A stretch of 63,335 nt of DNA, the filler included, from Lenisia limosa (taxonomy: Eukaryota; Protista; Breviatea): the NCBI GenBank assembly GCA_001655205.1. It is 11 parts of 11 records of this genome, joined end to end, with 100 filler letters (N's around TTAATTAATTAA, not from the genome) between each part and the next. Parts side by side here need not be neighbours in the genome. Positions count along the whole stretch, not along the records: positions 23,330 to 45,837 come from LPNZ01002850.1; 10 more parts are not named here. One strand, given 5' to 3'. How positions within the stretch are numbered: the first letter of the stretch is position 1; each line of letters opens with the position of its first letter. Shown in pieces: positions 1-63,335 of the stretch. The notes beneath the pieces were generated by a model that did not search any database, was not told where the DNA came from, and was given only the letters and a program-made list of their open reading frames with translations. The translations under genes and the position numbers were made by a program.

Positions 1-3000
1 ATCAAATCATCACCATGCCCCCCTCCCCCCTCACGTCAGCCAGTGCAAGGTTGTAGCGATGGTTGAGGGAAGTCGGATCAGAGACCATAGCCTGGAATCG
101 TCAGTTACTACACTCCATGTAATTGTGGAAATAAAATAAGTGTGCCTTTTCTGATTATTTTGACATTAATTCCATGAGAAACGGTACACCGCAACTGCTG
201 AATAAAAGTGTAGAAGGAAGTTAACCAAAGACCAAAAACGCCTTCCTGGCTGACACTTTACAATTATTACTATTTCGTACTGAACCCGACCCTCAAAGCA
301 GCCTTGCGCGAGGCCTGGAAGTCCTTATCCTCAAAGTGGATACTGGCAACGGACGACCAGTCGGCAGCGTTGTTGCTTTGGCTGAAGCGACGCAGGGAGT
401 TCTCGTACATCTTCAGGGCCTGGACTTTGTTGCCCTGAAACGGGTAAGGGGGTATCCTTGGAGTGTAAATGCAAATTATTGATGAAACAGACCAGGAGTT
501 CAAAACAATGTAAGGAGATGGGGGTGGGGGAGCAATGAGTAGAAGACGAAAAAGCCCCATGCATGAGTGCCTGTTTCAGGCTCACCATTTGTCTGTAGGC
601 TTCTCCCGAGGCTCTCCACACGTCAGCGAAGTTGTTGGTGGCCTGACGGACCTAATGGCATTTAAGACGCAGGATGGGAATGGGTTGTTTTGAGACGAAT
701 AAGAGATGTTAGGTTGAAGACATAGGAATACTTAAAACAAATGTAATAAGTGAGCCAAGCAGCTCACTTGATTGAGGATGGTGAGGGCTTCCTTGGTGTA
801 CTCTAAAAAGGTGAGCTTCAGCCTCTAAGCATTGAAGTGGGCGCGGAGACATGGTAATTTGTTTATGGTACCCCTATGTGTATATTTATTGTACCTTATT
901 TGTACCTTATTTCTCTTGGTCAAAAAAAGAGACATTCCATTTCCTCCATCCCTCACATTCTATTGCTACCACCTGGAAAACCCTCTCACACCCCCTCGCC
1001 CACTTTTCTTCAGCAGGTAGCATGCGGCGCCGTGGGCAGCAAACGCGTTCTTGTGGTCGTTCTTCAGGGCCCGGCGGAAGAAGTCCCCGGCTCGCNNNNN
1101 NNNNNNNNNNNNNNNNNNNNNNNNNNNNNNNNNNNNNNNNNNNNNNNNNNNNNNNNNNNNNNNNNNNNNNNNNNNNNNNNNNNNNNNNNNNNNNNNNNNN
1201 NNNNNNNNNNNNTAGTAATGAACGACGGGTGTTCAAAGATATTAAATCCAATGCAGCAACAAACCTTGGCGCCCGACTTGGGGTCCTTGGCGAACTGAAG
1301 ATAAAGATGCCCCAATGACACGAGAGCATGGTTGTCACGGTCCTTCGTGCTGGCGTGTAAGAAAATCGAATGTATCATCTTTTTCTGTGTTTTGTTCTAT
1401 TACATTGACTTCTCAATCACCCACAGTTTCAGAACCTTCTCAAAAGCGGTTTGGGCAGGCTTCCACTCCTCTCGTCTCAGCCGAAGGTTGCCAAGAAGAG
1501 TCCTGCGAGGGGTGAGAAATAAAAGAAAAAGCAACTTCATGAACTTCAAAGGACAGTAAAAGAGCATTGCTGGCCCAGTCAGTTCACGGTGACATAGAAT
1601 GAACAAAAACAATATTGGCGAAGTATTTGGGGGAGTTGGATGCAGACGTGCGTTATGCTCAACATGACCCCCACCAGGCGTCCACGTTGCCGGCATCGAT
1701 GGTCTGAATGGCCTGCATGTAGATTGCCTCAGCCTCGCCTAGGGCGCCTCTTTCCTCCTCAATCGCTCCGAGGCGCAAGATGGCTGCAGTGTGAGAAAGG
1801 CGACGTTTCATGTGAGGCAAAGCAAGCGTGTCAAATCCCACCATTGGGGCTTCACTTCGGTTTGATAAAATATCGAGAGTATTTGAGGAAATATCGAGAA
1901 AAGTAGTCTTTTTTCGAACCGAAGTGAAGCCCTACGCACCATCCATGTATTTGGGGTTTGCCTTGAGCACGATATGGTAGAGCTTCGACGCCTGGATGAA
2001 GTTCGATACGGCCTCGTAGAGCCTGGCCATGTTGTAGAGGATCGTGACCTCCACTTGCTCCAGCTCGATGTCTGTGGACTTCGAAATGTCGCTCAAACGG
2101 TCAGCCCCTAGGCTGGTCAGTACTTAGGAATCAACAAGAATGCAAATCTGTATAAATGCTCCTGCGTATTAGACAATATCTTAATACAAAGCTCTCCACC
2201 ACCACCCCCTCACCAATAGCAAGCTGGTAGGCTGCAAATGCGCCCTTGTAATCATGGGTGCGATGCCTAGGAAATCAGAAGGACGTTCTTGGAAATCCGC
2301 TGTACTTCTTGCTGTTCGTTGAATAAACAATCAATTGAACGGCTAAACGAAACAGATGTTGCGAAAAATTGATCGGGGGTTTCACTGTCCCCCTTTCCAG
2401 CCATTTCTATTGTCATCCCGATACTCAAGCCCAACCCCCCAGGTCTCACCTGACTGAGCCAAGGTTGTTCCATACGTAGCTTGAAATCTCGACGTCAGTC
2501 TCTGTCATGACCTCCACGGCCTTCTCGTAATCTGTTGCGTCAGGCTTGATTGATATTGGTATTTACACCACAAAACTCAAGAAAGGAGAGCTTAAAATAG
2601 GTCTACACAACGTGTACACACAGAAGTCAGCAACTTGAGATATGCAGCATATGAGACCAAACCTGAAAGGGCCTCTCTTGGACTCCTGATCTCCTTAAGA
2701 GAGGCCAGAGAGAGATGGGCGTCGTAGTCATTCGGCCGCCTCTCCACCNNNNNNNNNNNNNNNNNNNNNNNNNNNNNNNNNNNNNNNNNNNNNNNNNNNN
2801 NNNNNNNNNNNNNNNNNNNNNNNNNNNNNNNNNNNNNNNNNNNNNNNNNNNNNNNNNNNNNNNNNNNNNNNNNNNNNNNNNNNNNNNNNNNNNNNNNNNN
2901 NNNNNNNNNNNNNNNNNNNNNTAATAGAAAATAGAAACAACGGGGTGGGATATAGCAACGTTATTTATTAATATCACGAACCTTGGTCAGGAGGTGGACA

Positions 3001-3158
3001 GCACGCATCACGTTGTTCGGATCTGTGGACTGCGACAAATGTCCTGCAAGGGCCTGGGAATGTCATTGTGAGAATGCTGAGACGTATCATATTGAGTTTT
3101 ACCCATGCCATGTCATGTAGGGGTCAGAAGCTCGCAGCCCATAGAATAGCCGTGTCAA
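1..3158 (-). CDS. CTR9: RNA polymerase-associated protein CTR9 (PAF1 complex TPR protein), internal portion, multi-exon, truncated at both ends
   Basis: Minus-strand exons occur in CTR9 order: VERRPNDYDAHLSLASL, TILYNMARLYEAVSNFIQASKLYHIVLKANPKYMD|AILRLGA, TLLGNLRLRREEWKPAQTAFEKVLK, HALVSLGHLYLQ, FFRRALKNDHKNAFAAHGAAC, ATNNFADVW, QALKMYENSLRRF. These match recalled CTR9 segments such as TILYNLARLYE, YVDCYLRLGA, WSLIGNLHLAKQEW and NLYAANGIGA. Confidence 0.88.
1845..1934. mobile_element. hAT-type MITE, family 1, with a near-perfect 8-bp TSD
   Basis: TIRs TGGGGCTTCACTTCGGTT and AACCGAAGTGAAGCCCTA; flanks CCCACCAT (1837-1844) and CGCACCAT (1935-1942). Confidence 0.88.
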
Positions 3159-3202
3159 NNNNNNNNNNNNNNNNNNNNNNNNNNNNNNNNNNNNNNNNNN
3201 NN

Positions 3203-3214
3203 TTAATTAATTAA
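3203..3214. other. Artificial contig-joining spacer TTAATTAATTAA flanked by 44 N on each side
   Basis: The same 100-nt construct has its core at 3203, 6084, 8879, 11187, 19195, 23274, 45882, 47444, 50280 and 52063. It places stop codons in all six frames, and genes break off at these points. Confidence 0.97.
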
Positions 3215-3269
3215 NNNNNNNNNNNNNNNNNNNNNNNNNNNNNNNNNNNNNNNNNNNNCCCCCCCCTAG

Positions 3270-5990
3270 GATGGGAGGAAATACAGCACGTGACCAAAGC
3301 TCTCAACTCACACGCACCATTCTCCGACAGTTCTAAATTCCAGGTCCGCCTTTTCTTGCTCTTTCTCATCCTTTAGATTCTCCCTCTTCATTCTTCCATC
3401 CTCCCTCAAGACCAAAAGAAGGCCTTCCTCCACCCCCCAAAGGGCGTTCAGAAGATAGTGCTGACCACCAATATTGCCGAAACTTCGGTGACCATTGATG
3501 ATGTTGTGTTTGTTATTGACTCCGGCTACTGCAGAGAAGTCCGCTATCGACCTGGCCAACAGGCGTCGGCTTTGGAAACCGTGGGGCGAAGCTTGGTTAA
3601 AATATTCTGACATAAACTTAATATTTTTTTTTGTGTTTTTTTTTTTTTTTTGATACAAAAAGCCGACGTTATCAAGGCTATTTGTTCGATACCCCTTGAA
3701 CTTGTTGGGGAACTTGTTGGTTTGACAACCTGCTTTAATATGGCCTTGTTTTGACTATTTCAGGTTCAAGTGGCTAAGGCCAACGCCAAACAGCGTAAAG
3801 GAAGAGCCGGTCGCGTCCGGCCCGGGAAGTGTTTCCATCTGTTCACTCTTGCTGAGGTTGGCGCCCACTTTTGCATGCGCGATACCAACTTGATTTTATT
3901 TATATGTATATCGTATCGTATGATTAAGATGTTTTTGTTTTTTTTTTTTCAATGTCCTCAGAAAAATGTCTTTTTTTCAATGTCCTCAGAAAAATGTCTT
4001 TTTTTCAATGTCCTCAGAAAAATTTCGTCTTTTTCTTCTTCTCACCCCCCTCCCCAGCATACAGCCTTCGACGGATTCCAGGTCCCGGAGATACAGAGGA
4101 CTCCTCTGCATCAGCTCTGCCTCCAGGTTTGTTGTAAATCGCTCTCAAGATAGTCATGTGGACAAAGTAAAGTCATCCACTGAAAGCATCACGTTCTTCA
4201 ATAACATGGGGTAGGCCAAGACCTACGGAGCGCAAAGAGGCTTCGATATCCGCGGCTTCCTCCGAAGGTCTCTGGACCCGCCTACGCCGCAGTCGGTCAA
4301 TGACGCCGTTAACACACTCTATGACCTTGGTATGGTGGAGGTCCTGCTGGGGAGGCACGCAGCAAGCTGTGTGCACAGAGTTATAAGGCAAATGATTGGG
4401 TGAATTAATATTATAAGCATGACGGCTTCGGCCAGATACACCCTTGTTTTTTATTTCTCATTGCTATATATGGTGGAGGTCCTTTTGTTTCCTTTTCGTC
4501 TTCCAATCGCCACATTGTCTGTTGTTGAGCTCGTTTCACACCCAGGCGCCTTGGAAGGTGATGAAGTGGTCACCCCGCTCGGCCGGCTGCTGGCGACCCT
4601 GCCGCTGGAGCCGCGTTTAGGTTTGCAAGTCCTTTTTTGCTTTGTTGCTTATCATATATTAGGAAAGTCGCTAATTCTGTCTGTGCTTTACGGATGTCTC
4701 GACCCAGTCCTCACCATCGCGGCATCCTCCTGTACGCGCTCACCGCTTGTCTGTCCCCTCGACGTTCGTGACGAGGCCAACATGGCGCATAGAAAGTGGG
4801 CTTGTAGACATTACCGATGCGTCGTTTGACGTCGGCTTCTCATATGATTATGATATCCTTTGCTCATTTGTAAATATGAGGCGCAGCCACCTCTGCAATT
4901 AATATGCAGGAATTTCGCACGAGGAGACATGTCCGACTCGTTGATGGTTGTCACAGCGTATCGCAAATGGATCGCATGCCAAGACACCTTCAAAGTAGGC
5001 TACCAGTCTGGTTCCGCTTTTCTTTGGCTTCCCGCTTTCTCTTTCTGATTATACACACAATATGATATTGTATGTTGGCTTGGAGTTTAGCATTTTGAAA
5101 TTTAAAACTGGATCCCTCCAATAAATCCGAATTCAACCACTTGTAACCAACAAAACAGTTCTGTAACGACAAGTATGTCAGTAACATGGTCATGAACATC
5201 ATCCGCGAATCTCGCTTCCAACTCATGAAGAACCTGCAAGAAGTCGGCCTCATCGATCAAATCCCCCCGTAAGTCTTTATCCCTTATCCTGCTGACAAAC
5301 TGTCTTGGAATATTAGGAATTGACACTGTACAGACAACACAACAACCCAACCCCCTGGCCGCAGCTTTGTCGAATGTCTATTACTCAGCAGTCCAACATC
5401 TACACCGGAAGTAACCTTGGGATAACACTTCCTGGGTTGAATATAGCGTATATTAATTAATATGTATTCCACAGAGTGCTAAAATAGTGCTAAGTTGAAA
5501 TTATTTGGGAATAACAGTTCTGCAGAGCCCAGCCTCTTCACCTTGGCCAATCGCAACGCGGACAATGCAGAGCTTGTCAAGGCTTGCTTGCTGGGAGGAG
5601 CCTTCCCCAATGTGGCTGTCATGGCGAAGAAACAGGAGTGGAAGGTTGGCCCAGTGGTTGAGCTGATTTTTAAATGGTGATCCTGACCCTCAGACTCTCT
5701 CTTACATATTATGTACATAATTTTTAACTATCATTATCACTTTTTTGGGTCATTTCCACGCGTGTGAACTGTCATTGCCACGCAGTGATATGATACCTGA
5801 TTGTTTCTTCTGATCAAGAGGAAGGATTAATGGACTGAAGGATTAATGGATTAATGTATTAAATGATTATAGGATTTAAGGATTAATGGATTTCAGATGC
5901 CGAAGACCAATCGCTCTGCTATGCCTCACCCGTCATCCATCAACAAGAAGGCCAAGAAGGAACACAATCACAACTCGTCAGAGGAGAGAT
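3270..5990 (+). CDS. DEAH-box RNA helicase, DHX36/DHX57/DHX29 subfamily, C-terminal half (partial, multi-exon)
   Basis: Motif [27 protein letters not shown], motif [22 protein letters not shown] and [15 protein letters not shown]2 domain [39 protein letters not shown], then [13 protein letters not shown] and [15 protein letters not shown]. Confidence 0.92.
3944..4025. repeat. Intronic tandem repeat, about 28-bp unit x3
   Basis: TTTTTTCAATGTCCTCAGAAAAATGTCT repeated three times within a helicase intron. Confidence 0.9.
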
Positions 5991-6264
5991 CTTGTTCTGA
6001 CTGATGCATAATTATTCTAATCCATTGTTTGATTATCTANNNNNNNNNNNNNNNNNNNNNNNNNNNNNNNNNNNNNNNNNNNNTTAATTAATTAANNNNN
6101 NNNNNNNNNNNNNNNNNNNNNNNNNNNNNNNNNNNNNNNGGGGGGGGGGGTAATAATGAGAAGAAGGATTGATCTGATATACACTTGATCTGATATACAC
6201 TTGATCTGATATATAACGTATTGATAGTTCGTGTGAAACAGACCGAAAAAGGGGATACGATACC

Positions 6265-8072
6265 AACCTGTGAGGTTCCTAGGACTTTTGCAATTCCGAA
6301 ATCACCAATCTAATGAGGTTATAGAAATACTGTCAATCTGATGAGGTCAATCAAAGAGGGTTTAGAAGGTTTTAGAAGTAATCAGGGGGTTATAGAAACA
6401 ATCAATCTTAGGGGATATAGACTCAATCTTAGAAGTATATTGTTCTTGCTTTCAAAGATTAACAATAGACATCTAAGGGATTCAATCTCGTATGAAAAAG
6501 ATCGGCAAATCGAAATACATAATATACATATGGTTGTATTCACCCATTAATTTGCCCTATAACTAGGGCTTCACTTCGGTTCAAAAAAGTATGAATTTCC
6601 CGATAAATCTTCGAAAACTATCGAAGTACTTACAATTCTGTGATACGTGTATCGACTCACAAACACCTACCATTACCCTTCCGGTGGTACTCATGAAAAC
6701 GTTGAGAGGTTTCAAGTCCCTGTGCAAGATTTTTTCACTGAGGGGGGAGCGAGGTGAACAAACACACACAAAAAAAGACAAATATATTTCCAAAACAAGA
6801 TTTGGAATGTGCGAAGATTGGAGGGATCTTGGTTAAAAAAAAACAAAAACAATGATCTGCATCTGAAGATAGTTCTCACAAAACGAATAGCCCTCAACTT
6901 GAAAAAGCAAAACGAATAGCCCAACTTGAAAAAGCAAAACGAATAGCTCAACTTGAAAAAGCAAAACGAATAGCTCAACTTGAAAAAGCAAAACGAATAG
7001 CCCTCAACTTGATAAAGCAAAACAAATAGCTCAACCTGAAAAAGCAAAAATAACCCAATAAGAAACAAAAGCTTCTGATAAACCACAAAAAAAAATCATG
7101 AAAAAAGCCCCAAACCTGTGGACGTGATGAAGTCCCAGAATCAGCTGAACAAAAACGCCCATGGCCTCGTTTTCATTGAGAGGCGAGTTGGCTTCTTTTC
7201 TAATCGCAAGGCTTGCTGCCAAGTCCCCCCCTAGACATTTTAGATTGGCCAATCGTCATATATTATATGAATCCAAAATCTATTAGTACTCCCTGCAATT
7301 ACTTTTTTGAAGAAATCAATTGACAAAATTTGAAATTAAAGTGTTTGAAATTGAGTTTACATTACAATGTGTTGCACTTCAAATTTTGCAATTATATTTT
7401 TAATTAATTGCAGTAATATATGATAAATACTACATATACTATATAGCTATGTACTAAACATGATATAGTATATATGTATGTATTATGTACATAATTATAT
7501 CGATACACTTATACTAATCATATATATGATATGATATTGACATCTGGTTGAGGCCATCCACCATTATTATGATGATTTTGTTATCTAGATAAAATTATTT
7601 CAGGCCAAAGCAGTCCACAATTATGTGTCCAGTAATCGTTTTCAAGAGGCATTCAAAACACAATCCTCCATGACATACCATCAGCATATTGCATCACAAT
7701 GCATAATTTGCCTTTTTCTCTATCGACAAAGGACTGATAGTGCTTGATGACGCAGGGGTGATCCAGCATTGCCAACACTCGGACCTCATTTACGGCATGT
7801 TTTCTGGGGAGCGAAGTCAAATATCTATGACATGTCCCCTCAAATGATGTTTATTGACCCAAATGACATGTTTAACTACTAGAGAATGGAGAGAATACGC
7901 ATGCCTGCCTTTCCCATAAACAAACCTTTGCTTTGTGGACAACCTCAAGAGGTCCACACGCTTCATTACAAATATACCTCCAGGAGGACGCTTATCACGG
8001 ACAAGGAGTGCTTCACCGAAGCCTCCCTCGCCAATATAGCGAAGAACTTCATACCGATCCATCTTTGCTTCT
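6265..8072 (-). CDS. NIMA-related (NEK1-like) Ser/Thr kinase, N-terminal kinase domain, truncated at the spacer
   Basis: Exons MDRYEVLRYIGEGGFGEALLVRD...FVMKRVDL, HAVNEVRVLAMLDHPCVIK, GDLAASLAIRKEANSPLNENEAMGVFVQLILGLHHVH, KILHRDLKPLNVFM and IGDFGIAKVLG. HRDLKP plus GDFGIAKVL is typical of NEK kinases. Confidence 0.92.
6564..6630. mobile_element. MITE family 1, truncated copy in reverse orientation
   Basis: TAGGGCTTCACTTCGGTTCAAAAAAG...CGATAAATCTTCGAAAACTATCGA. Confidence 0.8.
6877..7050. repeat. Intronic minisatellite, about 27-29-bp unit x6
   Basis: AAAACGAATAGC(CC)TCAACTTGAAAAAGC repeated within a NEK intron. Confidence 0.9.
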
Positions 8073-8934
8073 CTCAACCAACACCTTCCATATTGTATTG
8101 TCTCTGTTCGTGGTGTATGTGTTATTAAATACAAATTAAATCAGTTTCTTTCTATTATTGCCTTTTGTATTTTTTGGGTGATTTGGGAAACTTTTAAATT
8201 ATATTTGAGTAATATAATCTTGTGATCTGTAAATAATTGAGAATTTGTTATGGAGATTGTTCCCTTTAAACTATGATTATTAGAGTGTCGCTAAAGCGCT
8301 TTACAACTTTATGCTCTTTTTATATCTAAAAAGATCACGGGAATCCGTGATATGATTCTCCAAGCGTGAACTTAAGCGCATCAGCCTTTGACATTTTTTT
8401 CAATGTCGAAGTAATATATTTTTTTAAAAAAAAAGGTCAAATTTTGCACAAAAAAGAAAGACCGCCCAATTTTTAGATCATCTCTGTGGTGCAACCCTAA
8501 GCCTCAGACAAGGGGTTGTGTTTAAGGTTTAACTTTATACACAACCCATGTTCCAGACGTAGAATATATAAGCCTCCTAGTATACTTCGGTCAAGACTTA
8601 TCCCGGTCAATGTATATGATAGATATTCCAGCTCAGACTCTCAATTGTTTTTCACATTACGAAGAAGATCCCTTGACCTCCTCATGTTTTGCTCAAATCA
8701 AAAATGCAACACTTTCAATTGCATAGGTTGAAAAGGCCCTCAGCACCACAGTGAAACTCTGAAACAAAGAAGAATTAAATTAACCGAAGACCACGATCAA
8801 GCGACCTATTCATTCTCATTGACGCGTATGACCTNNNNNNNNNNNNNNNNNNNNNNNNNNNNNNNNNNNNNNNNNNNNTTAATTAATTAANNNNNNNNNN
8901 NNNNNNNNNNNNNNNNNNNNNNNNNNNNNNNNNN

Positions 8935-11142
8935 AAGGGACTGGAGGGACTTGATAGACTGGGGAGCATGGGTGGCAATGTTAATGTGATGGAGATATGC
9001 GGCAATCTTGTCCTTGGGAAGACGAGCGGTCATAGTCGGGGTGTCAATTTCTACCCCCAGAACCGTCATGTTGTGCGCTNNNNNNNNNNCCTAGCGTGAT
9101 GGGGAGTGTGGGAAAAGGCCAATCTCATTGTGAAGTGCCTTTGTCAAACGACGGCCAACTGGGATGACCCGACCAGCCCAAGCCAATTTGCCCGCAAGGG
9201 ACTGGAGGGACTTGATAGACTGGGGAGCATGGGTGGCAATGTTAATGTGATGGAGATATGCGGCAATCTTGTTCTTGGGAAGACGAGCGGTCATAGTCGG
9301 GGTGTCAATTTCTACCCCCAGAATAGTCATGTTGTGCGCTGGCAAGGTCACCTTGTCCTCTCCGTAAGGGATGCCGACAAGAGTCCAGAAAACGAGGATT
9401 GACGCGAGGATGTAGCGACCGAAAAGTTCAGTTTCGGCGGTACCAAAAACGTCGTCAAAGTACATTGAAATACCATTTCTCTTCTGAAATCATAGGATCC
9501 AGATTCTCATTGAGAAAGGTGATTTCATCNNNNNNNNNNGAGGAGTCTATCAGGGATGGGTATTGACGAAGAATTATACCCTTTAACCCACCTCTTGTTG
9601 ATTTCAAGAGTGGCGCGGGATACAGCGTCAAAGAGGACAGGGCAGTTTTGGAAACCGAATGGAAGGAGTGCTTCCCGTCTGGCAACTTACAGCAGAGCCA
9701 ATCTTGACTTGTGGGGCGGACAGGAANNNNNNNNNNAAGGGATGGGTATTGACGAAGAATTACACCCTCTTTGACCCCCTCTTGTTGATTTCAAGAGTGG
9801 CGCGGGATACAGCGTCAAAGAGGACAGGGCAGTTTTGGAAACCGAATGGAAGGTAATTATACCGATAGTGCTTCCCGTCTGGCAACTTACAGCAGAGCCA
9901 ATCTTGACTTGTGGGGCGGACAGGAAGTAGGTTGAAGGCACTCATCATGTCAGCAGAAAATAAGTAATAATCGGGCCGTAAATAAGCCTTGAGACCAGTG
10001 ACTCTGTCCAGCGAAAAGGGGCGCTTGAGAGTGTTGTCAGTGAAACGAGAGCCGTCAAGGATCGGCCGATATTTGGTCTTGTTCAAATGAGGGATTTCTT
10101 TGACGACAACTCCAACGGGATTTTGTAGTTGGCGTACATTGGGGGGATTAACAGCTCAGTAACAGTACCAGCAACAACAAGCTCTTTGTATGTGTCAGAG
10201 AGCACCTTAGAANNNNNNNNNNTTAAATTGGGGGGATTAATAGCTCAGTAACAGTACCAGCAACAACAAGCTCTTTGTATGTGTCAGAGAGCACCTTAGA
10301 ATTCTCTTGTGCATTTGGCCAGTTTCGGACCTGGAACTGGGTAGATGCGGAGTCTTTGATACCAATATCGGCACCTTTCCATAAAATAGCCGACACAACT
10401 TCAGAATCCTCAAAATCAACCTTCTTCATCTCGTCGTCCATCATTACAGGGTTGATCTTGTAGGTAGTGAGGAGAGGGGCAGGGTCCAGCTGGCGGCTCC
10501 AGAGTAACGCAGCCTCCTCAGGGTCGGCAGGTTTGGAGCGAATGTGATGGTATGCATCGTAGTCCGCCATGGAGACGTAGAGGGAACGGTCTTTTGTATC
10601 ACGGGGCCCTATATAGGGTTGGATCTTCTTTGTTTTTGAAGATATCGAAAGGCTCAAGATCAAATCATGCCTAAGCTGATAACATGTTTGTGATGTCAAA
10701 TTTCAATCATTAACAATGTATAACAATCTTAATTGACAAGAAGATATATTATCCGGATTTGGAAGAAATTACACCTTGGCCCATGTTCTTCTTCGGGCAG
10801 GCTTTGACCGAATGTCCAGCCTTTTTACAGAAAAAACAAATATGCCGCTGCCCACAGTTCGGCCTGGTGCAGCCTCCATCGGAGTTGAAGGAGGCGCAAA
10901 TGGGGCTGTATTGATGAGACAATTTTATAAAACCGTATTTCGGCGTTACGGAACAAATCAGTTTCCAAACCTTCGCTTCTTGCTAGCAGCGTCGGCGCTT
11001 GAGGCCCGCTCGCTTCCGAAGAAGGGGCTTTTGTCTTGCGGTACTTAGAGTCAGCACCATCGATCTGGTAATAATCTGATCGTGCACTTTCACCAACAAT
11101 TTAGTTATTGTCACTATTCCCACCTTGTTTTGGGCACTACGA
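8935..11142 (-). mobile_element. Tyrosine-recombinase-class retrotransposon core (Ngaro/DIRS-type): gag zinc fingers plus RT and connection domain; fragmented
   Basis: Gag end PICASFNSDGGCTRPNCGQRHICFFCKKAGHSVKACPK (about 10795-10905). RT segments RNWPNAQENSKVLSDTYKELVVAGTVTE, NPVGVVVKEIPHLNKTKYRPILDG, SADMMSAFNLLPV, YLPFGFQNCP, MYFDD, TILGVEIDT and LQSLAGKLAW. No recombinase ORF or terminal repeats are present on this contig. Confidence 0.88.
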
Positions 11143-11334
11143 NNNNNNNNNNNNNNNNNNNNNNNNNNNNNNNNNNNNNNNNNNNNTTAATTAATTAANN
11201 NNNNNNNNNNNNNNNNNNNNNNNNNNNNNNNNNNNNNNNNNNAATTGTGAAGAAAACGCTCAACATCAAGAAGCGAAATCGATAACGACAGCGGGGGGGG
11301 GGTGAGAGGGAAGAAATACAAAACTGTACTAACA

Positions 11335-12430
11335 CTTCAGACCATTCTCCCAGGATGAGAATGGTAGTCCTCCCGGAAACCACCAACCTGGATGAAGCCG
11401 TTGATAGAGCCGGCAGGGGACGGGCACGTGAGGTCAGGAAGGGGCTGGCCAGGACCTGCGGCCTGGGGCTTCCTGCCACCACTCCACACTCCGGCAGACT
11501 CGTTGAAGGTCGGCTTCCTCAGCGGCTGGATTGGCTGGCCTATGCAATGAAACAATTAGGGGTTTTCTACGGTCCGAAAAAGACCCTTTTAAATATCAAT
11601 ATTTATCGAGAATTTATCGAGAGATTCGGTCTTTTTTGGAACCGTAGGGACAATGCTAATAAATGTTTACCGTTCATGATCGCGGGGCATTCCTCATTGT
11701 CCTTGAAGTAGCGGGTGATCTCGTCTTTAAGCTCGTTCTCGATCTTGTTGTCATCAGGGAAGCCCTCAGGGGAGGTAGGGATCAGCCCTGCTTGGTTAGG
11801 CTTTATACGCTATTGTGTTATTACAACGTAAGGAAAGGAATCTTTGCCAAGACAAACCTTCGCAGTTCATTTTAATAATGTTGTACGCAAGCAAACGCTG
11901 AGTCTGAAGAGTAAATTGGGGAAAGGAGAACTTACTTCGTGTTTGAATGAGCTGCACTTCACTGAAATAACATCCATACATTGTTTGAAGGCCTAGAAGA
12001 ATGAAAAGACTCCCAACAAAGAATATAAAGTCGTCTTCATTACCTCTTTCAGTTTTATATCATCGACTTTAACTTTACTGAATCGGTTAACGCCATATTT
12101 TGTGATTCTAGCAATCTTAGCTTCAGCCGTATTATCATTCTCAATTTCAACAATTTCCTGGACCTCTTTATCCTTCTCTCCCATGCTGAACTGCGTGTAT
12201 CTATTATTTATAATTAATCTTTGATCTAACAAGTGTAAAAGTATCAAAAGAGGAGCGAGAAAATCGCAAAATTCTGAAAATTCGAAAACAAAATTCAATA
12301 AGTAAATCCGGCGGCACACCACAATTATTATAAAGAAACAAAATAAACCGTATTTTCCCCTGGGCACAAACCCTGGTTTTTCAGTGTGGTCATTCCGCCA
12401 AACCTTAAACTTACCTTGGTCAGCCATCCT
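11335..12430 (-). CDS. Hypothetical protein, spliced exons, partial
   Basis: GC-rich exon-like blocks with GT/AG borders: GLIPTSPEGFPDDNKIENELKDEITRYFKDNEECPAIMN and QPIQPLRKPTFNESAGVWSGGRKPQAAGPG. No family recognised. Confidence 0.45.
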
Positions 12431-12887
12431 TGTGATCACTCAGGCAAGGAGGCCAATCCCGGAACCCTCATTGCACTCCAGAGGCGGAAAGGGTTGGGAT
12501 TGTCATTTCATTGGCATCTCCTGACTAGAATTTCTACTTCTGGGAATGTGACTTAACGGTCCTTTCCCGACCACTTTTTATTTGCTAAAGAAAAAGTATC
12601 ATCGTTTATCAGATGCGGTTTTACGTTTATATATAGCACCCCTCACAGTCAAACGGACACCCAAAACAATCAGAAAAACGTGGAAACCTAGCCCTTTCTC
12701 TTCTTGTTGTTAACTGGTATGAGAGTATGGGGTGGCTTGAGCAAGCTTGTCCTTGGGGGAGGTACAGTTGTATGTGTGTATTAAGAGGGAAGTTGGAGAG
12801 AGATGGGTGGGGATAATAAAGTAAGCTTGTCCCTTCCATTATCCCTTTTAGCGAGATTTCAGCCAGATTTTATACCACAGCAGAGGA

Positions 12888-15800
12888 TGGCGTCACACCT
12901 CACTGACGCCCATCAGAAGGCTGCGGATGGGGACTATCAGGGCCTTCTCGAGGTCCTTCAGAAGGACCCTCTTTCGGTCAACAGGAAGTGCCTCGAATGG
13001 GTGGGATGGTGATGGCTTTGTCTTGTTGTAGGGATTTCAGGGAAATGTTTGTATCTTTTCCTTGCAAAGGGGGGTAGTTTGGGTAATACAATGACCATCT
13101 AATTTTTGGAGTATCTTCTGCTTGTGTCCTCTTGACTTTGTCTGGTTTTAGCGATTGTTGTTTTTTGTTTGGAGTTTCAGATTATTCAAATACGCCAATA
13201 TTTTTCATTGCAATTTCCTTCTTTTTACCCCCCTCCCATATCAACTATCCACTCGTGTGATAATTGACCTGCAAGTCTCAATGAGTCTCACCATCGGGGG
13301 AAACCCTAATGTTATCTTCATTCATCATTTTGATCTTATTTATCTTCCTTCATTATTTCGCTCATATTTATCTTCCTTCATCATTTCGACCATATTTAAC
13401 TTCCTTCATTTCAACACCATATTTAACTTCCTTCACCATTTCAACACCATATTTAACTTCCTTCACCATTTCAACACCATATTTAACTCCGGCAGTTAGA
13501 CCGAACTCCCCTGCATATGGCATGTGCAAGGGGCCATTTGTCGCTCGTTTGGGCCCTTTTGGAGGCGGGTGCTGACCCCTCAATCCAAAGCGATGTGTGT
13601 CCTGGGTAACATGGCTTCACATCGGTTCGATTAATACCGGTATAATATCGAGGATTTATCGAGAAATTCAGTCTTTTTTCGAACCCAAGTAAAATTGTAT
13701 CCTATGATATGAATTAAGGTCCAAGCAGATACGAGGTCAAGAGAAACAATACATGGCACTATATCAAAGCCCTTATCCATCTTCAATCAATCGCAATGCA
13801 ACAATAACTATTCTCTCCTGGTAGAGGGATACTCCCCCCAACAATCCCTCTCTGCAGACCTGATCCCTCAGTCCTGCTGGACCTGCTTGCACCAAGCCTG
13901 CGCGTCAGGATACCCTAAGATTGTCGCAGCCCTTGTTGCCGAAGGTACTGACCTCATAGCGTCTGACAAGGTTGGCTTGCTACTGGTTCTAGGCTCAAGT
14001 ACATTTAGTCTTGGCTCAAGTACATTTAATCTAGGCTCAATACATACAATCTAGGCTCAAGTTCATTTAATATACAGTTACTGGGGTAAGTCTTGACCGA
14101 TTTGCTTCGTGATTTCCCAAGGAAAATAGGTCAAGACTTATCTTGATTGTACTCCTCCTAGGTTATGCACCCCTACCCTAGGTTATGCAATATCTCAATT
14201 CCCCCTTTGTTGAATCCTTGGCCTAAGTAATAACCCTCGATTATGATCGATTATATCAGCGTTATGGGGCTGGTATGAAGCCCAAAAATTGATAACTCTT
14301 CATCACTCGTCAAATATAAGTAATTTTGGATAGTTTGCACTCTTTCTAAGATAAAAAGATGATAACATGAATCTTGATGAATAAGAGGTTTCTGTACTGA
14401 AGGAAAGACCTGATTATAACAGCATAGAGCTTACTTCTTATATCACGCTTACTTCTTATATGTATAACTCAGCATAAGATGGTTGTTGGTACTTACTTCT
14501 GATATAACGCAGCATAAGAAAGTAGCTGATGCTACTCTTTACAAAGAAACAGAGATGATGATATGAATCTTGATGATGATGAGGTCATTCTGTACAGAAG
14601 GAAAGACTTGATTATAACCAAGCATAACAAAGTAGCTTATGCTTACTTTGCAGCAAGGCTGGTCTGCACTGCACTTCGCTGTCCATTCACAGAGTCGGCT
14701 CTGTTCCGAGGTTTTACTCGCAGCCGAGCCTCGTTTGATTCGATCTGTAGATCTGGTGGGTTAAAGCTTGAAATAGGAACTTCTTAATGTTAAATTAACA
14801 GGCTGTGTATTTCTAGCCAAAGCCGTCCACTCTATCATTTGCATATCCTCTCAAGATAGCATAGAATGGTATTGATTATGTTACCCATTATTTATCCCAA
14901 AGTACTGGCTGAATTAACGCTGCTCTATTATCAGATACAACCTATTTTTATTCCATATAATCACGTTTCACATCTCTACATATCATCACGTGAGCTTCAA
15001 ACCAAGACTAAATTCAAGAAATATTGATTTGTTTCAAGTCTTTTCCTAATCCAAATAGGAAGGTAAAACAGCCCTCCACCATGCGACGGCGAATGCTGAC
15101 TTTGACTTTTGTAACTACCTGATATTGCGCCACGCGGATCCCCTAATACGAAATAGTGTTTGCAGGACTGTGATATGAAAGTGTGTTTGCTTGGCTGTGA
15201 TAAAGAGTGTTCGCTTGGAATGTAGAGATTATGTTTGATAATTGCCCTATTTGATAAGAAATTGTGGAGTCTTTGGAATACAGGCGCAAACCTATTAATA
15301 TAGATATTCTTGCCTCTGAATTGATTAAGCAATGACTCAGCAGAACGGACAGTCCCCTCTTGCCATTGCATGTGCCAACAACAACACTGAAATTGCGGCT
15401 CTCTTCTCAGCCGCTGTAATGGCTTTCAACGCCTCCAAGCCGCCCCTACCAAAAGTGCGTTCTGCTCCTCGTGTTTTTCTGTTTTGTGTCTATTGGACTC
15501 AGGGTTTTTGGTTTGAATAAGTGCGGAAGTTGGTGGTAGGTTCTGGTAGGAGAGGTATCAAGGGGTTAGTATTACACTGAGAATGAAGAAAAAAGAGTCA
15601 TTTCTAGGATAACGGGGAAAAGTGAGGAAATACATAAATATGGAGGGGGGTTTGAACCGAGATATTCTGACGTATTTGGAAGCTAAAGCACTGTAGATCG
15701 CAGCACCTCTCCCCAAGCGGCTGTACTTAGCCCACAATAAAGCGTCGGAACTGAAGAAAGCCACTCCACCGGTAACAAACTCTCCCCCTTGCCTCACGAT

Positions 15801-18615
15801 ACAGCCGCAAGAACCAGCTGACAGCGCAAGTCAAGACGCAACGGACCAAGCCGACAGCGCAGGTGAAGACGCAACGGACAAAGACGAAGCGCCGAGCCTT
15901 GAGGAAATGGACGACGACCAGCTGCTGTCGAAGGCCTTAGATCATTTGTCGATGTCAGGACCTAGAGGTCCGGAGGCGGAGCTGAGGTGGAAGTTCTTTC
16001 TTCAGGATGTCCGATCAGGTCCGTTAATGAGCCAATTAAAGGCATCAATGATGCCTTATTTATGTAATAAAATGCCTCATATATACCAGCTAATTCTCCT
16101 TTCTTATACATGTGACAATCATAGTATTTTGTGTAGAAAAGAGAACCTACCTGACCCCTTTCCAGTTCACGCCCCTCCGCCGCCGCACATTTCAGCCAGC
16201 AGCAGCCCCACCCCTGACCGAATCCGAACACCTTCGGCCTCTGCCCTCCCTCCCATGCTTCTGCCTGCAACCCCAGGTAAACAGAGTATTTTTCTTGCAA
16301 ATGACTCACATTTGCAGCTGGTCGGACGTCGCGTTCGCAGTCAGTCGTGGCCCCTCAGATCGGCAGATCGGCATGTCAGCCTGTCACCAGCACCGTGTTG
16401 ACATCAACGGTTCCGTCACCCTTACGCCCACATGCGGTTGTCACNNNNNNNNNNNNNNNNNNNNNNNNNNNNNNNNNNNNNNNNNNNNNTCACGCTCAAC
16501 ACTACGCCCCACGCCTGTTTCCACGCCACTTCGCGTGTCGGACTCCCCCTTTTCCGGCCAGCAGTACCCGGGGTATGACGAGACCAGCACGGTGTTCCAG
16601 AAGGCCCCCGCGCCCAGCATCCCCGATATTGATGACGTCATGTCCCGGGCCGACACGGAGGAGTTTGTGTTTGAGCCGAGTGACGCGGCCCTTTCCGAAG
16701 CCGCCCACGCCGAGCCTAAAATTGATGACGTGTCAACCGACGGTCTGTTCGCCATCCTCTGGAATAGAATCCAGAAAGACAACTCCAAAGTAGGTTGTTT
16801 CACGCATCTGGCAGAAGCTGAAATGTAAACATCAAAAACAACTGGCTATATATTGTGGATTAGTGTGTTGGGCTTCTTGACTGTTTAGCTCCGAGCCGAA
16901 GTCACAACTCTCCGTCGGCAGTTGGAGGCCGCCGTGGACAGTGAAGCCAGAGCAGTGGAACAGGTTGGATGAGGCTATAGTGCAAGTGACGGTGTTAGTC
17001 ATCATGCTGAGACGACATTCTTGGGCTTTTTTTTTTTGTTTTTTGAGAACTCTTCAATGTTTAGCTGGTGGATTGATTGTTGCTTTCTGTTTATTAGTGA
17101 CGGGATGCGGNNNNNNNNNNNNNNNNNNNNNNNNNNNNNNNNNNNNNNNNNNNNNNNNNNNNNNNNNNNNNNNNNNNNNNNNNNNNNNNNNNNNNNNNNN
17201 NNNNNNNNNNNNNNNNNNTTTTGTTTCATAAATTTTCCAATTTTACTGTCCCCCCCTCCCCCCAGGCAGCGCTAAAGGTTGAAGAGTGTCAGAAACTCGA
17301 GGAGCTTGCCAGGAGGAGACGGCAGGAAAACGACGAAATCAAAACACAGGTGTGGGGGTAATGAATCTTCAAGAACTTGTTTTAGAAAATAGGTACAGTG
17401 ACCGGATAAGTCTTGACTGATTGGCTATATTATTTCCCATTGAAAATCGGTCAAGACTTATCCCGGTCACGGTATTCATGTACATACATAGGGATATAGT
17501 TATATTACTTATCAAAGGAGAGAGTGAATAAGGATGATATTCATTGTTCAATAAACTCTGTTCCGTTGAGGGGTTTGTTCAGAGACGACAAAGTGTTATA
17601 TCCTTCGTTTTCATTGGGGAGGGGATGGTTGTTGGTGCATGGATGGAGGGTAACCAATTCAGCATGTTACTGTTGGTGAGCTTATCACGGTCAAATATGT
17701 CTATTTCATTTCCAGGTGGGAGATGCCTGCCATTCTGCAGAAAGTGCCCGAGAACGTTTAACACAGTTACAAAAGAAACATGCTCTTCTTGACTCCAAGG
17801 TATCTTATTTTCTGTTCTCTTTTGATGTATTTATTCAATATTCGTTTGTACTTTGTTTACCTTCAGGTCCGGAAGCACATGACCTGTCCGCTCTCCGGCC
17901 AGCTCCTGCACACACCGGTGTTGGCCTCCGATGGCGTGATCTACGACTCGAAAGCCATCAGAACGTTCATTTCTACGCATGTCTTGGAAAGGTTTGCTTG
18001 CCACTCACAAATGTCCTGCATTTAGAATGATATCTTCTTTTTTGACTTACTCTGAACTCCTCCTTCCTTTGTGTTTATATCCGACGACTGGCCTGGGCTG
18101 TTTGTTTTGTTGTTTGTTTTGTCAACTCTGGTGTGTTGTCAGCCAAATAAATTTTCCAATTNNNNNNNNNNNNNNNNNNNNNNNNNNNNNNNNNNNNNNN
18201 NNNNNNNNNNNNNNNNNNNNNNNNNNNNNNNNNNNNNNNNNNNNNNNNNNNNNNNNNNNNNNNNNNNNNNNNNNNNNNNNNNNNNNNNNTGGATGGGGAT
18301 GAGATTAAGTTTGCCCCTCAATTTGGCCTGAGTCCTGTCACTGGGGAGCCCTTAACTAAAGAGGTTTGTTGCTGCAATATTGCCATATTAATATTGTTAT
18401 TACAATTTTATTCTTCACAAATGTTTCATATGCTAAGGTCCAAAATTATGTCGTTGTTTCGAATTTATGTCGTTCATTATTTACGGTCGCCAAATCAGCT
18501 CTTCTCCTTCAAAACTGTAATATATTTCTGAAATATATTATACTATTTGTTTATGAAGGGAAACAAAGAAAAAAAATAACCTTTCAAAAATTTTTTTTTT
18601 TGCAAGATCGGTAAA
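12888..18615 (+). CDS. Ankyrin-repeat, coiled-coil and C-terminal U-box protein (putative E3 ligase)
   Basis: Ankyrin exons RTPLHMACARGHLSLV, WTCLHQACASGYPKIVAALVAEG, GWSALHFAVHSQ and NGQSPLAIACANNNTEIAALF. An acidic/proline-rich middle and coiled-coil exons follow. U-box MTCPLSGQLLHTPVLASDGVIYDSKAI ... SPVTGEPL. The 3' end is approximate. Confidence 0.8.
13385..13490. repeat. Intronic tandem repeat, about 27-30-bp unit x3-4
   Basis: CACCATATTTAACTTCCTTCACCATTTCAA repeated. Confidence 0.85.
13612..13703. mobile_element. MITE family 1, degenerate copy; further degenerate copies at about 11557-11658, 36452-36520 and 57107-57175
   Basis: GGCTTCACATCGGTTCG...TCGAGGATTTATCGAGAAATTCAGTCTTTTTTCGAACC. 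Confidence 0.75.
13988..14070. repeat. Intronic tandem repeat, about 21-bp unit x4
   Basis: CTAGGCTCAAGTACATTTAAT variants. Confidence 0.85.
14075..14149. mobile_element. MITE family 2 copy; a solo right end also lies at about 8588-8612
   Basis: TA|CAGTTACTGGGGTAAGTCTTGACC...GGTCAAGACTTATCTTGATTG|TA. Confidence 0.8.
17396..17472. mobile_element. Tc1/mariner-type MITE, family 2 (TA TSD)
   Basis: TA|CAGTGACCGGATAAGTCTTGAC...GTCAAGACTTATCCCGGTCACGG|TA. Confidence 0.85.
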
Positions 18616-20439
18616 CTTTATCACGATTTTTTTTTTTTTTTTTAGNNNNNNNNNNNNNNNNNNNNNNNNNNNNNNNNNNNNNNNNNNNNNNNNNNNNNNN
18701 NNNNNNNNNNNNNNNNNNNNNNNNNNNNNNNNNNNNNNNNNNNNNNNNNNNNNNNNNNNNNNNNNNNNNGGTCACAGAAAATTGAATTAACGACAATAAT
18801 CCGAATTAACGACATAGTTTAGGACCTCGGGCATGTAGTATCAGAAAAAAAAGGGCAGTATCTGGCAGAAGCCGTCATACTATTAGCATATGACTATTTA
18901 GGTGAAACCAATACGAAAACCGGATCTCTCCCTCTTGGCAGCTTTGTCCAAATGAATGTTAAATAGGCTACTAAATCTATGATTTCTTAAATACAATACA
19001 GGTCCTGTACACTACTACAACTACAATTCTCTACCATTATTCGCATTCCACAAAAACGACTTTCTTTGGCGTCTGCAGAACCGTTGGCGACATACTACTC
19101 GCGGCCGGCAGCACCAGTGGTTGGCTGTTGGGCTCTAGCGCTGGGAGGCCNNNNNNNNNNNNNNNNNNNNNNNNNNNNNNNNNNNNNNNNNNNNTTAATT
19201 AATTAANNNNNNNNNNNNNNNNNNNNNNNNNNNNNNNNNNNNNNNNNNNNCAATGAAGCCCGGGTCTCCTGATGACCCGTCCACTTTCTCTTGGGAAGTT
19301 AGCAAAGACTCACCGACAAAAACGTCGGTGAAATCGCCGGCTGCCCTCCCGGGACCCCCCAGTGCTAACGGTTAGCAATGAATCGAGGTGTCTGGTCTGA
19401 TACTGTAGCGCCGAGGTCGCACGGACACCTTCCGCCGCCGTCCCCCGCCGCTCTCACTCCCTCTAGCGCTGAGGGCACTCCAAGAACTCCCTCGTAGGCT
19501 GGACGGGACTATCTTTAAANNNNNNNNNNNNNNNNNNNNNNNNNNNNNNNNNNNNNNNNNNNNNNNNNNNNNNNNNNNNNNNNNNNNNNNNNNNNNNNNN
19601 NNNNNNNNNNNNNNNNNNNNNNNNNNNNNNNNNNNNNNNNNNNNNNNNNNNNNNNNNNNNNNNNNNNNNNNNNNNNNNNNNNNNNNNNNNNNNNNNNNNN
19701 NNNNNNNNNNNNNNNNNNNNNNNNNNNNNNNNNNNNNNNNNNNNNNNGTTTTTTTTTTTGTTAGCTTCATGTATCTTATTTCTTTTTGTTTGTTTCCTTT
19801 GATTTCTTTCTGAGTTTTTGATATAGTCCTTTCTTCTTTATTCAGGAAGTCCACAAATCCACAAAAGATTAAAGAGGATGAGTGGATGATACCGGTCAGT
19901 GTGGGTCAGCACTGCCAGTCAGGCCAGTTGTTCCTCCAAGGTTCCAAGGAGGCATATATATATATTGTCATTGAGTCATTGTATGCACACACCGAACATT
20001 CCCCCCCTCTCTATATCACAGTTTGGATCTTCAATTCAAAAAAAAAAACGAAATAACCTTAATATTTGTATAATATATATATATCTATCTATACACCACA
20101 AAACAGGAGGAAAGAGTTTAATTGTGTTAATAATAATAGAAGGAGAATTTTAGAACCTGAGAAGACGAATTGATAAGTTGGATATGTTTTGAGCTGATCA
20201 CCAAATTCGATTCCCATATTTGCTGAATGGAGGGCACCACTGACTCTCCTCCCCCGAAAATTGCGCGAATAGAACAAATTGAAGCCAATATGAGGAAGCC
20301 ACGAATGGCGAAACCCTCTGCTACTCCAAAACCCCTTTCAATTTCAAGTTGGTTTTGATGTTGCTGTTTTTTTTAGCAAGTTTTGCTCCTTCATTAGCTC
20401 CCTTGTGTTTTGTTTGACCATTTTGTTTCCAACATTTCA

Positions 20440-22325
20440 GAAAGCTTCGACCCAGTTGCCGAGGCGGAAGCTCTCAAAGCGCTTCAGAAACTGACAAAGG
20501 ACCACGGAATGCAAAGCGGTGACCATCTCTTTGACTGTAANNNNNNNNNNNNNNNNNNNNNNNNNNNNNNNNNNNNNNNNNNNNNNNNNNNNNNNNNNNN
20601 NNNNNNNNNNNNNNNNNNNNNNNNNNNNNNNNNNNNNNNNNNNNGACTTTTTTGCCATAACTTTTGCAGACGACAGTACAGCGAACAGTGCCGTCATGAA
20701 TGAGAGGCCGTGGATGAGGAAGTAGGTCATGGCATTATTTGCTAACCAGCACAGCCCCTCCTTGTTCAAAAATGTCAAAATATCGGCAGTTGCCCTTCTT
20801 AAGATGGTGAGCTAGCATTGAAACTTGTGGTTATAAAACAGTTAATGATTCTCGATACTTTTCTCATTTCTTATTCCATCCATCTTATCCCTGCCCCAGG
20901 TTACCCACGCGGTTTCCGGTGGAAGCTTGGAAGTGATGGGCATCATGAGAGGCTGGGTTGATGGAGATACCATGGTGAGTAGGTTTCTGATAAAATTACA
21001 CTTGGCGTGGATGGGCTATTTTTAATCACTCAGATTGTTGTTGATGCCTTCTCGCTCCCAGTAGAAGGAACTGAAACTCGTGTCAACGCCCAGGTTTGCT
21101 GGATTTCTTTCTTTCTTTCTTTCTTTTCATACATCCATAAAATGTCGTTCTGCTGGACCCCTTTCTCCAACAAAGTATTAGAAGAACTAAATATTCGATA
21201 AAACATGGACGTTATTGACCACACGGACAGAGGCAAGTTATTGACCACACGGACAGAGGCAAGTTATTGACCACACAGGCTGACGCCAACGAGTACCTTG
21301 TGGCCGAACTGTCAAGACTGAAGGAAATGGGGCGTATTGAAAACGCCATTGGGTGGTATCATTCGTTTGTGGGGTTGTATAATATACACTATATGTATAG
21401 TTATATTATGTGTGTACATATATATCTATATGATTGTGAGTGATTGATCTGGGTAAATGTTGTTTCAAGCGTTCTGGGGTGCTTTACACCACAGACACCC
21501 AGGATACGGATGCTGGCTTTCAGGTATCGATGTCGCCACCCAAAAGTTGAACCAGACGTTCCAGGACCCTTGGCTTGCCGTCGTTGTGGGTAGGGGCTTG
21601 GAACGACAAAGATACACAAAGGTAGTATTACAATATGATTGGAATAGTTTGCTGGGTAGTACTCATAGATTTCATTGAGAGTGTTGCCATCACAGACTGA
21701 TCTTCAAGGTCGACCCCATCCGAACATTGTCTTCAGGCCGCGTAGACGTTGGAGCTTTTAGAACATACCCGGAAAACTACATCCCAACAAACCAGGACGG
21801 AGCACAGTGGCAATCAATTCCTCAGCAGAAAATCGAAGACTTTGGAGTCCATTGTAATTTGTGGGCATTATGTTGTGGCATCTTTCCGAAAATGGTATAC
21901 TTGGGGAACTTCTGATAGATATTCAGGTATTACCCTCTTAACGTGTCGTTTTTCCACTCCTCTCGAGACACACAGGCCGTTGCTGCGTTACAGCAGTCTT
22001 TTTGGGTGGATTCTGTGGCACAAAATACGTCAAAAGAAGTAGGTATCTGACTTGGTAATATATATTATATACTATATCATATTGTTGAAACGCAGTACAT
22101 TTTTTACTCTTGAGATTGAAGAGTACCGATGTGAATTATACGAGGATGTCCTGTCCAAAACACAGAAGGCGGTTTCAAAAATGGGAAAGGTGAGCAGACA
22201 GGGCAATGGATTAATCACCTTGAAACATTGGTTAAAGTTGCGTTTCTTTCCCATTGATACAATTTAGGGGTCACGACGGATCTGTACACAGGACATTTCA
22301 CTCGCAACACAAGACGCGTAGGAAG
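20440..22325 (+). CDS. CSN5: COP9 signalosome subunit 5 (JAMM deneddylase)
   Basis: [52 protein letters not shown]|[16 protein letters not shown] (JAMM motif intact across an intron) and [12 protein letters not shown]...KIEDFGVHC. Both ends are approximate. Confidence 0.95.
21211..21278 (+). repeat. 26-bp tandem repeat overlapping the branch point and 3' splice site of a CSN5 intron
   Basis: GTTATTGACCACACGGACAGAGGCAA x2, then GTTATTGACCACACAG|GCTGAC, which is the acceptor of the ADANEY exon. Confidence 0.85.
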
Positions 22326-23556
22326 GGCAATTCCGTCTGAGCATTTTATCCTTTCTTAAAACCGATCCTCTATTGTTTTTTTTTTTAAAGCAATCTTGTT
22401 TTACAATTTACACCTTCATTATGCACCTCAAAGAATGATTATTCTGAGAAGACTTCTTTAATCCTGTTATTCTGAAATCATAATACCTTTAGAAAAAGAG
22501 CGGCCGAAGTTGCAATGAGATCCTTCAATTCACACAAAGCACAACAGGTAACTTGATTGAGACGTTCCAACTTTTTAGATGATATTCACTCCTGGCTCTA
22601 TTGAAACAGAAAACTGCAAAAACCCTGAAGAAACACTTGTTAAGAAGACCCCAACAACGGAAGAAGAACTGCCTATTGGCAAAGGTTAGAGTGCCTCTTT
22701 CCCCAAAAAAGAAGATCCGCCTTCTGTTCCCCCCCGCCTTCTGTTCCCCCAAATCAGCAATCATTGTTGTAGTTCAGCCGATGGATCCTGAGTCTGGAGA
22801 GCAAGCAGAAGCCCCCTCTGTTCTGAGTGTGTCCATATGATAAAAGTTGTGATAAGCTACGTTTTTTTACATATCATATAATACATTTGCAAACATTTTA
22901 GTAAGTGCTGCATTCGCCATATGGCACATACCTGGATTAAGTAAGACAGCAAGCAAATTCTCTCATCTGGAGGACCAGTTCCTAGGCCTACTCAGCAACG
23001 CTTCGGACGTCTTTGGACTGGTCAATTTGGTATTCCATAAACAGACTTGAAGCAAGGATATCAGCAGGCTGAATTGTAAATAGCTATTGGTAGCAAATCC
23101 CACGTAACCAAAATGTCACAATTCACAATTTTAATAATACATACATACTTTATGCTCCCGCACCAAAACCCCGTCATTATTGAATTTAGGGAGAAATACG
23201 CTTGAAATGATTTTTCTTTTTATGACATGNNNNNNNNNNNNNNNNNNNNNNNNNNNNNNNNNNNNNNNNNNNNTTAATTAATTAANNNNNNNNNNNNNNN
23301 NNNNNNNNNNNNNNNNNNNNNNNNNNNNNTTTGTTTTTGGTAAATTAATACCAGACTTGCTTATCGGCTTATTACTTTTCCTTCTAGGTACGTAGCAAGA
23401 CAAAACGAGGAAGGAGAAGGGTACAAAAAGCTCCAAATGCTAGGGTATGCTTGACTGTCCAACAACCTCAAGAAGCCCCTTGAAATATTTTTTTTCTTTT
23501 TTTCTATTTTCAATTTGCACTTATATGCGGAATAGGAGTCGGAATCTGCGGCGGCG

Positions 23557-26500
23557 ATGTGCGCCTCCGGTTCGGAGCTGAGGGCCATTGGTCAGTTGGA
23601 CTTCCTGATTGAGGGACTTTCATCGGACAACTCGGTTGCTGTTCGAGGCCAGAGCTTCTTGTCCCTCGCAAATGAAGCTGTGAGGACGGCTTCTCATATC
23701 CTTTTTTGTCATCCTTTTCTTATTCCTAGTCCGTCACAACTACCATGATGATGATGAGAGTTGAAGGAATGGTTCCAAGATGTATAACTCCAATGATTGA
23801 CNNNNNNNNNNNNNNNNNNNNNNNNNNNNNNNNNNNNNNNNNNNNNNNNNNNNNNNNNNNNNNNNNNNNNNNNNNNNNNNNNNNNNNNNNNNNNNNNNNN
23901 NNNNNNNNNNNTCAGCAGCAGCTTGTTTGTTCAATGTTCTTGCTCGAGATTCGGCCAACCACGAACTGTTCACCTCATCTTGCTATGCCTCGATTCGCCC
24001 ACTCATGGCGTAAGCAAACACGAGCTTAATTTATACAGTTAAAACTCGGGATATTGGTTTTTGTGACAGTACGACTCGCCATCATATGATATGATATATC
24101 ATATGTCAGAGGAAAAACAGGTGTCTTCCTTGAATAGCTTTCTCATACAAACGAGGAAATAAATGACATTTCCAGTGGCCGCCTTGTTGATGTCTCGCTT
24201 GATTCATTGGTGCCCACGCCAGGGTTTGGTGACGTGTCGTGTGACGCAATTCGCCACGCCTCAGGCGCATTTGCTGTCGATATTGTGGCTGCGGAGTGTA
24301 TCCCTACTCCTCCTGTGGTAAGTTGCTATTTCATCATTTGTTATCTTTGGACTCCCCCAACAGAGACAATTCGAAAAGTCTCTTTAATGGTCCTAGAGAG
24401 ATGCAGTAGCTGCTGTTTTGGGACACAAAGATGGAGATTTGGACATTATTGTAGGCTGTTATTGTAGATTTTATGGAGTTACATTGTTCTTATGAATTCA
24501 GCTTGAGTCTTGTGTATTTAAAACAATATTTAACATAATATCTTACAAAATAGTGCTCAGGCCCAATTTTGATGTATGACGCCCTTTGCGGACTTTGCTA
24601 CGCATATGCTGACGCTCGGGACATGATCAGAGAAGAAGGAATTCTTGCCTCGGTTCGTTGTGAAGTTGCTAAACACTCTTACCGTCTAGTCCTGTGAGCA
24701 AGTCAAATATGGGGCCACAATGGTGAGAGAATTGGAAGAAGCCTGCTCTGACCACAGAAGAGAAAAGGTAAGGGTTCCTCCGTATTGAGAATTTCTTTTC
24801 TTACCCCTAAGATCAAATCTAACCTGCCGGTTCGTTGGCAATGGCAAGGCATTCGTATGGTTGCCGCCCTCAGCCTCTTAGAGTCCGCCATCATTAAACA
24901 ATCACGAAACAAAGTCAGGCTCAACTCCTATGGGGTTATTGAATCTAGATAATTGATGTATTCGTTTCTTATACCACGTATTATGGTACAACCATATAAA
25001 AGCTGGCATTTAATTCATATTACTTTTTTGCTCTAAATGTCACGATTTGTTCCCAATTTCTAACGGTTTAGGCTGCCTTGATTTCATTTCAGTTCGACAT
25101 AGCAGTAACAATGATATCTGTGATTAGCAGGACTTCATGTTTGTGGAGTGGAAAGTTCTTTTTTTTTTGAAGAAATACACTGTTTTCTTTCTGATTCTTT
25201 CAGCCATTCTCTCGTCTACGACCCCTCGTTCCCCTCCCGCAATCCTTTGTAAGGTCGAATCTGTATGTTACAAATTCACTCTCTTTAGGCCTTGAACTTC
25301 TCACTGCATCTCTTCGCCTTCTTGTCAACCTCACAAATCATTTCCCAGAATCATCCAAGTATGTTGGGTAAAGATTGGCTAATAACATTTATACCGTGAT
25401 TGAGGACAGCTTTGGACCTCTTTCTATTTCTACATGTATAATTACAAGTTCTTAGATTTGTGACCATTTCAGGTCCATTTCTTCTGCCAGTGGTGCTAAT
25501 GGCTGTCAAACTGTTATTTCTGTAAGCTAAGTCAATGTTTAACTATCCAGTCAATTGTGAACCTGACCGTTTTGCCTTTGGAGTGTCTTGGAGACCATGC
25601 ATTTGATTTGGTGCGTTTCTCATTTGGAGCTTTCTTTACTTCTAGGTCTTGCCTGCCCTGGTGCTTTTGGTGAATCTTCTTGAGGACAATGACGAGTTTC
25701 GTGAAGGCTTTTCTTCAGCGTGTACGAAGGGCTTCTCTTTGTCTCGAAAATAAACTAGGATCCGTCCCATATCCCATAATGATATTATCCATGCCTTTGC
25801 TGTTTACTTCTAATTCCTTCAGCAGTTTTAATTGAAGGAAAGACTATTTCGTGCATTGAAGCAATTATTCAGTAAGCTTGAGTTTCTCGATTTTACAGAT
25901 TAGATTCTTTGAAAGCAAACCTCTGATTCGTTCATCTTCGGAGCGAACCAAAGAGGAGGCTCAGGTTTGCACCTCTCTTGTCCCTAATTGCGCTGAATGT
26001 TATTCTTCTCTGATATTTTTACACTGGTCATTGATTTATTATATTTCATTTCTCTATTGTTTGATCATTACGTCATGTTTTGCCACTCTCTTCTCACACT
26101 TCAAGGCTGATACGGAAGCAAACATCATTGCCAGTTATGCTGCTCTCTTAATCGGATGTATTGTCAGAAATCATTCAAAGAACCGCTCCAAAACGCTCAG
26201 TACGAATCACATTCTCCCTTCTCAATTTCGTAGTGCTTCTCCCCACACATAGTTTCGATAGCTTGGCATCTCTGTTAGTTGAGTTTATTGCTTATCAAGA
26301 GCAAGTCGAGGTTGGCATTGTGAATATAGCAAGGCTTCTGAAGTTTTTTCTTTTCTTTTACCACCAGGTACTGACTGATGAATCCCGTCATGGTTGTGCT
26401 AAAATCGCGGAGGAGTTGGCAGATGCTTCGCCGAACTCAGAAGAAGAAATTGGTCGGTTTACTGAATCTCACGTGAATCAAATGGATGATTGACCAAGGC

Positions 26501-26824
26501 TCATCATTTAGAAATTGCCAACTTGGCAAGACAAGCCGGTTTGAAGCTTCAAACACTCGCAAGATTCTCTGTTACAGGTTAGACACAGAGGACGGTGACT
26601 TACTTTCAGGTGACGAAAAGGAGCCAAAAGAAGAAAAGGTTGTTGAGAAAGAAAACAAAAGGTGGGTATTTCAGTTGTTTTTGAATATGACCAAACGAAA
26701 TTCTGGTGACAGTTTTAGTCCGAAAGCCAAGACCGAAAGACGAAACCGTCGTAAAGAGACACCACGTTCCCTTAAGGACACGGAAGGTGGAGAAGTCGTT
26801 CTCAAGAGAGCAGCGAAGAACTAG
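23557..26824 (+). CDS. WAPL: Wings apart-like cohesin release factor (WAPL domain), multi-exon
   Basis: GQLDFLIEGLSSDNSVAVRGQSFLSLA, FNVLARD, ASLRLLVNLTN, GLALLVNLLEDN and EANIIASYAALLIGCI...LLVEFIAY match WAPL domain segments in order. The 5' end is probably cut by the spacer; the 3' end is uncertain (26493 or 26824). Confidence 0.85.
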
Positions 26825-26984
26825 GGGACTTTGTATTAATTGTAGTTAATTAATGGATGTATGTTGTATTCTTAGGCTGTGTGGCCAATGCGTTGAATGG
26901 TGCTCCGAGTGATCGTTTCAACCACCAAAAAATATAATGGATGGTTAAATATAATACAAATATTACAGATCCAAATCCCAAAAT

Positions 26985-29900
26985 CTATTCCATATCCTCC
27001 AAAGGTCTGGTGACAAACATGCTGCCAGCTTCACTGCAAGAAATGGAGCCCACCGCTCTGTCCAATGTCGTAATGTGCTGTGGAGTAGGAACACTAAATG
27101 GTAAGTTGTCAGTTCTCCCTCGTCTTACAAGTCTGCCTCTCCAATCGCAAGTTGACCCTCGGAAGCAGATCCTAAAATATCAATTCCTTCCCGATGCTAT
27201 AACAGTGCTAGTGCTTTTCAATTATTCTATTAGTGGACATGGGAGTACGGCCCACCCCATGCGTAGACTTCGCCAAGAGCAGTGACCGTCATAGAATGCC
27301 AATGGCCGCACGCAATGGCCTCGATAACAGGCAGTCCTGAGGGGTGAGGGGGACAAAAAGCCGCAGGTATGAGCAGTGTAGTATAATACAAAAATCTTGC
27401 GTAGCTTGACCAGTTTTGAAAGCAACCATATGGAGGATTCAGCAGATTGAAATGCGATTTGAGAGGTATCTTACCAAAAAGAAACAAGCTCATTGAACAT
27501 ACCTTGTATCTTCTGTGGTTCAGCCTTATTTTCGGTGGTTCCAATTCCCAGCTGGCCCTTATTTCCGCGCCCCCAGGTGTACACGTCACCTAGTTGTGAG
27601 CCAAATGTCCGGAATACAACACCTCTCAGGGGTTGCTTCAATTTCAAAAGTAATAATTGAAGCTTCATACTCTGTTCATACTACTAGCTTAGGATATAAT
27701 ATAGAGCCAACCATTCTCTGTCAGTGCCATGCCGTGGAAGGCGCCGCATTCGACAGCAACCACTCGTTCCCTATGGTGTCAGGTGACGCAATCATTATAT
27801 TGTTCAGTCTTTGACATTCTTCACCATCAACATATCATATGTAATATACGATTATAATATGTGAAAGATGCTCAGTAGATAAAACTCACGGGACAGGGAT
27901 CTGCTTGGGCTCAGTTGAAGACTCGCCATCAACATCAAGACCCATATGCCACACTCGGCCTAAAGTTAAATAAATCCGAGCTTCTCTTGGGTTCCACCAA
28001 TAATATATCGGTCTCATTAGGAACAAATAGAAGCCAATATTAAATCTATGGGCGTTGTCTTACATACTATCTCTCAAACCTTCGCTATCAAGAACAAGAG
28101 TGTGGCAGTACCCCGCAGTGACTTGGACCAGCCGAACTCCTTGGTCCCTCAGGAAGGCAATTGGCCTGGTGGTGAGATCATCAAGTCAATGAAAACAGAA
28201 TCGGAGACCAAAACTCAAAGTACCTGAGACTAGCCTGGGCCGTGTCCTTGTCTTCAGCGTCTCCAAGTTGTCCAAACTCACCCCATCCCGCAACATGACA
28301 CACTCCAGAAGAGTCCAGAAGAGCAGTGTGGAATTGGCCGCAAGCGACGCTGATGGCGTTTCGTCCGTGGAACACAAGCTACGTTTTGAGTGACTTTTGG
28401 CAACCAACTTTTGGCGAGGTTTGGATCTGGGCAAGCGTTCCCATGCCGAGCTGTCCTGACTGGCCGTCTCCCCACGCGAAGACATCGCCATCCTCAGTCA
28501 ATGCCAAAGTGTGGTCCTATTGTTAATATGTTAAATCAATAAAGGACCAACTGCTCCAGCTGCCACGTGCACAACGTTCACACCGTCTAATGCCACAACC
28601 CGTGTGGGGAGGTGTAAATCTGTCTGAGTACCATGACCTAAAGGAAGGCGTCAGTAGAGCAAGTAAGTCAATGCTTTATTATTAACCCAGTAGAGCGTCA
28701 CTGCTTTATTATTAACCCAGTAGAGCAAGTAAGTCAATGCTTTAATATTAACCCAGTAGAGCAAGTAAGTCAATGCTTTATTATTAACCCAGTTGAGCAG
28801 GTAACCTAAGGCATATTATTAACTCCTCGTAATTCTTCAAATATTCCACCACCACCCCACCCAAAGCGCCGGTCTCGCCACGCCCGCAAGTGAAGACTTC
28901 TCCTTTCGTTGTGAGGAAGCACGTGTGATGCCAGCCGCACGCGACCTAGTGTTAAAAGGAGAAATGTGGTGCCTACTTGCAGGATATCCTGGGTTTGTAG
29001 GCTGTCTACCGCTTTTGGTAAAATGACGTGCTTGTTGCCAAATGGGCCCAATCCTAATGGTCAGTCTTTACACAGATTGCAGTTTTCCATAATAGTACCA
29101 TAATCATTCTGTCCATCATGTTGCCAAAAAAAGAAACAGGCCACATACCTAAACGGCCACCCGACATTCCAAACGAAAAAACGGTTCCACGAACATCAGA
29201 GAGGAGGGTATGGTCTGCTCCGGCCTCAATTCGGCAAATATCATGGCTCAAATTGTGCTAAACAGTTAAGACCACGAGCACATACCGCTACTGGGGTGAA
29301 GGTCGAGAACGACGTCTTGGTAGCGCCGCATTGCCCGCTTGTGGAGTTGCCTTAGGAGTCACTACTATTCCAAGGTCTTACCAGCAGCAAGGACTTGACC
29401 GTTTGTCAGAAGAACCACAGTGTGACTATTTCCAAGCGACACGGCAGCCACTGTTTCCTCAAGCATCACCATCTGAGTGGTAACCAAAGGTCTGAAGATC
29501 CAAAAAGCAAATATTTTTTTAAAACGATCTTCAGCATACACTTGGAACAGATACGAGTTCAGATTCGGTTTCTAAGCCCAAACGGCCGTTTGCGGAGGCA
29601 CCCCTTACGGAGTTAGAACGATATCGCGGATTTTCATATGGGATATGTAAGTAAAAATGAGTGAAAATGACTCAAGGCTTGATCTGACGTTAAGTAGAGC
29701 TCACCAGATGTAAAGCTTCCCATGATTGGTGAGGGCAGCACTGTGAAGAGACCCAGCTGAAAGTGACAATAAAAAGACTTCTCACCATGAACCGAAATAA
29801 CAGAGTCCGGAGCAAGGTTGGCAGGGGCAAGAGGGGTGATTTCAGCCTAGGTACGTGACAAAGAAAGCTGGACCATACAGGAGTTCGGATGATCTCAGGT

Positions 29901-32900
29901 CCAGCGCCGCATTGTTTGGCATGGTTCGCTCCCCAGGCAAAGACACGGCCTATGTTGGTTAATATAGGAATTCAAAGGTAATTGGTGAAGTTGGTAATAC
30001 TTTCTTCTGTTAAAACATGTCTTCTTTTGTCACAAATCCAGAAGGAACTTACCATCTTGAGTACAGCAAAGGGTGTGATTGGCTCCAGCTGATAACGATG
30101 AAACCTCCATCAAGCTGCTGACCTGTGCTGTTAACTTTTGAACTTAAAAGGCCAATAAATCTAATAATAATCAAAATAACTTAAATTTAACTAGATCTAG
30201 GTCTGCAGCCCCTTGTTGGAACTCACTCTGATAGCGTCATCTGAGGAAGGGCCTCCGACTCCTATTTAGTTAAACAATTATTGAGACTTTCTTCCGAGAC
30301 AAGGTATCCAGAAACAATGGGGAAACAAACCAAGTTGCCCCTTGTCGTTGCTGCCCCAGGTCCAAACGGTGTCGTCTGAGGCCAGACAGGCTACATGAGA
30401 CCACCCTGCCACGACCTTGACGTGAGGCGGAGGAATATGAAATAAAAAACCCAATCCAGGGATTGATGCAAAACAAGCCTTAAACAAGCAATTCTAATCA
30501 TGAAAGGCCACCTACAGATCTAGCAGCTGAGTGCAATCCCTTGATCTTGACAGGCTCCTCATTCATTGAATCGTGAAGACGGCCCCATTGAAGAACATCC
30601 GTATTCTGAACAATCAAAAGCGCTTTAACGTTCGTGATGAAACTACTACCCAGCAGTGAAGTCTCTGAAATTTGCCTTAACCTCCCACTTCCAGAAGAAC
30701 AACAGAAGCCTGACGAGCAGCAGCGGCCTGGACCACCACATTATCTGTAACATATCAAAAAGAAGACGGCTAATCAAATACTTCAGCATACATGCTCTAT
30801 TCTATGATTGTATGATTATATATAGAATACATAATATGATATCTTTAATATAATACTATCTGTAATCAAGAAGGGGTTGCATCAAGTAGAACTATCAACA
30901 TCATAATCACGTTGAAAGCATGTTGAGAGTGCATTATCACCCATTCTCTTTCTCACAATTCGGTGCCAACAGCACCCTTTTACAGGTTTGATAGAGTCAA
31001 ACACTCACCTCCCAAAGAAGACACACGAAGGGGACGGGTTAAATCCCTACGTCCACCAGAAGCATATAATGCTCCCTCAGCTGAAAAGTAAGCTGTCAGT
31101 ATGTTGAATGTGAGAACAAACCGGTGACAAAGAGGGAGTGAACAACACCTGCAGACATTTGCACGACTGTTTTGTCCCTGGGCAGTGAGCCAAATTATCA
31201 GGCTCTTCCTTTGAAATATTGGCATAAGTTTTTTCCTCAACAGAAAATTCACGAATTTGAGTGAAAAACTTGCCCCACCTTCCCAGCTGTGTTCCTGGAT
31301 CCCCTAGAAGTACAGTTGTTTTCCTACATGAATTCTTCAACCAAGGTCGGCTGGGTTCTGTTTAAAGTGTCTCCGAGGCCGAGCCCACCATGTGTGTTTT
31401 CACCACAAACCACAACAGCACCAGATACTAAGATATCAACACTGTTTGGAGTGGAAAGAGATACCCATTTCGGAAACGGTTCGAAAAGAGATCCGAATGG
31501 CTTACAGGGTCTGAGGGCTGAATAATCGCATCCATGTGTGAGATCCATAGTATTAACCATAACTCCATCGTCACGAAGGAAGGTTGCCTGATCACTATGG
31601 GGTAACAAAATAAGCTCAAAATCAGGGAAAATATATCATATCATATGTATACAAAGCCTCTTACGCTGCAGTTCTGATTTCGCCATCAACTATGAACACG
31701 TACTCATACACTCCTAAACAGTCAACGACAATACGTCATACCAGGGGTGAGGTAGACAATGGCAGAAAACGCCTGGCCATTGCGCATCAAACGCTCCTGC
31801 TGCTTCACATCATCCTGAAAGTAAGCCAAGCTCCAATGTAGCCTACAACACACGATGGATCCAGTCCTTCCTCGGGGACAAACGTGACTGACACGTTCCT
31901 GGCCCCACCCGAATGCCACGAGAGAGCTAAGAGTTAGTTGATATGATGTATAACCCAGGGTCAATAATATTCACTGGCATACTGACAGATACTTGGGAAG
32001 CTGGAGTGGTGGGTGTGACTACATCGGCTGGGGGAGGCTTATCTTCAGTTTTCAGTTCAGCAAGAGCAGCAGAGATCTAAGATTAATACATCAGAAAAGC
32101 TATTCAGATGAAGTTTTGAAAATTAGTTTCTTTGTTGAAGCCATAGCTCCATTCAATGGAAAAAGACAACAATCCAAGCCTCTAAACCCAAAAAAAGATA
32201 TCACAAACCTCATCTTTATCTGGTTCAACTTCGTTAATTTCTTCGCCGCCAAACTGGACTTTCTTGCGTGACTAAACCATGAGTGAAAAGGCATAGAAGT
32301 TGGGGATATGAGTTTCCCACCTTCGCCCCTTCTTCTGAATTCTTCTTCTCATTTGTTTCATCGGATGTATCAAACACTGCTGCCAGGTTTTTGGTTTTGG
32401 CTTTTCCACCTTTCTTGCGACGCTGAGTCTTTCTGTTAGACGAAGATTTCGACAGTTTCTGTATCATTGAACCTGAGAAGTCAGTCTTGTAAAACTCATT
32501 AGTCCAACTTTCAAGAGAAACTAATATTTCACCGTATCATGAAGGTGGCAAATGGTCAACGGCCCTCCCCCTCCTCAGCCCAACCAACTTATTCTGTCGA
32601 CTTCTTCATGGGGGAACTCGTGGTCCAGATTGTCCTCGCGAGAAGGCCACGCCGGGACATCCAGGCCTAAAGAGTGAACAGCCACTCGGAAACATACCTT
32701 GTTTGATCGCAGCCTGCGCGACATCATGGATCCAGAATACCACCTATATCATCAACATGAACAGTAACTTTGCATTATTCACGCTACATTATATTTTCTG
32801 GTTAATATTGAATTTTATATCCTTCATATCACATTGATTCCCAAAAGCTAACTTGTGGTGAGATGTCACCAAACTCTGACCCATATCTAGAAGGTAAATT

Positions 32901-33584
32901 AGGGCAAAACAAACTTAGGGGGTATTACACGTAAAAAGGCGAATATGACATATATCATCTAATCATTTGGCTTACAACTCATGTACACTGCTGTCTTTGA
33001 GCATCCCCAGCATACTTTGATGATTTGATTTCGAGATCAACAGTTCCGAACATTTGTGACTCATGAAGTCCTAGTTCAAGAGATGCCTAGAGTCATTAAC
33101 ATGGAATACTGAGTAGTCCACAATAAAGTCCTTACCTGAATTGCAAGGTTGAGGTTCTCAACATGTCTGAATTTTTGATGGGCAGCAGGGTTAGTATGAA
33201 ATCTAAATATGAGCCTTGTATTGATAAAACCAACTTAGGAATCCTTGACACTGAGGTTGACGATGGAATCGCACGAATAATCTGACAAGCAACCTGTACA
33301 GTTACTTCGGGGGGAGGAGAGGGGCTTACCGCTCCATTTCTCAAGAGGCCAGAGAGCTGGCGAGTGAGAGTATCATTGCAAACTGACTCCGGAAGCGGTG
33401 GCAGGCCTCCGAGGAGAAGACCAATCCATTCCTTCGCTTCAATCGTACGTCTAACATGATTACACAGCTTTACGCTCTACACCACCAAACTGTTACATTG
33501 AGAGACAAACTTGCACCCCGGAACCCACGTGAGATATTGATAGGCATTAAGATGGCGTCTGGCCACCGTCATTGCTCCGCTCAT
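26985..33584 (-). CDS. IQGAP-type calponin-homology domain plus linker plus about 12-14 RCC1 repeats (predicted single gene)
   Basis: CH domain: MTVARRHLNAYQYLT|RTIEAKEWIG...LLRNGA, KFRHVENLNLAIQ, LGLHESQMFGTVDL, VVFWIHDVAQAAIKQG. A phase-compatible intron at 32473-32588 joins it to SSMIQKLSK. RCC1 repeats follow, e.g. VVVCGENTHGGLGLG, VAGWSHVACL...WTWGSNDKGQLG, VACGQFHTALL and DVYTWGRGNKGQLGIG. Stop TAG at 26985-26987. Confidence 0.8.
28655..28805. repeat. Intronic minisatellite, about 36-bp unit x4
   Basis: GTAGAGCAAGTAAGTCAATGCTTTATTATTAACCCA repeated within an RCC1-gene intron. Confidence 0.9.
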
Positions 33585-34116
33585 TGTGGACCTAAATGCG
33601 TTGCGTGATTCCCAAAAAGAAAAAATGCGAATGGCCGCCTGAATTGAACAAAAGCAACCCCAACCTTCAGGGGTGTTGTCTTCAAAACGATTTAATAGTT
33701 GATGAGTAGTTACGAGGAGAATTGAGGATTTGAGTTCGAGCAAAAGGAAACAGGGGCAACAAGTGTTGAGTTGATAGGGGGGGGGGGGCTNNNNNNNNNN
33801 NNNNNNNNNNNNNNNNNNNNNNNNNNNNNNNNNNNNNNNNNNNNNNNNNNNNNNNNNNNNNNNNNNNNNNNNNNNNNNNNNNNNNNNNNNNNNCCTCGCC
33901 AGAATAACAGAACAGCACTGGAACCTGACTGCAACTTGACTGCAACCTGACTAGAAAAACAGGAAGTAAAGGATACGTCCGCGCCTTTTCCTTTTCCCCA
34001 AAAAAATAAAAAACGAAAAAACACAATAAACAACAGTTCCCCACTGAAGAACTGATTGACCAGTATATATACATACAGACGCAAAAAGGTGCCTTCATTG
34101 TTTCGGAGTAGTAATC

Positions 34117-37100
34117 ATGGACGAGATTTTTGAGGTAGAAAGGCTCTTCTTCTTATTATCATTGGGCTTATAAGTCTAACTTGGACAAAATTATCGTTAC
34201 ATCGGGTTAATATTTTATTTAGAGCTTTGCAACTGCCATTTCTGATCTTGTTCTTGTTGCCCTTGAGAACAAAGAAGCCAACAACACGCCCCAGCCAGAA
34301 CTTCTTGACCATATTGATGCTACCGGAAATGCTTGTGACATTCTTTCATCTGTTTGTCTGGGATGACTTTGATATAAAATACTTGTGTTTGTCATAACAA
34401 TTTGGTATTTTGAAGAAAAACCGAAAATGAAAAAAGAACATGTAGGCATGCTTTAATTCCTTCAGACTGCCATGGATATGGTGGAGGGCTTCCGTAGAGA
34501 GGAGTTGAAGGAGAAGCTGAAGGAAGCAGCCAACAACGTTAGCTCTACCAAGAAGCAATTGGCTGAAGCTTCTGCTAGTAAGGCTTTCCCAGGTCCATTA
34601 TTTCTTTAGTTCTTCGTGAGGGTAGTGATCTGCCTACAGGATGGGAAATGCTTGTTGCTGGCTGCAAGGTAGGTGTTTTAAACTTAATTTATTGAGAAAT
34701 TATTAATAAGTGTTTTACTGGTGTGAAAAGAATAGACTTTTATTGATTTAGGGAATGGGCAAAGAAACATCTGCTCTTCTGACTACCGTCTCAAATGCGC
34801 CTATTAGAAGCATTAAACTGGAAACGTTTGACCTTAAGGGCAAGCTTCAAGAGGTAGGAGGAATGTTTTGGATGCTTATCAATAGCTGGATATAGCAGTT
34901 GAAGAAGGAGGAGACACTCTTCTCACTTGTGGCTCAAGTCTGTCAAGCCACATTTCATATGTCATTTCGGCCTGTAACAGTGAGTACTGTTTTTGTTAAA
35001 ATTGTTTTCGGACTCAACTTATAATTTTTAGCCTTCTCTGTTGACCCTTTCCATGCTGACGAAGAAAAGCTGCCATTCAAGGCGATTGTCACCGAGGTTT
35101 GTGGAGGACAGAACGATTCTCTGCAACACCCGTCTGAATGTTCCATATACCCCTCTTCAAATAAAGTCTTCTCATACTGATGATTTTCATCTTCCTTAGT
35201 TTCAAGCGAAGTATGAAAAGATTGTTGCTGCTCTAAATGAAGTTCTTAATGACTCTTCAAATCTTGAAAAGCAGAATAATGTTGCTATTCTTTCCGCTGA
35301 AATCGCTGAACTGGTAAGCTTGTTTTATAGCCTGGGAGAGGTTTGTTTCAAATTCATGATGTTCTATCTCTTCTTTTGACACATTCTTTATAACCGAATC
35401 ATTGTGGTGCTGACAACATCTTAGGCTGACCGAGCCGCTTTGGAGGTTTCTGCAGAGGGCGAGGATCCATTCTCAGCTTTTGAGCAAAACCTCGGTATGA
35501 AGGCACATGAGATGGAGTTGTAGACTTTCTTTAGTTTTTATTATCGTCATGGATTTGTTTTATTAGGTTTTCAAATCTTTCACTCCACATAGAAGCTCGC
35601 CTTAAGATGTACGAAGATGCCAGACGCAAGCGTCTCAGCAAATGCAATGATGCAGTGAGCAAGACCGAAGCAAACTCTAAATCAATATCCATACTGATGA
35701 GAATGGGTAATTAACAAGTGTTATTACATCTAGCTTATTTATGACAAACGAACCCTAAATGTCACGCACTAGATCGCAGTTGTTGAACGCCAAGCCGGAG
35801 TGCTGCGTGACCTGACTTCTTCTGAACGACCCAAGCACGAGCATGTCGAAAGCGTTTGTGCCGTATTCATATTGCAACTGTGACTCTTTCAGGTTATTTC
35901 CCATTGCTCTTCTATTTCAACGGTGATGGAGGATATGGATAACAACGGAGGTGGAGACGAAGTCAAGCCACAGGTTTGTCTCAAGGAACCTATATTACGC
36001 GCATTAAAGTAAGATACTATGAGATGGTTATGATGATGAGTATGAGATTGTCTGCTTTTGTTTACGGGACGAGATCATCTGCTAACGAGAACTGGAATAT
36101 TTGCAGTTTAATTGGATTCTTTAGGAGCTCGTTGAAGCTGCCAATTCAGCTGGTCAGAAGATTATTGAACTGTTCGGCCTCATGGATGTATGAAGAAATG
36201 GGTTTATTGAAATAACACATATTCATATATTATTTTATGTTTTTCGAAAACCCCCGTAATAAAGCCTTGTAGAAGTCCATCACCGCTGAAGTTGGCCTGA
36301 CAAACGGCAAGGCTGACGATCTGATTGTCATGTTCAACGCCTCTCAACCAAAGTTTGTATCATTCCTTGTACACCACCTTTTATTTCTCCAGAGTTATGG
36401 ATTTGACGAACAGCATCGTTGCTGATGACGACAGAACAAAGAGGGCTGGTATGCGAGAGATAAATCCTCGATAAAACTGATACCTTTTCACTTTGGATGA
36501 AGTGAAGTGTAATGGGTGACCCCTTTAGAACTTGTGATTGAGTTGTCCAACATCGCTGAGAACCTGGAGAAGACAGCAGCTGTTCTTGCTGCCACGGTTC
36601 CCCTCACGTATTCCGGAGTGGCCGAAGAGGTTCGTCTGAGGTCGCCATGCTAACTCTTTAGATTGAGACCAAGGCTCAAGAGTGCAGAGGCCTCGCCTAC
36701 AAAACTGCTCTTCTCATTTCCTCTGCCATCTTCGTCACCCCGATTGCCCCCGTCAATGACATCGGTAAGTCCGTCATTCTTGCTGACTCCTTCAGTCAAC
36801 TCCATCAACACGGCTATACCCTCTCTCCAGGAGTTTGTCAACACAGCCAATGACTTCCGCCAAATTCGAAACGTTGCGCTTGCCGGGGTAGGTCTGGGTT
36901 ACATACCAGCATTTTAGTTACCCACTCCTTTCCTCACCCTCTTAATTACTTTCTTTTTAGTACCTTCAAGCTGCCATGGCCAAGGTCAACGCTACAGCTC
37001 CCTCGATTGGTATGACTCTGTCATATGATGTGGACTAACAACCTTGTTTTGTTTCTCAGTATATGATATAATATGATATGTGGATTTGAAACATATATGT

Positions 37101-40100
37101 AGCAAAACAGAAGCTTATGGTTTTAGGAAGTGCTGTTAATGATCGCATTAAAAACGCTGAGGTTTGCTGCTTCTCAATTCGTATATGATAGAATTCTCTC
37201 AATGTAGCATACATCATATGATATACCATATGTTGTAGTTGAGCATTTTGTAATACCTTCACTTTTTCATTGTGTAGGATGGAGACAAGCACAAGGCTTT
37301 CAATAATATGGTTGCCTCTTGCCTTGATCTTGGTATGGACAAAATTATCGCACCCAAACCCATGCACTCCAAAAAAACGAATGAGCAACTTATTCATCCA
37401 GCCAATGAGACGATCACCGCTTCTGCCCTTCCCTCTTCCCTCTGCTTCCTCCCCAATTTACCCAAGTCTCGCGCTGAAAGAGACATTAAGATGTGGGGTT
37501 TTCTCTTGTTTTGTTGTATTATGTTTTGAATCTTCTGACAAATAATTGGATTAGCCGGCCTGACCCGATTCTGAGCTTCGAGCGCCTCCACAGCGCTATT
37601 GAAACGGCCAAGATTGAGATCTTCCTGACCGCCAAGCAAATGAGAAAGTAGGTCTTCATAAATGCTGTAATCTCTCAGGACTGTGGCCGATTACGCTGAT
37701 TCTCTTCTGGAAGGTGAAGGAGACAAAAGCATTTTGGTCGCTCTTGCTAATCAAGTCGGTCCCCCCGCACTCCTTTTTTTAGTCTAAGTATCACCCCAGC
37801 TTTGTTTCTTTTCTGACCTCTTAGGCAAGAAAGGGCTCAACTGGACTTGCATGCATCGGAGAAGCTTGCGTTGATCTGGTTAGATAATAGTGAAACGCTG
37901 GACCTTTAACTTCTTAGGCCTTTTCCCTTTCTCACCAGTCAACCTCTGACCGCACTCTCCACTCTCAACTCATTGCTGCTTTCAATGCGACTCTCAGATT
38001 CAACTGTGACATGACCGCGTAGGCTTCAGTCAAATTAAGTAGAGGATAACCCGAATTGCAGTTTCTATTATTCATATCTTTGAGGTGTATTTTGCACTTT
38101 GTGTTTAATTATTAATTTTTCCCCACCGCATACAATCATCGGATTAGATATAAATGATCATACATATTTCAATTGACTATTCAGATCAGCTAACTTGTTG
38201 CTATCATCCCCCACTGCAGCTAATTTGAAGATTGCCGAGGCTGCATGTCTTGTTGTAAACGTTTGTTCGTAATTTGTCCTATGTGAGCTCACTTATCAGG
38301 AGGCCCTTGCTACTCTTACCGAAGAAAGCTCAGTCGAGCCATCTCGTGAGAGACAAGCAGAAGAAGTCCTCCAGAACATTGATGAAGATGAGAAAGTTTG
38401 TGAAGTTATTCTGTCATTCATCACCATGCCTTGTCAACTCCCGGTGCAAGGACCATTGCTTCTCATTGTTTAGTTCCGCCTTGAAGCTGCTGCCGTCCAC
38501 CGTGTTGCTCTTTCCGCCAACCATCTTACCCTTGCTCTCAGGTACGCTCAGAGCTCTCTGGTGTATTATTTGTTATCCGAGTTTTTTTCTCCCAGTATGA
38601 TGAATTAATTGTTTTATGACTGTGTTCTATATGGGAATGCGGCAGCTTGTGATGATTCAGCTCTCTTGCTGAAGCCGAAAAGGACGACCCGACAATTGCC
38701 ACCCGTCAGGCTGAAATTGCTGCCCGCTCTGCCACTTTCAAAGTTGGCCAATATAAAGCCTCACTCTTTAGACCGCCATCATGGAAGCCGAGCGTGTTGT
38801 CGAAACTGAGTGTCTCCGTGAAGCAGTCAGGAAGCTGAAGGAAGAATTTGCCAAGTAGGGAACTTATTGTAGTTATTGACACCATAGCCACGAAAAGGCC
38901 CTCGCTGCTGGCCTCTCTTTGGACGAGGAGGCAATTACTCCCGAACAGGTTAGGAAACGTTTGTCGCTCACTTTTAGGCTCGCATCATTGTGGACGCTCT
39001 TTCAGGACCAATGAACAATGTATGTCATTTGATACTCCCTTACGTTCCCCATCTTGAGTTTCTTTTTTGGTTTGATAACGTAGCTTGATACTGAAATTGC
39101 CCGCCAAGATGTTGATGAGGAGGAAGAGGCCGCCCGCATTATTGAGGAAGAAAGAATCCAGAAGGAGGAGGAGGAAAGGTGGGCGTTTTGAGGTTTAATT
39201 TCGTAGGGTTGCCGCCGAGGAGGCTCGTGTCGAAGCCGAAAGAGTTGCTATTGAAGAGGCACGTGTCCAGAAGGAGGAAGAAGAGCGTGTTGCAAGAGAG
39301 AAGAAGGTGAGGTTATGGGTTATGTTGACTCTTTCAGGAACAAGAGGAGAAGGAGCGTATTGCTCAGATAGCAGAAGAAGAAGAACGCAAAAAACAGGAA
39401 GAAGAAATGGCTCTCCGCAAGGCTGAAGAAGAGAAGAAGAGAGAGGTCAGTGTACACGTTACCTCTTTGGTATTCACGAACTCAGGAGGAAGAGGCTCTT
39501 CGTGTTAAAATGGAAGAGGAGGCTGAGAAGCAGCGCCAGGAGGAGAAAATGAAACGCGACGTAGGCAATAAGTGAGACGTAACTATACAGGCTGAGAAGA
39601 AAAAGGAGGAAGAGCGCAAGGCGAAGGAGGTTGAAATGCGTGCTCAGGCCAAGGCTGAGAAGGAAGAAGGTAAGGAATGGGCATTGGTGACCGTTGTAGA
39701 AGAACGTCTTGCTAAAGAGGCGGAGGAAGCAGAGGCGGTTGAGGAGATTGTGGTTGGAGAAGTCCCTGCGCTTGAGGGTAGGTAGTTATTCGTTGAGTCA
39801 TGGGTTTCAGCTCCAATGGAGAAGCATTTGGAGCACAATAAGACTGTGATCGAAGCCGCTGTTGCTCAACACAAGCAAGTCTCTAAGGTATGGCTGAAGT
39901 TGACCGTTTCATTGCTTTAGATTGAAATGGAAGTGTTCAACAGCACCAACAGTGTAAGTGACTCATTTCATTGTCCACTTTACTTTCCAGGTTTCCGATG
40001 CTATGGCTCTTATGGCCGAGGCTTTCACCAATAAGAACCGTGAAGCCTTCATGAAGGTTAGCATGAAAGGATTAGACTGACTATTAGGCTGCCAAGGCTA

Positions 40101-40747
40101 TCAACGAGCATGTCAACACTGCAATTGCCCAGACCAAGGAAAGCATCAAGGTAAGGATAATATGCAAATTTCAACTTTTCAGGGTTGTGGTAACGTCATC
40201 CTTGTCAAACAAGCCATCAGCAACGTTCAAGTAAGTGGTTCGGTCTCTTGAGGGCAGTCTTATCCAGTAGGCCCTCAAGAACTTCAACGTTCAACTCAAG
40301 ATCATTGCGTCCGTCAAGGCTGCTTCTATCACCCAGGTAACAGATTAGTTGTGGAACAATAAATGACGATACAGGACGTACAAGATGACAACAGCCAGCT
40401 TGTTAGTGCTTGTGGTGGCCTGTCTCGAGCAATGGCCGAAATGGTCAACTCCGTTCATTCTGTACAAGTAGGAATTCAGTTTTGTAGCTTTGTTGTGTGG
40501 TGTTGGCTAACTTCTCAGGTTGCAAAGAGAGGAAAGGATAGTACTGAAGGTGACACTTTGGTTAACACATTCTTCAAGAAGGTTTGTGGGTGTGTTCCTG
40601 TAATTGCCGAATTCTGATATTGAAAGTTTACTGCAGTAAAGCAATTTAGTCATGACTATTTAGGTGACAATCGCTGCACCCGCACCACGCAAGAAGGGTG
40701 CCCGTGGAGGAAAGCTCAACCCTTCTCTCATGCCCCGCAAGAAGTAG
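34117..40747 (+). CDS. Vinculin/alpha-catenin family protein (Dictyostelium vinculin-like) with a long E/K/R-rich linker
   Basis: The N-terminus MDEIFE|SFATAISDLVLVALE resembles the recalled Dictyostelium vinculin A start. Many helical-bundle exons follow. Tail GCGNVILVKQAISNVQALKNFNVQLKIIASVKAA...SQLVSACGGLSRAMAEMVNSV resembles the vinculin tail motif TQLKILSTVKAT. ATG at 34117, TAG at 40745-40747. Confidence 0.85.
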
Positions 40748-40870
40748 ACCGTTATGGATGTTATGTATCGTATTTATTTGGGTTGCGGCGGATACTCAGG
40801 GGGTGGGTATTGAATTGAAATAAATAAACATTCTCTATTAATCCTGCACAAAACATAACGGGAGGAGTGC

Positions 40871-42235
40871 TTACTCCTTGACTATGTCGGCAGCAATCTC
40901 GCCTGCCCAGTTCTCAACCTAGAAAAGTCAACGCTGAGTTGAATATGTGTAAACGACTCGATGTTATTAGTACCTTTACGCCATTCTTCATCGAAATTTC
41001 CTTCATCCCCCCCCCCCCNNNNNNNNNNNNNNNNNNNNNNNNNNNNNNNNNNNNNNNNNNNNNNNNNNNNNNNNNNNNNNNNNNNNNNNNNNNNNNNNNN
41101 NNNNNNNNNNNNNNNNNNNNNNNNNNNNNNNNNNNNNNNNGCAATTAGTCAGTTACCATTTAGCTACAATAATTTGGAGCAAATTGGATCTTTACCACTG
41201 TGGCCTACTTCTGAAAGCTCTGAACTTCATCAAGAACTTGGTGGGAGTGGGGTACCTAAAAGAGATCATTTGTGGACAATTGGTACCGATGAGGTACTTA
41301 GGATAACTTAGTTCTTAAGGTTACAAATGAGAATAGTAAAATAAATACACTTGCGCCACTTATGCTGTGTTATAAATATAAAGCCAACGAAACATATTCC
41401 CCTCCATCCCCAATACTTAGTGTACGCAATGTGTCCAGCAAACGACCTTTGGTAATCAGGAACACGGCTCTTTTGGGTGAAAAAGAAGGTAAAATGTGCT
41501 CATAAAGAACTGTTAACCAGATCATGATGTCTCCCCCCCGATTTCTCTGCTCACATCCGGAGTTAGACGAGGGATTTGAGCGAGGTATTCGGCCTCCTTG
41601 ACCAGACTTTCCTTGTGGAGGCCTGCAGCAGCTCCGGAGACAGAGAAAAATCCAAATTTGGAGTCCTTGGGTGTCAGGCAGATGTTATTAAAACTTCCTT
41701 CAAAATATAAATAATAACCACAACCTCATACAGATAAATCAACAGTTTTCAGAAATTTCTCAATTTCAGGGCCATGAGTGTCGTGGTAAATTGGGGCGCC
41801 GATAATAACAGCCTTTTGTGTTAGCAAATAAGAGGTTTATCCGGATACTTTTGAATTTAGATTTAGCTGGAATATTAATCATCATCCAATACAGGCCTGA
41901 GGCAAACAAGAGAAAGGTTGGGGAAAGGAGTCTATATGATTGCTATAATGATACGAATCAAAAGGAATCATGTTTGTTCGACAAAATAGCTTGCTTGAGT
42001 ACCCCACGGAGCCTCCCCTGCTAACATCAAATTCCGAAGTATCAAGTTTAGGTTTGGAAGGCTCCAGGGCGTCAGAAACGTTCATAATTGGGCCAGCTAC
42101 CACATTTTTTGCCTTGAGGGATGCGCCAATGGTTTCAGCAATTTTTTTGGTGAGTCCAAAGCGAGAATTATAGAAGATAGCGACCTAAGAAGGGATAAAC
42201 CAAACCAAATTTGAACCAAATACCTTTGAAGCCAT
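40871..42235 (-). CDS. HemG-like long-chain flavodoxin (Flavodoxin_5 type), at least 7 spliceosomal introns
   Basis: Spliced product: MASK|VAIFYNSRFGLTKKIAETIG...EFD|AVIIGAPIYHDTHGPEIEKFL...|DSKFGFFSVS...TPD|...FAGHIAYTK|YPTPTKFLMK...EEWRK|VENWAGEIA. All HemG/Flavodoxin_5 blocks occur in order. The junction after TPD is uncertain and one stretch is N-masked. Confidence 0.82.
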
Positions 42236-42453
42236 TGTGTGCTCTAACAACTTGTGGGTGTGTGTGGTTTATTCTTTCTGGTTGGTTTGCAAGGACAACA
42301 ATAAAAAGACCACAACCACAGCAAACATCGGTGATAATATCGAAATATTTCGGTGAATTACTGGTTTGAGAAAAAACAGGCTACCAGGAGTCTTGCTAGA
42401 CAGACAGACAGACAAAGCGTTGACTCAGCTGATATCACTCCCCATTAGACAAA

Positions 42454-45330
42454 ATGGGCTGTAAGCCCAGCAAAAAAGGCGAGTCTAGTACTCCAATGAT
42501 TGAGGAACCTGATATAGCGCAGAGTCACATCCCACAGCTTCACTCTTATGATCATCAGAAGCGTTATATAATGGATCCGGGTACTGGGTCGATTATTTCT
42601 CCAATGCGTGAAACAAGTAAGCCCTTTTCTCAATCCTTCTCTGTTCTCCTCTTCTTTGACAAATTAGGTGACGGTGAATCTGAAATATCAATGGATAGCG
42701 TCTCAGACTCAGACTACGAAGAGTAAGTCGGGGATGTCTTCATCTTTTTTAATGTTCATATGAATTCTATTATTTCAGCAGTGGGATTAGTATTAAAAAG
42801 CAATGTTTCCATTAATGTTCTTATTCTGCTTGCAGGGACACATACAAGGTTATTATGACAACATCACCGGATACTGGTGATGAGACGGAGTATCTGGTTC
42901 TTAGAGAGATTGGAAGAGGCTCTTTTGCGAGGGTACGATTGGGCAGTGATATTTTCCAACCTGTTTTAAAGGAGAATCATATGTGACTTGCGGTTTCATA
43001 TGGTCAGAAGAGTAGCACAAAGTATCAATATTAATCTTGATTATTGTTTACAGAAGAAATTCAGTCTTTGTTTTTGAGACTTGTTTGTGATACCGCAGGT
43101 GAAGCTCTGTGTAAATGTTCAAACACGCGAAGAATTAGCTGTGAAAGTTTGTTTTTTAATGGTAGGAGTTATCCTCTAGATTTATCCACATCACTCTTTG
43201 CGAAAGCGGTCTTTTCATCAGGTAGGAATTGGTGTTCTTTCTGGAGTTTACTTTCGCTAGGGCTCTTCCTTCGAAGATGTGCGCAGAGAAATAGCCATAC
43301 TTCGTAAAATGAACCACCCCAATGTGGTTCGTCTTCACCAAGTGGTGGATTCGCCCGACACTTCAAAACTCTATCTCTTTTTTGAGTATCTTGCTGGTGA
43401 GCAAGCTGCCACTTGATCACTTGACTATCTAGGCGGCGCCATCTTGACAGGCCAACCAATACAGGATCCTCTTCCTCTTGACCGTGTGAGAATGTAAGAT
43501 TTCAAGTTAAAATTCACGATTCAGCTACATGAGGGATCTTCTCCAAGGAGTTCACTACTTGCATATCAACAACATTGTCCACAGGTTGTGCTCCTCTGAC
43601 TTTTCGGCTCATATCTCTAGGGATATTAAGCCGGAGAACCTCCTTCTCAGTGCTGAAGGAATCTTGAAAATTACAGATTTTGGAGTAAGTCATATTTTAC
43701 TCCATGATGACGACCCTCTACCCAATTGCGCAGGTAATATTATTTACTGTGTTTATTGAGTTTATTGAATAGGAACCCCTGCATTCCTTGCCCCCGAGAT
43801 TTGTTTTCCAGAAGAAGACAATGTTCCAATACAAGGTAAAGTTGACTTTTTCTTTACTCCCAAGGCAAAGCAATTGATATGTGGGCGGTTGGAATCACGA
43901 TGTACTTCTTCATCTTTGGACGGGCTCCTTTCAATGCTGGTTNNNNNNNNNNNNNNNNNNNNNNNNNNNNNNNNNNNNNNNNNNNNNNNNNNNNNNNNNN
44001 NNNNNNNNNNNNNNNNNNNNNNNNNNNNNNNNNNNNNNNNNNNNNNNNNNNNNNNNNNNNNNNNNNNNNNNNNNNNNNNNNNNNNNNNNNNNNNNNNNNN
44101 NNNNNNNNNNNNNNNNNNGCAAAGAGAATAAACATTTGTAGTTCTTAATGCCAACAGATTCGATACATGACGTCCTATCTCAAATTGTTGAAGATCAAGT
44201 GTACATACCGGAAGATATGAAGGTAATCAATTTATGTCACCTTTACACTTTAGCTGCCTGACGGAATGGAAGAGTTCTTACTGAAACTACTCTGTAAAGA
44301 TTCTACTCAGAGACTTACTATTGAAGAAGCGCTGGTTTGGGATGGTTGAAATGAAGCTGATTTTCTGTAGATAGACCCTTGGATCACAGCTAATGGGGAA
44401 GAACCAATAACAGAACTGACAAAAGCATTTTCTCGTATTGAGATTAGGGAAGACGATATTTTGGCCTCGCTTTCCCATAATCCTTCACTTTCGGTAATAC
44501 ACCGTGACCACAAAAGCTTACCTGCAATTGAGTTCACTTTCACAACACCAGGTTTGCTTCTGGGATCTTTAATTTTTGTTCGAATTTCTCTACTAGTATC
44601 TGATTTACAAAATATATCATATTGCTATTTATTTTTATTCTGGCCATAACCAATCGAAGTTGCCACATCAAGGCAACTTACATATGAGCCAAATTCGCAA
44701 TCTACGCAAGCGCTTGTTGGGCCGCAAACAAGAATGGGGCTTTTTGAAGGTTTGGATGGTATTGCTGTTTTTTTGACTTGCAGGCAACATTCTTGATAGC
44801 TACCTTGCTTCCAAAGCAAGCTTGAACGATGAGCTTGGCTCTCCGAAATCTTCTAAAAACTGGATGAGTCATTCCGGAAGTAGTACGAGGGTTTTTTTTT
44901 TTGACTATTCTCATCATGTAACTCTCATTATTCAGGCTTGGAGAGCTTCACCTCAGAACGTTCACAAGCAAGTTCGGTTCAACAGGCAATGAATAGACGG
45001 TTTGCCAGCATAGAAAAAACAACGCCAACCAAGGCTGCACGAATGGTAAGACTGGTTGGGAGAAATTGTACTTGTGTGAGTTTAATTCTTGCTACTCTAA
45101 TTCAATAATTAATGAGTTCGTTATCGCTCAGCGAATGACGTCGTTCAATGCCATTACGGAACAAGATGAAGCTTGCCATGAATATTCGGAAAATAAGAGA
45201 CGACCAATACTTCATATCGAGGTAAGGGAATGAATGGACTTATTGTATTGTTTGACTTTGTAACCATTTAGACTTTCATTTCAGCATCGGAAACATCAAG
45301 TGATCGTTTTCATGGTTTGCTGAATTTACT
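42454..45330 (+). CDS. CaMKK/GRIK-like Ser/Thr kinase with an N-terminal MGC acylation motif
   Basis: MGCKPSKK start; [64 protein letters not shown]|[17 protein letters not shown]|[24 protein letters not shown] and DPWIT. The 3' end is approximate. Confidence 0.88.
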
Positions 45331-45938
45331 TCCAAATATGTTATCACACAAATTATATGTAGTACAAGGTTGTAAATTTTTTTTGAGCCAATTATATCAT
45401 AGTAATATATCGATATATTATTCTTGTGTTTATAAGGCTTTTGCAACATCTAAAACATTTTTCGGTTTTGATTCTAAGAGGGCTTTTTGAGGGTTTTTTC
45501 AAGTATTTTGGAGGCGAAAATAGTTATAATACTAAATGGGTATTTTATTGAGAGCCACAGCTAAAAGCTTGACGATTGTAGATGAACAATCTATATCAAT
45601 TGGGTCACCTGCAGGAATTGTTGATGAGTAATTTAATTATTGTACTTGTTTTATTAAAGGTTTGTCTTTTCTTTTTCTTAACCATTTTAGAAGTTGAGTG
45701 AGCTTAATAAGAGATGTTTCAACCTGTTTCATTCGTTGTATAATATGAGTACTTTTTTTTTTCTCTATGTAATTTAGTATTTTTTCTTTTCCAGGAAAGA
45801 GTGAGGGAATGCATAATAAAACGGGGGAACAAGAAGCNNNNNNNNNNNNNNNNNNNNNNNNNNNNNNNNNNNNNNNNNNNNTTAATTAATTAANNNNNNN
45901 NNNNNNNNNNNNNNNNNNNNNNNNNNNNNNNNNNNNNA

Positions 45939-46054
45939 TGGGATGCGGTGCTGCAGAAGTGACTGGCTTGGGCTTTGTTTGTCGTGTTGTTAGCCAACGG
46001 TGTTGATTTTGGGCTTTTATGTTTCATAAATTTTTCAATTTACCCCCCCCCCAG
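45939..46054 (+). repeat. Most complete copy of the intron 3'-end repeat (family 3)
   Basis: GGGATGCGGTGCTGCAGAAGTGACTGGCTTGGGCTTTGTTTG...TAGCCAACGGTGTTGATTTTGGGCTTTTATGTTTCATAAATTTTTCAATTTAC, then a C-run and AG|exon. Homologous blocks lie at 17101-17265, 18086-18161, 46368-46579, 50660-50725, 51912-51993 and 59362-59487, and on the minus strand at about 46925-46967 and 47360-47399. Confidence 0.75.
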
Positions 46055-46660
46055 TCCCTTGTGCGTCTCAAGGAAGAAAGGGTCTTGCTAGCTGAGACCA
46101 CGACCCTCCTGAAGAAGGAGCTTAATGCCGCCTTGACGGTATGACTGAACTACTTGTCGGATGCAAGATTTATTACAATAATGGGATGTAAAGATCTGAT
46201 TGCAAGCAATTAGGGCTTCCCTCGTATCCGAAAATTATCGTTACTCTAAATATCTAAATATTTGATTTTGTGTGTGTGCTGTTTATTTTTGTTTCATAAT
46301 TTCTTTTTTTATTTGTCTTTCTTTTTTTTGGGTTTTGTTTCTTTTGATTCAAAACAGTACTTTACCTCTGGCCTGGGCCCTGTTTGTTTTTGTTATCACC
46401 CTGTGTGTGTTANNNNNNNNNNNNNNNNNNNNNNNNNNNNNNNNNNNNNNNNNNNNNNNNNNNNNNNNNNNNNNNNNNNNNNNNNNNNNNNNNNNNNNNN
46501 NNNNNNNNNNNNTTTGTTTTTTTATAATATACAATTTTCTAATTTTATCTAAGTTTTCCTATTTCACTCCTCCCTGCAGCCTCTCCTAGCCAACCCGCAG
46601 TACGGACTGGACGTTGGTCTGTTGCACCATCCCAACTCCCTGCTCTCCAAGGTGAGGGCA
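46055..46660 (+). CDS. Hypothetical exon fragments on a short contig
   Basis: AG/GT-bounded blocks SLVRLKEERVLLAETTTLLKKELNAALT and SLANPQYGLDVGLLHHPNSLLSK. No family recognised. Confidence 0.4.
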
Positions 46661-47711
46661 AAGTAGGTTATTTGAAAACATACTCTTGTCTCTTTGATAT
46701 TGTGCAAGTTTAATTTGGAGGTTGTGGTTGGTTTTCAGTTTTAGTTATGCGACGTTCTGCGTCCCAATTCCTTGCCGTTAGACAATGTTGTTTTACTGGA
46801 TATTAAATGATAATTAATTTCTCTTACCCCTCCCTCCCCCTTATCCACTGACTTGGTAGCTTGGCGACGGCTTGCTTTTGTTCCTCAACAAGCCGTCAGG
46901 ATGGCAAAATATCCGAGTGGGGTGGGGGTGTAAGATTGGAGAATTTATGAAACGTAAAGCCCAAAATGGAAGGGGGAAATGGTTATCAATATATTGGTCA
47001 CCTTTTTAGCCCCTTATGACCGGGGACGAATGGCCTTCTTGCCTCAACGATTCTGTTTCCAGAGCATCAAATCTTGATGACCTCGCAGTGGAGAGCCTCA
47101 AAGTGGGCGGCGTTTCAACCATTTTTGCTCAACTTTTGCTCAACTTTTGTTCATTTGTTCAACTTTTGCTACTTTGCGTTTCCCTAGATTTAATAAAGTG
47201 GGTGGGTGTTTCAATTCAACTAGGACTCCGTGTAAATATTTCTTCAACGGAATCCACAGCGATGCAATGTAGATTATATATCATATATGATAGGTATATA
47301 TAATGACGCTCTAGGCCTTCATTCTGACTGGGGACACTGCCACCACGAATCTCCTCTCAAAGGGCGCACGGGGTGCGGGGGGAGGGAAATTTATGAAACN
47401 NNNNNNNNNNNNNNNNNNNNNNNNNNNNNNNNNNNNNNNNNNNTTAATTAATTAANNNNNNNNNNNNNNNNNNNNNNNNNNNNNNNNNNNNNNNNNNNNG
47501 GGGGGAGATATCTTGATATCATATGTATTTGGAAATGAGAAATACAAAAGGAAGTGTCTGGCCGAAGCCGTCCACATCATGCTTCAAAGAGATATTGGAT
47601 TATAGTACTCATACTAATTCACCCCATCATTTAGAATAATACTATATATGATAGTGTTATGTCATATTGGTATGATATGTACACTTGGTGCCTTGTTAAA
47701 AAAAAAAAAGT

Positions 47712-47793
47712 TAACTTCAGTTTTGGAAAATATCGATAGCTTTCGAGGATTTATCGAGAAATTCAGTCTTTTTCGAACCGAAGTGAAGCCCTA
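47712..47793. mobile_element. MITE family 1 copy, left TIR decayed
   Basis: TTCGAGGATTTATCGAGAAATTCAGTCTTTTTCGAACCGAAGTGAAGCCCTA. Confidence 0.85.
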
Positions 47794-47859
47794 CCTTCAA
47801 TGCAACCCCAGCAAACGGAAATTGAAATGTTGTGCTTGTTTTTGAGTTTCCTTTCAAGC

Positions 47860-50230
47860 CTCTTGTTTGTCCTTGAGAGGTGGGCTCTCTGGAGGGTCAG
47901 TCTTCAAATGTTGCAGAAATTGGGCTGAAAAATACAGCGTATTAGTAGTAATGATAGGCAAATTGAGCCAACAGAGTTAAAACGAGATTTGGGTAATTAT
48001 TCGAATTCATTTGATGAATGGCACCTTTTTGATAATGGGTCATACCTATTAATATTAGCTTATCCATTATTGAACTGATACCTCCTTCACCCGAGGCAAC
48101 CTGCCTCCTTCACCAGACAAACCCGCGAGAGTTGGTACGCAGCCTCCTTCTTGAGCGGTGTGGTGATGATGAAAACGGACACGGCGAAGCAGAGCACCAG
48201 GATGAGAACTACTGTATCAGAGACAGGGCAAATTGCGGGGATTTCTCTGATCCGAAACCGTCCACATCATTACGCTTATAGAGATGTTTATAGTTATACA
48301 GTATATCAACCCACCCAATCATATGCCTTACACACAGCTTTCGGCGTGCCTTGGGATATAATCAGTTATTGTGATGCCCCCTTCCCACCCAGAGGAACAA
48401 CTATCAATTGAGCTCTGGACGTGCCATCCTCAATACTCTTCCGAGCCTCATCATCGTCAATCTAATGAGTCAATACACTGAGAGATATACAGAATTGCGA
48501 AAACAGACAAGGGAGTATCTGGCCAAAATCATACCCCCACCAAGGCAAGTAAGTACCACGGTTCATCAAAGGACTGATCAGCCCGGATAGCCACACGGTA
48601 CGCAGTGCCGTTACTGTTGAAGACCATTGCGCGCGTGTCACCGTCCTCCATTTCTTCGAGGTCTATATAGGGTGATTGCAAGATTGAAATGTATGGGAGC
48701 AGAAGGTGATTGGTATGTATTTGTATGAATGAGTGGTGGAACTACTACATATTTATTTAATCCAGATTTTGTAAAAAAAAAAAAAAAAAAAAAANNNNNN
48801 NNNNNNNNNNNNNNNNNNNNNNNNNNNNNNNNNNNNNNNNNNNNNNNNNNNTTGAATTGACAAGAACTTCGTTGTAAAGAGTTGTCAGGAGGGGGTCCTC
48901 GGAAGTGGCTATGACGACCCTATTGAAGGGGTCTGTTTGCTCTACCAACGACACGGACTGGGGGGTTGCCGACCGAATTAGCTGGCCAACCTGGATGATA
49001 AATGTATAGATCTGAGAATATTGTTTGCTTAAGAAATGAATAATTGCTCTTGTTATATCCAGGGCTTCACTTCAGTTCGGGAAAATATCGATAGTTTTCG
49101 AGGATTTATCGAGAAATTTAGTCTTTTTTTTTAAACCGAAGTGAAGCCCTAGTTATATCTTTTACCCCCCCCCCCCCACCTTATCCATAACGACAAAGCC
49201 GAGAGTGGTGTCGGAAGCTTCAATGAATCGAACCAATGCGTCGTCACCACCCATCAGAATATCGCCAATTACCAACAGCTAAATCATCAGAACACCATCA
49301 ATATATGAAACAGAGATTAAAAAGGTATTTGCCCGGAGCCTGCATTATTAACATTTAGTGACAAATTGCCTCGGCAGTTTGTTTAAATGTATCTCTGGAC
49401 AACTTGCCGTATTTTTTTGTTTTGAATATCTTGTGAAAGCCAAATGATAGACTATACATAAACACAATACAATCATTCAGTGTGCATACTGTATTCGAAT
49501 TTAGCTCCCCAGTATTCTAAAAATTCAAAATCCCCATACGTCTTTTGAGAGTTTTGTGACTTTGGCAGCATAAGAGTTCAGAAGAACGTGATTGCCTTTG
49601 TGAACACTAGTGGAAAACTAGGGTAATCAGGTCCTGTTTTTTTTGGTGCGGTTAAGCTTGCTTTTTACAAGACCCCCAACCAGTAAATACCTTGTATATT
49701 TCGTGCATATACAACGAAGGAATTTCGATGGAAAATATTGGCGTAAGGTTAATCATGAACCGAATAATATGACTCGAAACAAACAACAAACAAAAAAAGC
49801 AATAACACATGAAAGGAGGTGGGAGGGGCCCCTAATACTCTCAAAAAGCCACCACGTTCGAATCCCTGTTATTTTGTATCCAAAGAGTTTCACAAGACAA
49901 GTCTCAATGAGACTCTTCGTGGTAAATCCTCGTATTATCTTCGTTCATCATCTCATAGGAAGTCGACCGTGGATATGGGTCAACATTTCGACTCGAAAAT
50001 CGGTCATATGATCATTTCACATATGGATATTGGTCAAAATACTCTCCCAACCCACAAGATATTTCCCCTCCAAGATTGTAACTAATATTTTCCCAACCCA
50101 CCCCGGTCGACATCGGGGTGCCATCCATGGCATCCGGGTTGAGACTGACGACCGAGTCCATCCGCTCCAGAGTGCTGGTACAAGTTTCGGTAAATGATAC
50201 CCGGTCCGTTGTGCAATGCAATGTCTGCGG
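47860..50230 (-). CDS. Hypothetical single-pass membrane protein, 3' portion
   Basis: Exons LLVIGDILMGGDDALVRFIEASDTTLGFVVMDK, SLVEQTDPFNRVVIATSEDPLL and EDGDTRAMVFNSNGTAYRVAI, then a hydrophobic segment VVLILVLCFAVSVFII followed by TTPLKK. Confidence 0.45.
49060..49151. mobile_element. hAT-type MITE, family 1, with a perfect 8-bp TSD
   Basis: CAGGGCTTCACTTCAGTT...AACCGAAGTGAAGCCCTA flanked by GTTATATC on both sides (49052-49059 and 49152-49159). Confidence 0.92.
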
Positions 50231-50464
50231 GGGTGNNNNNNNNNNNNNNNNNNNNNNNNNNNNNNNNNNNNNNNNNNNNTTAATTAATTAANNNNNNNNN
50301 NNNNNNNNNNNNNNNNNNNNNNNNNNNNNNNNNNNTTTTTATGAAGTGCCCTTTTGGTTTGTTTAATATCGTATCTGAAGAAATGGATTGTTGTGCTATG
50401 GCTGAAAACACCTTTTTTTTTGTTTGTTTTTTTTCTCTTTGAAGTATATCATATCCATCTGACC

Positions 50465-51510
50465 CCCAGGTTTATGACTATGTGTTCGACAGAGCTGAGA
50501 AGAAATGGACTCTTTGGACTGAAACTGGCGTCGAGGTACCCGGGGGTGATATTGGGGTACCCTGGTGTGGGCTTTTTTTTTTGCCTCATGAATTNNNNNN
50601 NNNNNNNNNNNNNNNNNNNNNNNNNNNNNNNNNNNNGTTTTCCGATCCAAAAGGCAGTGTTTTACTTTGATTTTGGGCTTTTTTTTATTTGTTTGTTTAA
50701 TAAATTCCAAATTTACTCTCTCCAGATGGAACTGAACTCCTCGAAAGCAGTGCATGACGTCATCGTGCCAACTGTGGACACGATCCGTTACACCTTCCTT
50801 CTCGATCTTCTCATGAACAACGGTCACCATGTTCTTTGTACCGGTTCAACTGGTGGGCCAAAGATGTGATCAAAATATATGGATACAAATGAGTATATAT
50901 CACTTAGTATCTATACAGTATTTTGATAAAATATAATGAATAAATATATGATATATCGTATCATATATTATATATTCTATGGATAAAATATATGAATACA
51001 AGCAGATGTCGTGTATGTATTCCAGCACTAAACTCCCTAAGGGACGGGCAAATCGGTCACTATCCGGCAGAAGCTGCTCCATGGAATGAGCAAAACGTTC
51101 CTTCCCATGTTCGTCAACTTCAGTGCTCAGACATCCGCCAACCAAACACAGGATATTATCGATTCGTGGGGGGGAGGGTTTATTCTACAGTGACCAGTAA
51201 GTCTTGACCGAGTTGCTATGTGATTTCCCAAGGAAAACAGGTCAAGACTTATCCCGGTCAAGTTAGCTATGTATTGAGAGGGGGCCAAACTCCAGTTACC
51301 CGTAAGTGTTGACTTGACTTTGGTCACATCACCCCTTTTTTTTGCTTCCAGGGAACGTCATCATCATTTTCCCCTTAACAACGCCTGACAACACGCAGCC
51401 GACTGGAGCGTCGTCGTAAGGCCGTATCGGCCCCTCCACCAGGCAAGAAACAGATTGTCTTTGTTGACGATATTAATATGCCTGCTCCTGATGAGTATGG
51501 AACTATGGTA
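50465..51510 (+). CDS. Axonemal dynein heavy chain, inner-arm type, AAA2-AAA3 fragment
   Basis: [41 protein letters not shown]|TGKSV (P-loop), [18 protein letters not shown] and RLERRRK...[17 protein letters not shown]. Confidence 0.93.
51188..51263. mobile_element. MITE family 2 copy
   Basis: TA|CAGTGACCAGTAAGTCTTGACC...GGTCAAGACTTATCCCGGTCAAGT|TA. Confidence 0.85.
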
Positions 51511-52118
51511 GGAGAGGGGTAGATATGCTATGGGGGATTAGCAGATTCCAATAGCTCCCTGCTAATGGTATGTATTTGGTCGTTTCTTTTACCCAAAAAC
51601 GTCCAAAACACAAGACATCCACATATTCAGTGCTCCAGATAAATAGCTTCAGGAATATCTTACTTTTGTTTTCGAGCCTATCTTCTCGTACCTATTTTTG
51701 AGACTCCTTCAATTTGAAATTTTGGCTCACATATATTTAAAAAATTTTAAGCTTCGGTGCCTGCTTGTAATTTTGCGCCATGCCTCGTAGATGTGAACCT
51801 GTTATTCGTGCTTATGAAGGTTCTACCAAATATTAACAATCGATTTCCGTGGTATTTTTTTTATTCTTTCTTGTTCATGAAGACATTAATAAGAGGACGT
51901 TTTCGACGCCCTCAGCCAACAGAGTTGTTTTTGATTAATAGTATCTTTATTTTTTTGTTTCATAAAATTTCCCAAATTTCCAAGATTATTCAGTTCGTGA
52001 TTAGTACCGTTACACCAANNNNNNNNNNNNNNNNNNNNNNNNNNNNNNNNNNNNNNNNNNNNTTAATTAATTAANNNNNNNNNNNNNNNNNNNNNNNNNN
52101 NNNNNNNNNNNNNNNNNN

Positions 52119-52674
52119 TTCCAGGAGCCATAACGCGATGGTGATGTCTCGTCGTGACACAGACTCCTCCTTAAGGATGTCGAGAAGGGGGGCCACCCCA
52201 CCGCGGTCGTGGAAGAATGTCGACAGATATGCTGCCGATGTGAGGATGGAAATGTAACAGCACAACAGTCTTTGATGAATGGGATAATACCATGAAGGAA
52301 ACTCTTTGTATTATTTAGCTTTCATGACTGTAGTGCCTGCTTTGTTCTGCTTCTTTTAGATAGGAATATAAAACCTGCCATATGGATTGAAATGATAACT
52401 TGAACGATCCTGGAGAACAGAAAGGGAAACAACCAGAAAACTGGCGTTTTCAAGCAACAACTAATATAAAAATAGATTCCAATACTAAAGAGTGTCGGTG
52501 GTGGAAAGGCCTACTCCATTTTTCGTCTGCAGAGGGGATGGCAGAGTATTCTTCGGATACTGCCACAAGATTTAGCGGTAAATAGACTGTTTCTTCTTTT
52601 TGAAGTTCAGCAGAGAGCATTGCAGCCTCTGAGGAGCCTTCGGAGCTATGAAACCATTTCAACAAATGGGCCAT
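52119..52674 (-). CDS. Hypothetical protein, 5' exons, possibly ARM-like, truncated
   Basis: ORF MAHLLKWFHSS...FHHRHSL ends at a donor. The next exon reads AYLSTFFHDRGGVAPLLDILKEE...IALWLLE up to the gap. Confidence 0.4.
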
Positions 52675-52925
52675 TGTTTAAAATTAAGGGCTGATAATTG
52701 CTTCTAATCAAATAATATTTATTTACACGAATTCAGAGAGTGAGATTTCGAGTTTGTTTGAGCCAAAAATACTACGGCGGCGACTACTTATCTCGCCTTT
52801 TTTGGTTCCATTCTTCCTCTCAACGCGTTAACACAACCTCCAAAAACTATAATAAAACGATTAAACGGTGTTAAAATACCTAGAATAAAATGGCCCCCTA
52901 GATCATCAATTGAACAATGTCTATG

Positions 52926-55900
52926 CAGGTCCCCTCTGGCCGAAGCCGCGTGACCTCGTTTCAGGGCCAGCAGAAGAGAACATCAATCTCCGCCCGGTCA
53001 CAGCGCAGCCTAGCCTCAAGCCATGGTCCGCAAAACTTCCCGGATACTGGACGGTCACAGAAGACGGGCAAGAAGGTCGGTTGAAATGCCTGAAATGCGA
53101 ATAGGAGTAAAATTGTGTGCTGAAGAGCACGTTTATGAGATATTGTTTTTGTATTTTCTTAATTCACCCAATCCAACTCTGTGCACACAGCTTTCACGTG
53201 AGATATATGAAGAGAAACACATGGTGGAGGATGGTTTATCATCGCATTTGGCACTTCTTGATTGAATCAACAGGTGTGGCAAGAAGTCGAGCATAAACCG
53301 CTCGCCCCTCCACCATGGCTGGTTGAGGCTCGGAGAACTCTCATGGAGTCCGAGTCTTGGAAGGTGGGAAGGGGGGGTGCTGTGTTGGGCTTCTACGTAG
53401 TTTTTAGTACATTAAAATATTGGTGTTTGTGATTCGTATATGTAAGTGATATTTATATAATATAATTTTATTTGAAGTCACAGGGTGAAATGCCTCTTTA
53501 TTTCACATACAAAGCAAATTGTGATGAACAGTCATAACTGAGATTACTTCCGTGGATCACCCCCAAAACCCAATCCACCCCTATTCTCACAGCTCAGAAT
53601 TACGCCTCAATGTTGTACGGTGAAGTTGCTGGAGAAGCGGACCGAGCCGGCCTGTCTTCCTTTGCGGATATGCCAGAAGACGAGCGCAAGGCGTTGATAA
53701 TGGGGTGTGTTGCATGGATGCGGTTGCTGTGCTTTGTATTTGGACCCTTTAGGCGCAAACCATGTTATTTTTGTTGATAGAAGACCAGCATTATAGTTGA
53801 GATTGAAGGTGCGTTCAAATGGATTGACTTGTAGCATATCCATTATTAACACCTGGTGTTCAACCTCTCGTGCATGAATCAATACAGCCAATAGAGTTAC
53901 TTCCGAATGTCATGTTTGACTCCACCCCCCCCCCCNNNNNNNNNNNNNNNNNNNNNNNNNNNNNNNNNNNNNNNNNNNNNNNNNNNNNNNNNNNNNNNNN
54001 NNNNNNGGTTCGGAAGCGGAAGCTGCAGTTTCCCGATCTGTGTCGTCAGCCGTCCACTCCGCACTTTCCCTTGCAACCCACGGATCTAAGGCGAATGGTG
54101 ATAGAGTGGGGGGCTTGGTGGCATATCATAAAACCTCTTATGGCTCAATTTGGCTTTTCCTTATGGTAGTATGCGCATGGTTTTTATCACAATCCTCTTT
54201 GTAACCTCAATTCTTGTTCTTCCATAATCCCCCCCCCCCCAGANNNNNNNNNNNNNNNNNNNNNNNNNNNNNNNNNNNNNNNNNNNNNNNNNNNNNNNNN
54301 NNNNNNNNCTCCTGTCTACGCGGCCCGACCTGGCTCCCCGCATCTCCCCCCTCCTCACAAGACCCCTGTTGCCCGCTCTTAGACTGCAGGTGAGAGATGC
54401 GGTCATCTAAGTTTTGTATCATATAATAACACAAAACTCAGGGCTCTTTCAATATTGCTGCAAACATGAACAGTTTTCTTTACTTACACCATATTTTGAT
54501 GGTTTCTGCTTATGCCATTGATTATACTCCGATAGTTTGCTCTATCTTTTGAAGCCGAATTAACACTGCAATAGGTTTGGAGAGTTCGTTTAGTCCACCC
54601 ATTTGCCCGAACCGAATACACCAATGCCCTCAACAACAAGCCTCTCTCTACCATTCATCATGACGACGCAAAAGTTACCGACGTGTACGCAATATCTGCT
54701 TGATTCTGCATTGCTTGGTGGTCTTCCATACCAGAATGGATTGTTGCATTCAAGGAAAACCTCTTTATGATCTTCTCGGCACACTTTTCATTTCTAACAC
54801 CCCAGGGTCCAGGGCCTTCTACTTGGACAGTACCGAGACATTCTCTCTGAAAGTTGGCGTGGGAGAAATGCATGTCTAACAATACTGTTTCTATTTGAGC
54901 TTATTTGACACAGGTAACTCTGGTGGCACGGACTCTTTGTATGCCCGCACGTGTGTTACTGCGGCCAAGACTGCTGTGTCTTACGTTGCACTCAAGCGGC
55001 CGGACTACCCTGTTTGTGGCTATTCTCAATAAGCCCAATAAATGTCGTTATTGAACTAAGGTGTAACCTCCAAGCTGGATTTGAATGGTTCTGATTTTGC
55101 AGATCAACAGTTTGGCGTACCACGTGGTCCCGATTCTGAGTGTCCACGGACCCCATGCCACTATTGACCTCATCGAAACGTTGATGGTAAGCAGTAATGA
55201 CGCTCGCACTCGTTTGTTTTAGCAAACAGCAATCCCCGCACTCGCGCCACCAATTCACTGTTCAGTGTATAACGAGTCGGAGTAGCGGTGTGCCCATGAT
55301 TCTCCCAGTCAAGTCATTGGATAACTCAGACGTTAACCAAATGACCTCCACTCTGGTGAGGGAATAAAGGCTTTTTGGTGCCATTGTGAGACACATTTTT
55401 AGGCTTTGCTACGCCCTTTTATTTTGAAAACAGATACCTAATAAGACCCAAAATAGTAAAGACCCTTATTGCTGCAGTTTGTGCAAAACATGGCGGACAG
55501 AGAGCCGGACCTAGCCACTCACCTGCAGGACCTCGTGCGGTCCGACAGAGATGGTGGGTAACAATATGGTCGAATTACATTATAACATCACATGTTAGTA
55601 TCTCACAACTATTTTCATTCTCATAACTAGGGCTTCACTTCGATTCGGGAAAATAGTGATAGTTTTCGAGATTTATCGAGGAATTCAGTCTTTTTTCGAA
55701 CCGAATGGACATTTGACCTTCGCAGAGTTTTCCTTGCAGTCTTCCAACAGAATGGCTGTGTTTGCTGCGCCTTTCTTCCAGGTAAGGGCAACTTAACTCC
55801 AATTGAGGGAAGTTTTACATAGTGTACCGCAAAACTGTAAAAATGAGAAAGGCTGAAGCCGTCCACACCATCTATCCATCTTAATAGTATTGTATTTGGT

Positions 55901-58900
55901 ATCATATTTTTTCCTGTTTATTGGCAGGCTTGTTTATTTTCCTTGAGTGCCATAGCAGTGACACTTTCCTTGGTGGTAAGAACCTTATTGTTCAGTCAAT
56001 GGGCCTCTCATGGCTACCTCTCGAGTCAGCTCAGTACCTTTGGGACGTTTGCATCTTGTCTTCCTGGGAGTGGGCGGGTAGGAGCCAATTTGGCTCCTGA
56101 TGGTAATATTAATGGCGGAATTCTTCCACAACGCCTTTCCATGCTTCGAGTTTTTATGATTAGCTTTTCGTTATTATGTTACCCATGACACTGCAGTGCC
56201 ATGCTATACACCGCAGTGGCGCTGATCGGCTCACAAAAGTCGGGCTTAGCTGCTTGCCATGAAGCCGGCGCTGTTAGAGCGTTGATGACACGATTGGTGG
56301 GGGGAGCTAAGCCTCTGATTCCCTTACATATCATTGTTATTGACTTCTCCACAATATTTGTGTGTTCCTTGTGGTTTTGAGTGTGTCTTTTGAGCATTTA
56401 CCCCCCCTCCCCAGACAACGACAATGGACATTGAATCGTTCCGTCGGATCATATCTCGAGAAGTCCTGCCGATACTTCGGAAGAAGAAACAGTTCCCAGG
56501 ACGGCCCTCTCGGAACCGGTCGCACTTCTTCACGTTTGTCCCCCCTCCACAGGTCTGATTCTTTCGGTTTCTCCCACTCTAAAGCCTCTGTGTCCTTCTT
56601 TCTCTTTGCTTCGAGTTATGAAATCTCCCTTCAGCTTCAAATTGTTGCTTACCCCTCAGCCAGCTGCGAAAGTCCAACTCCCGCAGTCACCCCAGCTCAA
56701 TGAACCCCATGAGGTGAACAATGCTTCTTCAGTGGCGGCAGTAGCAGTGGGCGCGGGGGTCTTTTGTCCCGCCTGTATGAAATGATATTGTACCAAGTGC
56801 CTCTTTTTGGCACCAATAAACAATATGGCGTGACTCAACATGTTGAAGTTACTGTCTTATTTATTACTATATTAGGCAACTGCAGCAGTGGGCGCTGTGG
56901 CAGTAGCAGCAATGACTTCATCGCAGCCCCAAACCCAAGTGGGAGTTGTTTAGAGCAAAACCAGTGCAGCATTTTGGTTATTACATTATCTTGCATTTTG
57001 GACCTTAACAATCCCTTTCCATCTTTGATCTGCTGATGTATTCAGGAGCCACGCCAGCCTTCCGTTCCTAAACCTGAGCCTTCGGTGGGGATGGTGTCTT
57101 ATTATTGGGGTTTACTTTGGTCCGAAAAGACTATTTATCGATAATCCCTCGATAAAAATTGACTTTTTTTTTTGTCTACTTTGGAGTTAACTGTGCTCAA
57201 AAATCATGTATCAGACTCAATTGACTTCCTTCAGGTTTCCAGTCCTAGCAGTCAGCGCATCACCTCTTCGCCAAGTCAACGCTCGAAATTGCCGCCGCTA
57301 AGAACCCCTTCAAGGGAGGAGCTTCCGTCTTATAAGGGTGAGAAAATGCCTGATTAGGATGTGGGAATTGGGTGAGTGGGTTTATATTTATAACAATGGG
57401 GTGGGAGTAGGTGGTGAAGATGTTTGTTAGAAAAGGGACTCATTTCAAATTAAAACTTTGAATGTTCAAAAAAGATGACGTTGTCCAGACAGCCCTTCCC
57501 CTTCCGCTCCCTCCCCGAAGCCACAGTCCCAGCCATCCACCCCGAACGTCGCACCTGAGCAGAAAGAGGAAATTGAACCTTCCGACAAAGCTTCCGACAA
57601 GCCCAGTGATTCTGAGGCGCTCAGCACCGAACGACGCAATATTGCGCGCGGGCGTTGGCGCACTGTTCAACTCGCATGCATTTGGATCTCTTATCTCAGT
57701 CACTTACAAAAGGTGGGGACAAATGTTGATGTAAAGATGACACCACGTTTTCCTTTGTTCACTAACTTTGTTCACTAACTTGCCACGTTTTCCTTTGGTT
57801 AGCCATGTTTTCCTTTGTTCACTAACTTGCCGCGTTTTCCTTTGGTCCTAACAACGCTGTAGGTGGCAGTCAGTGGAGAAGGCGCGGCTGCTGTAAAGCG
57901 AGCCAGAAAGAAGGTTGCCTTGGTGCCTAAAATCCCGAGTACTGTTGTCCCGGTTCCTTGGCATATGTGGGTAATGGTGTTAGGAGGAGTGTTCAGCGGT
58001 ACAAAAGAAACTTTTTTTTTTTTTTCTCTATCCCCTGTGAAGACTGACATGAATAAGATGACCTTTTTGAATCCTAATAGCCACCTTCCAGTTTTCTCTG
58101 ATGTTTTAGTCCCAAACCCAAGAATGCTCCTGACATGATCCCTTTCACTGTACCTGACGTTTTCCCCTCTGTTGATGGCTTATGGGTATTTGGGTGTGGA
58201 TCAGCCGCAATTAAATCTTCCCCTTGATCAGCCTAACTTTCCAGGTCCCCTGTACAGCCCAATAACTTTACAGCCCACTAACTTTCCAGGATGTTCTTGA
58301 TAGGGCCTCAATGCACCCCGCAAATGCAAAGCTCTTCCCAAAGACCAGGGACCCAAGAGCCTTTAACAACCCCCAGGCCGACAGAATCCTGGGTCTAGAG
58401 GTGGTTGTGGGTGCATCACCTGCTTTTATTATGACGCTTCCAAAATAGTCTTTTGCGTTGCTCGTAATAAAATACTCTCTTGCTTCTCTTTATTGCTCAA
58501 ACTACACAGCGTAAACTCCTTGACCTTGCTCGTGAGCCTGTCAAAGAGCACTACCCGGATCTCAGGTTTGCAACAAGGAAAGTGATTAGAACTCATATTT
58601 CATTGAAACAATTATCAGATTGACCAGCAGCTGTTTGGTGATAAAGTTAAAGTTGAAATGAGAATGTTGCGTGTCCATTTTTACAACTTCAAATAGATTA
58701 TTGTTCACCCTGCAGAGACAACTGGGACGACCGACAGGCTATTATTAAGTTCGGGCCCCGCTTCATGTACTTGTCCCTCAGCTTACGTGGGCATGGGGTG
58801 TTGTAGGGTTTCACTTCGGTTCGACAAAGACCAGTAAAATATCGGTAATTTTCGAGGAATTTTTTTTCGAACTGAAGTGAAGCCCTAATTGGGTGATGGT

Positions 58901-60806
58901 GCTTCAATTATTCTATCCCCGTATCATTGTCATCATAGTCTTAAATGGGGGAATTTACCGTAAAGAAAGCTGTATGTGTGGGGCAAGCATTTGAGATATT
59001 CTGTCTTCTATTATCAACTTCCTTGCTCCATCACCCTTCTTTTAACCTAGCATCTCACATTTTCAGCCCAAGCCACTGATGAGGAGGAAATCTGCGTTGC
59101 TCTCGCACGAGCAGGCCTTCTTACTCGAAATGTTCGCGGTGATTAACTGGCTTCCACTCGATAGTGTAGCAGCGTGTCGTGATAGCATGACAACTCACTT
59201 CTTCAGAGACCACCGCCCTTTATTTTTGGCCTTTCGTCGTCGCTCAGATTCCTACGTAGCGAAGAGGGTGGGTGGGGGGTTTCAGTCAGGGGTTTGTGTG
59301 TAGTTGGTTGCGTTCTTGGTCTTCAGGGATGTGTTTTACCCTTTTTTTTTTACATTCTTCTGCAGAAGCGACTAGCCTGAGCTTTGTTTGTTTGGTTGTT
59401 TTTAACCCTTCTGTATTTCCCAAATGCTTAGCCAACAGAGTTGATTCTTGGTTTTTTGTTCATAATTTTCCAATTTTACACCGTCAGATGGTAAAGTGAA
59501 GAAACAAGCCGTTTGCAACAAGGCAGGCCTGGTTAATGGCGCGCCCCCTCCGAGGTGCGACATCAGTGTCTTTAATATTGATACACTGTCCAACTTGGAA
59601 ATTTATTTGGGGAAATTTTGTTTTTTATTGACCGTTTTAGTGCAGAGAAGGTGAAGCAACTTCTGTTGGAAGAGAAGGAACGAGTAAAGAAGAAACAGGA
59701 GAAAGAGGAAGGCAGATTGGAGGAAGTGAAGAGAGTGAAGGTTGGTCCGGATGGAATGAATCCAGCCCAATAACCCACAAGTACCAATGTATTCTGCAGT
59801 GTTAATAGGGTTTCATGCTGCCTTCCCCCTTTCTGCATTCACCAAGAAGGAGAGTAGCCCGACTCAAGAAGAGGATGAGTCAACCAATGATGAGAAAATG
59901 CAGGATATGGAGAAAATGAAGGCTGAAATGCAGGTATGTAATTCATTTCGTATTAATGTGTGCAAATGTGTTTGCGATTTGTTGCGGGGCTTATGTGGGA
60001 CTCTGTGGGGGTCTGTGGGGCTTGTATGAGACTCTCTGGGGCTTCATGGGTCTACGAATAGCAGAAATTGAAATGTAATTCAAGATTGACTTTTTTAGGG
60101 TACAGCCCCACCCCCACTTCAGAATATGCCGGAAGGACAAGGTGGCTAAATGGGTATTATATAGCGCCTCTTTATACCTTTTGGAAAAATATTGTGGCTG
60201 GCTGCGTGTATCATATATTTATATATTGTTTTGATTAGTTTTGATGACAACCAGTGGAGTCGCCTCGTCGATTGAGCCAAAGGAGTCAGCCGAGTGCCCG
60301 ACAACAGGCCCCTCCCCCCAAACAGCAGACACCAATGGAAGTGTGTAACCTCTTCGGTTTTCTCCGAACAAACTTCTACCACACATTTCTTCCAGCCATG
60401 TTACTTCGGGAGTGATTGGTTCAGATTCGACGAGACGCTGCGAACATTCTGATGGTCTGTGTCAAGGAAGCCCTTGGAGCTGTGCGGGACCGTAGGCTCT
60501 TTCTTTTTGGGGCAAATTCCATGATGTTAAAATGCTATTCTCCCATTTCCCTGCTTGACCTTGTACTTTTCTTACTCGTTCGATACCCCCCCCCCCCCNN
60601 NNNNNNNNNNNNNNNNNNNNNNNNNNNNNNNNNNNNNNNNNNNNNNNNNNNNNNNNNCGGCCAAAGACATCCGCATCATGGCAAGCGAGACGGCGAAGGA
60701 GCGAAAGGAGCTGATCAAGAAGGAGGGCGGCAAGGAGAAAGCTCAAGTCGCCCTCATGAAATGGGAGGTACAGAGACGAAAAGAAGAGGAAAAGGCTCTT
60801 CAGTAA
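52926..60806 (+). CDS. Large multi-exon protein with a divergent TBC (Rab-GAP-like) domain, S/P-rich region and coiled-coil tail; may be two genes
   Basis: TBC-like blocks occur in order: LLTRPLLPALRLQ|V, SYVALKRPDY, NSLAYHVVPILSV, FVQNMADREPDLATHLQDL, WLPLESAQYLWDVCIL and AMLYTAVALI. An S/P-rich region lies at 56360-58300. The last exon ends QRRKEEEKALQ* at 60806. Confidence 0.55.
55628..55712. mobile_element. MITE family 1 copy, right TIR decayed
   Basis: TAGGGCTTCACTTCGATTCGG...TTTATCGAGGAATTCAGTCTTTTTTCGAACCGAA. Confidence 0.85.
57740..57850. repeat. Intronic degenerate tandem repeat containing CTAAC
   Basis: CCACGTTTTCCTTTGTTCACTAACTT variants, about 4 copies, just upstream of an acceptor. 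Confidence 0.75.
58804..58887. mobile_element. MITE family 1 copy
   Basis: TAGGGTTTCACTTCGGTT...AACTGAAGTGAAGCCCTA; TSD not clean. Confidence 0.85.
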
Positions 60807-61479
60807 CCTATTTATTTGCTCTGTTCTTATTCTAGTTTATTTTGTCTACTGTTCTAATTCTTAATGTTTGAGCTATTATGTGTCCATGTATCCGATAACA
60901 CAACATCACGGATAGGCTGCATGGACGGACATTCAGAACAATGTTCAAAGTTTGTACTTACTTCAACTATATCAACCAATCTTCTACACAATAATGAAGC
61001 TAAACAAAGGCACAAGCCATATACGACTGCGGCCTACCAGCGAAGTTCGATCCAGCCCAATCCTCGGGATCTGAAGCGTCACAATAACGAACATCCTTAT
61101 TTCTCCCTGTCCACCCCATTACCCTTTCCCCCATTAATTTTCAAAATATTTATAGATACTATGTCATATAATGTGTGCCGTCAAATATATATCATATATA
61201 ACATGTAGTCGCTGGCGCGACCCCAAACATAAGATATATATAGAGAGGGGGGGGGAGGTCAGGCACAGATTAAGCATTTTTATACGAGTCATTTTCCCTA
61301 CTTTAACGTTCTGATTTTTTATCTCAAAATAATATAAAATAATAGAGAAAATTTTCCTTCAAAACATATCCTTAGGGGGAGGAGGGGTTCAGCCAAAGAT
61401 ATATACTACATGATATATCGATATACATAACTACTTTGAAAATATATCATGTGGTATAGGGGAGGGGGGGAAGTAATCA

Positions 61480-61635
61480 TCGGTATGCGATGTTGTTTTT
61501 TGTCACCATCGGTATGCGATGCTGTTTTTTGTCACCATCGGTATCGATGAAACCTTGATATTACCATCGGATCCCAAAGATCATCCGGATACCCAAGATC
61601 ATCATCGGATACCCAAGATCATCATCGGATCTCGA
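61480..61635. repeat. Two short tandem arrays (about 30-bp x2-3 and about 20-bp x3)
   Basis: CATCGGTATGCGATG(T/C)TGTTTTTTGTCAC and ATCATCGGATACCCAAGATC repeats. Confidence 0.8.
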
Positions 61636-61759
61636 AAATCATTGAACATTTCCCCATAACTATTCAGAGAATATTATTAATATATTATATCATATAATAT
61701 GCTATGAAATTAAAATATAGAAGTAAAAGGTTTTCTTGAATGATTTAAAATGATATATA

Positions 61760-63335
61760 ATTGCCCCCAACCCTACCAGGGTAGCTAGTGCTGTCCGACC
61801 AATTGTCAGTGAACCAAATGCTGCCACCAGTCAAAAAGGATTGGAAAAGGATTGTGAAAACGATTGGTTGACAAAGATATAAAAATGCGACCAAATTCGT
61901 GCATACCCGCAATAGTTTTGCTCGTCGAGGTGGCAGTAATCTCCACCAAGGTTAGGAGGCAATGTGTGCACTTGTCCAAAGAGGTTCTTCAGTCCAGCTC
62001 CTGAAATATTATTCCAATATTAACACACCACAGAGCAACTGCTTATTCCCCTAACCCTCTTTATAGAGTGGCATGGCCAAGACGGGGTTGGACGTTACGG
62101 CGCTCACCATGGCGTGGCCAGTCTGGTGGCGTCAAATGGACCAAAGAGAAGCTCCAAATATAATGCCGAATGTACAATCATGAAGCCCACATATATAGCA
62201 ATGAGAAATAAAAAATAAGGAGTTATTGGAACCTAAATTATATTCATGCGCTCTATGATCTCTCAACCAGGATTTCAGAATACAATCACAATACCTATGC
62301 CCCACCCTAAAAATAGTATTCTTGACAGCAAGCCATCCCTCGGATTGAAATCCTCTGCCAACCTGAACCATTACTAATGCTGGCTGTTTGGAATGGATAA
62401 CCATAATAACATCTTAACTGCACCCCCCCCCCCNNNNNNNNNNNNNNNNNNNNNNNNNNNNNNNNNNNNNNNNNNNNNNNNNNNNNNNNNNNNNNNNNNN
62501 NNNNNNNNNNNNNNNNNNNNNNNNNNNNNNNNNNNNNNNNNNNNNNNNNNNNNNNNNNNNNNNNNNNNNNNNNNNNNNNNNNNNNNNNNNNNNNNNNNNN
62601 NNNNNNNNNNNNNNNNNNNNNNNNNNNNNNNNNNGCCAAAGCTGTGGGCCCCTCAGACCGGGGGCGATGTCGTTCAGATCGCCGAAAGTTGCGAGAGGCA
62701 ACTCAACAAATTTAATGGAGTACACTGACGAGTACGATCCCATTGTACACCAAATCTGAGAGTGAAATTAGGCCTTCTTGGCAACAGGATCAAATCAAGT
62801 TGAAAGCGGTTAAAGAGCGATCTGCCATCGCCATCCTCCAGCCACAATAGAAACACTCGAGCAGAAAGGCCTCACCTGCTTGGGGCCCAATGCGGTGTTG
62901 AAGGTGTAATATCCTTCAGGAAGCCTGGGGTTGGACTGGTAGAGGTCCGCACAGTCCGAGTGCAGAAGGNNNNNNNNNNNNNNNNNNNNNNNNNNNNNNN
63001 NNNNNNNNNNNNNNNNNNNNNNNNNNNNNNNNNNNNNNNNNNNNNNNNNNNNNNNNNNNNNNAATTTCGTCTTGTCTCATCATAAAAGAGGTCGTGAGCG
63101 AGGCCACCTGTTGGTTGTGAGCAATTTATGGCAATCACCATTTGCAAATGGATGAAGTCAGGGGGGAAATAAATCTGTTTACATTTTATAATCTAGATGA
63201 AGCAAAAAAAATCTATATAATTATATTATATTTATTTTTTTCAGAGAGTCAAGGATTACAAGGACCTGAATGGAGACAAGCCCGCTAGTTAGTTGAACCA
63301 TTTATTTGGTATGCAGTGCACAGGTATAGGGTGGC
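61760..63335 (-). CDS. Putative extracellular protein with a fibrinogen/intelectin-type N-terminal motif, partial
   Basis: DCADLYQSNPRLPEGYYTFNTALGPKQ|IWCTM fits the C-x-(D/E)...G-x-Y...(V/I)-x-C-x-M pattern. Cys/Trp/Gly-rich exons follow. Confidence 0.5.

Follow-up and report, generated by a model that had tools for sequence, protein, structure and literature searches.

A spliced nuclear gene for a HemG-like, flavodoxin-fold protein in the breviate Lenisia limosa, apparently acquired from a prokaryote

HemY is the enzyme with which eukaryotes are known to oxidise protoporphyrinogen; a single exception has been described, in Leishmania and related trypanosomatids, whose HemG is gammaproteobacterial. 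In a 63,335-nucleotide stretch of the Lenisia limosa assembly GCA_001655205.1 (11 parts joined by filler; hereafter, the window), a first-pass annotation proposed a prokaryote-type, HemG-like flavodoxin gene with at least seven spliceosomal introns, and read it as an old horizontal transfer. The locus raises the questions of whether this is a genuine gene of the breviate nucleus, from where it was gained, and whether its product could serve as an oxygen-independent protoporphyrinogen dehydrogenase in a free-living anaerobe.

We compared the window with a public, intron-less transcript contig (L001, 666 nt), which encodes a 187-aa protein (P0001) derived from the EukProt Lenisia limosa Trinity transcript. 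By blastn and by base-by-base comparison, seven blocks on the minus strand of the window were 100% identical to this cDNA, running from 42288-42224 at the 5' end, through exons 2 to 6 of Table 1, to 40918-40822 at the 3' end. Together with the sequence hidden in an assembly gap, these blocks yield a gene of eight exons and seven introns. All introns are missing from the transcript; introns 1-5 are bounded by GT and AG throughout, and the readable ends of introns 6 and 7 are a starting GT and a terminal AG, respectively. The Lenisia limosa gene is real, expressed, spliced and nuclear, with eight exons. The number of introns, predicted to be at least seven, is exactly seven, and the predicted 39-nt first intron, the start codon (base 54 of L001), the stop codon and all of the motifs quoted in the first-pass annotation proved correct. 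An extra exon inside intron 2 was ruled out, as the cDNA contains none. When exon 2 alone was used in an exhaustive phmmer search of 1.84 billion representative proteins, it retrieved P0001 with 53/53 residues identical (100%); its match to an 1881-aa protein (P0002) was spurious, arising through a low-complexity repeat (SSDKFGLKKD...). All full-length analyses were run on the public record P0001, and the window exons were searched singly.

One exon lies outside the readable sequence. Bases 517-569 of the cDNA (53 nt) are missing from the window, with 0/44 of their 10-mers found anywhere in it, and the whole exon must therefore sit within the run of Ns at 41019-41140, such that no reading frame can be traced from one side to the other. 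In order and orientation, both flanks of the gap are consistent. The hidden exon 7 encodes NHGPTDTTRDHVMTDWDD, including the real tryptophan that precedes VENWAGEI, and the gap thus conceals a coding exon bearing the most diagnostic motif of the family. The post-gap stretch DEGNFDEEWRK was considered as an exon and rejected: it is absent from the cDNA and out of phase with exon 8, and to read it as coding one would have to assume an error of 1 nt or an intron with non-canonical ends, so that we assign it to the intron.

Table 1. Features of the HemG-like gene of Lenisia limosa, in window coordinates
Feature	Position	Strand	Evidence
5' UTR, to the first base of L001	42236..42288	-	L001 bases 1-53 identical to the window
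Exon 1, coding part, M1-K4, ATG at 42235	42224..42235	-	cDNA identity
Intron 1, 39 nt, GT..AG, phase 0	42185..42223	-	missing from cDNA
Exon 2, V5-D57: beta-1, putative FMN phosphate loop S11-T16, helix 1, beta-2	42026..42184	-	Flavodoxin_5 positions 2-40; 100% identical to P0001 residues 5-57; cDNA identity
Intron 2, 213 nt, GT..AG, phase 0	41813..42025	-	cDNA comparison
Exon 3, A58-S84 (AVIIGAPIY...)	41732..41812	-	Flavodoxin_5 positions 46-68; cDNA identity
Intron 3, 66 nt, GT..AG, phase 0	41666..41731	-	cDNA comparison
Exon 4, D85-D121, FFSVSG motif	41555..41665	-	cDNA identity; F91, V93 and S94 invariant in 27-sequence alignment A1
Intron 4, 85 nt, GT..AG, phase 0	41470..41554	-	cDNA comparison
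Exon 5, S122-T138 and 2 bases of K139; HemG-type insert loop begins (G133, Y137)	41417..41469	-	cDNA identity; E. coli HemG alignment
Intron 5, 161 nt, GT..AG, phase 2	41256..41416	-	cDNA comparison
Exon 6, last base of K139, Y140-R154, first base of N155; Y140, K145, predicted cap helix	41209..41255	-	cDNA identity; AlphaFold2 helix 142-154
Intron 6, readable start, begins GT	41141..41208	-	cDNA comparison
Assembly gap: rest of intron 6, whole exon 7 (53 nt, N155 part-D172, NHGPTDTTRDHVMTDWDD), start of intron 7	41019..41140	.	cDNA 517-569 without a match in the window
Intron 7, readable end, terminates AG; 12-G run 41018-41007; look-alike DEGNFDEEWRK 41007-40975	40919..41018	-	not in cDNA
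Exon 8, coding part, V173-E187 and stop (ends at 40871), C-terminal helix VENWAGEIAADIVKE	40871..40918	-	cDNA identity
3' UTR, to the last base of L001	40822..40870	-	cDNA comparison

P0001 is a full-length member of Flavodoxin_5 (PF12724), matching profile positions 2-144 of 145 at 81.3 bits against a gathering cut-off of 27 bits. Single window exons match the same profile collinearly, exon 2 at 21.7 bits and exon 3 at 19.6 bits. All 19 invariant columns of a 27-sequence alignment are kept in Lenisia, and within the putative FMN loop (S11-R-F-G14-L-T16) the glycine is invariant and the threonine is present in at least 90% of the aligned sequences. An AlphaFold2 model of the protein (mean pLDDT of 87.5) predicts the alternating strands and helices of flavodoxins, with an extra helix at residues 142-154; its best matches in the PDB all have the flavodoxin fold, the top one being FldH (8g64; TM of 0.62/0.67), and strong matches were also obtained to quinone reductases of the WrbA type and to flavodoxin domains from flavodiiron proteins. 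FldH/HmuF of Fusobacterium nucleatum shares with the model the flavodoxin core and a helical cap, putative in Lenisia, which in FldH holds a tetrapyrrole against FMN (PMC10404700), but the resemblance is one of fold: the two proteins are only 18% identical, the cap sequence differs, and the sequence match is restricted to the N-terminal part (E = 5.5e-4). No HemG of solved structure came up when the PDB was searched with a profile, the flavodoxin matches being confined to the N-terminus; for exon 2 the flavodoxin matches in the PDB were weak, and matches to ribosomal protein eL13 were due to chance. On the evidence of profile, alignment and predicted fold, P0001 is a bacterial-type putative FMN protein of the HemG-like branch of Flavodoxin_5.

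The match of P0001 to the HemG equivalog model NF008316 covers profile positions 2-173 of 177, from end to end, and no other NCBIfam model matches the protein over its full length, but the score of 66.7 bits is below the cut-off of 142; bacterial members of its clade also remain below the cut-off, at 105-131 bits, and E. coli HemG reaches 333. The E. coli enzyme (HemG/PgdH1), a Flavodoxin_5 protein of 181 aa, can be aligned with the Lenisia protein from end to end at 29% identity, and shares with it an [ST]xxGxT FMN loop, G-x-TDT, and TDW..V..(F/W)A.EIA. HemG activity requires a long insert loop, residues 124-149 in E. coli (PMC4114063, PMC4231631); the Lenisia loop is of the same length, and BLASTP aligns residues 131-181 with residues 122-172 of E. 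coli HemG without a gap. Mutagenesis of the L. major enzyme singled out Y134, Y137 (essential) and R142 within the loop, the arginine being important in substrate binding (PMC4114063). Based on the E. coli alignment and on the Y-x-x-Y-(x4)-R spacing, both tyrosines are kept in Lenisia, as Y137 and Y140, as in E. coli with a basic residue five positions on, and R142 would correspond to K145, a position at which at least 90% of clade members carry arginine. As judged from the E. coli alignment, the insert loop is specifically HemG-like, unlike those of FldH or WrbA.

To place the gene among its homologues, we combined word-based and exhaustive searches with a phylogeny. The nearest relatives form an uncharacterised prokaryotic HemG-like clade, 27-36% identical to P0001, with members in Gemmatimonadota, Natrialbaceae and Haloferax (haloarchaea), Pirellulaceae (Planctomycetota), Acidobacteriota, Beta- and Gammaproteobacteria, Myxococcota and Chloroflexota. 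The clade is marked by the motif G-P-T-D-T-[TS]-R-D-H-x-x-T-D-W, and the residues that it has in common with Lenisia include this hidden-exon motif as well as every invariant position; Lenisia differs from it in an AT-richer composition, in its introns and in K145. In the tree, a 100/100 branch splits four enterobacterial HemG from 61 other sequences including Lenisia; these four represent HemG in a tree without the Leishmania protein, since E. coli HemG as a word-search query gave only Enterobacteriaceae, and no Leishmania sequence, among the at least 120 matches listed. The label of HemG-like type given by the first-pass annotation stands for a prokaryote-type Flavodoxin_5 protein, but does not extend to the characterised HemG group, from which P0001 is set apart by its model score, this branch and its low identity to the E. 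coli enzyme. The nuclear HemG-family gene of Leishmania major (LMJF_06_1280, with relatives in Leishmaniinae and Strigomonadinae) was, as appears to be the case in Lenisia, gained laterally from bacteria, but its product is a proven oxidase that clusters with Gammaproteobacteria and shares about 50% identity with the E. coli enzyme (PMC4114063, PMC4870792). The distinct clade and the lower identity of the Lenisia protein to E. coli HemG indicate an acquisition separate from that of Leishmania.

The distribution of relatives argues for lateral acquisition. The 27 word-search matches and the 230 genome loci come from prokaryotes or metagenomes, and P0001 itself is the only record with a eukaryotic source label in a word-based search of 5.8 billion proteins, EukProt included. 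The exhaustive search of representatives with exon 2 found no other true relative, the Atlas look-alike clusters are all prokaryotic, and three contig contexts that we inspected are all bacterial. Within the tree, Lenisia falls among long branches of Pirellulaceae, Haliangiales and Fimbriimonas with support of 87/55, on a branch of 2.75 changes per site compared to a median of 0.55 (about 5-fold), and an AU test did not reject a tree in which prokaryotes are held together with Lenisia outside (p = 0.46). With so long a branch and this AU result, the tree neither singles out a donor nor forces Lenisia inside the prokaryotic clade, and the direction of transfer is read from the distribution of the family. 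These same observations, together with an intron-rich gene, leave some room for inheritance from a eukaryotic ancestor with loss almost everywhere else, but such a history would demand a great many independent losses, and would have to be squared with the searches described above; we regard it as very improbable. The gene was apparently gained laterally from a prokaryote, and this part of the first-pass reading is well supported by the prokaryotic relatives, the want of any other eukaryotic relative in these searches and the eukaryotic flanking genes; any nesting in a particular prokaryotic group is tentative. That the transfer would be old is plausible given the long branch, the introns and the host-like GC content, although it cannot be dated.

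Could the gene instead be a bacterial contaminant, a product of chimeric assembly, or a decaying relic without function? The contig carries four N gaps, one of them inside the gene and adjoined by a poly-G run, and these would be the marks of such an artefact. Yet all seven introns are exactly removed in an independently assembled transcript, the open reading frame is intact, and all family-invariant residues are kept. Moreover, the gene lies between exon-split fragments of a protein kinase (43279-43756) on one side and an RCC1-repeat gene (repeats at 27233-31608) on the other, and GC content is uniform and host-like (0.34-0.48), with an exon GC of 0.45 in a family whose bacterial homologues are rich in arginine and alanine. 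With eukaryotic genes on both sides, the HemG-like gene is not contamination, as the first-pass annotation had argued from the introns and from host genes on the contig, and we find an artefact or relic hardly credible, that reading being already close to refuted.

Taken together, we think it likely that this is a nuclear, spliced, eight-exon gene for a 187-aa flavodoxin-fold FMN protein of the HemG-like branch, descended from a prokaryotic ancestor. We propose that the ancestor arrived from a prokaryote by lateral transfer, and would then have acquired the GC content of its host and gained seven GT-AG introns. The protein, which is without an N-terminal extension and looks cytosolic, would hold FMN in its S11-x-x-G14-x-T16 loop, and the HemG-type insert (residues ~133-170), bearing Y137, Y140, K145 and G-P-T-D-T...T-D-W, may cover the flavin as a helical cap. 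The protein could work, without need of oxygen, as an FMN dehydrogenase or reductase for a bulky planar substrate, the electrons going to a quinone or some other acceptor. As a single reaction, the leading candidate is that of HemG, in which protoporphyrinogen IX is oxidised, although we put it forward tentatively.

In that reaction, the Lenisia protein would be a quinone-dependent, oxygen-independent protoporphyrinogen IX dehydrogenase that allows Lenisia to complete haem synthesis under anoxia from its own or prey porphyrinogens, comparable to the acquired late pathway of Leishmania. The end-to-end alignment with E. coli HemG, the insert loop of equal length, the kept tyrosine pair (one of which corresponds to Y137, essential in L. 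major; PMC4114063), the TDT...TDW residues and the sole full-length NCBIfam match all point in this direction. Bacterial relatives are labelled menaquinone-dependent protoporphyrinogen oxidase (HemG) by JGI, and are left unnamed by NCBI's model. Lenisia retains quinone-using enzymes and complex II, the latter requiring haem b (bioRxiv 10.64898/2026.01.29.702055), and the haem auxotroph P. gingivalis is described in PMC13096392 as retaining few haem-pathway enzymes, including HemN, HemG and HemH. Against this stand the scores of P0001 and of its whole clade below the HemG cut-off, the fully supported branch between the clade and characterised HemG, the occurrence of the clade in haloarchaea and Chloroflexota, and the lysine in place of arginine at position 145; without an N-terminal extension, access to the quinone pool of the organelle is also questionable. 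Neither among the neighbour genes of 80 bacterial homologues nor in the three contig contexts was a haem-pathway gene enriched, and the breviate papers mention neither haem nor flavodoxin. Kobayashi et al. considered HemG homologues outside Gammaproteobacteria to be probably not protoporphyrinogen oxidases, and the homologue from Bdellovibrio failed to rescue a hemG mutant (PMC4231631); a 2026 review also treats HemG as restricted to enterics (PMC13564367). On balance, protoporphyrinogen oxidation is a plausible role for the protein, but less likely than not. We give close to an even chance to a HemG-like flavoprotein with another role, such as FldH/HmuF-like handling or reduction of tetrapyrroles, FMN-dependent reduction of quinones or xenobiotics, or low-potential electron transfer in anaerobic metabolism. 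Such a role is consistent with the haem-binding FldH as best solved fold match (PMC10404700) and with the WrbA-type and flavodiiron matches, as well as with bacterial neighbour genes of various kinds, frequently linked to stress (Usp, BON, HSP20), and with a clade found in organisms thought not to need protoporphyrinogen oxidase (PMC4231631), but the similarity to FldH is weak and partial, the insert loop is specifically of HemG type rather than of FldH or WrbA type, and there is no known partner gene. For CgoN (YtpQ, gene ytpQ), an oxygen-independent coproporphyrinogen III oxidase identified separately, no link to the HemG-like family was seen.

The two roles differ in what the locus would mean. 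Should the free-living anaerobe Lenisia limosa use this protein as an oxygen-independent protoporphyrinogen dehydrogenase, which at present appears somewhat unlikely, eukaryotes would have captured HemG-type chemistry a second time, independently and from a source other than Gammaproteobacteria, and the Gemmatimonadota/haloarchaeal clade would consist of genuine porphyrinogen dehydrogenases, extending the range of the enzyme far beyond enterics. An active clade would bear on the supply of haem without O2 in anaerobic eukaryotes and on the breadth of HemG distribution; an inactive one would make this an ordinary lateral transfer of a flavoprotein to an anaerobic protist. In either case, the Lenisia gene draws attention to a large, biochemically uncharacterised HemG-like clade, and a HemG-family gene fully domesticated in a breviate, with seven introns, adds a further case of a prokaryotic redox gene in anaerobic protists.

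The window sequence from 42235 to 40871, read on the minus strand, contains short open blocks bounded by GT..AG, which were translated and searched one by one. Taken alone, exons 2 and 3 gave below-cut-off matches to the Pfam Flavodoxin_5 profile, collinear with it, and exon 2 gave weak flavodoxin and HemG matches, and nothing else, in NCBIfam. An exhaustive phmmer search of 1.84 billion representatives with exon 2 alone returned two hits: one spurious repeat protein and P0001, a 187-aa protein from a Lenisia limosa Trinity transcript (EukProt EP01086) that is 100% identical to exon 2 over all 53 residues. The repeat protein, P0002, is 1881 aa long, is encoded on a 1.3-Mb ENA contig and carries many tandem copies of a ~40-residue repeat (…SSDKFGLKKDNAEKDIG…); its eight matches to exon 2 were judged a low-complexity artefact, and it was rejected as a flavodoxin.

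A 666-nt ENA contig (L001) encodes P0001 without introns and matches the window in seven blocks, every base identical, so that the window is Lenisia limosa nuclear DNA and the contig can serve as cDNA. Aligned to the window, it resolves the gene into eight exons and seven introns, confirming the spliced, intron-bearing flavodoxin ORF proposed in the first-pass annotation, except that an assembly gap conceals one exon and the exon look-alike after the gap is intron. Introns 1-5 measure 39, 213, 66, 85 and 161 nt, all five with GT..AG ends, and their phases are 0, 0, 0, 0 and 2, followed by 1 and 0 for introns 6 and 7; GC is 0.33-0.42 in introns versus 0.45 in exons.

Since cDNA bases 517-569 had no counterpart anywhere in the window, this 53-nt exon, which completes N155 and then encodes H156-D172 (NHGPTDTTRDHVMTDWDD), must fall within the N run. 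The order and orientation of both gap sides are correct, the reading frame cannot be followed through the gap, and 7 of the 19 family-invariant residues sit in the hidden exon. Just past the gap, DEGNFDEEWRK resembles the family's TDW..V region, and was rejected as an exon because the cDNA lacks it and its phase does not fit that of the last exon; as coding sequence before that exon, it would require a non-canonical intron. The resemblance appears to be due to chance and could misdirect gene prediction. The 12-G run directly abutting the gap may have arisen as an artefact of sequencing or assembly where a contig ends. Gap-adjacent bases deserve less trust.

Features of the flavodoxin gene and its surroundings (window positions)
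Feature	Position	Strand	Remark
Flavodoxin gene	42235-40871	minus	ATG to stop
Exon 2	42184-42026	minus	Flavodoxin_5 positions 2-40
Exon 3	41812-41732	minus	Flavodoxin_5 positions 46-68
Intron 6, GT start	41208	minus	68 nt readable before gap
N run	41019-41140		contains hidden exon
12-G run	41007-41018	minus	
DEGNFDEEWRK	40975-41007	minus	intron
Intron 7, AG end	40919	minus	100 nt readable after gap
Flavodoxin cDNA 5' end	42288	minus	
Intergenic interval	42289-42453		~165 nt
Kinase gene, ATG	42454	plus	begins MGCKPSKK
Protein-kinase exon fragments	43279-43756	plus	
RCC1-repeat multi-exon gene	~27230-31610	minus	PF00415, PF13540
Further N gaps in the same piece (3)	23802-23911, 33791-33893, 43943-44118		

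A word search of 5.8 billion proteins with P0001 returned 28 proteins including P0001 itself; the other 27, at 31-36% identity, came from metagenomes or MAGs (one named Gemmatimonadaceae), none with a eukaryotic source label, and many labelled by JGI as menaquinone-dependent protoporphyrinogen oxidase. Related loci in GTDB species genomes numbered 230, the majority in Gemmatimonadota, with others in groups such as Natrialbaceae, Haloferax, Pirellulaceae, Acidobacteriota, Beta- and Gammaproteobacteria, Myxococcota, Chloroflexota, Flavobacteriaceae and Armatimonadota. Atlas look-alike clusters were archaeal or bacterial, and contig contexts were bacterial in all three relatives inspected. This HemG-like clade shares the motifs FFSVSG, AYTKY and GPTDT[TS]RDHxxTDW; its haloarchaeal members in Natrarchaeobius, Natronobiforma and Haloferax (loci L003, L035 and L050) are 33-36% identical to the Lenisia protein.

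Two trees were computed, a quick one of 112 rows and a careful one of 65 rows (LG+C20 PMSF). Both split enterobacterial HemG from all other rows (100/100 in the careful tree), with Lenisia on the non-enterobacterial side. In the careful tree the Lenisia branch is 2.75 changes per site, versus a median of 0.55, and groups weakly (87/55) with other long branches, which come from Pirellulaceae, Haliangiales and Fimbriimonas. A topology uniting all 60 prokaryotic rows to the exclusion of Lenisia was not rejected by an AU test (p = 0.46). The case for lateral transfer is thus distributional, with hundreds of prokaryotes and a single eukaryote carrying the family; it does not come from supported nesting, and no particular donor is indicated. 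Contamination is excluded: the gene is flanked by the kinase gene and the RCC1-repeat gene, and GC along the piece is 0.34-0.48 throughout. Leishmania HemG is gammaproteobacterial and ~50% identical to E. coli HemG (PMC4114063, PMC4870792), making the Lenisia gene a separate event.

P0001 covered the whole Flavodoxin_5 profile (81.3 bits), and the sole NCBIfam model it matched end to end was the HemG equivalog NF008316; on this model E. coli HemG reaches 333 bits, and nine bacterial relatives of P0001 reach 105-131. The first-pass reading, a transferred HemG-like flavodoxin that may serve haem synthesis or another FMN redox role, is partly supported: the gene is domesticated and prokaryotic-type, and lies outside the characterised HemG group (66.7 bits, where the cut-off is 142; tree), leaving a haem-synthesis role only putative.

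HemG-like chemistry is favoured by a BLASTP alignment to E. coli K-12 HemG (from NC_000913; 29% identity over 180 residues) in which the catalytic insert loop is ungapped and equal in length, and by the retained tyrosine pair and TDT...TDW motif. In L. major HemG, Y137 is essential, Y134 important, and R142A lowers activity 50-fold (PMC4114063); mapped through the E. coli alignment, these are Lenisia Y140, Y137 and K145. Also in favour, all clade-invariant residues are retained although the branch is long, a pattern suggestive of purifying selection. Against assuming such chemistry, Lenisia and the whole clade score under the NCBI threshold, and haloarchaea and Chloroflexota are among the carriers of the clade. 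Haloarchaea make haem via the sirohaem route, and their membership hints that the clade's function may differ from protoporphyrinogen oxidation. According to published work, HemG homologues outside Gammaproteobacteria are probably not oxidases, and that of Bdellovibrio did not complement (PMC4231631). A neighbour-gene scan found no haem-gene enrichment beside 80 bacterial homologues, and the breviate literature searched held nothing on haem metabolism; Lenisia does retain quinone-using enzymes and complex II (bioRxiv 10.64898/2026.01.29.702055). A true protoporphyrinogen dehydrogenase is plausible but less likely than not, and another FMN redox or tetrapyrrole-handling role has slightly under an even chance.

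The AlphaFold2 model of P0001 (27 sequences; pLDDT 87.5, pTM 0.82) predicts flavodoxin-like strand/helix alternation with an extra helix (142-154) in the insert. Foldseek against the PDB returned flavodoxin-fold proteins exclusively, the best being the haem-bound flavodoxin FldH (8g64; TM 0.62/0.67, 18% identity), in which a helical cap holds the tetrapyrrole on FMN (PMC10404700). A profile search found no HemG structure in the PDB, and a 2026 review notes that no proposal exists for how HemG binds protoporphyrinogen or performs its reaction (PMC13564367). Because strand 1 of the model starts at residue 4, P0001 lacks an N-terminal extension, and a cytosolic location would be the default.

The kinase gene diverges from the flavodoxin gene, and the interval between them looks like a compact promoter region common to both. 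The gap at 43943-44118, inside the kinase gene, may conceal coding sequence, as the flavodoxin gap does, and the MGCKPSKK start of the kinase gene is a possible N-myristoylation start.
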